A stretch of 64,000 bases of DNA from Trichosphaerium sp. ATCC 40318. Its lineage: Eukaryota > Protista > Tubulinea. Positions 1 through 64,000 of the stretch are shown here, in pieces; position 1 is the first letter of the stretch; each line of letters opens with the position of its first letter. Location of the stretch: assembly GCA_038496445.1 (NCBI GenBank), contig JALMLS010000255.1, positions 310,001-374,000 on the forward strand, in the 5' to 3' direction. A program made the position numbers and the translations under genes. The notes beneath the pieces were generated by a model, which saw only the letters and a program-made list of their open reading frames with translations, was not told where the DNA came from and ran no database searches.

Positions 1-3000
1 CGCACAAAGAACTTCTCTCAGATATTTGGATTGTATGCCGTGTTGTAAGGGCAGGGTCACTGCTAGGTAAAAGTACATCGAAAAAGACAAAAGAGTCAAA
101 GCAAGCACTAGTGCGCATGCCGTTTGCATGTGGTGTACTCAATCTAGGAACAGGTAATGACATATTTTACTGAGTACATTCATCCAACTAAAGGACATTG
201 TAGCATCACTAAAGCTCAAAGAAACAGAGAATAATATCGGTCTATATGCCTGTAAAGATGATCAGTTCTGGAATTTGCATGAATGTACGACCCAAAGTGC
301 TTGTTATCAGCGCATTCAAGGTTTGCTCACATTTATCCTAGTTATTATAAAGAAACAAAATACAGCAACACAAGGAAACAAAACACAACGCAGCAAAGAA
401 CCAAAAATTACAGAGTTACCAAATAAGGTATATAGAGCGCACTTTATCAGAACAGGGAAAACAGATTGCTAAACTATGGTTTAGGGACTATGCCTTGGCT
501 TGACTATAATAAACGGAGAGCTTAGCCAATGGAAGGGTGCCAAGGCCAAAATATGCACAACAAGAAGGCTCAGTACGTTTTTTGTTTATGACTTCTCTTA
601 TGTTTAAATAACAACTAATTCAAAAAACCAGAGCCTGTTTTGAATCCAGAAGGCTATGTTGGTCGTAATGATCTGTATGTTTCGGTTCCTGAGGTAGTGT
701 TTGGTGCAAGTGGTGCTCCTAGAAACATTGAATTGACGATTCAAGTCAGACAAGCCAATGGCAAGGTAAGATAAGATTGAATCTGACATGATCTGTTAAT
801 GGTGACTAATTTTACTGGCAGATTGTAGACGGCGCAATCGTTACTGGAGTTGGGGAAGCAAAATCCTCAGAATACAAATCGTGGATAGTGCATCACAGCA
901 ACCAGCCCAAGTGGGGAGAGGTTGTTCGTATAACCATACCGCCTTCCATGTTTCAACATTGCCATCTATTTCTCTCTTTTCGCCACTGTACATCCCATAA
1001 AGGCACGTTACATCCTTTTATCTAGATTATGTCTAACGTATTGAACCAGATAAGGAGAAAGATAACTTTGCGTTTGGTTTCATTCGTCTCACCAACCCAG
1101 ATGGCCATGCCCTTGAGGTACGAAGTTACAACATCCTCTGCTATCCATAACCAGTATGTAGGACGGCGTGCGCAGTGTTGAGGCGTACAAATTTGCAAAA
1201 GGGGTAGATGCTAACTCCAAATCAAAAGCATTTTGGTTGAATGCAAAGGCACTTACTGCTAGTACGCTCTAATGGTAAATACCTACACGTGTGTTTATTT
1301 TTTTTATTAGATGATGATAAAAAAGGCAAAGTTCAATTGCGTAAGGGCGATAGTATCTCTATACAAACAAAACTTGTGTCTGCCTCAATCACGCAAAACA
1401 GTACGCTCACATATATCGATCAGTATTGTATGCTAATTGGTTTAAGATTGGCTACACTTGCTCTTACGTTGGGAAACATTAACACCTGCCAAACTCGAAG
1501 TTGTTTTGGGTAGGCTGACATTTATAGGCATCAATGAGATTGTCAAGGTGCGTAATCAACTATTAATCGCATAGTGAAGATTAATCAATGTATCCATAGT
1601 TCCTACCTGACGTTTTCAACGCAATGTTTTCTATTTTAGAGAAAGGACGAAACAAGTTTGCCTCATTAATGTGCGATCACAGCCACTCTTTAACTTCAAC
1701 TCACCTTTTCTAAAGCGTCACACCACTTACCAATATTATTGGTATTTTGGTTGACACAAAAAAGAATGAAGTGTCCCAAGCAAATCGCCTTGCACTAGAT
1801 GCATATATTCAACACATCTTCCCTGGAAAGGAGGTTCATGCAGATAAGCTAGTGCGCGCATTGGGCAGTACATTTGCTGGCTATACTCAACGAAAAGTGG
1901 GAGACATAATTAAGATGATAAAGGCCTTTGAGTATATCATTAGATTTATTGTGAGAGCACGTTCTTTGACGAACTCTCTGCAGTCTGCAGGTACAAAGAT
2001 GTTAACAAAAAAAAGAGCAAAAGTTGCTAACTGGTAACCTATAGCTTTTAAAAAGGAGTTACGTGGCGTCCTAGACTCACTCATTGTCTTGATGCACGAT
2101 ACTGGGGAGCGCTATATTGGACCCCAGACTATGACTATTAAGGTAACAGAACAACCAAAAGTTGCTTCAATTTTGCTGACAGTAGATTGTAATAGAACAT
2201 CTCCGCTGTTATGACCGTTCTTGGGAAAGTGTTCACTCCTGTCGAACTTGGTAGCTTTGTTGCAGATTTTATTAAAGCAACAGCAGTCCACTTTGATGCA
2301 GGCGTTGTATACTTACATCTAGAGAAGTTGTGGATGATACACAAGACAATTTCTGGAGACCTTTACAGAAATCCAGGTGCCTTTTTTTGTTTTACATTAT
2401 TCTCTGTGCCTTCCACTTACAATCATACCCACAACTAGTATCACGAAGTATTGTTGCGCCATTAATATTGAACCAAATTCACATGCACATGAACACACAT
2501 GACGTCCAGGAACAGGAGATTTGTTGCAATGTGCTGCATTCCATGCTATCTGTTATCCAAGCTGAAGTAACTGATAAGAATGCCATTCTTGATTTCCAAG
2601 CACTATTACCACGATTGATAGAAGTCTCTTGGAAGATGCGTCAAGCACCTGATATTACAAGATGGGATGCTGTTACAGTAATCTTAGCATTGTTCTTTTT
2701 GATGGAACCAGCCCACTTTTCTCAGTATGTCGAGGCCATGGAAGACTTTGATCAAGCGGTACGTATCTAGGCAATGATCAGTTTCTGTGTTTGCTCATTT
2801 TGTCTTAGACGTTCTTGTCAAATACCTTTAAATTCCTTGAGTCTATCATTACACGAACATATCCTGTATATCCTCATAATTGGTTCGTAATGATCATGTT
2901 CCAATACAGGACAATCCTTAAAGTGATATTGATAACATCTCACTTTTTAAAACAAAGGTAAATTTGTAGTACCCTTCAAGATATTTACATTGTTATCTCT

Positions 3001-6000
3001 AGACTTTCGCGAATTGGTGAAGAGTTAGTATTGTGGCAAAACTTCTTCAAGTTAGCAGTGTCATTTGTCATATCTCCAGAACTCGAGATTGAAAGCTTTC
3101 CTGAGTCAAAGAGGAATATTATTCTCGAAAGGTATGCATTAGCCAAAAAAGCAACTTATTTGCTTCTCTAAAAACTTACATTATGTTTCAGACACGGAGA
3201 TATGCGTTTGGATGTTTTACAAATTCTACAGCTTATGTGGAACGTTTTGAAAGCACATCAACTCAAATTTTTGGCAGACTTGATAGCACCTACTCTGGAA
3301 ATTATGTTGGTACGGCTGTGCTAGTTTGCTTTCGAGTTCAGGCCTCTTATCACTTTGACTAGCTAGAGCAGCCCGATATACGATCATTGGGACGTTCGAT
3401 GTATGCATCGTTCTATCAGGTTGAATATGAACGCATGAAGACAGTTACTACTGTTAAAGGTGCGTATAACTTTTTTTGCACAAAAAATAGTTTTCTGACA
3501 CGTGCGTTATAGATGCAACAATGACCTCCGCCGAACAAATTTTTCCTAAAATTCTAGCTAAAGCGCAAGACTCAGAGCAAGATACCATTGAGTTCATGGA
3601 AAACTTCTTGCCAATCGCGTACGTACAACTACCTCAGTACATGAAACTTACTCCATATTAGTAGAATCACTCAATCACTTAAAGGCGCTGTGAAAGAGAA
3701 AGCAACTGCTTTCCTGAAAGAGATTAAGAAACTACTGAGAAAGATGTATGAGCTAGAAATCATACCAGATGAAGACGTAAGTGTAGTATAAACAACACGC
3801 CAAAAAGTTACTCACCGCGAATTTAGTTGTATTATGACGATCGCATTATTGCTACTATGGAGCTCATGGACTTTTTGAAGAAAACAGAGCGTCAAGAGTC
3901 GTACATAAAGTACATACATGTTATGGAGCAACAGCATATAGTTGCATCCAATCACACAGAAGCTGCATTTACAGTGATGTTGCATGCCAACCTCTTGGAC
4001 TGGAATGATAAGAGAGTCACAGGCAGCATGGAAACTAACAGGCACGTGATCCTTGAACGCTGCAATTATTTCATATCAACCTCCTAACATGTGTTGCAGG
4101 AAGCGTAAAGAGTCATTGTACCGAATAGCTATGCAATATTTTGACAATGGCAAGTTATGGGAGCCTGCCATTAAATTGGCGGCTGAATTACGTGTTCAAC
4201 TTGAGAGCACATACGATTATCTGGCATTATCCGAGCTGTTAAAACAGCAAGCAATCTTCTACAAGAAGATAATGAAAGATGACACTCGGTTCTTTTGTGA
4301 GTACTTTTTCGTAGGTTACTACGGACAAGGCTTTCCACAAAGTCTAAGAGTACGTGCAATGAATAATATAAAACCAAACTAAAACGCGTATTAGGACCGC
4401 GAGTTTATTTACCGAGGTTTGGAGCTTGAAAGGCTAGACGACTTTAGAAGTACGTGATTAGATGCTACTCTGCTTTATTAATTATGATGCAGGTCGTATA
4501 ACAACCAAATTTCCTCACGCTAAAGTTGTACGTACCTCTTCACGTGATTGATGGTCAGTAGACTTACCTATCTGCAATAGCTCAACACAACCGATCCTGT
4601 CGGCTCTGAAATTCGCAAATCTATGGAACAACGTACAGTGGCTTATCAGTATATTTGTATAGTCTCTTACAACCTACTAGACGTTCAAATTTTTGCTGTA
4701 AAGGCGTCAACCGAGGAAGAAAAAGCAGGAAAACACAAGAGCCTTCCAGTTGGCATGAGCCCTGCTATAGCCAAGTACTACGAAATGAACGAGATTAAGC
4801 TGTTCAAGTACTCCAAAACGTTTAAGAAGGAGCCCAAGATGAAGGGAGATGACGTTAAAGGTCTATGGATGCGCAATTACTACTATCGCACAAAGGACGT
4901 ATTTCCAACTTACTTTAAACGATCTCACATTGCTGAGACGTTTGTAATAATCACATCTCCTATCGGTACTGACACACTCATCAAGAAGCGTTTACAGTGG
5001 AACTAACCAAACTGTTATAATAGAAAATGCCATCAAGACAGTACAGACAAAGAGTAAGGAGCTGCAGATTATTACTGCTACCTTTGAGAGCTTCAAGACT
5101 GACAGTGGCGTAAAACTTGATCCTTTCACACGTGTTCTTAAAGGTACATGAACTACTGAACCGCTACTAGTTTTGATACATTGCTGACTTGCTATTGAGG
5201 TGTTATTGATGCAGCTGTTGGAGGTGGCTCCAAAATGTACAAAGAAGCGTTTTGTAGTGACGCCTGGCGTGACGAAAACCCTGATATGGCTCACTTTGTA
5301 CCTGTATTAGAAAGCGCTATTGATGGTCAGGTTGTCCTACTACGCCGTGGTTTGTCTGTTCACAAACGGCTTTGTCCTCCTGAACTGAGCAAGTTGCAAA
5401 AGCAACTCGAAGGTATAATCTTTTACCTATTTTTTTTCGCCAGTTGTGCTCTTAGTAACACTGTATCCTTAGATTTGCTTGATATCATGCAGAGCGAGAT
5501 GCTCAGCGATGATCGTCAAGCTCGGCGGATGACACGAAGCAACTCTAATTTCATAAAGGGAGTGGTACCTCAAGCACGTAGTAAAAGCTCAACAACAATG
5601 TATGCACTCCTTTATCATTTTGTTCAACAAAAACAAGACTAACTTCTTCCAGTGGTATATCACCACTTACAGGCTCGAGACGGTTTTCCGTTGCATCGTC
5701 CAAAAGTCCAATGATGCTAGAACCACTAGGAGACCTACCGAAAAAATCTGTGCTCTCTGGTGTACGTCCAGTAGGCCGATCTGTGTCCGCTGCTGTTCAT
5801 ATGTATGAAATCCTTCTATACCATTTAAATATGTTAACTTTACTAGGATGCCAAAAAAGCACACTAAGCAGAGAAGTATGTCCAACCCAAATCTGGCAGA
5901 TTTAGTATCCATACGCGAAGGACCAGGTACACGCGCCTCTTGGTGCTTTCTTATTTGCATAGCTAACGTGGATTGTAGTTGAAACATTAAAGAAGAGCAA

Positions 6001-6687
6001 GAAAGGATCGCGATCTCCTCGGTTAAGGTCCATGAGGCTTCGTAAAAAATCAAGCAAGGATATGGGCGTTACAGCATCTCAACCAATGGCTATAGACCAC
6101 AGTGCTATATCTCCACGAAATAGAAAGTCATTCATTCATGTTGGCTCTCCAACGCGATCATCATCCTACTACTCGGATGTTTCATCTCTCACTGACTCTG
6201 ACGACTCGTACACTGATTGTTTGTCCTCATCAGCAGAACAGGGATTCCTCCGTGGCATGTCACCTAAGAGAGGTTCTCCAAGAAAGATTCCAGCAAGAGG
6301 CTCTCCTCGGGCACCACATCGTAACTTCCTTGGTGGCACAAGGGGCACACGCAATACACAAGTGTCGCCGTCTGTATCACCAGGAGATTCCCCACGTATG
6401 AAATCAAAGCGTTCACCTAGAAATATTGGTGTTCCTACTCGAAATAGGCCCACACCAAATGGTGCGCCAAAGAGGCCGCCTAATGCCCTGCCAGCGAGAG
6501 GTGCCACCCCACCAGCGAGACCACCTCCACAACCAAAACCAGATGACCTACCACCACCACTACCTCAGCGCCGTGCTAAAGCTAAACGCCCCACCAACCC
6601 TGGTACCACCTAGCAACACTTTCTTGATTTTTAAATGACTAACGCGTTGTACTAGCACTAAGAAAACTAGCAAGAAGAGACAAATAG
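1..6687 (+). CDS. DOCK180/DOCK1-2-like Rac guanine-nucleotide exchange factor (5' truncated, multi-exon)
   Basis: Spliced exons give a DHR-1/C2 region (RNIELTIQV...YKSWIVHHSNQPKWGEVVRITIP...HLFLSFRHCT...FAFGFIRLTNPDG), DHR-2 motifs (YFDNGKLWEPAI; YFFVGYYGQGFP; FIYRGLELERL; VIDAAVGGG..MYKEAF) and a Pro-rich tail. Last exon ends ...RRDK-TAG at 6685-6687. Confidence 0.93.
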
Positions 6688-6879
6688 TCACTGTTGCTGG
6701 CATTGTAAATAACACTTGTATTGTAATCAAACAGAAAAAAAAATAAATGACCTAAGTCATGACAACGCAGGACAACACTCTTTAAGTGATTCGTGATACT
6801 CAACCGCTTCCCTGCACTACTGGGAGTTTGCTATCAAGGACAGTTACAGTTTAGCAGTTGATACAACTTTTGATGCTCA

Positions 6880-7706
6880 ATGGCAGTACTCAAAAGCATC
6901 AGAAGAGCATGTAACCAGATAGCAGATCGTGGTAAAGGCGCGAAAAGGTACACTGACCCAGTAGCAGCTAAAGCAGCCCCAAACCTCACGAACGAAGATG
7001 TATTAGAGCTCAAACGCGAAATGGACGGGTTAAAATACAAAGGTAGAGCATAATGTCAATATAATTTTGAAAAGCGCGTAACGCCGTTAGACTTATGTTT
7101 TAAGCGTCAAACCAAACCGTATTGTACGTTAATGAACATTGTGGAGGATCCATACTATGACATCTCGTGCGTATTCTCATTTGAGCCACAAATCAACTGT
7201 TTTTGAATCCTATCGCTCTTACACAATTTGTTCAGCGTCTTCACAGTACCGAAAGGAGCCACCATTCCAATCCACGACCACCCTTCGATGACAGTGCTCA
7301 GCAAGATCTTGTACGGGAGTCTACAAGTAAGTGCGTATGATGTTGTCAAGGAGGAAGGAAGCGGATCGCTATTTAACCGTACGCTCTTTATTCTTTCTTC
7401 ATTAATTTGGTGCAATCAACTTATTGTGTCATGACAGTTGTCGGTAAAGAACAAACAGTTGTGGATGAAAACCAGTCGACACAAGTGATATTACCGTCTT
7501 CATTCAACCTCCACGAGTTGCATGCTCTAGAAGACAGTGCTTTTTTTGATATACTATGGCCTCCTTACGACCATTACCTCAGGACTTGCACCTACTATGC
7601 GCCTACACCCGAGAACCCTAAACAACTGCAACCAGCAATCTATCCTAATTTTCGGTGTGAGTTGGCTCCATATGAGTTAATCACCAGTGTCAATAAAGGC
7701 TTCTAA
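6880..7706 (+). CDS. Cysteamine dioxygenase / plant cysteine oxidase (ADO/PCO) family thiol dioxygenase
   Basis: Cupin motifs VFTVPKGATIPIHDHPSMTVLSKILYGSL, NLHELHALEDSAFFDILWPPYD and CTYY; three short GT-AG introns. Confidence 0.9.
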
Positions 7707-8118
7707 ATGGTCATGTAAAAAACTATGTTACACCTCAAAAACATGAGACAAGGTATTTGTCGATTTGTACTTTTTATTTAAATTTGATTTGGAGTTTACA
7801 GCTCCAGAAGGGGGTAAAAAGGTGTGCACAATACGGTGCAGCCCGTTTACATATGTGACAATTTTATATACACTGTTTGACTACTGTACAAAAAAAGTAA
7901 AGAAAGGGATGGGGAGGCGTTTAGGCGCGAGAGAAGAGCAAGTAAATCTCTCATATATGAGATACCACAGTAGTAGTCCTTTGTGAGAGGTGAGTGAAGG
8001 CTTGTTTGTAAAACATTTGGTTCTGTAGTAACCATATGATTAAAGAGAGTAATGATAAGTGAGGGGGCAGGATAGGTGTGGGGGTGTAGAGGTAGGTTGG
8101 TAAGTGGATCGATTAGAT

Positions 8119-11100
8119 TCACGTCTTCTTGCTCCTCTTAGGTAACTCCTTTTTGGAATCTCTCTTAACCATCCTCGGATCTATACTGCTTGATAGCCCA
8201 AGAGACGAACCCTTTCCACTCTTTCCTTTACCAATGAATTTACCGAAACGCTTCGTCATTGAAATGGACTCTTTAGAGTCTAATCTCTTCATTACCTTTG
8301 AAGTAGGTATGTCGTATCTTGCTGTCTTGCTTCGTCTCTGTGTTTTACTCTCCTTACTTGGAGACGTAATAGAAGCTACATCACCATCAGAGTCGGATCG
8401 CTTGAGGCTGTCAATATCCTTCTTTCTGTTCAAGAGCTTTGACATATTCGTCGAAAGAGATCGACGCTTACTGATACGATCCTTGGTGTCATTGCCATCT
8501 GTTCCCTTATCTGTCCGCCGACTCTTTTTGCGAAGCTTCTTTTTAGTCTTGGGCGAGCCAGATGGCGTATTTGCCCCAGAGGACGTGGGTGTGACTTCAC
8601 CGACACTAGTCCTCTTGATTTTATGAATATTCTGTGTAGACTTTGGTCTACCAAACTCTTGAAGCGTCGGCTGGACTTTTCCTTTCTTCTGTCGCAAAGA
8701 GCTGTACGACGCAATGTGTACTGAACTTCTTCGCAATTTACGTTGGGTAATAGTCTCCTTGACTGCATCCCTATGCTCTTGTCTAACCCTTCCAGAAGGA
8801 GTCATAGTTGCAGGTCCACGACTTACATTCTTTGTATTCAATGGCTTCAGGGCAATGTTAGGTGTGCTCTTTGACATGACATTGCTCTTGTGCATCTTCT
8901 TTGAACTGCTTTGTCTTTGTATACCATCTTTGTCTCTCTTGCGTCGTCGTGATGGTATTGGCGTTATTGAAGCAACATCAGCCGACTCAAATGATCCAAC
9001 TGAGTTATGGTCGAGGTTGACTGTCTCTTCAGTGTTGTCTGACTGAATACTCTCAGTTCCAGAGCTGTCGGGGCTTTCAGGTACAATACTGATGGTGCCT
9101 TCCTCGCCACTAGCTTCAGAAACAGTCCCGCCCGTAGGAGCAAGGTCGGTCAAGTTGGTATGGCTTGAATCAGCAGTATCGCTGCCCTCGTATTCCTCAC
9201 CACTTTCACCCCTAGTACAACCACATGAGTAAACTCTCCAGGTGAAAAATAAACAAGGCAAAAAAAAAAAAAAGAAACCACAAGACGTACCCGATTGATT
9301 TCTGTACTCGGTTTCTATCAAACACTTGCGCTTTATTTGTACGTTGCAATACAGGAAGACCTCTACGCTTACGGGTAGAGACAGCTAAGTGATAAATATG
9401 TGAGATTGAGGTATTTATAAAGCATTTTTTTAAAACAAAAAAAAAAGGTACCTAGCGTTGCGAACTTTCTTCGTCTGTCAGCATCCATCTTTTTCTTTTT
9501 ACGAATAGCAGCAAGTCTAGCTAGCTCAGCTTCCTCTGCAAGGAGGTGCACCATATTTTCTTTTGCAAGATCACATTCAAAAGCATGTAATTCATCCTCA
9601 AGTGCTTCAATCTCACTCAGAGACTCAAAAAGGTATAAACTATCATCAATGTATATCCGAGCATCAACATCCAAAAATCCAGCGACATCATCGCAAGTAT
9701 CTCGCTTTCTAGTGAGGTACGCGCGATCACCTTTAAAAAAAAAAATAAGCCAACTAAACGAGCCACAGACAACTCAAATCCAATATCCAAAAAAAAAAAT
9801 TGTGCGTACATTGACTTGTATACAAGCGTTGGTGAAAGCAGCATATTTGATGCAAGTCTCTAGGTAGTTGAAGTTTGACTGGTTTGTAAAGAATATCATC
9901 CAAGCCTCCAATAACATCAGGTATCGTAGTAGTCGCTTTAGGTCTAACAGCTTTATCGCTTATCCTACGTGATCTCTCCGTAACTGGTACTTCACTATTT
10001 CCTCTAGACTTAGTTCCTCTCAGACTCATAAAAATATCAGTAGCTGATCGTCTACTAGTACTACAAGCAACATCACTTTCTTTAGCAGCAGCTTCTTTAG
10101 CAAGCTTCAAAGTACGACTTGTTATTTGAGGGGACGAAGACCTCGATCGCTGCCGCCGCAACCTTCTTCCAGCAGGTGATCTCGGTGTGCCTTGAGTAGA
10201 ACCACTCTCATTCGATCTGAACGAATGCATTGTCGCAGGTTGTGCAACAGGCACGCTTTCAACTGAGGTACGAGATGAAGACCTCAGCTGTGCGCTCAGT
10301 CTTCGTTTCGCGAGTTTTGTCGTTGAATCTGTGGTTGCTCGCGCTGACGACGATTTTCTCCTTAAGTTAAGCACAGGTACACTGCTGCTCGCCAACCCAT
10401 TCTTAGGCTTAACATATCGCTCAGAAGCATCCATGATCATGCTGAATGACAATCGTCGCGCGGACATATCAAAACTCTTGGGTCTGGGCCGACGCTCAGG
10501 GGATGCATTACGCACCCTTTCAATACTAGGCGAGGCTTTGGTTCCACCAGACGCTCTACCGGATTTTTTGTGCTTGTTTCTTATAGCACTCAGAGGAGGG
10601 CTCCCTGCTCCCTCCCTTACGTAAGGATGTGGTGGTTGGCCCGCTGTTACGCTAGAACCCCTTGGCTGCATACGCATAGTAGCGGCGCCTTTGTGATTTA
10701 AAGCAGGAGGAGGACGTTTTGCCCGTTTTGTTGTTCCCATCACATTAGATGCAGATACAGCTTTTTTTTTCCTGTATTTACCACGTTTATCACGCGTACG
10801 ACCCTATAAAACCAAAATGTGAGTATAATCCATAAGTAGTATTGACTAATAAAAAAGAATAATAAAACGGACAAAGAACTTACACTAGGAGAGTTTCTAG
10901 ATCGCCTAAGGCTACGAGATGTTGCTAAATCTACAATACGTAAGTGTCAAGTGGTAGGAGGTTAAAGGCGCCAATAATTGTCTAAAAAGCCGAAAAAAAA
11001 GGCTTTAAACAATGCCACCAATGAAGAACTGGGCGTGTAATTAATTTACGCACCTTCTGGTGCACAATTGCACATGTACGCTTTAAAGTGCCGTGCAAGC

Positions 11101-12650
11101 AATTTAACATTCTTTGCAATAGTGAATAGTACAGATGCATCTTCAGTTGACTCTGCAACTACAAAAAAAATAGGTAAGGCATCATAGGAACCAAATACTT
11201 TTTGAAACAAACTCAAAAATTTTCAAAACACCAAAAAAATGCGCATAAAAAATCTAATCGTACGTTGTAAAATTGCAGCTAAAGCCTGTTCAATATCAGT
11301 AACAACACCCTCCAAGAAGTATTGCATGCGTGATATTGGCATGTCTTTCTGCGGCGCAGAATCATTTTGAAGCTTAGAAAACGCGTAAAACCCACGCATA
11401 TTGTTTAGGACCTAAAAAGAACAAGTCAGAGAGGTAAATTCGTGAATACAGAAAACTTCGTTCATTCAATTTCCTTTTACGCCAAACAAAAACATGTACG
11501 CCTTTTTAGTGTTTTTCTGGCAAACAAAACAAAAAAAAAAAAATTATTGCTTTTCAAGACGACGTACAGCTTCTAATCGCGTTGTGAATCCTATAGCAAG
11601 TACAGCCTCTTCCATAGAAGACAAGGAAGATACTTGAAGCACTAAAATGTCCAGCCGTGGCTATAAAATGTATAAGTACGTAAAGTTCTCAAATAAAGTT
11701 CTGTAATTTAATTCGCGAGATTCTAACGTGGAAAGTGCGAAAGCGCTTCTTTGGTACTTTCGTCTTCACGCAAATATAAAACAGGAAAGATACAATCCAT
11801 TGCACAACCCCCAAAAACGGCGGTACCGCCATTGTTTAAGGTTTAGGCGAATGGTACCATTATCGGCAGGTTTTTGAAGTAGAAAGGTTCAAATCCAATT
11901 AATTGTATCTTTGGTGTGATTGGTATACACTCGAAACGAAGTTTAGCTAAGAACAAACGTGCCTGTACTTGTTTGTTCAATGCATTGAGTACATAGACTT
12001 TTAATTCAGCTGCATCTGCAGGCTTTCTACTACGCTTGTACTTTCTGCCAGTGCCTTCTGTATTGGATGATCAGGTTAACCGCAAATCAACGCCTACGTA
12101 CTGCGAACTCTTTCACTTTGAGGCAGCATGGATCATGAGAGCAAGGGACTGCACCACTGTTAATATTGCTTAATTCCCGTAGCGACCAGATAACACAAAC
12201 TGAACGTTAAGTTAGCGCGATATAGGGTTACCAGCGAGAGAAAGGCGTTGGAGCACAGATATTTTCTAAAATAAACACAAAGATATCTATGTCCGCGCAC
12301 GCCGTCAGGAACGTAATAGCGTTATCCAACCGAATAAAAGTTCGTTACAGGCAGCGTACGCCGTATTCGTACCTTATGCACCTTCCAATATCAATAATAC
12401 GTCGGTAATGCAAACGAGCACAGTCTGAAATGAAAACTCTTGACGAATGATGTCAACCAAAAAACCAAAAAAATAACAATCTGCGTCTAAAAACGCATTA
12501 GAGTTTTGAGGTACGGTATTTTACCTCACTCACGCACGCACTTCATTAAAGCGCACGCGTGTTGCTACAACGTGCAAGTACTTCTACCAGCTATTGCTTC
12601 GTTTTGGCTGTACAAATGCTGTTCTCTGCATGAGGTCGACCAAACGTTAA
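8119..12650 (-). CDS. Large multi-exon protein of unknown function with Ser/Arg/Lys-rich disordered C-terminal half
   Basis: Long ORFs at 8119-9321 and 9754-10743, a coiled-coil exon at ~9450-9730, and exon-like fragments with splice signals at ~11050-12650 (e.g. MPISRMQYFLEGVVTDIEQALAAILQ). The 5' end is uncertain, as is whether this is one gene or two. Confidence 0.5.
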
Positions 12651-13820
12651 ACGTCTGCGCTGTGTATTTGTTTAAAAATTAAAAGGTTGCTACTCGCCAC
12701 AGCGTACTATTGAGGTTTTATTGAATGATGCAGTGCAACTCCGATAATATTGTCGTATGAGACTCAAACTGCATGATTATTCGCTGTAGTCCAAACCTTG
12801 AACGTGCATGTAGTACTTCGGTCAGCAGGTTTATATACTAAATTGTGAGAGCACCTTGTTGAAAAACGAAAAATGTTACAGTTGTACTTATAGAACCTCT
12901 TATGCAATAACGCGCATTGATCACGTATTTTTGTTGCAACCTTCTCTATCCTGACATTTCATCGCTTACTTCTCTACGAGAGCTTTGTTTAATTCTGTGA
13001 ATCACTGCAGTGGTTGCACACTCTCTTTGCAGGGCGTAAACACATATCACTTTTGCAAACAAATAAACATACCTGACATACACGCGCGTATGTGTACTCT
13101 TGCAAGCTAATTTCATTTCAAATAAACATCATTTCAAGTTGCACATTGCAATCGGCATTTCTCGGTACAGTAATCACGTTTGTCGTTCATACACCTTGAC
13201 TAAGTTCTTCTATCACATATTTAAGACGCAGTGCCATTTATGTGGTGCAGTACTGAGACGGTAAGACATCTTTTGTGGCCGCACCGGCTAAATAATTTCA
13301 TGTTTGGAATGATAAGTTATGACTCCTTGAATATACCATTGCCAACAATGATTACAAGGCGCTTGTATGCTCTAAGGCTACTACATTGCTATGTACCCGA
13401 CAGTAACTTTTCGAACTGCGTTCCAAAAGCAATCAATTTCACTTGAAAGCTTTCCTACAATACTCTCAATAGCTAGTGCCTAGATATACCGTTAGTAAAG
13501 TAGCATGTGCAGAGTATGCAGTCATAACATACATGCTGTTACTATATCCTATATCGTTATTAGATAACTACAATTTGTTCTCTGGCCGTCACGTGATACT
13601 TATAAACGTGACACGTCGTTTTTTGCTTTTTTAACCTGTCGTCATTACGTACGTTCTTGCGGTTTTCAGTGACAGCTTTTTCGTAAAACCCATATTATCC
13701 AGTTCCTATGTTGGTACCAAGCGCGAATCCTGGTAGTAATTCTGTAAAGGGTTTTTAGTAGTTACTTTCGTTGAACAGATACTTAAGTCACGTGATAAAA
13801 TATATCATTATTTTCAAACA

Positions 13821-14267
13821 ATGGCCAGAACAAAGCAAAGCGCACGTAAGACAACAGGAGGAAAGGCACCACGCAGCCACGCTCTGAAATTCACCACAAG
13901 CAAAACTAGCCTCAAAGGCGTTAAGAAGCCACACCGCTTTCGCCCAGGCACAGTTGCGCTCAGAGAGATACGAAAATACCAAAAATCAACGGATTTGTTA
14001 ATCAGGAAACTACCTTTTCAACGCCTTGTTAGAGAAATTGCACAGGATTACAAGAGGTCCGTTTTAATACATTCTTTAGTATCCTAACATCTAAGTAGTG
14101 ATCTAAGGTTCCAAGCTTCAGCCATCTGTGCTTTGCAAGAGGCAGCAGAAGCGTATCTTGTCGGTGTGTTCGAAGATACAAATTTGTGTTGTATACATGC
14201 AAAGAGAGTTACTATAATGCCCAAAGATATGCAGCTCGCGTTAAGAATACGCGGTGAGAGGGGTTAA
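13821..14267 (+). CDS. H3: Histone H3 variant (one 42-nt intron, 14057-14098)
   Basis: [18 protein letters not shown]...[45 protein letters not shown]|[56 protein letters not shown]. Confidence 0.97.
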
Positions 14268-14389
14268 AAAATTATTTAAAAATGTACAGTACGAGAAAGA
14301 GGAGAAAAAACAAAATAGAAATTTTGAATTCACTGAATAAATGAAATTCTCAAAAACACCCGAAGCGTTGTTCGAACAGTTTTTATTCG

Positions 14390-15909
14390 CTAAACAGAAA
14401 CTCTCTGCTTTAACCAGCTCATCATTTTAGAGTAGAAAAGCTCTACGTCTGGATCTATATAGGTGTAAGTAACGTTCGTCGGTCCAAAAAGAGAAAGCAC
14501 GTGTACCTTCAAAAGGCTCGTGATAGAAATCCTTCAAAGACTCGAAAGTTTTGTCCTCGCTACCAACACCTGGTGTTCTTTTGTGAGTAGAAAACTGTAG
14601 TGCGCTATTGTAACATACTTTCTGTGTAGGCTTTAGAAGTTTCAAAATCCGTTATCTTATCATCTGTGCCATGGAATACCAGTAGTGGCGCACTGAAAGG
14701 GTAAGTTAGAAAATTTAGTGCTAAAAAGAGGTGTTTGCTTACACGAATGATTTTGCGTTTTGAACTGACTTTGGCCCGCTTGGAAGTACTTGAGAAGCGA
14801 AGTGAGCCCTTTTTATCTTACTGTAAGTTCATTATTTGAAAATAAAAATAGCGTGCCGTGTGGGACCCTACAAAGCATGTCGTCAGCAATCAAATATTCA
14901 AACAGCAAAAAAAAAAACTATTCAACTCACGTGATAAACTAATGGGTCTTCGGCATAAGCTTTTTGTGCTGCTGGGCTTCTACTAACTTTCTTTGAAAGA
15001 TCCTCGTTTGCAACAGGCATGTGAGGATAGATACTTGCGAGTCCACCAACAATAGCACTTTTTTTATAACGGTTAAAAGACCAAGCTCTCACAATTGATA
15101 AACGCACCCCAAGACTGGGTTATCGATATCCCCAGCAAGCTTAAGAAATGGTGCTGTCATTATTACACCGTTGACATGTGAAGGAATACGCTCTGCAGCG
15201 CTAGATACTATCAAACCACCCATACCTTTGAAGTGTGATTAAAAAAGTTGTTTTTGTTTTAAAGTCGACTCAGTACTGTGCGCAATGACGTAAAACTTTT
15301 CGTCTCCACTTGAAAAATGATCCACCATTTGTAGAAAGTCATCAACGTAATCGTTGTATTCCTCTTTTGTCCACGTGTTAGAGATTTCAAACGAAAAAAA
15401 AAAAGAAAAGAGAAAAAACGTGATATTCCAAATCGTACCAACGTGAGCTCTTATTCCACCTGATAATCCATGTCCTTGGTGGTCATACGCATGCACAGTA
15501 TACTGAGCACTGTTCAGGCGCTCGTATAGCGACTGGTAGCCTAAACAGAAGGTTGGAAGATTGTATAAAGTGGAATTACTTACCAAGTCGTTGGCAGTGC
15601 TCACCAAAGCCTGTTAAGGTATTAAAACGCGCTTGCAAGTGTAAAGCGTACCATGAACGAGCAATATTGTGGCTTTTGGTGATTCTACCGGATAGCTCTT
15701 GGTAAAAAGGCTTATACCCTTTGCGTTCTTAACGAGGGTGACACCAGCGGAGTTTGGTGGCGTTTTTGTGCTTTCTGGATGCTTGGGACTACCAACACCT
15801 ACATGGAGTTATGTACAGCGCGTACGTATGTAAACTAACCACCCAGGTACCATAAGGCGCCCAAAGTAACAGCAACAGCACCAATAATTAACGATCTAGA
15901 ACTGGACAT
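14390..15909 (-). CDS. Monoacylglycerol lipase / lysophospholipase-like alpha/beta hydrolase (Hydrolase_4) with N-terminal membrane anchor
   Basis: Spliced motifs LLVHG-FGEH, YDHQGHGLSGG, nucleophile elbow AH|SMGG, DPLVYH, PLLVFHGTDDKIT and YHEP. Confidence 0.9.
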
Positions 15910-16115
15910 GTAACTATTAGTAGCACTGAAGACGTCGTGGTGTAGTAGTGTAAATGACACTTTTTAGATGGTTTCAAGATGTCAGTTAAAGTAAGCATTG
16001 TGATTTTTTTTATTGTACAAAGAACGCTTTAAATGACATTTACGTCATTAATATTGTGGTGTCTAATGTAGTTTTACACTACTAGGTGTTAATATGACAG
16101 TGATGTGGTTCAACA

Positions 16116-16663
16116 CTAAATGTCGAGCGAATCCCCTGTGAGTGCAGCTGTTATGTCTACTTACGCGTAAATAAAGTGTAACAGTCAAGGATTTTGTACT
16201 TACAAGCTGTACTAATGATAATTATAAATGTGACCATTATTATTGTTGTCCCGTATTTGTCCTCGATTGCCCAGGTGTATTCCTTGTGAATTGCTGCTTG
16301 ACGTCGTTTATAATATATGAATATCGCGTAACAACCTAACCACAGTAGTGATTAGCTAATAGAAACGTAACTGGAATGTGTACCGACTGATAGTGCCAAA
16401 AGTAACAATAAAGTAGCGCCTATCCGCGCGTTGATTGAATCTGTTGCATTGGCAGCGAACGCGAGGCTAATAGAAGCTGTTTGGGTATAATTAGTGCAAT
16501 TCAAATACAAAAGCGTACCCAAGAACGTCACTGGGTTTGCCCATTGAATGAGCGTACGCTCAGCGGAAAAGAACGTTTTCGGATCTATCTTCACGTCGTA
16601 CTCAAAAGCATACTCGCCGTATTCATCAGTACTCTCTACAGCGCCAATAGTGCTCACGCTCAT
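16116..16663 (-). CDS. VTC1-like (DUF202) vacuolar transporter chaperone membrane subunit
   Basis: KIDPKTFFSAERTLIQW matches the Vtc1/Vtc4 'EPKVFFANERTFLSW' motif and is followed by three hydrophobic helices across short introns. Confidence 0.8.
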
Positions 16664-16733
16664 GAGATGTACGCTAGTCTGTCTATTTCAACGCGTAATT
16701 TTGTAAAAACTTGGTTTCAGCAGCGTTACATGT

Positions 16734-17265
16734 TTATTTTACAGGCTTGATCCTATTTCTATCGCAACAGCAGCAATAGCAAATACTGGCAACAATAATC
16801 GCAACGAAAATAAAGGCAACAAGGAGCGTTACGACTATTATAACTATGAGTATTGTGCGATTAAGGCTACCACACGATAGCTTTATAGAGTTGTTTGAAT
16901 TTCTGCTGTCTTCTTTGCAAGTCCCGTCCAAAAAAGTTTCAGTGTCTGCCGGCAAAGAGCATGTCGTATCGCTGTATGTCTTGCGTTTTACCTTGGGGTC
17001 GATGGTTATGACGTAATTATAGCGACGACACGTGATATTTAAAAAAAATTAAAAAAGAACGTACTACTCCAAAGGTACAAGTATATTTTATGCTTCCTGA
17101 AGTGTTATTGGGTTGAATACACGTGTCAGACTCAACAGATACTTTAAATTGTGCGTTATTATTGCAATCGTTACTACCGATCCATTCTTCTATATCTACT
17201 GTAGCTGTAGCTACTATATAAACAATTGATAGAATTACTGAGGCAATAACGAGGAGTCGTGGCAT
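16734..17265 (-). CDS. Small type I membrane protein with Cys-rich ectodomain and juxtamembrane CYCCCC cluster
   Basis: Signal peptide MPRLLVIASVILSIVYIVATA, one intron, TM segment ILIVIIVVTLLVAFIFVAIIVASI, then CYCCCCDR. Confidence 0.7.
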
Positions 17266-17457
17266 GTGGTGGATAAGGGAATAAATAGTCAATGAATAAA
17301 TCAGTAACTTAATTAGTTTACTTCAAAACTACACGCACAAACAGTACGTTAAGTATCCGTGCGCGCATTACTTGCTCCTGTTACGGTGAGCTAAAGGCTG
17401 CGAACGATTCGACAAGGGTCTATTTGATTAAACGAAAAAGGAGTATGACGTCGATAT

Positions 17458-18821
17458 TCAAAAGTCTATTTTACTGATACAATTGCCGTGAGAAAAGTAC
17501 AAAGAACCATCATGATACGCGATACCAACTATGTTACCGTCAAAAGCACCGCATTCAAGTTTAAATTTGATAACGTCTCCACTTTCTGGGAATATCCGAT
17601 AAAGATCCTTACCATCACCACAAAGAATACTCCCTTTGTAGAAAAAAATTTCAGTTAGAAAGCAAAAACACGTGATGTAAAAAAAAACGGTCTTCTCTCG
17701 CAAATTGGTTTCAAGAAAAGTGTACCTTTGGCGTAACAGATGTACCAAAGATCAGAAAACGAACATGATGAATTAATATAAGTCAACTCTTTTGTTGTAG
17801 CATCAAGCTTCCACACCTTAAAAAAAATATAAGAAATGTGACTCTAAAAATAGCTCAACTCAATCCCACAGTACCCTGCTATCGCTGCATACATAAATAT
17901 TGCCTTTTTCATCAAGATCAATACCCATAGGCGCAGTGAACTTATTATTCATCTGTCTAGAAGCCAGAGTTACCATTTTTTCAGTTGCATTCTCGACAAT
18001 CGGATTTGACATGTTGATGTAGTTCTCATCGTGATTTCCAAAGCACACCATGTCATCTTTTGTTACAGTAACAGAACGAACCCAGCCTCTTTTAACAGTG
18101 ACTAGATTTGATACAGTTTCCGTCAAATAATCCAAGCGCTTAATACACTTCAAGTCGAATCAGTTTAAAAATTAGGAATCTACAAAAAAAGCGTTTTGTA
18201 CTAGTTTAGGTTCATTTTTAGACATCAAAAATGGCGTACACGGTTGGCAGAGTCAGCGATATATATGTTACCAACACTATCTGTTGCAACATCGTGAGGA
18301 AAGCGTACAACTGATCGTGTTGCTTCAAAAGTAGACACGAGGTTTGTTTTCATGTCTAATTTGCGTATGAGGTTATTTAGATTATCTGTGATGATCATCT
18401 AAGGCGGTTGAGCCTAAATTGTTTGTTTGGTAAAAACTTACGTCTCCCTTGTTGTTGAACGTAATACCACGTATATCTTTAAATAGTGCCGTGTCCTTTG
18501 GACCTTTTTTTGCGTAAACGGCAGTTTAATCTTATCAACTCGTACCATCATCATAACCCATTGTAGCGCTACCAGTGACGCGTTTTACAACGTACGTTGC
18601 GGTAATTTCCTATTAAATCAGTTAAAACGAAGCTTACAAGTGTCTACACGCGCTTTATATAGTCTACTCGCCCGCACTACGCCAGCAAAAAGCCTGCTAA
18701 CTTGTGATACTAGCTTTAGCACCTTTGGTGTTTTTATGAACTCTATCGAGTACACTAAAATTTCAACAGGTAGTGATTCCATTGTGGCGTTGTACGCTTC
18801 TTGTGTCAATACCTTTTTCAT
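17458..18821 (-). CDS. F-box-like plus NHL-repeat beta-propeller protein
   Basis: LPVEILVYSIEFI...LVSQVSRLF (F-box-like); NHL repeats FKDIRGITFNNKGD, FPHDVATDSVGNIYIADSAN and FTAPMGIDLDEKGNIYVCDS. Confidence 0.8.
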
Positions 18822-19027
18822 GAAAAGTTATAAAGTCTATTTTAAGTTGAGCTAAGGCACGAGTAGATGCCTCCCAACTGGCAAAGACAGAACCAAACAC
18901 GATCATTGTCAATACAAATAATAAACCAATCCAATTTCACAACGTCATATCACTTGAGTAAAGTGGCAACTTACAAAAAGATAGGATTTTATTGGGAATA
19001 ACTACATCTAGGTCTACAAAGTTTGCA

Positions 19028-19669
19028 CTAGGCTTTTTGTGCCTTCTTCAGTTGCTTTAACGTCTTCCTTATAGGTTCCCCAGTTTCGAGGTGATGATGT
19101 AAGCATAGAGTAACGTTCCCGAGGTAGTCAGTGAAGGACTTTTCAAGTATCATTCTGTCCATGATCTTACCTACAACACCGAATTTTGGTTTGTATTCCA
19201 TTTCAATGTAAACTTCACATTGACCTTTGCCTAACCTATACGCCTTTAGTACAAAATCAACAGACTAGTTTTATTTAGTACCTTGTTACGCCCATCTTGG
19301 CCAAGCAAGAAGCAAGAGGAAGAGTTCCTTTGTTAACAGTAACGAGCATGTACATTTTCTCTTCGTTCCATTCTATTATTTCTTCTTCGACATAGTTACC
19401 ATCGTAGAAACGACACTCACGTTGTGCTCCAACGCCTAAACCAACGATAAGCTAAAACCAAGATGTCATAAAAACTGTACCTGTACTCTCATCAGTGAGC
19501 TTCTTGGAAGACTCAACTGCCGGATGGTAAGATTGAACATCCGGAAAGTCTCCTACGACTTTCCATGCTTTTTTAGCTGAGCAATCCATACGTGCTGCGC
19601 TAATGCGACTGTTAGTTCAACAAGAGTACAATCGAAAACGAATTGAGCATACTGTCTTATTTTGCCCAT
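19028..19669 (-). CDS. SRPBCC/START-like (Polyketide_cyc2) protein
   Basis: Spliced product ...KAWKVVGDFPDVQSYHPAVESS...GVGAQRECRFYDGNYVEEEIIEWNE...MEYKPKFGVVGKIMD. Not shown in the ORF track because of three introns. Confidence 0.82.
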
Positions 19670-19974
19670 AGTTACTATTTCGTTGCTTTGAATAGGTGGT
19701 GCTTGAGTTGTTGAAACAGAAATTATGATTTAAACAAACGTGATTTTCGGTTTGATTCCGAGGACATTGGATGACAACCAAGTACGTTAAGAATTCGTAC
19801 AAGAAGTCGTTTATTTATCGCGTACTAGCGTTATCTATGTACAAGCACATCTTATCGATTGCCGACCGAAAAACCAAAATAGAGTTACACTTCCGCGGAG
19901 CTGGAAATCGCAAAACCATAGCAACAAATACCGCGGCCATAGCGTTCTAAACCCGCGAGCAAGCCTTTCTCTTC

Positions 19975-20544
19975 CTATTGTCCAATGTCATTTCGTGCAT
20001 TTTGATCTACGTGGAATGCGAAGCCTACACGACTAAACAAGTTTCTCAGCAACGCTGCTTCTTGGTCTTTCAGATCACGTAGCGTGTAGTTGGAATGCGA
20101 GGAGGATGCCGTTTTATGTAGCTGTTCGGACAGCCGAGTGTTTGTTGCTTGTCGAGCTGTTTGCTTGGCTATACTTCTTTGCTCCCTTATCCTCATTGTT
20201 TCTTGTCTTAGTTTGTTTTTGTATGCTTCTCGTTGTTGGCGCTGTAAACGCTGTGTATGGCGAGTTTCTAGATCTGCTCTACGCTTCCTCATTGCTTCAA
20301 GTAATTGACGCCTTTTACTACCTCGTTCCTTGTCTCGTTGTATTTGCGCATCTAGAGTTGCTCTCTTTTCTGGATCGATCAAAAATTCCTTTGCAATACC
20401 AATACGCAAAAACTCATCAACATTCCCTCCTTTGTCTGTGTGATGGACCTTAGCCAATTTTCTCCATGCAGATACAATTTCTTTAGTTGTAGCGTCTGGT
20501 GACACTTTCAGAACACTGTACCAATCCTCAATACGTGCTGGCAT
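19975..20544 (-). CDS. J-domain protein, Cwc23/DNAJC17-like, with non-canonical HTD motif
   Basis: DWYSVLKVSPDATTKEIVSAWRKLAKVHHTDKGG...EFLIDPEKRATLD followed by a basic coiled coil; intronless ORF. Confidence 0.8.
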   Translation of the reverse strand: MPARIEDWYSVLKVSPDATTKEIVSAWRKLAKVHHTDKGGNVDEFLRIGIAKEFLIDPEKRATLDAQIQRDKERGSKRRQLLEAMRKRRADLETRHTQRLQRQQREAYKNKLRQETMRIREQRSIAKQTARQATNTRLSEQLHKTASSSHSNYTLRDLKDQEAALLRNLFSRVGFAFHVDQNARNDIGQ

Positions 20545-20720
20545 ATGTACAACCGTTAGAAACACGAAAAATTATGACATGTTGGGAGAAAGCAAGCAAA
20601 TGGCTCATGTCACAGCGAACCTTAAATATTGAAATCATTAAGTCAGGTTGATAGTTAACAAAAGCGGTTTAATTATTATGCGTTTTTTTTTCAAACCGCT
20701 ACACAATACAAAAAGTCAAT

Positions 20721-21415
20721 TTAATCGTCTTTTTTGGCTTCGTCCTTCTTCTTTCTCTCTTCCTCTCTGGCGGCCTTTTTCTCTTCTTCGAGCTTCTTTT
20801 TACGCTCTTCACGCTTTCTCTTTTTCTCTTCTTCACGCTTTTTCCTCTCTTCCTCTTCTCTCTTTTTCCTTTCCTCTTCTTCTTTCTTCTTGATACCTTC
20901 TTCAGCTACAAGTTTCTCTTTGCTTGGCTTGTTTGGATGTTTCTACAACGAACAAAGTCAGTTAGCGCCAAAATAATTAAAAAGTCGTTATTGAGAGTAA
21001 TTGCGGCGAGGAATAGCGTCATTGCATATCCTTAGTATAGTACGAACCTCGAGAATCTTTTTGGCATACCACAACATGAAGCTCATGTCGACAAGTTCCT
21101 TTTCAGTTGGAGGGTCCTCCATAAACTTTTCTAAGGTATCATAACCTTTACCGGCCAAGAGTTTGGCGTGTTTCTCGGCTTCTTGTGTTGTTACTTCCAT
21201 ATGCTTCAAGAACCATTCAGAAACAGTTTTTGGGGTTCCTGGTTGCGAAGTGAGTTAATTTGGACAGCGAGTAATCGATTTTGGCAAATAATTTGAAGAA
21301 TCCTTTGGAGGCGATAAAAACATACCTTCGAAACCTGGGATCTCTTTAGGTTCATCGCGGATTCCTCTCCTGCGGGCGTACGTGCGGGCCCAAAACTGTG
21401 GTGCGACGGTAACAT
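20721..21415 (-). CDS. Small protein with SAM-like helical domain and E/K/R-rich single-alpha-helix tail
   Basis: Exon VSEWFLKHMEV...AKLLAGKGYDTLEKF...KELVDMSF spliced to KKKEEEERKKREEEERKKREEEKK...; start codon uncertain. Confidence 0.55.
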
Positions 21416-21955
21416 TGGAGTGTTCTATGCGTTACTTAGTGCAAAACGCGCTAATGGTTTACTGACGAGCAAAAAAAAGTTTTTCGCAAAAATCTCTTCT
21501 TTATGTGCGTACGTGTGCTTGTGACCAAAACATTAGCTCTTGGTCTAGAGGCTTGAATAGAAACCTTCTTTTGTGAGCTAACGAGACTTAGGTGAGTTCA
21601 TTGTATTATAAGCGTACGCAGACACGCGTACAGCGGCACGGCGGAAAGTAGTACGAGCAGCGAGTTTAAGCATAACGAGCAATACAGTTTATGCTGTTTT
21701 TTTGGTGCTTAACATTATAGACTAACGTAGACCATGGTTAAAGATGCGTACGACTATTTGATAGTGCGTAGAAGGTGATGAGAGTATGCTCAAAAGGTGA
21801 ACAAAAAAAACGGGCAATAAAGTCTGGTTTGGCTCCTGTACTCATTTGCTTCGCACATCATTCTTGATCAAGACTGTTTGCAACGAAAATGAGGCACTTT
21901 AGAGCCCGTTAAGCGCGTTTTATTTAAGCATGATAAACTCCGTATTGCAGCTGCA

Positions 21956-23420
21956 ATGGCACGTGATAAAATACTATTGTTCATTAGGCTAGGTTCTTAT
22001 TTATTTGCGTAGAGTAAAATAAGATACAAATTACCCGAAGCAACCTTTTCATACGACAGCGAGGATAAAATAGACGATGAACTAAAGTGCGCAATATGTT
22101 TCGGTCCCTTTGACGACCCTGTCTACCACTCGCCTTGTGGGAACACGTTTTGTCGTTCTTGTATAGCCAAAGTGGACACTGGGCGCTGCCCACACTGCCG
22201 AAAGACGTTACAAGGCGCGAATTCAACTTTTATATCGACACTGAAATTGCTGACGCAAATCTTCGTCCAGATAAACTTCTTGTGTCTCCCAGAGCACTTA
22301 GAAATATGGTAAATAAGTTGAACGTTAAATGTGACGCTTGCTGTAAAGTTGTACGAAGGTGACGTGTTTTTGTACTCAACGATTTGTGTCAAGTGCTAAC
22401 TTGTAACTTTAGAGAAAATTTTGATATCCATGCGAATAAAACTTGCAAGATCAACTGTCCTTTGTCTTGTGGCAAGAAAATGACACGTGCAAAAGTAGAC
22501 GATCACATGAAGTATTGTCCACAAGCCGAAACGCCTTGCATCGCCGAATCCATCGGGTGCACGCACGTGGGGAAGAGAAAAGACCTTCAAGTACGGCACC
22601 AATAAAAAGTACTCTAAATTGCTTTCCAGTGCAGTCGAATCATCTGTTGGTTTCTCTATGAGGTGACAAATTCCATTGCTTATATTTAATTCGTAGGACC
22701 ACGAAACCAATTGTCCATTGGCTCCTGTAGCTATAATAGTCGAGGCTCAAAGGAAGCAAATAGCAACAATGGAGAATTATTGTGCTAACTTGGAAGTGAA
22801 GCATTCTGCTGCATTACGTTTAGCTGAAGCTGCTGTACCGAGTTTATGTAACAACTGGCCTAACATGAAGATCGAGTACAGGATTGAAGTAGTGTCTGAT
22901 ATTGAGCTATGTGACTTGGATGTAGCCATGTTGCCTCGGATGAAGCGTGAAGTGGAGAAAGGTACAACAAATGCAACAAACATTTAAGTAAGAATTTTTT
23001 CTTTAGAGCGTGAACGAAGGAGGAACGAAGAGATTCAATTACTCAAGGAAGAAGGTAGATGGTTTGCTAAGTCTAGAAGCAAGACAGTGAAAATCAAATT
23101 AAAAGAACACCCGTCTAGCAAGCGAGAGATGGTTCATTTAAAGGAAGAGAAACTCCATGTGTTTGACAGAAATGTAACATTTGAGGAGGTACCAACAGAG
23201 CAGTTGGTTTGAATGTCTGCTAAAAAAAAATTGCGTTTAGGCGACAGCTTTGTTGAGCCCAACTCTTGGCTTGTTTGAATGGTTCACAACCGGATTCAGA
23301 CCTTGTGATGATAAGGATACTTTGAAACAAGGTCAAACATACTTTCTATTGTTCATGCGTGCTCCAAGATTCTCATGGGTAAGAAACCTGTTAACTAGAT
23401 CAACACCTGTAACATCATAA
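21956..23420 (+). CDS. RING finger plus TRAF-type zinc finger protein
   Basis: DDELKCAICFGPFDDPVYHSPCGNTFCRSCI...CPHCR (RING); CPLSCGKKMTRAKVDDHMKYCP and CIAESIGC...HETNCP (TRAF zinc fingers); coiled coil; no recognisable MATH domain. Confidence 0.85.
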
Positions 23421-23560
23421 ATGTAAATAAACTTCAACAAACTCTACAGCTCAACAAATTGACATATAGCACAACTAGATACAAAGGTTGCTTTGTTATT
23501 CTTAAAACACGTGCCATTTGTATTAAATTTGTGACATTTGAATTAACACGTGCCTTCTGA

Positions 23561-24109
23561 TTAACAGCGTGTGCCATTAACATAGTTCCGTGAGTATATT
23601 AGTTCTCCCTTACTATTCCAACGCTTTTCTTCTCCGTGTAAAAGATCATCCTTGCAAAAACAGTTGAGACTTTGTTGACCATTACAATACCACAGTTTGT
23701 ACTCTCCATCCTTTTTTCCATTTTTATACGTACACTTACTGTACATTTGTCCATTGAAATGCCACATCAAAGCCACACCTTCTTTTTTATCGTCTTTGTA
23801 GTGGTATGTACGCGCCAAGTGCCCTTTTTGATGCCACACCTTGTAAATGCCTTGTTTTTTGTTGTTTTCGACGATATACTCGTGTCTTTCCCATAATCTA
23901 CCCTTCTTGAGCCATTGACGGAATTTTCCGTGTTTATTTAACGAATTATCAAAACGGCTTGTCACAGCTGCTTGTTTGCATAAAAGAGGCCATTTGAAGT
24001 ATACTTCGTTGTCTGTATAAAAGATAGCGTGCTGTACTTCAAGTGGTAGGTTTAATATCGCCGCGCCGACGCTGTATTCGGAACTTGGTAGCGTCTTGGC
24101 ACTTCTCAT
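23561..24109 (-). CDS. Intronless F-box-like plus MORN2 (MORN variant/YwqK-like) repeat protein
   Basis: LNLPLEVQHAIF...WPLLCK N-terminus; repeats such as WHFNGQMYSKCTYKNGKKDGEYKLWYCNGQ. Confidence 0.85.
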   Translation of the reverse strand: MRSAKTLPSSEYSVGAAILNLPLEVQHAIFYTDNEVYFKWPLLCKQAAVTSRFDNSLNKHGKFRQWLKKGRLWERHEYIVENNKKQGIYKVWHQKGHLARTYHYKDDKKEGVALMWHFNGQMYSKCTYKNGKKDGEYKLWYCNGQQSLNCFCKDDLLHGEEKRWNSKGELIYSRNYVNGTRC

Positions 24110-24358
24110 CTATCCAAGCTGTAATATTTGGAAAACTCTTTGACCGAATTAGGAATACCCATGACTTGATGTGGGTCCAGTACTTACACTATGTATGCTC
24201 GCTATTAACTTTGTGCAGTTTATTAGTATCACGTGACTTTCAGTCGTTAGAAGAATGTTGAGTCTGAGGAAAGACTTAACAAAAAAGCCAGAATTTATTG
24301 TTGAATCTTCGTTTTTATTGAAGAGGAGCTGTTCTAGTAATAGTACAGTTAGAGTGAG

Positions 24359-27300
24359 ATGGCGTCACCTGTTGGGAACCCAAAAAACGCCGAGCAGTCT
24401 GAAATGCTACCTTGTGACCTTTTACCGAGCAAAGAGACTTTACTCATGGCCTTGGAATGTTGTCGTATCGTAAATGGAGAAAAAGAACAGTTACACGTGC
24501 GCACTCTATCGGTACTCCGCTCTGATGATTTTATAAACGGTCTAGTGCGATGTTCGGTGTCAAAAAGCTGTAAACTCTTCGTACAAATATGTTATCATTA
24601 CATGCCAAGCTACAAACACAATGTACGTAGCCTTCAAGAGTTTAGATGTGCGGTTACCTCTAGACTTACCACGTTGGGGAAAACATGATAAGGGGCCTGT
24701 CCTTAAACGTGCGTTTGTATCTTCACATGTTTTTTTCTGACATTGTTTGTAGACATCTTTAACATTGCGGAGCGGATACCTTTACGCCACATGGCACAAC
24801 AACTAATGTACAATGCTTAATACTAATTAGAGATATATCTTACTTTATACAAAGATGTGACAGTATCAATGTCGTCCTGTGTGGTCATTGTTTGGGTGGT
24901 GTCGTTGCACAAATTGTGTACACAAAATTATATGAGGAGCTTGCCAAGACAGACCAACAACGAGCTCGAGGTGCGTCTTTACTACCTGAAATGATTAGTT
25001 ACATATCGTAGAGTACTTGGGTAAAGGCATGCTTAGGTCTATATCATTCGGAGCACCATTGTACGCAGGAAAAGCTTGGGTCGATCATTTGAAAAAGTTG
25101 CGCATTTCAGAATACATGTGCAATATTACATACGAAGGCGATATAATCTTAAAATTGTTGAGTCTGATACTACTCGATTTCAAGACATCACAACATAGAG
25201 AGACTGCTAAATTAGTACCATTGGAGCTTCTTATGGAGAGTCTTCTTAAAAATAATACATGGACTGTGCGTTTTAAGTAAACGTGTATTTTGGTGTTTAT
25301 AAGGTTGTAGATGGACCGAGATTCTTTCAAGAGATTAAGTAAGATGATACGCATGGATAAAGAAAACCATGAAAATGATATAAGTCCAGTTGGACAATTC
25401 TGGATAATGTATGAGTCACATTTGACAGCAGAGCTCATACATGTGCGTTAAGTTACAGAATTAATCACGTGACTTATATGTTATCAATTAGGAGGCATCT
25501 CCTAAAGCCATCACATCTGCTCTTCTCCATAGAGAATTAAAATTAGCGCTTGGTGATGAGAAAGGAACTTATAGGACGCAGGTACGCTATTCTCAGGAAA
25601 GGACAAGCTTAAAACACGTGTTTAGCATTCACCACGAATCTATCGCTTTTTGTTGAAGCACAGAAAGGAAGACAGGATCGATGAGGAAGAGTCTGGCCAA
25701 GCGATTAGTATTGGTCAAGGTCAGCATTATTCATTTCTGTCGGCGGTTTCTAAAACAAGTGTAGAGCTTTTACCACAAATATTTGGGTCAAAGGCGCTGT
25801 GGCTTGCAAAAGTAAATTTATTACAGATAACGATAGAGGTATAACCAACATATCTTTTTCACTTATTCACGTGAATGTTAGGGTATTAACCTTGACCTAT
25901 CAAATGGCAGTAAAGGGTGTGCAGTGCTACTCAATTCAGATATGTATTGCCAAAGAATAGAGAGCAGGAGTATGGATGGCAAAGATCTTATAGTTGTTTT
26001 CAGTCTTGACGAGCTTCCTCATGAAATAAGAGTCTTAATCACGACAGACTTTGGAGACACTCAAGTATCCGTAAGGGCAGGAGATATATACGTACGCATG
26101 ATCAATCATTAACAATATATAAAACAAATGAATTCTAGGAGCACAAAGGCAAAGTCTTACCACTTCCGAACAAATTCTCAAATGTTTCTGTTTTGTTCTT
26201 GATTACCGTTCTGTTTCGTGGATTGTGGACTGTAATGACCGGAACAAAAGGTCGTCGTCAGACTGTATTCATGACAGATAAGATGTTAAATGCATTACGT
26301 GATGTCGATGCTATCTTCAATTGTGGTCTTGCACGTGTTTTAAAAGGAGACTCTTTCGACACTTATGATATCGTTTCGATTCAAACTCTTGCTGCACTTG
26401 CTCAAGAGCCTCTAGAGCGAATGTATGAAAGTGCTACATCTCCTCTACAGGTTCGTATCCCTGTAGTACACCCAGGCCATGGAATATCAGTATCAACACC
26501 AGGAGGTGTTCTAATGCCTATGATAATTGGAGCGAACAAAGGAAAAAGTGCTTCATCTAGGACTAAGAACTATAAAGCTGTTTTGCGGTATCTAGCATAT
26601 CAAATAGGTATTTCTCCTTGGGAAGTTTTGGACACAGAGTATGGTTTAGAAAAGGTTCCAAATCAACATTATATGTAACCGCACTAACAACATTAGGGAT
26701 TGAGAGATTTCTTCTCTTTAGTGTCAGCAATGAAAAAGCAACTACAAGAAGATCTATTTACTATTTCAAGCACAAAAGCAATATTCCTTAGTGGATGCGC
26801 ACTCCCTCTTCATAGTGCTTCAAAGAGGTAAGTCTAAAAAAACCTGCACCTAATACATGTGACCTAACTGCTTGTTAAACCTTGTAGCTCGCAAGTTGAA
26901 GCTAAAAAGCGTATACGTGTTGCGATAAATATATGTGATATGCGACATTGGCTTACATGTCGTTTGTATGTTTCAGTCATGGGAACACGTAACTCTGGCA
27001 CGTGTTAAACTTGGAATTATAATAATGTTTTCTAACAGTTGTACTTAGAAAAAGGAAGGATTTCTAGAGAATTGTTCAATGTTAGAAGCGAGAATGAAAC
27101 AGGTCCCTTTTTCAGAGCTAATAATTCAGAGTATTTATTTGGGTTGGACTGCCCAGCGTTTGAAGGTAAGACAAAAAAAAGTAACAACAAAAGACAGTTT
27201 CGAACCATAAAGGTAACAACTTTCTTTGTTAGAAAAATCGGTTCGGTTCACACCATTTGTTCGTGCATGTTCTATGGTATTGGTACTACTAGATGCTACA

Positions 27301-27716
27301 TCAATAGGTAGCGTTGAGGCTGGATATATTGCAAAAGCACAGAAATTAGCACCAGTAGACCTTGTTGTATTGACGCGAATTAAACTGTTGACTATTGATC
27401 AAAAAAGAGATTTGCATGAGTACTCCAAACAATGTAGTACGACACTTGGTATTCCTGCTAAAAAAATGGTGTTATTGAATGAAGGCCAAGAACCTCTAGA
27501 AGCACACAGTACGTCGTACAAAGTACACTAGACAAACGAATTAATTTTGTTCTTTCAGATGTGATGTCGCTTTCAGAGTTTCGTGGAGCTCTCTTTGGAA
27601 AGCTCAGAAGACGTGTTCAAGATCCTCATGTTATACAAGACATACGAAATGCAATGACTAATGTTGTAAAGACTAAACGAGGCATTCGAGAATACAGAGC
27701 CTTTACTGATGTTTAA
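24359..27716 (+). CDS. Lipase_3 (EDS1/PAD4-like) domain fused to C-terminal degenerate P-loop GTPase-like domain
   Basis: NVVLCGHCLGGVVAQI (elbow at 24883-24900), SISFGAPL, NITYEGDII, ISPVGQF and HSPRIY. C-terminal VSVMGTRNS|EKG, LFGLDCPAF, VLVLLDAT and LVVLTRI. Multi-exon; stop at 27714-27716. Confidence 0.75.
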
Positions 27717-27878
27717 CAAAATAAAAATATTTCCTCGAAACAACAATGTCTAGACCAACGCCCTCCACTGTAGCAATTTAGTACAACCACACCGCACCTA
27801 TCAACATACACGGGTTGTAGTTCTTCAATAAAACAAGCAACACTGAGGGATTTGAAGAGTGATAGGAGGATAATTTTA

Positions 27879-28577
27879 CTATTGTTTACAAGCTATCTTA
27901 ACATCTGCAATGTTAAGTTGTCCAGTTTTCTTGTAGACACCCTCGAGGCATACAAATCCATTGATACCATCTACAAGACTTTCTTGAAGAGCAATGGTCC
28001 ATGCGTATTGATTATCTTGAATAGTCAACTGAGGACCTGCAGCTTTCTCGTATGATTCCACAATCGAGGCAATTTCACCGCTAGGATCAACTGTTTTTGT
28101 AACTGTGAAGGTATGTCTACCGAATACAAGCATATCGTGTTGCGCTGAGATTAATTGGAAGACCCAACCAAATGCAAACTGATCCTTGTTTGCAGAGAAT
28201 CCGTGTTGATCAACATAATGAGGGGCTGTCATGCCTGGTGGGAACACAATTTTTGGTGCATTTGTGTATGCAATTTTGTCGAATGGAGCACAAATAGAGG
28301 TGTCTTCGACGTCGAAGGTTGCGAAAAGATGGTTCCAGTATACCCAGTAATCAGGTTTATCGAAGAATTCAACAAGAGTGTCGAAGGGAACGCCAACATG
28401 TAGTTCGAATTTCTGTGGTGGCATCTGATTTGAGTCTGCAAGTTGTTTGTAGTACAAAGTGGTGTTGTGGATGCTAGGGTCAGAGCATGCCGGGACATTG
28501 TTTCCGAGACCATTGAGAGCATGTGTGAAAGCAGCGAAAGAGAGCAGAAAACAAACTGTGAAGAGCAGTGTTGGCAT
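27879..28577 (-). CDS. Intronless secreted SRPBCC-like protein
   Basis: Signal peptide MPTLLFTVCFLLSFAAFTHA; VPFDTLVEFFDKPDYWVYWNHLF...FGW...GRHTFTV...ESYEKAAG follows the Polyketide_cyc2 pattern. Confidence 0.6.
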   Translation of the reverse strand: MPTLLFTVCFLLSFAAFTHALNGLGNNVPACSDPSIHNTTLYYKQLADSNQMPPQKFELHVGVPFDTLVEFFDKPDYWVYWNHLFATFDVEDTSICAPFDKIAYTNAPKIVFPPGMTAPHYVDQHGFSANKDQFAFGWVFQLISAQHDMLVFGRHTFTVTKTVDPSGEIASIVESYEKAAGPQLTIQDNQYAWTIALQESLVDGINGFVCLEGVYKKTGQLNIADVKIACKQ

Positions 28578-29342
28578 TGTAGTTGATGTCAATGTTTTGT
28601 GACTAAATGACGTGTGACACGAATTCACAGCAACGAATTCGTGCAGGTAAAATGAAAAAAAAAAATGCTAACTTTTAAACATAAAAAGAGGTCGCAAGGT
28701 TTTGGTAAATAGTTTGGTCTGGCTTTACCTTTTTAAGCAGCTTAAAGGGTTCGGTTTTAATGAATTCGTTTGAGAAATTTGGTGAAATCTACGTCAGAAA
28801 TAACCCAAAAGCCCACGTTTGTAACCAACAAGCAAGTTTTATTTTGTGACACGAAAAATCGTACTGAATTGCCAGCACATCACGTGTTGTGCTGTTTTGG
28901 GCGAGTAAGCACGTTCTGGATTGCCTAGATGTAGTTGTACAGAAGTAAAGCAAGTTCGGATGTCTCCAGACCAGCTGACCCTTTTTTGAGTTTTCCCGTC
29001 AAAAATAGTCTATGTAATGCAACTGGCAATGCTACGCCATTATTATACTGGCTTGCGTTGGTGGGTTGCCAATTAAACGCATGCCACCCCATTTACGCTA
29101 CAAAGTCATTTAAAGTACCTAAAGATGTTGTCGTTACGCGTCAGATCGGCGTTTGGGCGCAGTAGTGTTGATTTGAAGCGAGTGTCGCCTGTTAACCGAA
29201 TTTATCCATATAAACTCAGCATACGCCACAACAACGCAGTTAGAGCAATAAGACGATGCCATTCGGTAAGAAAAAGTCAATCAGCAGTAAAACGTTACTG
29301 AGCATCAAACAGACAAGCGATCACTCACGATTGCATTTTGAT

Positions 29343-31502
29343 ATGAGCGGCAACGTAGTTTTTAGACAAGAAGAAATAGAACTTCTCAAAAATGCTGTTG
29401 GTCATCGTGGGAAGCTAATATTTGGTAATATAGCATTGATAAGCTTATAAAATTGAATTAACGTTTTAAAGCGATGATTTGTGGTTCTGCAGCGTTCAAT
29501 TTAAATCTACCAACATCTGACATTGGTACGTAGTAGATCTACGCGATACTAAGTCTTTAAAATGACAAACACAGTTTTTCGCGTTTTTTATGAAAATGCA
29601 GAACCCCTTCTCATATTTGGTCAGATTACATGGGAGTATACATTGGAAACAACCAAGGACCTTTAAAGAAGCTTAAAAACGGTGGGACGCTAGACAAGCA
29701 CGATCCAGATTATCAAATCTACGGCAAGCCAAAAATGACACTTGGTGTCAGAAATCTGTTTTGTTTCAGAGTCTAACATCTTATATAGAGGCTTCAGTTT
29801 ATTGTGAACTTCTTGTTAAGGGAAATCCAAAGGTTAGAAGTCCAAACTGAAGACTGTGAGTGCTGTATTATTGACGTTTTGTTTATCTTTAGGTTGTTGA
29901 GCCTCTGTTCACAGATAAGTTGTGTTGGTCATCTCAAGAGTGGGAAGAATTGAAGAAACTTCGTAAGGTTGTTCTAAATCAGACAACAATAAAACAATAC
30001 TTTGGTTTTGGTGCGTTTTTTTGAACAGTTAGGGTAAAATTTTGTTTTGTTGATGTGCTGACACGTGATAGCGAATGTACAACTCAAAGATATTGAAAAG
30101 GGTAAAGGTGTGCCTACCAAGAAGTTGTATCATACATACCGTCTATTGAAGGAATCAAAACGTATAGTAGATGGACAAGAACCACATGGTATGTGAATTT
30201 AATTACAGCAATTATCTGACATCTTTTGTCGGTAGTGTTCCTAGAAGGACCTGAACATGATTTCATCATGAAAATTCGTGCAGATGATGTTGACAGAGAA
30301 GCACTCATGAAGGAGATTGCTGAATTAAAGGAATACATAAACGCCAGGCTGTCAAACATTCCAGAAGTACGTTTGGATTTTTTTAGTTACTAAAAATACG
30401 TGAAAGAATTTTCCACCGTGACTTATCGTTGTTAGAGCGCTGACAAGTCTGTATTAACAGAATGGTTGACTCCTATGCTACTTAAAGGTCTCAAAGATGC
30501 ACCCCAAAAACCTATAAAATATGAGAGAGGTACAGGCTATGAGGATTTGGTAAAACGTGCTGAAGATCTTTTGAAAAAGAATGGTATTAAAGGAAGTATA
30601 CTTTATATTGCAGAGTCAGGTACACATCGCCAATAGCCTTTCATGTCTAATATTTTGTACAGGAAGCAACGCTTTTGGTCTTGAGTGTTCTGAAAAAGAT
30701 TACTTTGGTGTATATGCTGTAAATCCGTTAGAAGTGATCAATCCATTAAACAAGACAGTGACAACTGTTTTTGATGAGAGTACGCTAAAATTTCTTTTTA
30801 TAACTTTTCAGTGATCATGTGCACTCATTTTGTTGATTCAGCGTTATCTTCTGGTGAACCAAATAAAGGAAAATATAAACGAGGAATGCAATTGCATGAG
30901 GTTACTGCTGTCGCCCGAGTGCTTTCTAAAGTCCGTAACTTGGTTTTTTATCATGTTACCGCTTGCTTACTGTAAATATTTGTAGGGCTCTAACCGGGCG
31001 GTTGAGGCGTTTTATCAAGATCCAGAGAGGACTTGGACATCTTCTCCATGGAAAGTACTTCGTGCTGCGGTTGCAGAGAAGGGAGGACTTTTAACACCAG
31101 CACTTGTACGCCTTGTTCTCCATCCGACATTTGAACGACATTCTCATTTTTTTTTTCAAGGTATTCCAATACTTGGGTCTAGCAAAAGCTTGTTGTATTG
31201 CTGGTCAGAGGGCTAAGGATGAGTTTCCAAGATATTTATGTATGGCACAACGTTTTATGATGCAAGCAAAACGTGTTGTTAAGGGTCAAGTACCGTCAAC
31301 GAATTGGTTATCTTCAGAAGAATTACAATTGCTTAAAGATATAAAAGCTGGTAAAATTGACATGATGGGACGATCAGATGCCATACTCAAGGATATTAAA
31401 GTCCTTCAAGCTGGGCTTAAGGGAGCTTCTTCTCTACCAAAGATTGATCCTACAGACGTATTGAATGACTGGGTACTATCATTGTACAAAGGGATGTTAT
31501 AA
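29343..31502 (+). CDS. Tandem RlaP-type (PF10127, Pol-beta superfamily) nucleotidyltransferase
   Basis: Domain 1: ICGSAAFNLNLPTSDI|DYMGVY...LVKGNPK|VVEPLF...KKLYHTYRLL. Domain 2: AES|GSNAFGLECSEKDYFGVY...LSK|GSNRAVEAF...YLCMAQRFM...LNDWV. Confidence 0.82.
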
Positions 31503-31585
31503 AAGCAAATAAACATAGGAAACAAACTTTGACTTTGTACAATCTGCAACTATTTGTTTACTGTCTTTTTTTAATTGTTCTGGCA

Positions 31586-33433
31586 CTAAACTGTTCGCGG
31601 TTGAGCACGCCCAGAAATGAGCATATCTCCATTACATGCTGGGCATGTGCAATCAAAAAAATAACGCTTTTTGAGTAAGGATTTGCGTTGTTCCTTTGAT
31701 CGTCCAATGACTAGATTATATCTCGTTAGTATCTGCGCAGATGTAGTTTTGTAATAACTTTTTTCTTCTTACCTTGTACATAAGTGTCATTAAGCTCCTC
31801 ACCTACAGTTGAAACACGTGAGTAATTCATTCATTGAAGGTAATTTTAAAAATGTTGTGACCTTTCTTTATATCAGCCATTGCATACACAGCCACGTGCG
31901 CGTACTGCTTTGAAGGATCAAGTCTCTCGGCAATCTCATCTATACCCGCGACTACATTAAATTGACAACTGTGATTCATCAAAGGGTATCTGCGAAACAA
32001 GCCAGAACCGTCAACATAAGGTAGTACTCTAATAAAAAAAAATTCAGTATTTTGAACTTACGTTACCGTTCGTTGTACGGTACCCGTAATAGCCAACTAT
32101 AGCTTGCTTTAAACTCACGAATTCCATTGCATATTCAAAGTTTTTCATTGATGCGTCTAAGTATATTGCCCAAGGAGAATGTACTGTTACACTAAAGTTA
32201 TTTGTTGCAGCAATGCCAAGAACACGATCCCAAAAAATACGTTCAAATAATATATCAAATCTGTTGTCGTTGATTCCTTCTTTAAACATTGCTATAGCAT
32301 CTTTTATATTTAGTTGATATAACTCTTTGGTTGTATACGTTACACCAGGCTTTTGTGAATGAGCTTCAGCTTGCATCACCTCGGTGAATGGTACCCAAAA
32401 AAATTGACCTAAGAATCAATGTTAGAACAAACCAAAACGTGATCAAACCGGCATGTTGCTCACCTATCATAAAATCTATCGCTTCTTCTATTGTTTTACC
32501 ATCATCAATGACCATTTTAATAATAGATCCAACTACTCTAGCGCCAACCTCGAGTCTCATTGGCCAGTTTTCTTTAGAAAATTTGAAGAACTTTATAAGG
32601 TTTTCATTTGGCTTATCAGTCTTTTCTTTCGTGCATATATACTTGTGATGTACCATTGCCTCACTTTTACAACTAGCGCAAAATACTTTACCACAATCAT
32701 CACAACAACTGACCTCAGGTAACGCAGGTTCAAACTGTTGAGCATAATCCAGAGCTTCCTAAAAAACACAGAAATTAAAAAAAGATTATTTAAATTAAAC
32801 ACGTGTAGTATTTTTCTTTTACTCTAAAAACTGCACGAAACGCGGTAACTAACATTAAGCTATCATATACACACGTAACAGTATGATTAGATGCGATGAA
32901 GTTTTATTCTTTAAAAAAGGCAATAATGCTTTACTTGGTATGAAAACAGGCTTAACGTACTTCTGATGGTGGATCGCGGCGTATTTCTGTGCACGTATCC
33001 AAAAGCAATTGACGAAATGAGCCAACAAATCTCATACAATGAGCGCAAATGGTTCCTTTAATGTTATCACCTATGATAAAGCGGTTTTGAGTATGTTACG
33101 ATAGCATTCGTAATTAAATCGTGGCCTACAAACGCAAACTTTTGATTCTTTTGTGGAAAGACCGTTTATCACGCGTGAAACAGCGAATTCTCGGGTTCTA
33201 GCGGTGAATGAAAAAAAAAAAGTTTACCTTTGTTTGGCTGTAGACTGATAGGACGCTCAGTCCATATTAATTGCTTCTCTTTAATGTCCTCAGTAGCAAA
33301 GACACCTCTACCAAACTGTTCTGAAATGTATCGCACCTACAAACAGTATTAGCTTTTAAAGCTGACGGTTGTGTGCCTGGCATGGTGCGTTCTTGAATAG
33401 AGCTTCTTGTTGAGGTGTTACTGTAAGGCTCAT
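31586..33433 (-). CDS. SMYD5-like SET/MYND lysine methyltransferase
   Basis: VRYISEQFGRGVFATEDIKEKQLIWTERP, CAHCMR, CDDCGKVFCASC, GSGLF...MNHSC, GEELNDTY and YFFDCTCPAC. Confidence 0.88.
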
Positions 33434-34324
33434 AGTGGAATTACAGATTTGTTCCCAAATCAAATATCACTGTTTTTTTTTTGGAAACGTCAAGAATATT
33501 CTAGACTTGCAACCATTTGATCAATCTTGATTTCTGGTCAATCAACCATTGACTATGCAAAAATATTAGGGGATGAGTATGTGGCCATATACAATGCAAC
33601 TGCTCCCAAAGCTAGCAGCATCACCGTGAAGGATAAGGTGATACTGCCGTATGCTAACCAGCAAGGGTGGACGTTCATCGAAAGGTGGTAAACAAATGGA
33701 TTCCTGCGCTCGCGCCTTCCCGCCAGACTAGTTTATGCACGCAAATCCAAGGTCCTCCATACGACTACCGCCGACACTGATGTTATCCCTTGGATTTTAT
33801 AAGAGCATGAAACGATATTTAAACACTTGCAACAACCAAATAAAAAAAAAAGTGGTACAACCCTTTATTGCTTCTTTGGTTAAGATAAAGCTATTAGCTA
33901 CATTCTTCGCGTTTTTGGTGGTATTTCACAATATGATTGAAGTAGCAATCAATCAACAGTTCAAAAAAAATCATTTTTTCCGATACCAAAATACAAGTGT
34001 TACGAGTGCTCAATTTTACAAACACAGTTGCTGAACATGCTTGTGAAAACTTGACTCGTGGTAAATCAATATCCCATCACTCGAGTGAATAAAAGCGATG
34101 ACTTAAGGTGATATTGCGCTATTCGTTACAGAATAACTTAACCATAGTAGTGAAAAGGCAACTGACGCTAGCCATCAACACTATATTTACAAACCTTGTA
34201 TTCTGGAAAACGAAAAAGGCGTTTACTAGCTATTTTGTTTAATTTTATCTTGAAAGGTACATAGACACCCTCACGTACTTGTTATGTCACACAAGAAAAC
34301 AACATTGTGGTTTACGACATTACT

Positions 34325-35620
34325 ATGCCTTTTCGCTTTATTTATGTATTTGACACGTGCGCAACCTTCAAGATGCGATACTGTACTCTTTTTGGTAAGT
34401 TTTTCGTACAACCTTCGCTGATTTCATGCTCAGGCGGACTATGATAACTGCACGCTTACCACCCCTGGTGACTTGGACGTACTTTCTTTAGCCGAAGAAA
34501 GGCACACGGTAGAAGTTTTGTGTTCTAGAGACGTTTCTCCAGAATTAGCCGCGGAGTATGCCCTTGTGGTAATTTTATAAGTATTAAATTGATGATTTAT
34601 GCATTGTTAGGTTATAGCTCAGTCCGCTTTGTCTTATAATGTAGTTCAACTGGTCAATGCAAATGTTCCAATGATAGTTTACGAAGAACAAGCATTCAGA
34701 AGGTTAAAAATGGCTGATAGTGGTCAGAGCAATGCTATGACTGGGATTCGAATTACGGCGCCCAATCATCCTTTGGCAGCTAATTATAGTGGAAGACTCG
34801 AAGTTACTCGTAATTGTGATGTAGAATGTACAGTTGGTAGTATAGTAAATGGAGGTGGATCAACAGAGATAGCAAGGAGAGGAGATAAGAGGGCAGTGTA
34901 TGTCTATGAAAAAGTAAGCCAAAACGAGGCTAATTCACTTTAACTTTGTTCAAAAAGGGTTCTGAACTTGTTGATGGTTCTACTGCTCGTGCTATGCGAA
35001 TTGGATTATTTGTTGGAATCTCAGGGCTAACTGGTGAAGCGGAAAATATTACACGAGCAGCAATTGAATATGCCTTCAATGGAGGTCTTTGTGGTGCGAC
35101 TTTTATCAGCTCTTTTTCGCCTTCTTTGACTTCAATTGTAGTTGATAAGGAGGAAGTTATAGATACCATTCGAGTAATAGATGGAACTCAAGTGATCAAA
35201 GGTAGTACTAAAACGTACTTTTTGATTTCACATGACAGATATTTAGGCCACTTAGTCCTAACGAAAGATGGAATACTACAATTTAAAAATAATGGAACTT
35301 TAATAGTCGAAGGTTGTGTGTTTCTTTTCGGTCGTATTTCTATAACTGGAGACATTGATGATGGTTATAAGCTTATTGAAGTAAAAAACGAATACTGCAA
35401 GGTTAGTACAACATCAGTGGAGACTTTCTCAAGTGAAGAATGCAAACTTTCTCTTCGTCAAGGCAAGTTTACTACAATTGTCTTTTTTTACTTTTTATTA
35501 ATATTGGTAGACTTGCTTCAGTTATTTGCAAATCCCTTCGAAACTTGTGGAGTGTTTCGCAAGAGAACTTTCTTAAGCGAAATCTTAGTAATATTGTGTT
35601 TGTTTATTATAGTAATGTAG
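34325..35620 (+). CDS. Putative surface/membrane protein of unknown function
   Basis: Consecutive exon-like ORFs 34629-34943 and 34946-35620 with GT-AG boundaries and a hydrophobic C-terminus (ILVILCLFIIVM); start uncertain. Confidence 0.5.
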
Positions 35621-36409
35621 CTTAGCGCTGTGTACAAAAAAACAGAAAGAAATTTTATATCAATGTTTACTTTTTTATTAAAGAAGCTGTATCAGCCACT
35701 ATACACCATCAGTGTATGGACTCTAAGTAGCTTTCGTTCTATTTTGATAAGTTGGATACGTACAAGCACGTAATTTTATGTCCCTTTAAAAAAGGATTTT
35801 GAAACGTTGCCTATGTTGTTACAAACAGCTTTTAAGTAAGGGTCAAGCTTACATTATTTCATACTTTTTATGACAAAAAGATTGATTCTGTTAAAGCAGA
35901 TTCTGTAAATACACATAAACTAGCGTTTGCTATTTATCGACATAATGGACTGACATTCTTAAGAATGGAGCTCACTAAGGCTTGACACTTGGAGTTGCAC
36001 CAAAACAAATGTTTGGTGGGTGTTAAGTGATCAGGACACCATCTACTTTGATGGACTGTACTGTTAAAATAGAGAAAGTTGCAGTCAATACTTGACTATA
36101 CCTGGTAAATTCAAAGAGTCGTTTTGGCATTGGATGTTTACTCACAGCAGTATTAAACATTTTCCTTCCCCAACCAAGCACCCCCACCTCTGCAGTAGGC
36201 ACGGGGAAACTCGAAACTTCAGAAGTGATTAAGTTCTAAAAGTCCACCGCTAGGTGATTGAAAGAAGTTCTACTGAAAAATACTGAAGCTCTTATATAGT
36301 GGCCGCATACCAACCGTTACTCTTTGAAATTACAGGCATAAGTTTCACAACAAGCTACAAGCAAGCAAGTGAAACCAAGTACTGAATTGCTCCTTTCCCT
36401 ACACTTGCA

Positions 36410-36868
36410 CAATAACATTTTAGATAACAATTGAATACACTACTCAGCCGACACACTTTGGGTGATACATATGCGTAATACGAAATATTGGTGTGATACT
36501 TCGCAGAGTGATACTTCGGGGGAATAACCCTTTTCTCGGTCAACCCAACTATTGTTGTGGTCAGATGTGTAGCGTATTCAGTGCTATCCCTCCAAGGTAC
36601 TTAAGAGTATTGTTCCCTTTGGAGGTAAAATGAGAGAATAAACACATACAGCACAATAACATTTCAGATAGCAATTTGAATACACTACTCAGTGCCGACA
36701 CACGTTGGGTAATACGTTTGGTATGATACTTGGGGGTAACCCTGTTCTCTGTCAAACGTAACCGTATATATATGGTGCCCCAACTTTCGTTGTGGTCGGA
36801 TGTGTAGCATATTCAGTGCCATCCCTCCAAGGTACTTAAGAGTATTGTTCCCTTTGGAGGTAAAATGT
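36410..36868. repeat. Internal tandem duplication, ~235-bp unit x ~2, in repeat copy 1
   Basis: CCCTCCAAGGTACTTAAGAGTATTGTTCCCTTTGGAGGTAAAATG occurs at ~36588 and ~36823; ACTACTCAG.GCCGACACAC also occurs twice. Confidence 0.9.
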
Positions 36869-37360
36869 ATTGAATGTGTTTATTCTCTGCAACATACAGG
36901 GACAAGCCCTTGTACATTGCTGTGCATGTCAATTCCTAAGATATAAGTTAGCTAACAATAAACTTATAATCACGACTTTGAATACCTCAACTAGAACCTG
37001 CCTTGCCAAAATCTTGGTACCAACCTAAACATCCCTTATCCCAAGTTGGCTTCACCTGTGTATTGAACCAGAACTCCAATACCATATCTACTCTCCTAAA
37101 AAACATTGGTCAGTCATACATTCATGTGATTTTGTTGCCCACTGAGGGCTTCAATTACATACCTTTTATAATGCCACCCTTATCTCCCCAATTGATGTAC
37201 TTGGCTTGGGTGCCTTTCCATCAATTAATTCTTGAGACACATCAATGTCTATCCCACAAGTACTTGGACATGTGCCTTTCCTTGTTGGGTAAAACTTGTT
37301 GAGCTGCTGGATGACATGGCACCTCTTAGGGTACCTGCCAAAGTTATGAACCTGTGACTC

Positions 37361-37628
37361 GATTAGCATTTCTACACTTCAAATGAGTGTTATAATGATA
37401 GAAGAGGACATATGTTCATACATAGATAGTTGTCGCCCACTGTGGGCTTCAACTTATGACTGGAGGTCTCGATTAGCATTTCTACACTTCAAATGAGTGT
37501 TATAATGATAGAAGAGCACGTATGTTCATGCACAGATAGTTGTCGCCCACTGTGGGCTTCAACTTCATGGCTGGAGGTCTCGATTAACATTTCTACGCCT
37601 CAAAATGTGCGTTATAATGATAGAAGAG
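37361..37628. repeat. Internal tandem array, ~110-bp unit x ~2.5, in repeat copy 1
   Basis: GATTAGCATTTCTACACTTCAAATGAGTGTTATAATGATAGAAGAG at 37361, 37471 and (variant) 37582; each full unit carries the dyad GCCCACTGTGGGC. Confidence 0.92.
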
Positions 37629-39361
37629 AACCCATTCTCAGAGTGGACACAGCATTAAAGCTGTAGTACCACTCACTCAACAACCAATGAGTAGTGTCAT
37701 TGGCGGATATACTAAGAGACAAGCTAAACTTGCCCTTTTCTATCCTTCACAAAGTGTTCTGTAGTTACACAGATACACACTTGCTATTCCCTCCTGTCGG
37801 AGGCGCTTGAGCCAGTCGATTACCACTGCCTATGCCATGTTTTTTACGCATTTTACATAGGTGGCTTATGTGGTAGAAGACCTAACTGCAAGGGGGTAAA
37901 GAGAAGCAACTTCTAGGGCACACACTACACAAAATAATTTGTGTTTGTTTTTTTTTTTCTTTTTTTTTGGTGTCTTGAAGTCTTTCTTCTTTTATGCTAT
38001 ATTAGGCTACACGGTTGTAAGACTGAACCTATTGAATGAAAATATCGAGTTTTCACGGCACTTATAATACCATTGCAACTCTCGTAGCTCTCTTCATACA
38101 CGTTGTGCGTTAGGGTTGTGTTGAACAAAACACTCAAAACAGTAATATTAGTTCGTTGTTCCTGTGCTTTGTGCGCCTCTTCGTTGTTGAAAGTCCAAAT
38201 AAATGCTAGTGGGTCTAAAACGCGCTCATACTTACATTCATTGTATTTTATGGCGTCCACGCTTATTGTGTATAAATAGTAACAAAAAACCAACCGTTTT
38301 TTCCTCAAAAATGCCTTTATTTATCTCTGTATGCGTTTACAACTATTTGTGCATGGTTTTAGCAGCGCCATTCGCCATTCTCACTGTTCCTGTCCACGAA
38401 GAAGTTCAATTGACCACCCACAGATTCAAAAAAAAACCAGATTACATCTCGTTTCTTGTTCTTGACAATGGAAGTTTGGATATATTAGGAGAATGCGAAG
38501 TGCTTTTTAAAGAAGACAGACATCTCTGGCCGTCGCTGGTACCTTCTAGTTCCTTTTTAAACACTTCATCCACATATAAGTATCTACCATATTGCATTCT
38601 ATTGCTTTGAGGGAAGGAGAGCAATGGAAATAAGTAAGCACGGACTGATCCAATTGAAAAACGAGCGAACAAAAAAGTAAAGTCGAAATGTGAAAGTTCT
38701 AGAAAAAAAAGGCTCAGAGCATTATTCGACTAAGTCTCCGTACTCTTTTTGGCGCGAAAGCCATACTGTAATAGCGCTTACCACTAGCGTAAATCGTTAA
38801 TTTATTGAAGGTTTTTACAGCAGTTCAGTGAGTGGAATGGTAAGCCGTTTAAATATGGTCATAATGCAACTTGATAGTTTATTTTGTTTTCCTTAACACT
38901 GTAGTTTGGGCAGGTAAGATCAAGAAGTACAAAGGCATATAAAAGCTGTAATCCGAACATTTTAAGTGAAGCTCCAAGTCACAAACTGTTGGAACACTTC
39001 AAGTTGTCAAAACCCATTCCAAGAAAAATGTTCACCCTTCAAAATTAAGAGTCCCTACTAACACAACTGATTAATTGTGTCTTTACTGCCGTTTGGCGTA
39101 ACTCACTGTGATACCACAATTTTTTTATCGTACAAATTTTTAATTGGTTTCTATTACATATCTTCACTCTGAGAGGCCTTGAAACAATGACCCAACTTCA
39201 AATCAAGTTTGAAAAGGGTTTTAACTTACATTCAAGTTTTTCTCGGAATTAAAAAAACACAAAAAGGAAGCTAAAAATAACATTAGATTGAAACAAGTCT
39301 AGCTTAAAATTCTTCTAAGTCACACTTTTAACCTAAGCAAAACACGTTATACATCACCTCA

Positions 39362-40624
39362 ATGCTTCCAGCCTTTCCTCCTCGCATCCAAAAAGCGATA
39401 ATGCGTATGGACACACAATTATTCATACAATGGCCTTTACTTTGTAGAGGAACCGCGGTATCAACAAAGTTCAATCGTAGCCTTCAAAGAAGTGGATTAT
39501 TCTTAATGAAGACGCCTTGTAAAAGTAATAACTTTGATTGTAAATCATCCAACCCAGACATCATTAAAGTCCGCTATATGCAAGGAAAACGTATTGGGCC
39601 ATGTACTCAATGGTACCATCATAAGACGACACATATTAAATGCTTCTACGCCGATTCTGGTCAATTACATGGAGAATTCCTCGAATTCTATCCTAACGGA
39701 AATTTGGTAGTTAAGTGTTTTTTTGCTTATGGTAGACTTAATGGAGTTTTCGATCGTTATCACATTGATGGTAGTAAAATAGAACAAAGTACTTACGAGA
39801 ACGGTATGCTACATGGTGAGAGCTTTCGCATGACAAAAGAAGGGTACATGAGACTCACATTATACACACAAAACGAGCCAATTCGATCAGAGTGGTACAA
39901 CAAGGCAGGCTCGCTTATAAAGAGCGAGAGCTACTATCAAGGACAAATTCATGGAAAAAAGATAGTGTATGCATACAACCGATCTGGAGAAAGAGTTGGC
40001 ATTGATTCATGTCAGTATACAAATGGGAAGAAAGATGGAGTTCATGAGATTCTACAAAACAATAGTGTAAAGTTTGTTGGGTTCTATAAAGACGGCATGG
40101 AACAGGGTTTGTTTCTATTATATCATCGTAATGGTAACTTGCGCTGGCGGGCAACATACAAAGATGGTAAACTACATGGTGAAGCTACTATATGGGAAAG
40201 CGATGGCATAAAGACATCTGAGTGTTGCTACTTTGAAGGAAACTTAGAAGGCTTGTTTCAGAAATGGTACCCTGATGGACAACTAAAGGAAGCATCTCAA
40301 TATTCACAAGGTGTAATTCATGGAGCTATGAGGGTCTGGAGCAAACAAGGGCAACTCGTAAAGTGCTTTAACTACAAAGCTGGAAAACTTGATGGAAATC
40401 AAGTAACCTTTCACCCAAGTGGACGTCATTGGCAAGTATTCGTTGCTGTAGATGGTGTGCGAGATGGTATTTATCATGAACTATACGAAACTGGTAAAGT
40501 GAAGATGTATTGTGGGTTTTCTAAAGGTCAACTTAACGGGTCTTATGAAGAATATGATCAAAATGGAGTATTAAAGGTTAAGCGTAGCTACATTCAAGGG
40601 CGGAGTTGCGTTGACTTGTGTTAA
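39362..40624 (+). CDS. Intronless F-box-like plus long MORN2 repeat protein (paralogue of 23561-24109)
   Basis: PAFPPRIQKAIMRMDTQLFIQWPLLCR N-terminus aligns to the paralogue; many repeats such as YHRNGNLRWRATYKDGKLHGEATIWESDG. Confidence 0.88.
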   Translation: MLPAFPPRIQKAIMRMDTQLFIQWPLLCRGTAVSTKFNRSLQRSGLFLMKTPCKSNNFDCKSSNPDIIKVRYMQGKRIGPCTQWYHHKTTHIKCFYADSGQLHGEFLEFYPNGNLVVKCFFAYGRLNGVFDRYHIDGSKIEQSTYENGMLHGESFRMTKEGYMRLTLYTQNEPIRSEWYNKAGSLIKSESYYQGQIHGKKIVYAYNRSGERVGIDSCQYTNGKKDGVHEILQNNSVKFVGFYKDGMEQGLFLLYHRNGNLRWRATYKDGKLHGEATIWESDGIKTSECCYFEGNLEGLFQKWYPDGQLKEASQYSQGVIHGAMRVWSKQGQLVKCFNYKAGKLDGNQVTFHPSGRHWQVFVAVDGVRDGIYHELYETGKVKMYCGFSKGQLNGSYEEYDQNGVLKVKRSYIQGRSCVDLC

Positions 40625-40770
40625 GCACATACTAAAATAAAAACCATTGCCAATGTACCAAATACAGTTTACTTAAAGTGTAATGTGCTTGTATTCTAAT
40701 TGATTGAATCGGATTATACTTACACTTAACTCTTTGTGGTAAAAATGTTGACGTTTTTTCAAAATTGTTA

Positions 40771-43700
40771 TTAACGGCATCTGTAGAGGTCACAAGAGCA
40801 TGAACACTCTAAGCAAGCATCAAAAGCAGATGAACATGGACAGTTTCTATTCCACACATCCCATTCTTGGTATACACAATCTACAACTTGTGCGATTATA
40901 GCTCCAGTTTCGCACGATGGACTGAACTCTTTGCAAGCGCTACAAGGGAAGTAAGAAAGATATCACGTGGTGGTTTTTTTTATAGCTCAACACATACCTC
41001 TCGCATTGCTCTTCTATCATTGTTCTCGCCGCTTCTCGTGCTTCGGTTGCGTTACAACCTAATACGCATTTCTGCTGAACGTTAAATTACTGTGTGCTTG
41101 ATCAGTTCGTGCCTGTTCACAAACAATCGGCGGAGGATTACAAATAGGCATTTCTGTTGGCGCCATTGCTTTAAAAAATCAGTCAGGTTTTAATGTTGTC
41201 AAGTGTCTAGAACGTACACGGTGATAGTGTTGTTGGAGGCATCGTGGGAGATTCTGTTGTAGGTGGGGAAGTTGTTGGCGATCTTGTGGTTGGTGGTATT
41301 GTAGTGGGAGGACTTAAAGTAGGAACAACGGTAGGAGGTTGAGTTGTGGGCGGTGCTATCGGTGCAATGGTCGTTGGCGGAGTTGTAGGCGCAATTGTTG
41401 GTTCTAAAGTAGGTGGAGATGTTGTAGGCATTGTAGTTGTTGGCGCTGGCGTTGTTGGCGGTAATGTTGTCGGAGCTAAAGTAGTGGGAGGCTGTGTAGT
41501 AGGTGGTAGAGTGGTAGGTGCAGTTGTGCATGAGCCGTCCGGTATGCATATACCTGTTCCATCACATAGACTTGTACATTGTGTCGCTACTTATGTTAGA
41601 GTTGTTTTTTAGTTAAAGGCTCGTACCAGGATCTATGCAAGACGAGTTCACAGGTAGAGGATCATCTAATATAACACAGACGCCAGTACCGACTGTTTTT
41701 TAGTTAGTACTCATTTCAAGATTGTTTCGATCAAAAAAATAGGATTTGGTTTTTGGACTTGCCTGAACAGAAAGAATCAAAACAAGACATTCTACTTGTA
41801 CATTCTTCTTCCATCGCTATTGATATACATTCATTGGAACAACAAGGTGATGGATTATCACATTCTTCCTAGAACAATAAAGCAATTTAAAAAACAACTT
41901 TTTTGTTGACACATACGTTTCCCTCTCGAATATTGTTACCACATACTGCTGTACCATTATTCTCTACCTCTGGAACTAATCGGAAAAGATAATCTCCAGT
42001 TTGGTCTCTTGTAATAATCAAGACTTCACCCATTGCGTCCCTTGTGAATCCACCTTTTTGGAAGAAAGAATATCATTAATTACAGATATTTAGTTTTTTC
42101 TTTATCGATTGCTGAAAAGTTTGGTTTTAGCTACCTTACTTACTTACTAAAAATGGGACATCAAGAGTTTCTATTGATACTACAGAAGTATCATTAAACT
42201 CTAACGCTGCAATGAATTGTCCTACAGCGTCACCAAATATGAATTTACCGACTAACGAAGGATTTCTTTGAGCTCTGTTTTGCAACAAAAACAAAGTTAA
42301 CACGATTGATATATAACTTATTAACACTTTACCTGTAAACAAATCCACCTATAGCAGCTGAACCAGTTGGTGGGTCACCAAATGATCTGTAAGTGTATAA
42401 CTGGCAAGGCAAGTAAGTCTTTTAAGAAAAAAACAAGAAAAAGAAAAAAAGAGGTACGGGAAAAGAAAAACCATCCCTATCATCACACAGGTCTGTAAAG
42501 AACCCATTAGGTGTACATCCTGGTCCCTACACATAATATTAATTAACCACATTCCAACATCAGCTAGTAAAGTATTTAACCTCAAATATTGGCCAACCAT
42601 AGTTGCGAGGCTCTGTACAATCATTGTTAGTTTGTGATGGTATTAAAATATTAAAAATACTTGTTCACGTACGCAATGAAACGCTAGGCAAGAAATTTAT
42701 TTCTTGATACGAATCCCCAGAAGCAAATAAACCACCATCAGTAAAAAACCACGCTTTGTCACATTAGAAATACATGACCAAGAAAGCAAAGTGATGATAA
42801 AAAAAGAGAGGTGTAAAAATTATTTACGTTGGTCTTGTGCTTCAACTTCAAAGTTTATCGTCAGTGCATTTCTGATTCCAGTATAAAAGATTTCACTTCT
42901 CCTGTCGGGATCATTCACAAACGGATTCGTTTCAGGTATTGTATAAGGCAAGGTCCTTTGATTAGAACAAAGTCAATGATTGTAAATAAACATCGCTTTA
43001 CGCACGTGACATTAATTCTAAGTATAGAACCGAGTAACGAATTAGCATCTTGTGCACTTCCAGATGGATTCAAGCGACCACCACCATCACCTTTTGTGCG
43101 CAATCAGCGACCTGACAACAAAATACAGCGTGTCCAAGGTGAAACTTACCTATTGGTATGTACAGCAAGCCACTGTCGCCGAATGACATGTCAGCTCCAT
43201 AATGGTTATCAAAAGGGTCACCTCCTGAAGGAGCTATATATAATTAGATAGAGGTACGAGGGTATAATCGTACGCAAGTTTTCAATACTGAGGACCTCTG
43301 TAAGGAATCCAGAAAACACATTGAAGTCGGTTGAATACACGATTTGAGCAATCACCACAGTTCTTGATGCAATAGAAGGTGTATAGCTGATAGTTGTTTT
43401 TAAAAAGAGGTGGTACTTATTATACACTTACCGTATAAACGCCTTCCTATTGTCACAAACTGCAACACATTAAAAATCAACGTTTGAAAAAAAAATAAAA
43501 AAAGTTGGATGTCAAACATCGATGTGACGATTGGTATCATAGCAAATGGCTATTTAATGTTTGTGATAGATAACAATCACGTATTTAATTGAGTAAAATA
43601 ACGTACAATTTGGGTGAAGCTCTAACCCGAGCAAGCCTGCTTCTGAGCCACTCCTAGCCCGATAAAAATTATTTCCGGAAATGCCCAAAACAAAAGGTAA

Positions 43701-44145
43701 ATCTAGAGCTCTCCCTATTACATCCGTCTACCACTTGCATATCAGAAACAAAATAACTAGTAAGAAATATGTAGTACGTCTTGGTCGTTTGAAAATTGAT
43801 ATATGATACCTACACGTGTCGCTTAGTAACAGTATTATGAATTAAAGAAACTTTAATTACAGTGCACTTTTTTGTTTTTTCGTAAAGTATTTTTATTTTG
43901 TACCATCCTGATCAACTAGAAAGTATAAATCGTCGCAAAAGTTATACTCTATATCAATAAACGCTGCTTGTGCACCAGATGCAGCAATTGGAAGCCTTTC
44001 GAAGGTAGGCTCGACTTGAAGTCCTTGGAGTATTACCACGGCTGTTATTAAACGTTAAAACGCCTCTACAACTACACAGTACGAAGATACACATACGTAT
44101 ATGAAACACCGCCAAAATTACGAAAATAAACACCACGTGACGCAT
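40771..44145 (-). CDS. Secreted glucose/sorbosone dehydrogenase (GSDH/HIPL-like) beta-propeller with disintegrin-like Cys module, Pro/Thr mucin stalk and C-terminal Cys-rich domain
   Basis: Signal peptide; SEAGLLGLELHPN, NHYGADMSFGDSGLLYI, GDGGG...AQDANSLLGSILRINV, YTIPETNPF, NYGWP, IGGFVYR and GKFIFGD; CGNNIREG..EECDNPSPCC; PPTT repeats at 41220-41525. Confidence 0.85.
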
Positions 44146-44342
44146 ATTTTCTGTAACCGGTGGTTATCACTCCTTTTAATCTGCTGCTTAGATTTTTGTG
44201 CACTAAATAAGTGCCAACTTGACAGCGACTAGTACATAAGTCACAGACCTCATCAAAAAAAAAAATGGTGCAAGGACTCAGTTTGACATTTTAGGTTTTT
44301 TTGCGATTGAAATAATGGGTCATCTTCGCTCTAATATACATT

Positions 44343-47300
44343 TTATTGTGACAGCGAATCTATCCAGATCCACATACTATCAAGAACTCCTGGAGGTTCT
44401 GGCTCTGGTTCTGGTTCTGGTTCCGTAAAATTAGTGATGTAAAATTGAGTGATATTTTCTATAATATCGTCCATCTGTACAAGTATTGGTTCAAACCCTG
44501 AAGGTCTATACCAGTATAAATAAGCTAATAAGCTTGCTGTAATTATAATACAACTAAATAAGAATATCCAAAAGCCACAGAAGCAAGAGCATAAGTAAGA
44601 ACATCCCTTCGATGATTCCGATTCTGTATCGCTGCTTATACTTTCTTGTTGTTTCTGTAAATGCAGCGCTAGAGTACTCTTTGCTTCTTCAAACATCCTC
44701 TTCCTAAACGCGAAAAACCATTAACATGGGAACATAAACATGGCAGTTGTAAAGAAAAAAGACATGGTAATCGGGCGTGACCCAAAACAAAATTTGAAGG
44801 AAAGAAACTAAAGAATCTACCTTGTTTCAGCACGGCTTCGCTGTTCTGCCATGCGATGCTTCTCAAGTGCTGCTTTTAATGCGACCTGTTTCTCACTTAA
44901 CTCGTGATCACGTTCTGTAAGAAGTCGTTGTAATCTTGCATTACTCTCTGTAAGGCACTAGCGGAAAAAAAAGTGAGTTTCTAAAATAATCAAAGAGAAT
45001 ACCCTCTCGCGTTCTCGTAGTTCCGCAATACGACCAGATTCAAAATACGAAGCATCAGGCTCAGCACCTATAATAAAAAGAACAGTGTCAAGAGGTTGAT
45101 GTTCATTAAAAAAAAGAATCAAAAGTCAAACTTACTCTTCATAGGAAGAATATCTTCGCCTTGAAGATTCTCCAAGAGAACATCATCAGCAAGAATTACC
45201 TCACTTTCCAGTTCCATCTCTTGCTTTTCAATAGACTATATTTAAAGGTTTGTAAGTAATAACTAAGTACAAGTACGTACAGCAGCAGAAACAGCAGAAA
45301 GAGGAGCACTATCCTCTCTACCAAAATTTTCAAGAATATCATCGATATTATCAAAAAGCATAGCAGAGTCCTTATCAACTTCATCATCGCCTTCCTCACT
45401 ACCGTCATTGTTTTGTTCATCCTCTGGACCACCTCTTACTACTTTCTTCCCATCATGATCATCGTCTTGATCCTCATCGTCCCATTTCCTGTCCAGCAAG
45501 CCTGCTTCACGTAAAGGTAAGGGTGGTATGAAAGGGTAATTCAATTTACCACTAGAACTCAATTTTGAAGTTTCCACATCTTTGTCTTCTTCTCCAAAAG
45601 CGCCATCAACATAATGCTCGTTGTCGCCAGAAGTATAGTACTCATCATCGTCTTCATTCTCGGGCTCATCAAATCCAATTTCATTAGTGTTTGCATCTGT
45701 AGCTACAGCTTGAGGAGTATCGTCAAGCATAATATCACCAAGGGCTATATCAGGAGGAAATACAGTAGATGGAACATGACCTTCCACTTCATCAGATCCA
45801 GTGTCGTAATCGGCAAAAGTGAGCGCAGTAGAAGCGTGGCCGGATCCTGTTTCGAGTACTAGATCACTTTCTATCACGTCACCAAAAGCGGCTTCTCTGA
45901 CGCCATCGTCATCATGTTCGGGTGCCAGAGTCGTATCTACTATTTCCGATGTAGCATCTTCTACTGGATATGGAGATTCATCATCGCTCTCGTCGTTGTT
46001 GTGAATAATATACGACTGTCGCGCACTACCAACAAATAGGTCCTCTTCTACATTGTCGTCCACCGTAGGGTCTTGGTTGCTTTCAAACACTTGGTTTGCT
46101 TCTGTTTCTTCGAATTGATCTTCATCACCCACTGCTTTATTATACTCCGATTCTTCCGGGTACGCCTCTGCGTTGTTGTCGTTCGAAGACAGTTGTGAAT
46201 TTACACTATGTCGTTCAGCTTCGTCATCGGAATAAGCTAGCGGAGACTCAGTTGCAATAATTTGGTCTTCTTCGACTTGATCTGGTTCGCTTGATACTTC
46301 TTGCGCCTCTTGAGGAACTTCATCTTCGGTACGATAACTACTTACTTTTTTCGCGGGAGAATACCAAGTGATGGCGTCTCCACCGCTCTCAAGATGTTCA
46401 GCAGAAAGAAATTCCGGTGATTCCATCGTTCCTGAAGGTGACTCAGGCGCTACAACAGTAGCTTCGAAGCTATCTCCGGAAGCACGTGGAGGTACAACAA
46501 TAGGTTCTGTTTCAATAGTAGGGCTTTCTTCTGGTACCTATTCAAACCTTTAAAACCCAAGAACTGCCATCTACTATTTCTTGAAAACGTACTGGTGGCC
46601 CAGGTAGAGCAAAGTCTAGTAGAGCATCAAGATCTGTAAATGTCATACGCCTATTATTCTTTGCTTTAAACTCTGACCTATCAGCATCTATTTACTGTAT
46701 AAGCAATAAAAACCGAATATCTAGTTCTAATGTACTCGCTAAAGGATCTTCTTCCACCACAACAGGGTCAGGTTTTGAGTCTTCTTCATCTCCAGTATCT
46801 TCTTCCTCTAGATATATAACATTATGACATGATGGTAAAGCAATATTTGCGTGCCTTTGAGTGTAACGGTAAACTTAGGAAACAGTAACTCTGTGCGATG
46901 AAATACTTCAATTGTATATTCACCTATCGCTTGAGCGAACCATTGAACATCAAACGAATTATCACCATTATCAAATACAGTACCCTAAAAGCGTTAGAAA
47001 TACATCCATTTCTCAGGAGAAAATACTAAAGAAAAACAGCGTGACGTACCATTGTTACATCGTCTTCTGGGCTTGTGATTCTAACACGTGTTTCTGTCTC
47101 AAGACATCGAATAGCTTTACCTTTTTTAGTTGTTGGTACCATCGTGAATGTATTTTCTCCTTGTTTAAGAGCTTCACTATGAAGACCAGCACCAAATACA
47201 GTAGCAGCAGTGAGTACTGCTTTTGGTCTAGACTTTTTGGAGATTTTCTTTGAAGATCGACGTTTTGGCTTTTGTGAGTCCTCGCAGAGTCTCAAAAAGT

Positions 47301-48635
47301 CACACCACTCAGCTCTGTTACAAGTACGTTTCATAAAGTTTGACTATTTTTAAGTACATCGTTTAGTAAAAAGGTAATGAACTAAGATTACGTACACGAA
47401 GTAGTTTTTTAGTTGATGGCCTTTTTTGGACATTTTTTGATAGACAACTGTTTATGAACTTTATAAAATCTGGTGTCCAAAGAACTGGATTACTAACGGA
47501 GTGTTTAGTTATTTGTATCTTTATACGTAGGTATACATACCTTAACTTTGGTGATTCGTCAGTAGCAATCTTGTTCAGACATTCCATGACAGATAAACCG
47601 TAATGCGGTGGTTCACCTGTAATAATAGTTAAATAAAGTATTTGTATTGTAGATCATTTGAGAGTAACTAACCTTCTGCCATTTCGTATGCTGTAATACC
47701 TAAAGACCATACGTCTACCTTATTGTTGTAATCCATACCCACAATAAGTTCTGGAGCCATCCTATATAGTAATAAGAAGCGCATATAATTTTAGACAAAT
47801 GTACCATAGCCTAGTGCCAAGGATTGTTTGCCTCTTCTTATTCCTTGACGTCAATTGCGCAGAAAATCCAAAATCAGCTACCCTTAGCGTAAACAAATAC
47901 ATTCATGTACTATCAAGTACTCACCAAGCTTAACATCACCCTTACTATTCAGCAAGATCTGCAAAAAAAAAGTTAAAAAAAGCTGTAAAAAAAAAAAATC
48001 TGTCATACATTATCGCTCTTGATGTCCCTAATTCAAAGTGTTAATATTGAAGCAGCAACTCAATACGCGTAATACCTATGCATTCTGGAATTGCTGTGCA
48101 AAAATTCTAACGCCTGAAGCACGTGGAATGTAACGTATGCAATATGCTTTTCTTCCATTGGAACCTGTGTTTTAGGTATCAACCAATCTGTCAACGCGCC
48201 TAATATGACGATTAAACGTGAGTGTCTTTTTTTTTTTTGTATTTGGCGCGCACCACAATCCATGTACTCTAATACTATCCAAACGCTCTTTTTAATGGCG
48301 AAGGTGTCTCTGATTGCAACTATATTGTGATGTGATAGCGTAGTTAATAAAGACACCTGATAATTGATTAGAATGTTATAAGCGATTGTTTGGGGTTGTT
48401 TTACCTCCGATCGTAGAGTTTTGAGCGTTGAAGATTTTATTTCAGTAATTTTGATGGCTACTTCTTGTCCTGTTTTTGCATTGCGTGATCTGTAAACAGA
48501 TCCAGTACCACTATTAAACAGTTTTTTGAGCTAAAAATTATAAACTTGCTTTACGTACCCTTGGCCGACCTTCTTACGCGATGGGTATAACGCTCGAGCC
48601 TCTTTAAGGGATATTGAACGCCACAGCTCCGCCAT
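44343..48635 (-). CDS. STE20/PAK-like Ser/Thr kinase with filamin repeat, acidic region, coiled coil and C-terminal TM helix
   Basis: VGQG|GTG, VAIK, HR|DIKSDN|[17 protein letters not shown]|MAPE and DVWSLGI. Filamin-like VFGAGL...[13 protein letters not shown]...GEYTIEV. Downstream exons splice in frame through to the [23 protein letters not shown]. Confidence 0.85.
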
Positions 48636-48821
48636 GCCATACTACTATGAGTATTTCTATCTCTTAAGCTCTACCAATAGGTTTTACACAATAACTGCAA
48701 GTGTTTGGTACAATTCGCCCGATTAAGGCTTTATTTTCTATTTCTCATCAAGAAAAATCATTACTTTTGGTTACCACAAACGGTGTAATAACGTTGTCTC
48801 GTTGTTTTACTTCTCTGAGCT

Positions 48822-49758
48822 TCATTTTTTGTCCGTCTTCGGCTTCGGCACGCACGTTACGCTGATTTCTAATGAAACTCGTTCCTAATCATTGTAAGAC
48901 CAAACACGCACTTGAAGAGTACCTTATGATTTATTGAATCGTTTCGCAACCCAGAAGCATCAACCTGTTGACCGTGGCCTGTGTAAACAGCACTATGAAA
49001 AACTTTTTCACCATCAAAAATAATAAATTGCCTTGCTATATCCCTAAATGACATTTAGCAAACTCATGCCAACTGTGGGTACTTACTTGAACCATCCCCA
49101 TTTACCCTCCTTCTGTGGCTTTATATCACCGTGTTCTGGCACTTGAATGATGTGTCAGAATAAAAAAGTGACATCCGTTGACGCACGTGATTCTGGTGGT
49201 AAGCATAGAGCAAGAGGGTACGCCAGTGGTGGCGGGCTCAACGCTATCCACGCTTTGTATCGACGCCATCCTGGTAGGGAGTGCAACGCATAATCTTTGT
49301 GTACCTAGGTGGGTTGAATTCGAGTTCATTCGTTTTTACGAACCTGAGGTAAGTACGGCGTTCTAGATCCATCGCGAATTTTAGGGTTAAATAGCTTTAC
49401 TGTATATCCTGGGTGCGCTAATAAGCTTTAAAAGAAGGAAAGAGAGCCATGACGTACATTTTAAGAGAAATTGCTCAAGTTCGCCTCTGATATCATTCAT
49501 TGCTGTCAAAAGTGATGTGTCAGCGCATTTCGAGCCTTGCTCAGAGGATTGCGCCGTGTGCCATAATTGTATAATTTGCTCATGAGTTATACTTCCCTCG
49601 TTGTATAAAATATCGCACGCAGACGCGATTGAACTGCTGCTAAGAGAGAAAAGGCCATCTAGTGGTAGGTTCAATTCACGCTTTGTAAAGTCTATTAATT
49701 CTATGTCACAGACATCCCCACCACTGAAATAAAGCGTAACGGATTGTTTATCTTCCAT
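48822..49758 (-). CDS. AsaB/CmcJ/NvfI/GA4-desaturase-like Fe(II)/2-oxoglutarate dioxygenase
   Basis: Spliced: LFNPKIR...LPQ|VHKDY...YKAWIALSPPPLAYPLAL...KWGWFK...FIIFDGEKVFHSA...|ERVSLEI, giving HxD, distal H and an RxSxE motif. Confidence 0.65.
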
Positions 49759-49926
49759 AATACTAGCTTCATACGTTACTGACAGTCTTTTTTCAAAACA
49801 AGATTGACTTAATTAGTTTCGCCTAACCGATGCGACGTGTTGATAGATACATAACTCGCCGCAAGTACAACAAATGTTTGACATTTAATACAGGTTTTTT
49901 TGAAAAATTTCTGGTGACACTTGTGC

Positions 49927-51101
49927 TTACAACCGGCTGGTTTTTATCTTGACAATTTCAGTTTTTTGATCAAACGAAGTTCTGTGTTCTCAAGAGCCCA
50001 AGTATGTTCAATCAATTGTAAATTTTCTCTGGCGTCTTTGTACGCCTTACTAGGATCAGATCCCATCATACCAGCTGCACCGCCTTGCATACTTTGCATT
50101 TGCATTCTCATCATTTGAGCTTCATCAGCCTCTGATTTTGAAAAAAAATAAACAAAAAAAGAAGCATTTAATTAAACTTTGACGTACTGTTGTTACCGCC
50201 AAGGAACATGCTAATTAAACCACGTAACCCGACCAAATTAAGGACATACCAGCTCATTGAACTAACATAACGTACATCTAATATAAATGTAAATTTATTA
50301 AAAGATAAAAAATAAAATAATTGTTTAGACTCATATGAGCGTTGTAGCGTACCAAGTTGGCGTAGACCTAATCCACTTTGTAACATAGGTCTGAATCCTT
50401 CCGTCATACCGAATGGTAGCTTGACTAGTAGTGTCAGAGAAGTGCTAGACGCGTTTTGTTTTTGAGAAAACGTAAAAACGCAGGGTTATCGCGAACTACG
50501 TACGGGCAACGAAACCAGCAAAGAAATGATCAATCCACGTATAAACAAGCAAGTTGGAGACCAACATTGCTGCATTACGTTTCATCATAGAGTTCATGTT
50601 CATAGGGTCCATCATCTGATGTGTAAGTGAGCATAAGGTAAAGTACAAATGACATTTCAAGTACAGGGTTATTCATCATTGAGTTTGTTCCGCCAGCGGC
50701 TTTTTTAGCTTCTGCCATAGCGATTTTCTTGCTTAGCAAACCTGTGACGCGTATTAGTGGAGATTAAGAGTGTATGTGTCTATTACCTTTGTTTTTGTCT
50801 TGGGCGATTAGAAACTGGCGTCTACTTTCGAAGGAGCTTTCAGGAATGTGATGAGCACTAGTTTGAAGTCGTGTCGCATTTAACAATAATTGACTGCATA
50901 ATACGTGTCAAACGCGTTTATAGTGTTGTTTGTTAACAAATATAAGGCGTACCCATCAACTAGTTTATCAAATTGAGTTTTTGGCACAGAAGAGATTAAC
51001 ACTGTAATGTGGTGGCGTAGTATGCTTACAGCAAACATAAGCACAACAATTGGCAAAACTACCCAATTTCTGATATTTGGATCTAGCAACAACTCCATCA
51101 T
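49927..51101 (-). CDS. EMC3: ER membrane protein complex subunit 3
   Basis: ELLLDPNIRNWVVLPI, WIDHFFAGFV, KLPFGMTEGFRPMLQSG and LDVRYVSSMSWYVLNLVGLRG. Confidence 0.93.
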
Positions 51102-52132
51102 TGTGTTACAAACGAGTGTTGTACGTCGGCAAAAAAAAAGCTGACTGGTTATTAAGTTTGACACTCCAGCTATTTGGCGCTTAAGTGATCACCAATCAGG
51201 CCTAGTGGACGAGCTGTAGCCTAAATAAACGCGCGCGTAGTACGTATTACAGTTTATTGTAACATTATAGATTTCTTTGTTTCTGACACTTTAACCACTT
51301 TCTTTAGCTATTACGAGGTTACTACAAATTTGCACAAGACAGATTGTGTTATATTATCTCGAGCTCTCTCGTATCACGTGAATACACGCATTTTTATTTG
51401 AACGGTCTCTACGGTATATAGCGCTGTGAATGGATGTCACTGTTGGTTAATTTCCTAAAGCGTCTGAAGCGGATTCGTTTTACAACTTTCCAAGTTGTAT
51501 CCTGGGTCAACTTGCAATTAGTTTACAACGAATCAAGCCAGTATTAGTGTCTTAGAAGCACTCGAGTTTGAGTGAAAGTAGGATATAGCTCGCATAAAGA
51601 GTACGTACTGATCCACAGTATAGTTCATGAGGGCACGTTGCTTTAGTAGTTTCGACGGCTGTGAACTATCCGTACCAACACGGGTAAATATCTAGATTAA
51701 TCCACAGTTGGCAGAGTTTACAGACTGGTAATCACATTGGCGTAGCGAGTTGAAATTAGTTAAGAAAAATGCTAACTCGTAGTCTTTTTCCCTCGGAAGA
51801 TGCGGTATGTAGTTTACCCGTACTATTCATACACCCCAAACGTTTACAACTTGATCGTATGTATGCTGACGCTAGTCACATGTCGCGTTTTGACAGACAA
51901 AGTGAAACTGCGGGTAAATCGTATTTGCTGATTAAAAGAAAAGCTGTAACGTCATCTGTGAACTACGCTGGAATATAAAATAAGATACAGGGACATTGAT
52001 TTAGCCGTTCTACCGAATTGAGCTCAGAAAACCGGATAAAAGTTTAAATCTTTGGAATTTTCTGCGGTTAAGTATTTCTCCCTTCCGGTCTACAAAAATA
52101 CTAATTACTCTGATCACTCCATAGTGCACATC

Positions 52133-55100
52133 ATGTCTGGTAGTCGCGAAAGCGACTCTACGACCTACAGTAATGATGTTGAAATGAAAAAACAAGATAA
52201 CTCCGCATCAGCTCGAGGTGGCAATGTAGCTACTTTACACGCCAAAACAAGCAAAAGAAACGTGTCTAATGATGAATCAGAAGAAGTATCGGTAACGAAG
52301 AGACCTTTTTGTTGATAAAAGTATTAACATTCGGTTCTGTAAATAGGATATTGTTATATCCGTTAACAGCAGTTATTTGGATTTAGAAGGAGCAGGAGTA
52401 AGTATTGAGAATGTAAGCTACGACTCTATCCATACAGTGTCTGGTACGCCTTTTTTTAATATCTAATATTGAGACTGTCCCTCTAGGAGGATTCTGCACG
52501 TCTAGAGTGGTTCGGGAAAGGTAACAATTTTCTGTCTAACCAAAAACAACTTTTTTGGGACAAAATCAATCTGATTAATTTCAAGCGTTTTACGTGATAT
52601 TACAGTCGTTCTTAAACAAGGAGAAATGACAGCTGTTCTTGGCGGACCTATGAGCGGGAAAACTAGTTTATTCGATATTCTAGCTAGACATCGTCCTGAC
52701 GATGTAATAGGTATAGTGTCCGACGAGCACAAAACTATTTATTTGATGTTTTTTTTTTCGAAAAACACAAAAAGTTCAAGTTGTGTTTACTTTTTCTGTT
52801 TAGGAGATGTTAACATACACCCTTCTCCAAATAAAAAGTATCATCACCGGGTATTTTCGTATGCTCCTCAAGGAAACATTCACCGGCCTTTCCTTACTGT
52901 TGAAGAAACGTTGTCTTTTGCAGCAACTCTTCAAGGCATTCCATCAGGTAACTTTTTGTTTCATCTTTGAAATGTAAAAGTTGACCCGCTTTTAGAAAAA
53001 GTAAAATCTACTGTCAGGGCTATTATGAAGATGCTTCGTATTAATCATGCTTCTGATACAATCATTGGTGATTCGTTTTACCGGGGTATCTCGGGTGGTG
53101 AAAAGCGTCGTGTTACAATAGGTGCAGCTCTTGCAAAGGAAGCCAACTTTTTTATGTTTGATGAACCAACAACCGGTACAAAATCACGTTTCTCTTTGCA
53201 CTCTTTACTTACATGATACAGGTCTTGATGCTGCAGTTGCTTACGAACTGTCAAAGAGTTTAATGGAACTTTGTAAAGCTACAGGAACACCAATATTATG
53301 TACATTGCTACAACCATCTCAAGAAGTATTGGCTTTGTATGATAACTTGGTTATCATCACAGAAGTACGTGATAGGTCAACGATGTTCTTTGTACTAACT
53401 CTAGAAAAAAAAAGGGAGAAATAGCTTACTGGGGACCAACAACACAGGCCATCGATTACTTTGACAATCTAGGTTATAAGCGTCCTAAAGCTTACAATGA
53501 CGCCGAATTTTTATCTCAAGTTACAGATCATCCCGATGTCTTTTTGAGTCATGACGCCTTGAGCTCAAATGTTGTTCGTAACAGAGAAGATTTTGTTGAG
53601 GCATACAATAAATCTAAACTGAAGAAGACGATGGCACGTCATAAAAAGAGCACTTGCTTTAGAAAACCTTCAAAACTTACTTTTTTTCCAGCGTAAAACT
53701 ACAAAAGAAGTTATATCTGAAGCTTCTGATCAAACTGCTCCTTCCTTCAAGTCAAAATATGCGTCATCTTTCTTGACACAGTACTTTATGCTACTTAAAA
53801 GACGTTTTAAGGAACTCTACATGGACTGGATAAACGTTTCGCTCATGTTTGCATGCTACCTTGGTACTTTATCTTTGAAATTTCTTGGAAGACAGTCAAT
53901 CTAATCAAGTTATCTATTACAGGTATTGGCTTGTTTCTTGGTTTTTTCTTTTGGGATATGGGCACAGAACAAGTCGATATTACAGTTAGGTATGTAGATT
54001 TCAGCAGTTTTGTGACAGATACAAGTACTTACCAATCAATTTAGGATTGGTGCTTTCTATATTTTATTGATTATGACAACTTTTATTTCGATCGCTTTTT
54101 ACGAACCGACTGTCATGTATCGACATCAATTCATTCATGAGAGACAGCAAAAGTACGTAGTATAATATTATCATCGGCGTGTATTCATTGTTACTAATAT
54201 TGTCGTAGCTTGTATAGTGTTTTTGCGTTTTTTATGAGTGAGTTCACTTATATGATAGTATTAACAATAATTGATGCTGCTTTGATTGTTGGACCATTCT
54301 ATTGGCTAGCTGGATTTCAACGTGATGTAGGTCGCTTCTTTTTTACCTATCTATTGATACTCACATACCGTATCGCTATCGGAGGTACGAAATAAGATAA
54401 GTACAATGTGACAATGCTAACTTTATGTGAAAAGGTACATTGAATTCTGCCATTTATTTGGTTGAAAAAGACATATCAATTTTATTGGTTGCTGTACGTT
54501 CATTGCATCACAAGGCATTTTTTGTGACTTTAATTTTTAGATGTGGATTTGGCCTATCATGATGTTGTTCGGAGGATTCTTAATTGCAGAGGGAGACGCG
54601 CCAGCTTATCTCAATTGGCTGTTTTGGATCAACCCTTGGTAAGGAATTTTAGACATCAATTACACAGCCTTTTCATTTTATTGCTGACTTTACCTTAGGT
54701 TCTACGCTAATGAGGCCTTGGCAATCAACGAATTCCTTGGTTTGGACATTCAATGTGCATCAAGCGAACTTATGCCTCCTTCCAATATTCCCCTATTTAA
54801 CGCCTCAGCTGCTGATGGTGAGATATCTTTTTTTTGAATCAATACAAGAAGTTGCTAATGCGCTATTTTATAGGTGGTTGGGAAAGTAATCAGTTATGTC
54901 CGTTTACTACTGGAGAACAAGTATTAGAGAGCAGAGGATTTCATACTGACGTAGAGTAAGTGTGCGATTCTAACAAGTTTTTTCCTAAATTTTTCTGATA
55001 GGTATAAATGGTACTACTTTCTTGCTGTTCTCGGGTTTGCTGTTGCATACAATGTTGTTGTGTACATGCTTATGAGATTCTGGAAAACTGAAAAACATCA

Positions 55101-57536
55101 TATCCCTGCTGTCGATGGTACATACTTAAATAGGAGTCCCTCTAGTGGTAGTACTTCTAACTTGTGCGTTTTAGACAAGCTACCTTTGGAACGAGTTGCA
55201 ACACAGGATGCTATCCACGATCAGTTATTCGACATCAATGGTGTTGCATTGTCTTGGTCTTCTGTTGGTTTAGAGCTGCCAAGTGGAAAGCGCAAACATA
55301 TTATAGAAGATATTTCTGGTTGTGTAACACCAGGAATGGTCCTTGCTTTGATGGTAAGCAAAAAACATCATAGTAAGTTTTTTAACACTTTTTTTAAGGG
55401 ACCATCAGGTGCTGGAAAGTCAACACTTATGGACATCCTCACAGAGCGTAAAACCTTTGGTAAAATAAGAGGCGATATTCTCGTCAACGGTGATTCTAAG
55501 CCACCAAATTTTAAGCAAATCATTGGATACGTTGAACAAGATGACTTCATCTTCTCGAACCAAACAGTACGTTTTTTTCTGAAAACTAAGCACTCGTACC
55601 TCAAAACTTATTCAGCTTGTATAGATTCTGGAAGCCCTTGAGTTTTCAGCTCAGATTAGACTACCTGAATCCACTACGGAAGCCGAAAGGACTGATATTG
55701 TGAACAAAGTTATGAGTTTGCTTGATTTAACTAAAATATCCGGTTCAATTGTTGGATTCAAAGGCTCTGGTTTAAGTAAAGAAGAGTTAAAGAGAGTTGC
55801 TATAGCTGTGGAGCTTGTGGCTATGCCTAAAATCTTATTCGTTGATGAACCTACCTCTGGTAAGCAGTGAATCGACATTTCTTACAATCTTTGCTAATGT
55901 CGTTGTTGCAGGGCTGGACTCTTACGGTGCTGAGTTTGTCATGAATGCCATTCAGAAGATTGCGAAAGCAGGTTGTTCTGTAGTTTGCGTAATTCATCAA
56001 CCTTCAAAACGTGTGTTTGAGCTATGTACTGATTTACTGTTGTTGAATCAATTCGGAAAACAAATCTATTTTGGAAAAATTGGAAAAAGATGTAGAACCG
56101 TTCTTAAATACTGGAGAGATCTAGGATACAAGGTACGATAGTTATCTTCATTTGTGTATCATCTGACATTGTTATATAGATAAGCAAAGATTTGAATCCT
56201 GCCGATGTAGTGCTAACAATTGCAACTGGGTTGTATCAACCTGAAAACAATGTTGATGCTGTGTCTGTTTTTAAAAACTCTGAAGAGTTCACAGCTACTG
56301 ATAACGCCATACAGGATATTAAAACAGATTATACTCCTTTATCAAAGAATACGCCATGGTTCAAAGCTAGCTTCATGAGACAACTAAAGGTAAACAAAGA
56401 ACACTAAATAGAAATTGGAGTTTTTTTGCTGACTTTTTTTTTAGGCTTGTACCAAAAGGTGGTCTCTTGCAACATCGAGGACTGGTCGCGAAATCTGGCT
56501 TGAGATCATAAGAACTATCACCATCGGTACCTGTTTATTCCTTTCATTAGTTATGGAGAAGAAGCTAATATAACCTTCAGGTGTATTGCTTGGTTTTGTT
56601 TTCCTTAACACAACGAATAATCAAGCTGGCATTAACCAACGTGTCACAATCTTGTTCTTTGCTATTCTTTATCCAAATATAAAAGCGTACGTTATTGATT
56701 CTCTCCCTTCACTATCACACTTTGTATGCTCCCTTATTTATTCATTCCTTAGATACGCAACAATGCCAAATGTGTTTGAAGCAAGGAGAATATATTACCA
56801 TGAGAGAAGAAGCGAGCAATACAATGTATTCGCATTCACAATCGGTATTCTTCTTACAGATCTACCATTTATACTTTCCGAGACTGTTTTCTTCTTCACA
56901 GTACCATACGTACTTGTTGGTCTAGGTGATACTGCTGCAACTTTCCTATTCTTCTTGTTGTGCGCAGTTATATACTCGTTGTCTTTGTTTCAATTCGCTA
57001 GACTACTTGGTAAGTCAACGGACAATGAGCACATTTGTACTTGCTTTTTTCTGACTTTACTTTTTTAGCTTTTGCTATGCCTACGAACCAGCTTGCGAAT
57101 ATATTCTTCGCAGCAATGTTCATTAGTTTCGCTCTTGTTTCTGGTATCTTTGTACCATACGATGATCAACATCCGTGGTTTTCATGGATGTTTTGGATAT
57201 CATTTATTCGATACGGTTTTGAACCTCTTGTCATTAACGAAATGCAAGACAAAGTATTCATCTGTGACCCCGATGAACGTACGCAAGAAAGGTTTATTAA
57301 CTTATCCCTCTTATTAATTACTTGTAGTGCTTCAGTTCAACTTTACATCAAGTATAAATAACGCTTCGATATCACGTGCTATTTGTCCAATAACAAATGG
57401 TAATCAATTTATTGAGGCACTCGATTTCGACTCTGATTGGTTGTGGATTGGTGTTGGTCTTAATTTAATATCCTTCCTTATATACTTTACAAATGGAAGT
57501 CTTATATTACGTTATGTCGATTGGACAAGACGTTAA
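52133..57536 (+). CDS. Full-size ABCG (PDR-type NBD-TMD x2) transporter
   Basis: NBD1 GGPMSGKTS, ISGGEKRRV, FDEPTT|GLD; NBD2 GPSGAGKSTL, GYVEQDD, degenerate LSKEELKRV, VDEPTS|GLD; two ABC2-type TMDs. Confidence 0.93.
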
Positions 57537-57777
57537 AACGATGATTTAAAAAACATCAAAAAAAGAAAAAAAGAAATTGTACAGACAGTTAAATAAACAG
57601 CAAAGTTTAATATATGCCTCTTTTGATTAACTCTACCGCTTAGTCAGTATGGTTGTGTGATATCTAATAGATGATTGGCGTATTTTCGAGGTGTCGCGAT
57701 GTTTCAACGCAATTCAAATAATGGCTTCAATATTTCTGTAACATGTGGTTAAAAGTCCATTTGTGCTGATTGATGCT

Positions 57778-59659
57778 ATGGCCGCAGAGCTTTTATTGAC
57801 TTGCTTGGGTTTCAAGAGCGCGTTAGAGTCTGTAGAACATCTTTCGTTATCACCTGCTTACATTGTACCAATACAATACTCAAAGCTTATAGGTGCGTTA
57901 CATTAGGCGGTTGTAGGTGGCTGAAATTGTTTAGGTAAAGCATGTAGTAAATGCGAAACTATATTAATAAAAGAGAGCGGTAATAACACACTACACTATT
58001 GTCTGGCGCGTGAAGCTCAACAACACATTTTTAAAACAGTTCGCGCCATTAACGATACGTCACCGTTGATAACAATATCTGAGCAACTCCATGAACTGAA
58101 GCCTCTCGCAGAGTGGATTTTAGGTAATTAATGAAGCTTCTACACGAAAAAAACTCGCTAACGCGTTTAGACATACCAAAGGATGCTGGAATGATAATAC
58201 CGTACATTACGCAGACTATAACCAACACTGACATGTCAAAATCATGGCAAGCGCAAATCTACGACTTGTACATCCAATACTGCGCTGGTTGGACCCTAAG
58301 CGCGCTTTTCAACCCCGACGAACATTTTAGCCTTACTCTAGAGAAAACAGGCTTTAAAGTACCGCCAATCGTACATGATATACGTAAATTTATCGTAGCA
58401 TCAAGGTATAGTCGTTTATCGCCGTTTTTAAGCGTATAATTAATAGTTAAAAGGCAAACAGAGGAATTTGACGTCCACGCCGAAATAGTGCTTTGTAAGG
58501 AAATTAAAGTTGCTCTGAGGACTGATTGGGATGCGTTGTATACTCCTAACCTAATTAGAATTAAAGAAACGCTTGGCAAGAGATTATACAACCATATTTT
58601 AAACAATGATTTAAAAGATATTCTTGTAGACATACACGATATTGTCTTCATGACAAAGGGGTATATCTTTGCTGATTTATATACAGAGTTTGGTATTTGG
58701 TTTACTTTTGATAATCAGCCAAATGAAAAAGTGTTACAACGCATGTCAGGAGCATTACATGGAAAATTACCGGAAACAGTTGTAAAAAGTCATTTGTGGA
58801 GATTTGGCCTTTGTAATCAGCAACAGGGACAAGATTCGTCTTCTTGGCGGCATGTATGTGTTTATCCTTCTCATGGGTTCCCAATAAACATGTTACTTGA
58901 TGAAGAAGTCATGGAATGGTAAGCAGGTGATTTTAAAAACAAATTCTTATTTTTTTCTTAAAAGGTTAAAGCAGATTTCTGCGTTGTTACAAACTATTTT
59001 TCGCTTGAATATTGTCCTTTCACGATCATGGTTTGAAAAAGGTGCTGTTGGGAGTAGAGCAAGCAAGTAAGAATCCTTTATGTTAAAGAAAATTGAGTTC
59101 GCTGGTTTTTTGGCATTGACGTTATTCTTACTTTTTTCTTTTGTAGTCCGGAAGCTTTACTTCGATGGGAGTTTACTCATCTCCTCAATACATTACATAG
59201 TTACATACAAGTGGATGTTATAAAGACAATGAAGCAAAAGTTAGAACAAAGGTTACTCTCTGTGAGTGATATAGCATCGTACAAGAAAATCTATACCGAG
59301 TTTTTGGATGATATGTGCCTTCGTATGTTCATTAGCAAAAAGAGTCCCATTTCAAAGGCAATCGATGCATTGTTGAGGTACATAAGGCTTTTTAGTGTGA
59401 AAAACCCCGTGTTTTAGCGTTGTCTTTTTTGAAGTATCACGTGCTCATTTCTTAATTTAGTTTATGCCATACGTTTTTATCTATGCAACGTAAGAGCACA
59501 TCCAACATAGGAGATTTTGTATTACTCCAGCGTACTTTCACTCAACAAACGAGGTTTTTGTTCAGAATTTTAAGCAAAACTCAAGGTCAAGCAACTTATT
59601 TATCAAATTTCTTGGTTAAATTAGACTACAATTCGTTTTTCTTGCGCGAACATCAATAA
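57778..59659 (+). CDS. Divergent gamma-tubulin complex component (Spc97/Spc98 family, GCP4-like)
   Basis: LKDILVDIHDIVFMTKGYIF, SWRHVCVYPSHGFPINMLL, LLNTLHSYIQVDVI and C-terminal FLVKLDYNSFF (GRIP2 end motif). Confidence 0.75.
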
Positions 59660-60901
59660 TTACATGTAAATAAACCAATACTCTTTGTAACAGAAAAAAA
59701 AGCAAGGCGGACTTACTCCTTTATCACGGAAACCCTTACTTACTTCTTTGTCACAACCGTACTTACGACAATTGTATTCGATGTTCTACCAGAACCAAGC
59801 CATATCCTGGATTTAGATTACCGAATACGCTAACTACCCTGACGCAAGGTAACAGCCAAACAAGTGCCTGTTCTAGAGGTCAACACGGCGCCACTTAGAA
59901 TTAGAGTCCGATGTTGACAAGGTGTAGACTACCCGTTCACTGAAATATCTAATTTAATTACCCAAATATGGATAATGCACATTTGCAAAACGCCATAAAC
60001 CCTTGCATTAGGTATTTTCGTGTGTTGAGAAGCGTTTCGGGAATGTTTTATTTTACTACGTTTGCCACTTGGAGCACAAGATGAAATCTTGGTTTTTTTT
60101 GTCTGAAGTCAATGGACATTCGTTGTTGACAGGAACGGCGAAAATCGCTAATCACGCTTATAAAACGAGGTGATAATAGCTGTAAACACCAAATAGAGAT
60201 AAATAAAGGCAGTTTGAGAAAAAAACGGTTCGTTTTTTGTTTCTATTTATACACAATACGCGTGGACGCTATAAAATAGAGTGAAGGCAAGTATGAGAGC
60301 GTTTTGGGATCCGCTAGTATTTATTAGAGCACTTTCAACAACGAAAAAGCTACGCATAGCTTGTGAACAACAAACAAATTATACTGCTTTTGTTTTTTGT
60401 TCAAACCCATAGCCTTAGCACATAACATGTATGCAGTGAGCTATGAGAGTCACATCGGTATTGTAAGTACCGTGAAAACTCAATATTTTCATTCAATGGG
60501 TTCAGTCTTACAACCGTGTAGCCTAATATAGCATAAAAGAAGAAAGACTTCAAGACACAAAAAAAAAAAAAAAGAAAAAAAATACCAAACACAAAAAATT
60601 TTGTGTAGTGTGTGCCCCTAGAAGTTGCTTCTCTTTACCCCTTGTAGTTGGGTCTTCTACCACATAAGCCACCTATGTAAAATGCGTAAAAAACATGGCA
60701 TAGGCAGTGGTAATCGACTTGCTCGAGCACCTCCTGTCTGAGGTGGTACAATTGTGTCTCTGTAACTACAGAACACTTTGTGAAGGATAGAAAAGGGCAA
60801 GTTTAGCTTGTCTCTTAGTACATCCGCCAATGACACTACTCATTGGTTGTTGAGTGAGTGGCAATACAGTTTTAATGCTGTGTCCACTCTGAGAATGGGT
60901 T

Positions 60902-61177
60902 CTCTTCTATCATTATAACGCACATTTTGAGGCGTAGAAATGTTAATCGAGACCTCCAGTCATAAAGTTGAAGCCCACAGTGGGCGACAACTATCTGTGC
61001 ATGAACATACGTGCTCTTCTATCATTATAACACTCATTTGAAGTGTAGAAATGCTAATCGAGACCTCCAGTCATGAAGTTGAAGCCCACAGTGGGCGACA
61101 ACTATCTATCTATGTATGAACATATGTCCTCTTATATCATTATAACACTCATTTGAAGTGTAGAAATGCTAATCGAG
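60902..61177. repeat. Internal tandem array, ~112-115-bp unit x ~2.5, in repeat copy 2
   Basis: CTCTTCTATCATTATAAC... at ~60902, ~61014 and (variant) ~61129; dyad GCCCACAGTGGGC in each full unit. Confidence 0.9.
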
Positions 61178-61666
61178 TCACAGGTTCATAACTTTGGCAG
61201 GTACCCTAAGAGGTGCCATGTCATCCAGCAGCTCAACAAGTTTTACCCAACAAGGAAAGGCACATGTCCAAGTACTTGTGGGGGATAGACATCGATGTGT
61301 CTCAAGAATTAATTGATGGAAAGGCACCCAAGCCAAGTACATCAATTAGGGAGAGAAGGATGGCATTATAAAGGTATGTAATTGAAGCCCTCAGTGGGCA
61401 ACAAAATCACATAAATGTATGACTGACCAATGTTTTTTAGGAGAGTAGATATGGTATTGGAGTTCTGGTTCAATACACAGGTGAAGCCAACTTGGGTAAG
61501 GATGTTTAGGTTGGTACCAAGATTTTGGCAAGGCAGGTTCTAGTTGAGGTATTCAAAGTCGTGATTATAAGTTTATTGTTAGCTAACTTGTACCCTAGGA
61601 ATTGACATGCACAGCAATGTACAAGGGCTTGTCCCTGTATGTTGCAGAGAATAAACACATTCAATA

Positions 61667-62117
61667 CATTTTACCTCCAAAGGGAACAATACTCTTAAGT
61701 ACCTTGGAGGGATGGCACTGAATATGCTACACATCCGACCACAACGAAAGTTGGGGCACCATATATATACGGTTACGTTTGACAGAGAACAGGGTTACCC
61801 CCAAGTATCATACCAAACGTATTACCCAACGTGTGTCGGCACTGAGTAGTGTATTCAAATTGCTATCTAAAATGTTATTGTGCTGTATGTGTTTATTCTC
61901 TCATTTTACCTCCAAAGGGAACAATACTCTTAAGTACCTTGGAGGGATAGCACTGAATATGCTACACATCCGACCACAACGAAAGTTGGGGCACCATATA
62001 TATACGGTTATGTTTGACAGAGAACAGGGTTACCCCCAAGTATCATACCAAACGTATTACCCAACGTGTGTCGGCACTGAGTAGTGTATTCAATTGTTAT
62101 CTAAAATGTTATTGTGC
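61667..62117. repeat. Internal tandem duplication, ~235-bp unit x ~2, in repeat copy 2
   Basis: CATTTTACCTCCAAAGGGAACAATACTCTTAAGTACCTTGGAGGGAT at ~61667 and ~61902; the two units are nearly identical. Confidence 0.92.
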
Positions 62118-62609
62118 AAGTGTAGGGAAAGGAGCAATTCAGTACTTGGTTTCACTTGCTTGCTTGTAGCTTGTTGTGAAACTTATGCCTGTAATTTCAA
62201 AAGAGTAACGGTTGGTATGCGGCCACTATATAAGAGCTTCAGTATTTTTCAGTAGAACTTCTTTCAATCACCTAGCGGTGGACTTTTAGAACTTAATCAC
62301 TTCTGAAGTTTCGAGTTTCCCCGTGCCTACTGCAGAGGTGAGGGTGCTTGGTTGGGGAAGGAAAATGTTTAATACTGCTGTGAGTAAACATCCAATGCCA
62401 AAACGACTCTTTGAATTTACCAGGTATAGTCAAGTATTGACTGCAACTTTCTCTATTTTAACAGTACAGTCCATCAAAGTAGATGGTGTCCTGATCACTT
62501 AACCACACCAAACATTTGTTTTGGTGCTAGTCCAAGTGTCAAGCCTTAGTGAGCTCCATTCTTAAGAATGTCAATCCCACTGTAGATAAATAAAATAACA
62601 GTTTTTTAT

Positions 62610-62920
62610 CTTTAACCACTTTGTTCATTTACCTTCCTTTTTGTCGTCCTTAAAATAGCACTGTTGTTTTAGTTGTACATCCTCATCATACCAGGTAAGA
62701 ATACTTGCCGGTTTTCTAACCATCCTTATACAAACACTGTTCCTTGTATTGGGTGCTTGCACACTCTTTAGTCTCCGTTTTTTCACCATCAACACACCTA
62801 GTTTGTATATACAACATATCTCATATTCCATTTATCTTGCCTTCTGTGTTAGTGCATTCGAAACAATCTCCATTCACCCTTTGTACATACACTGTGCTAC
62901 AAGTTGTCCGTTCACCCAAT
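62610..62920 (-). pseudogene. Decayed MORN2-repeat gene fragment
   Basis: Frameshifted, stop-interrupted fragments WVNGQLVAQCMYKG*, QYKEQCLYKDG*KTGKY and LTWYDEDVQLKQQCYFKDDKKEGK*TKW. Confidence 0.7.
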
Positions 62921-64000
62921 TTTACCTTAAAAACGTATTTAAAACAACACTATACTAGCGATGTTCCAAACCAATAGAATACCGATTCTATTGCCAAAAC
63001 GTAAAAAGTTGCAAATAGTCGACTCTGATTCGGTTTTCAGAGAAGAGTGACTGTTTCAACTGAAAGTAGTTGGCTTTTTTTTTAATCACCAAGTGCTTTT
63101 TTCATCAAACTCATATGTTTTAAAATGCATAGTTCTATACATAGAGTGGTTGAAAGCCTTATATTGCAACAGTGTCCTACGCTCTAGTAGGACTAGTGTC
63201 GGTATTGGAAGGAAGCGGCTTAAACAATACGACGAATGGTTTAAGCCCTTTTTTCCTTGATGTTAACAACACTTCCACTTGGTTTTTCTTTGGTATACCC
63301 GCCCTCTCACACCTATACAAATGCGCCATCAAACAGTGGAATCATCGTCAATCAACACTAAGTCGTGGTTGGCCTAACCGACACTTTTGTGCTGTTTTGT
63401 ATCACCACAAAAGTGAGAAGAATTTTTTCAAGAATAAACCAAGAAATTTTTTACGAATTTGAAAGTTGTTCATTAAAAATGATCAGAGTAATAAAAATAG
63501 TCAAAAATGCAAGTTCAGGGTGAACATAAGCGATTTACACCAATTTCGCTAGCTTTTCTAGGCTTTCGCCTCTTTTTTTGTGTTTTGGACACCTAAAGCA
63601 CGTATACAATTGTTTTACGCGTATAAATCTCTCTTTAGAGTGTTTTGGGCCTTGGTTGGCAAAATTATCTGTTTTTAGCATTAAAAGCTTCTTGTCCTCA
63701 GTCCAGGTGTGGTAACGGCATATATGGTATGATTAATACGTTCTACAAGCGTTAGACATCACCAGAGCGTGTTCAAAGCAGATATTGAACAACGTTCCTG
63801 TTTAGGCAATACTACTTAAAAGTAAAACTCGGCATTTTTGAAAGTAATTTATTGTGCGCGCACACAGTAGTTATACACTTTCATACTTTTCACACTTGAT
63901 ATATGGCGTTAAAAAAAGCGTTTACGCCTAGGTCAAATGCGTAAATAGCTCTAGGAAGATTTTTGTAAGTAGTCCTAATTAGGAAGTATATTCTGAGCCT

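Follow-up and report, generated by a model that had tools for sequence, protein, structure and literature searches.

Gene structure, transcription and sequence integrity

Positions 24359-27716 of the window, by which we mean the whole stretch of 64,000 nucleotides that was analysed, hold a real, spliced and expressed protist gene, whose features are collected in Table 1. Its reading frame of 2688 nt is intact over 15 exons, and the predicted protein measures 889-897 aa depending on the choice of intron 1, for which there are four frame-compatible alternatives that leave the lipase result described below identical. Both neighbouring genes lie on the opposite strand, beyond spacers of about 250 bp upstream and 160 bp downstream; look-ups of their exact sequences returned no record for either, and no paralogue of the gene was found within the window. 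Splicing is directly visible for 8 of the 14 short introns, which have been removed in contigs from two RNA runs and match the exon joins drawn in the initial annotation; the other six joins are predictions made from the frame and from GT..AG boundaries alone. At their depth of 2-9x, the two runs provided no contigs over 24359-24856 or 25655-26600, and because of these gaps, which are expected at so low a depth, we infer rather than observe one continuous transcript.

Table 1. Features of the gene, with positions given in the window
Feature	Positions	Strand	Residues	Basis or remark
Whole coding region	24359..27716	+	about 895 aa	15 exons; continuous frame, single terminal stop
Exons 1-5	24359-24569, 24610-24708, 24753-24807, 24855-24970, 25012-25265	+		
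Exons 6-10	25311-25442, 25492-25581, 25626-25838, 25882-26091, 26139-26654	+		
Exons 11-15	26697-26827, 26888-26997, 27049-27165, 27233-27508, 27559-27716	+		
Introns seen in RNA	24971-25011, 25443-25491, 25582-25625, 26655-26696	+		spliced RNA contigs
Introns seen in RNA (continued)	26828-26887, 26998-27048 (GC..AG), 27166-27232, 27509-27558	+		spliced RNA contigs
Class-3 lipase-fold (alpha/beta hydrolase) domain, very divergent	24430..25670	+	~24-335	hhalign, profiles, shuffles
YVAFKSL, degenerate counterpart of the family 'vvAFRGT' strand/oxyanion-hole motif	24624..24644	+		alignments
Nucleophile elbow GHCLGG	24883..24900	+	132-137	in register with GHSLGG in alignments
Cys134 codon TGT, family Ser position	24889-24891	+	134	sequence, RNA run X1
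FGAP loop, counterpart of 'TFGsPRVG'	25047..25058	+	173-176	alignments
Asp204 in YEGDII (201-206), triad-acid position, family 'nDiVPrlP'	25140..25142	+	204	alignments
SPVGQF		+	270-275	sequence
His320 in HSPRIY (320-325), triad-base position, family 'DHxxxxY'	25626..25628	+	320	L-INS-i alignment
Middle region	25671..26975	+	~336-705	without detectable relatives
Strongly hydrophobic 19-residue segment	26184-26240	+	476-494	hydropathy 1.86
Probable degenerate TRAFAC-GTPase-like domain	26955..27716	+	~699-895	Atlas features, profile, motif spacing
G1-like VMGTRNSEKG	26976..27056	+	706-715	sequence and RNA joint
G3-like LDCPA	27144..27158	+	745-749	D-C-P-A in place of DxxG; 38 residues past G1
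G4-like LTRIK	27370..27384	+	798-802	T-R-I-K in place of [NT]KxD; 53 residues past G3

The TGT codon at the nucleophile position of the lipase-fold domain is real. RNA run X1 represents a second, slightly diverged source (1-2 % diverged), and its contig spanning 24857-24968 differs from the window at 24918, 24928 and 24930 and is identical to it at 24889-24891; this independent occurrence of the same codon rules out a sequencing error. Across exons 4, 5 and 7 none of the nine X1 differences alters the protein, where chance would make 21 % of single changes synonymous (P about 9e-7), and we therefore conclude that the protein is under selection. Conservation of the Cys134 codon itself is known only across the 1-2 % divergence that X1 spans. 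In one X1 contig a single nucleotide is deleted at 25052, close to where this contig, covered about 3x, runs out and a second one begins.

The lipase-fold domain and its nucleophile elbow

Sequence comparison shows that the N-terminal domain belongs, as a very strongly diverged representative, to the class-3 lipase fold, and the resemblance exceeds what chance would produce, in agreement with the lipase-type domain proposed by the initial annotation. An hhalign comparison of spliced residues 1-345 with 220 Lipase_3 sequences yielded a match of 167 columns (query 24-219) at a probability of 95.5 % (E 1.4e-8), home-made full-domain Lipase_3 profiles scored 12-20 bits, and in a shuffle control that retained GHCLGG none of 500 sequences equalled the real profile score; all ten of the Lipase_3 seed ORFs checked were confirmed as Lipase_3. 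Pfam Lipase_3, searched with exon pieces only, scored 16.5 bits on exon 4 alone (E 0.008; gathering cut-off 22 bits), and Pfam and NCBIfam searches with all exon pieces found nothing beyond this weak match. For exon 5, 86 of 100 ESM Atlas feature matches were Lipase_3 clusters, at a score of 0.93. The extent of the divergence is evident from the pairwise scores, of which the highest against the 120 lipases listed is ~5 bits. In alignment with Lipase_3 the VHxGF motif is blurred, and at the oxyanion motif residues 79-82 read F-K-S-L where the family has F-R-G-[ST]. PDB sequence searches with exons 4 and 5 gave nothing useful, tblastn of the same two exons against phage records gave no match, and exon 5 found no relative in a word-indexed protein search or in a related-locus scan of viral contigs.

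All of the motifs quoted in the initial annotation are present once the introns are removed, and the alignments, which for His320 comprised 60 Lipase_3 ORFs, place Cys134, Asp204 and His320 in register with the family Ser, Asp and His, so that a cysteine occupies the nucleophile position and the other two triad positions are retained. Such a cysteine is rare at the elbow of class-3 lipases: in collections of viral and of prokaryotic sequences the DNA pattern for TGH-C-LGGALA had 0 loci, its serine version had at least 113 viral and at least 120 prokaryotic loci, and serine stands at the elbow in 120 of the 120 Lipase_3 database proteins listed, a biased sample. A single base change suffices to convert the serine codons AGT or TCT into TGT.

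The initial annotation had further described the domain as EDS1/PAD4-like and the protein as a candidate for an immune or signalling role, neither of which our results bear out. The Pfam EDS1_EP model of the EP domain matched no exon (exons 7-11 were searched in pieces, at E up to 1-10), no subfamily-specific feature emerged, and SPVGQF, which had been likened to the YxPFG motif, could not be linked to EDS1/PAD4, since it aligns with a part of class-3 lipases in general that is unremarkable and variable. Because the immune or signalling reading is without support, the gene stands for now as an orphan of interest rather than as a new system.

The middle region and the GTPase-like tail

Searches with the middle region returned next to nothing. 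An exhaustive phmmer search with the 172-aa exon 10 against 1.84 billion representative proteins produced one weak, probably spurious match, a JGI metagenome scan with the same exon found no relatives, Pfam and NCBIfam matched none of the middle-region pieces, ESM Atlas returned nothing, and the AlphaFold model of exon 10 was unusable (pLDDT 34). Several candidate domains here were considered and rejected: an IPT/TIG domain at 547-597, for which the E-value of the sole database match arose from five repeats, each of them insignificant; a duplicate of the C-terminal domain within the middle region (z = 0.8); and a second GTPase-like domain drawn from the strings 'SRSMDGKD', 'TTDFG' and 'GANKGKS' (hhalign 0.2 %, no profile score).

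A single continuous frame joins the lipase-fold region to a C-terminal region with degenerate G1-, G3- and G4-like motifs, as had been proposed. The G1-like motif, which is split by the GC..AG intron, reads G-T-R-N-S-E-K-G in place of GxxxxGK[ST], such that Lys714 is kept, the second Gly has become Glu713 and the Ser/Thr has become Gly715, and hhalign aligns it with the GRPNVGKS motif of Era-type GTPases. With G1, G3 and G4 all degenerate, normal GTP binding and hydrolysis should therefore be lost.

The earlier proposal of a C-terminal pseudo-GTPase stands as regards the order and spacing of these motifs, which are those of GTPases, and is marginal as regards fold and homology. The E. coli G-domain profile scored 0.7 bits (p about 0.04): of 1000 shuffles 41 did as well, as did 20 of the 513 real non-GTPase segments compared, and hhalign against GTPases gave a full-length register at a probability of 0.8 %. 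For exon 14, which contains the G4 part only, the top named feature matches in ESM Atlas were all GTPase families (score 0.85). The AlphaFold model of this 91-aa exon was unusable at pLDDT 51, and Foldseek gave it no match with E below 0.3; GTPase chains were nonetheless enriched, accounting for ~19 of the best 50 non-significant rows. Pfam, NCBIfam and PDB sequence searches with pieces of the tail had no match, a JGI metagenome scan with exon 14 found no relatives, and a protein search with the E. coli G-domain profile recovered only enterobacterial Era and YihA and did not improve the GTPase profile. Derivation of residues ~699-895 from an Era/EngB-type GTPase domain is weakly supported but probable, at about two chances in three; a genuine relationship of this kind would make the tail a pseudo-GTPase that is nucleotide-free or atypical.

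Interpretation and relation to known systems

We favour, with a probability of about 0.5, the reading that the locus is one expressed, selected and lineage-restricted gene for a three-part protein of ~895 aa, consisting of a lipase fold with a Cys-His-Asp triad, an orphan middle region and a dead GTPase-like tail. The lipase-fold domain would act through its triad and pass through an acyl-thioester intermediate, a mechanism that we infer, and the middle region and tail would be modules without catalytic activity that serve docking, oligomerisation or regulation. Against catalysis speak the degenerate oxyanion motif, the blurred VHxGF motif, Pfam scores below the cut-off on the exon pieces, and the example of EDS1 and PAD4, in which an intact triad is dispensable. 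Among known alpha/beta hydrolases with a cysteine at the elbow, plain hydrolysis is no commoner than acyl transfer, cyclisation or polymerisation.

The same three-part protein might instead be a non-catalytic pseudo-enzyme, a scaffold or sensor built from two dead enzyme domains, in which the lipase fold follows the logic of EDS1/PAD4 as a ligand- or partner-binding module and the cysteine is incidental. The replacement of FRGT by FKSL, the extreme divergence of the domain from the 120 lipases listed and a partner domain that keeps no GTP-binding motif intact all point this way, and purifying selection would be expected of a binding role no less than of a catalytic one; however, the triad positions and an exact G-H-x-L-G-G are kept, both of which dead lipase-like proteins usually lose, no EP domain or other EDS1-family feature was found, and no ligand or partner is known. 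We consider this possible and less probable than a working triad. We are similarly doubtful, to about the same degree, that the C-terminal 200 aa have no GTPase ancestry, which would make the G1-, G3- and G4-like strings products of chance and leave a cysteine-type lipase fold with a long orphan extension. The profile score, which shuffled sequences and unrelated real segments equal in 4 % of cases, the hhalign probability, the empty Pfam, NCBIfam and PDB searches on pieces and the lack of any intact motif suit this view, but three independent, weak lines of evidence point the other way: motifs that follow one another in GTPase order and spacing (38 and 53 residues) beside hydrophobic strands and in full-length hhalign register, language-model features of exon 14 that return GTPase families exclusively, and the enrichment of GTPase chains among the non-significant Foldseek rows.

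Explanations in which the gene itself is misread fare much worse. Two adjacent genes, one with the lipase fold and one downstream, could have been wrongly joined across 25655-26600, which RNA contigs leave unbridged and where both introns are predicted only; this is very unlikely, given that the frame crosses all predicted junctions unbroken, at canonical GT..AG boundaries and with no in-frame stop, that exons 8-10 offer no alternative frame-compatible path, and that the RNA gaps are to be expected. A decaying pseudogene or an assembly artefact, which the deletion at 25052 and the divergence of the domain might suggest, is largely refuted by the intact frame, by correct splicing in two RNA runs and by the nine synonymous differences out of nine, and the deletion itself sits where contig support is thin. 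At the speculative end, and with a probability that we regard as very small, lies the idea of a protist-specific family of lipase-fold and GTPase-fold fusions in which the thiol-type lipase domain is the effector, or the sensor of a small molecule, in a cell-autonomous switch for defence or signalling, an independently arisen analogue of EDS1-type or GBP/IRG-type systems.

The locus presents a rare case of a natural Ser-to-Cys nucleophile swap in the class-3 lipase fold, in a gene that keeps the other two triad residues and is under purifying selection. If active, the protein would add a new, thiol-based member to a large enzyme family of biotechnological importance, and it might be an acyltransferase rather than a hydrolase. 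The combination of such a lipase fold with an orphan region and a dead GTPase-like domain may point to a family confined to this lineage.

The tail shares with Era/EngB/Der-type TRAFAC GTPases (MMR_HSR1) a G-x-x-N-x-x-K context after a hydrophobic strand, D-x-P-x and T-x-x-x at G3/G4 spacing, and a strand-helix pattern that continues to the C-terminus, but differs from them in that G1, G3 and G4 are all broken and the profile similarity is marginal. Like EDS1, PAD4 and SAG101, the protein opens with a class-3 lipase-like domain and continues into a C-terminal part that is not a lipase, and the principle of a lipase fold that serves something other than lipolysis could apply here as well; EDS1 and PAD4 retain an intact triad without needing it. 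In contrast to those proteins, an EP domain was not detected, the organism does not belong to the plants and nothing of a TIR pathway was seen in the gene's context; the resemblance is generic.

With the class-3 lipases (Lipase_3, PF01764), of which fungi, plants, bacteria and viruses supply examples, the homology is significant at the level of the fold and extends, in order, over the pre-oxyanion strand, G-H-x-L-G-G, FG-x-P, D-I-[IV] and H-x-x-x-x-Y. The gene departs from them in its Cys in place of the Ser nucleophile, in FKSL in place of FRGT, in long stretches inserted between the acid and base positions, and in partner domains that are absent among the 120 multi-domain Lipase_3 proteins listed. 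A GxCxG elbow with a Cys-His-Asp triad in an alpha/beta hydrolase fold is found in dienelactone hydrolase. The PHA synthase PhaC likewise has a functional GxCxG elbow and a Cys-His-Asp triad in this fold (PMC5509742), as does the Cys-dependent thioesterase cyclase MacB-TE (PMC13288461). These three enzymes belong to other subfamilies of the fold and resemble the present domain in elbow and triad, and Cys134 most likely arose independently within the class-3 lipases.

Gene structure and selection

The region around 24359-27716 is eukaryotic in character, with many short introns, and the motifs quoted by the initial annotation lie spread across three frames before splicing (six-frame translation). 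Contigs from two public RNA runs (X1 and X2), which cover parts of the window, were placed on 24200-27800, and their eight spliced joints agree with one frame, bearing out the annotation's exon joins at 8 of 14 introns. All eight RNA-verified introns (8/8) are 41-67 nt long and have a YAG end, and six further predicted introns (GT..AG, 40-47 nt) are required by the frame. The result is an unbroken 2688-nt frame from the ATG at 24359 to the TAA at 27716, comprising 15 exons and encoding 895 aa; intron 1 has four frame-compatible solutions, giving proteins of 889-897 aa, and our conclusions are identical under all four. Two predicted introns have AAG ends rather than YAG: 24808-24854 has no frame-compatible alternative, and RNA puts the start of exon 4 at or before 24857; 24570-24609 has three alternatives (24512-24545, 24552-24609 and 24570-24630). 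Because neither run yielded contigs over 24359-24856 or 25655-26600, we infer a single transcript from the open frame rather than from continuous RNA.

Features of the lipase-fold gene and its neighbours (nucleotide positions in the window unless marked as residues)
Feature	Position	Strand	Remark
MORN_2-repeat gene, 182 aa, intronless	23564-24109	-	Pfam E 2.6e-9
Exon 4	24855-24970	+	
Intron	24971-25011	+	spliced in RNA contigs
Exon 5	25012-25265	+	
Intron	25443-25491	+	spliced in RNA contigs
Exon 7	25492-25581	+	
Intron	25582-25625	+	spliced in RNA contigs
Exon 10	26139-26654	+	middle region
Intron	26655-26696	+	spliced in RNA contigs
Intron	26828-26887	+	spliced in RNA contigs
Intron, GC..AG	26998-27048	+	spliced in RNA run X2
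Intron	27166-27232	+	spliced in RNA contigs
Exon 14	27233-27508	+	C-terminal region
Intron	27509-27558	+	spliced in RNA contigs
G1-like G-T-R-N-S-E-K-G	residues 708-715		after hydrophobic strand
G3-like D-C-P-A	residues 746-749		after hydrophobic strand
G4-like T-R-I-K	residues 799-802		after hydrophobic strand
ORF, 249 aa, intronless, hydrophobic N-terminal leader	27882-28628	-	convergent with lipase-fold gene

The gene occupies the gap between the start of the minus-strand MORN_2 gene (24109), which is divergent from it, and the end of a minus-strand ORF (27879) that gave no match in Pfam and may encode a secreted orphan protein.

The source of X1 has diverged 1-2 % from the window, and across exons 4, 5 and 7 all nine differences are synonymous (9/9); since only 21 % of the possible single-base changes in these exons are synonymous, the chance probability is ~9e-7. 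Purifying selection acts on the protein, and a pseudogene reading falls. One low-depth X1 contig lacks a single base at 25052, near the contig end; this is probably assembly noise, and if real in the X1 strain it would shift the frame.

A Lipase_3 homologue with a cysteine elbow

Database searches were run on exon pieces, and full-domain comparisons of the spliced protein were done locally. Exon 4 alone matched Pfam Lipase_3 weakly (E 0.008, 16.5 bits against a cut-off of 22), and the language-model features of exon 5 fell into Lipase_3 clusters in 86 of 100 matches (score 0.93). From at least 113 viral-contig loci with the pattern T-G-H-S-L-G-G-A-L-A, of which ten sampled ORFs were all Pfam Lipase_3, a profile of 100 seed ORFs was built; against it the spliced protein scored 12-14 bits across residues 125-208, where GHCLGG, SFGAP and YEGDII all line up with the family; none of 500 shuffles keeping GHCLGG reached this score, the best attaining 9.0 bits. 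With 120 database Lipase_3 proteins added, hhalign gave a probability of 95.5 % (E 1.4e-8, 167 columns), and L-INS-i aligned YVAFKSL to the 'vvAFRGT' strand of the family, Cys134 to its Ser, Asp204 to the Asp of 'nDiVP' and His320 (Q-H320-S-P-R-I-Y) to the His of 'DHxxxxY'. As profile, shuffles, hhalign and L-INS-i agree, homology to Lipase_3 with the predicted triad in register is shown at the level of sequence; the anatomy of the gene is real and its lipase part firmly assigned. Large multi-domain viral class-3 lipases also turned up among the seed sequences; in one example, on a giant-virus MAG contig (L045:6436-9219), Lipase_3 lies at the centre of a 928-aa ORF that also has a P-I-Q-Q repeat and a highly basic tail.

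All motifs quoted by the initial annotation are present in the spliced product where it had placed them, including Cys134 (TGT, 24889-24891) within G-H-C-L-G-G. Across 24857-24968 the X1 contig shows three differences close by but the same TGT codon, so that a sequencing error is excluded. Ser occupies the elbow in 120/120 database lipases, a sample biased by Ser-containing search words; a fairer test searched for the same elbow DNA pattern with a Cys codon in place of the Ser codon, which found no locus either in the viral collection or among 185,579 prokaryotic species represented by a single genome apiece, against at least 113 viral and at least 120 prokaryotic loci for the Ser version. A full-text literature search for GHCLGG in lipases returned nothing relevant. 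The cysteine at the nucleophile position is genuine, selected and, in the viral and prokaryotic collections searched, rare.

Middle and C-terminal regions

Exon pieces of the middle region had no match in Pfam, NCBIfam, Atlas or a metagenome scan; the protein collections searched evidently lack the genome to which the window belongs. An exhaustive phmmer search of exon 10 (172 aa) against 1.84 billion representative proteins gave one weak match, to a bacterial FG-GAP protein at its IPT-like repeats, which we rejected, its E-value being built from five repeats each insignificant alone. The single-sequence structure model of exon 10 was unusable. Residues 565-597 (26451-26549), 'VRIPVVHPGHGISVSTPGG', resemble the last strands of the IPT/TIG repeats of a bacterial FG-GAP protein and precede 'GANKGKS', which would be a Walker A motif but for one missing residue; neither likeness has statistical support. 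A strongly hydrophobic 19-residue segment (residues 476-494, 26184-26240; Kyte-Doolittle 1.86) could form a transmembrane or a buried helix; were it to cross a membrane, that membrane would separate the lipase part from the GTPase-like part.

For the degenerate GTPase proposed for the C-terminal region, the motifs have GTPase-like order and spacing (38 and 53 residues), and the profile scores are marginal. hhalign placed residues 699-866 full-length on an Era/Der/MnmE/YihA/HflX G-domain alignment with the motifs in register, at a probability of only 0.8 %, and a G-domain HMM gave 0.7 bits, a score that 41 of 1000 shuffles also reached, as did 20 of 513 windows from real alpha/beta proteins unrelated to GTPases. 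For exon 14, which carries only the G4 part, the Atlas features pointed exclusively to GTPase families (PduV-EutP, GTP_EFTU, Dynamin_N/MMR_HSR1, Ras, Arf, NOG1) with a score of 0.85, a lead only by the tool's own grading. Foldseek with the exon-14 model (pLDDT 51) found no significant match, ~19 of its top 50 rows being GTPase chains, all non-significant. GTPase origin is thus plausible but unproven, and we consider it probable; if it is real, a pseudo-GTPase would be the natural reading, since every nucleotide-contacting motif is broken.

Candidate function and known cysteine elbows

The proposed likeness to EDS1/PAD4 found no support: Pfam on exon pieces revealed no EP domain (the C-terminal domain of that family) or other EDS1/PAD4-specific feature, and the alignment of lipases in general is variable where 'SPVGQF' falls. 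The immune interpretation is likewise unsupported. Among 120 listed multi-domain Lipase_3 proteins, in which the lipase is joined to C2, EF-hand, protease or other domains, none has a GTPase partner.

We favour, with a probability of roughly one half, a candidate enzyme that hydrolyses or transfers acyl groups through its thiol and whose accessory domains would be non-catalytic; a sensor or scaffold that is dead throughout is less likely. The domain has an aligned Cys-Asp-His triad in a protein under selection, together with extreme divergence from class-3 lipases (at most ~5 bits to any single lipase), K-S-L where those enzymes have the oxyanion motif R-G-T, and long insertions between acid and base. 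For the favoured thiol-based enzyme there are counterparts, as other alpha/beta hydrolases have functional Cys elbows: a thioesterase cyclase is described as having a rare Cys nucleophile (PMC13288461), and PhaC combines a GxCxG elbow with a Cys-His-Asp triad bearing a thioester-bound product (PMC5509742).
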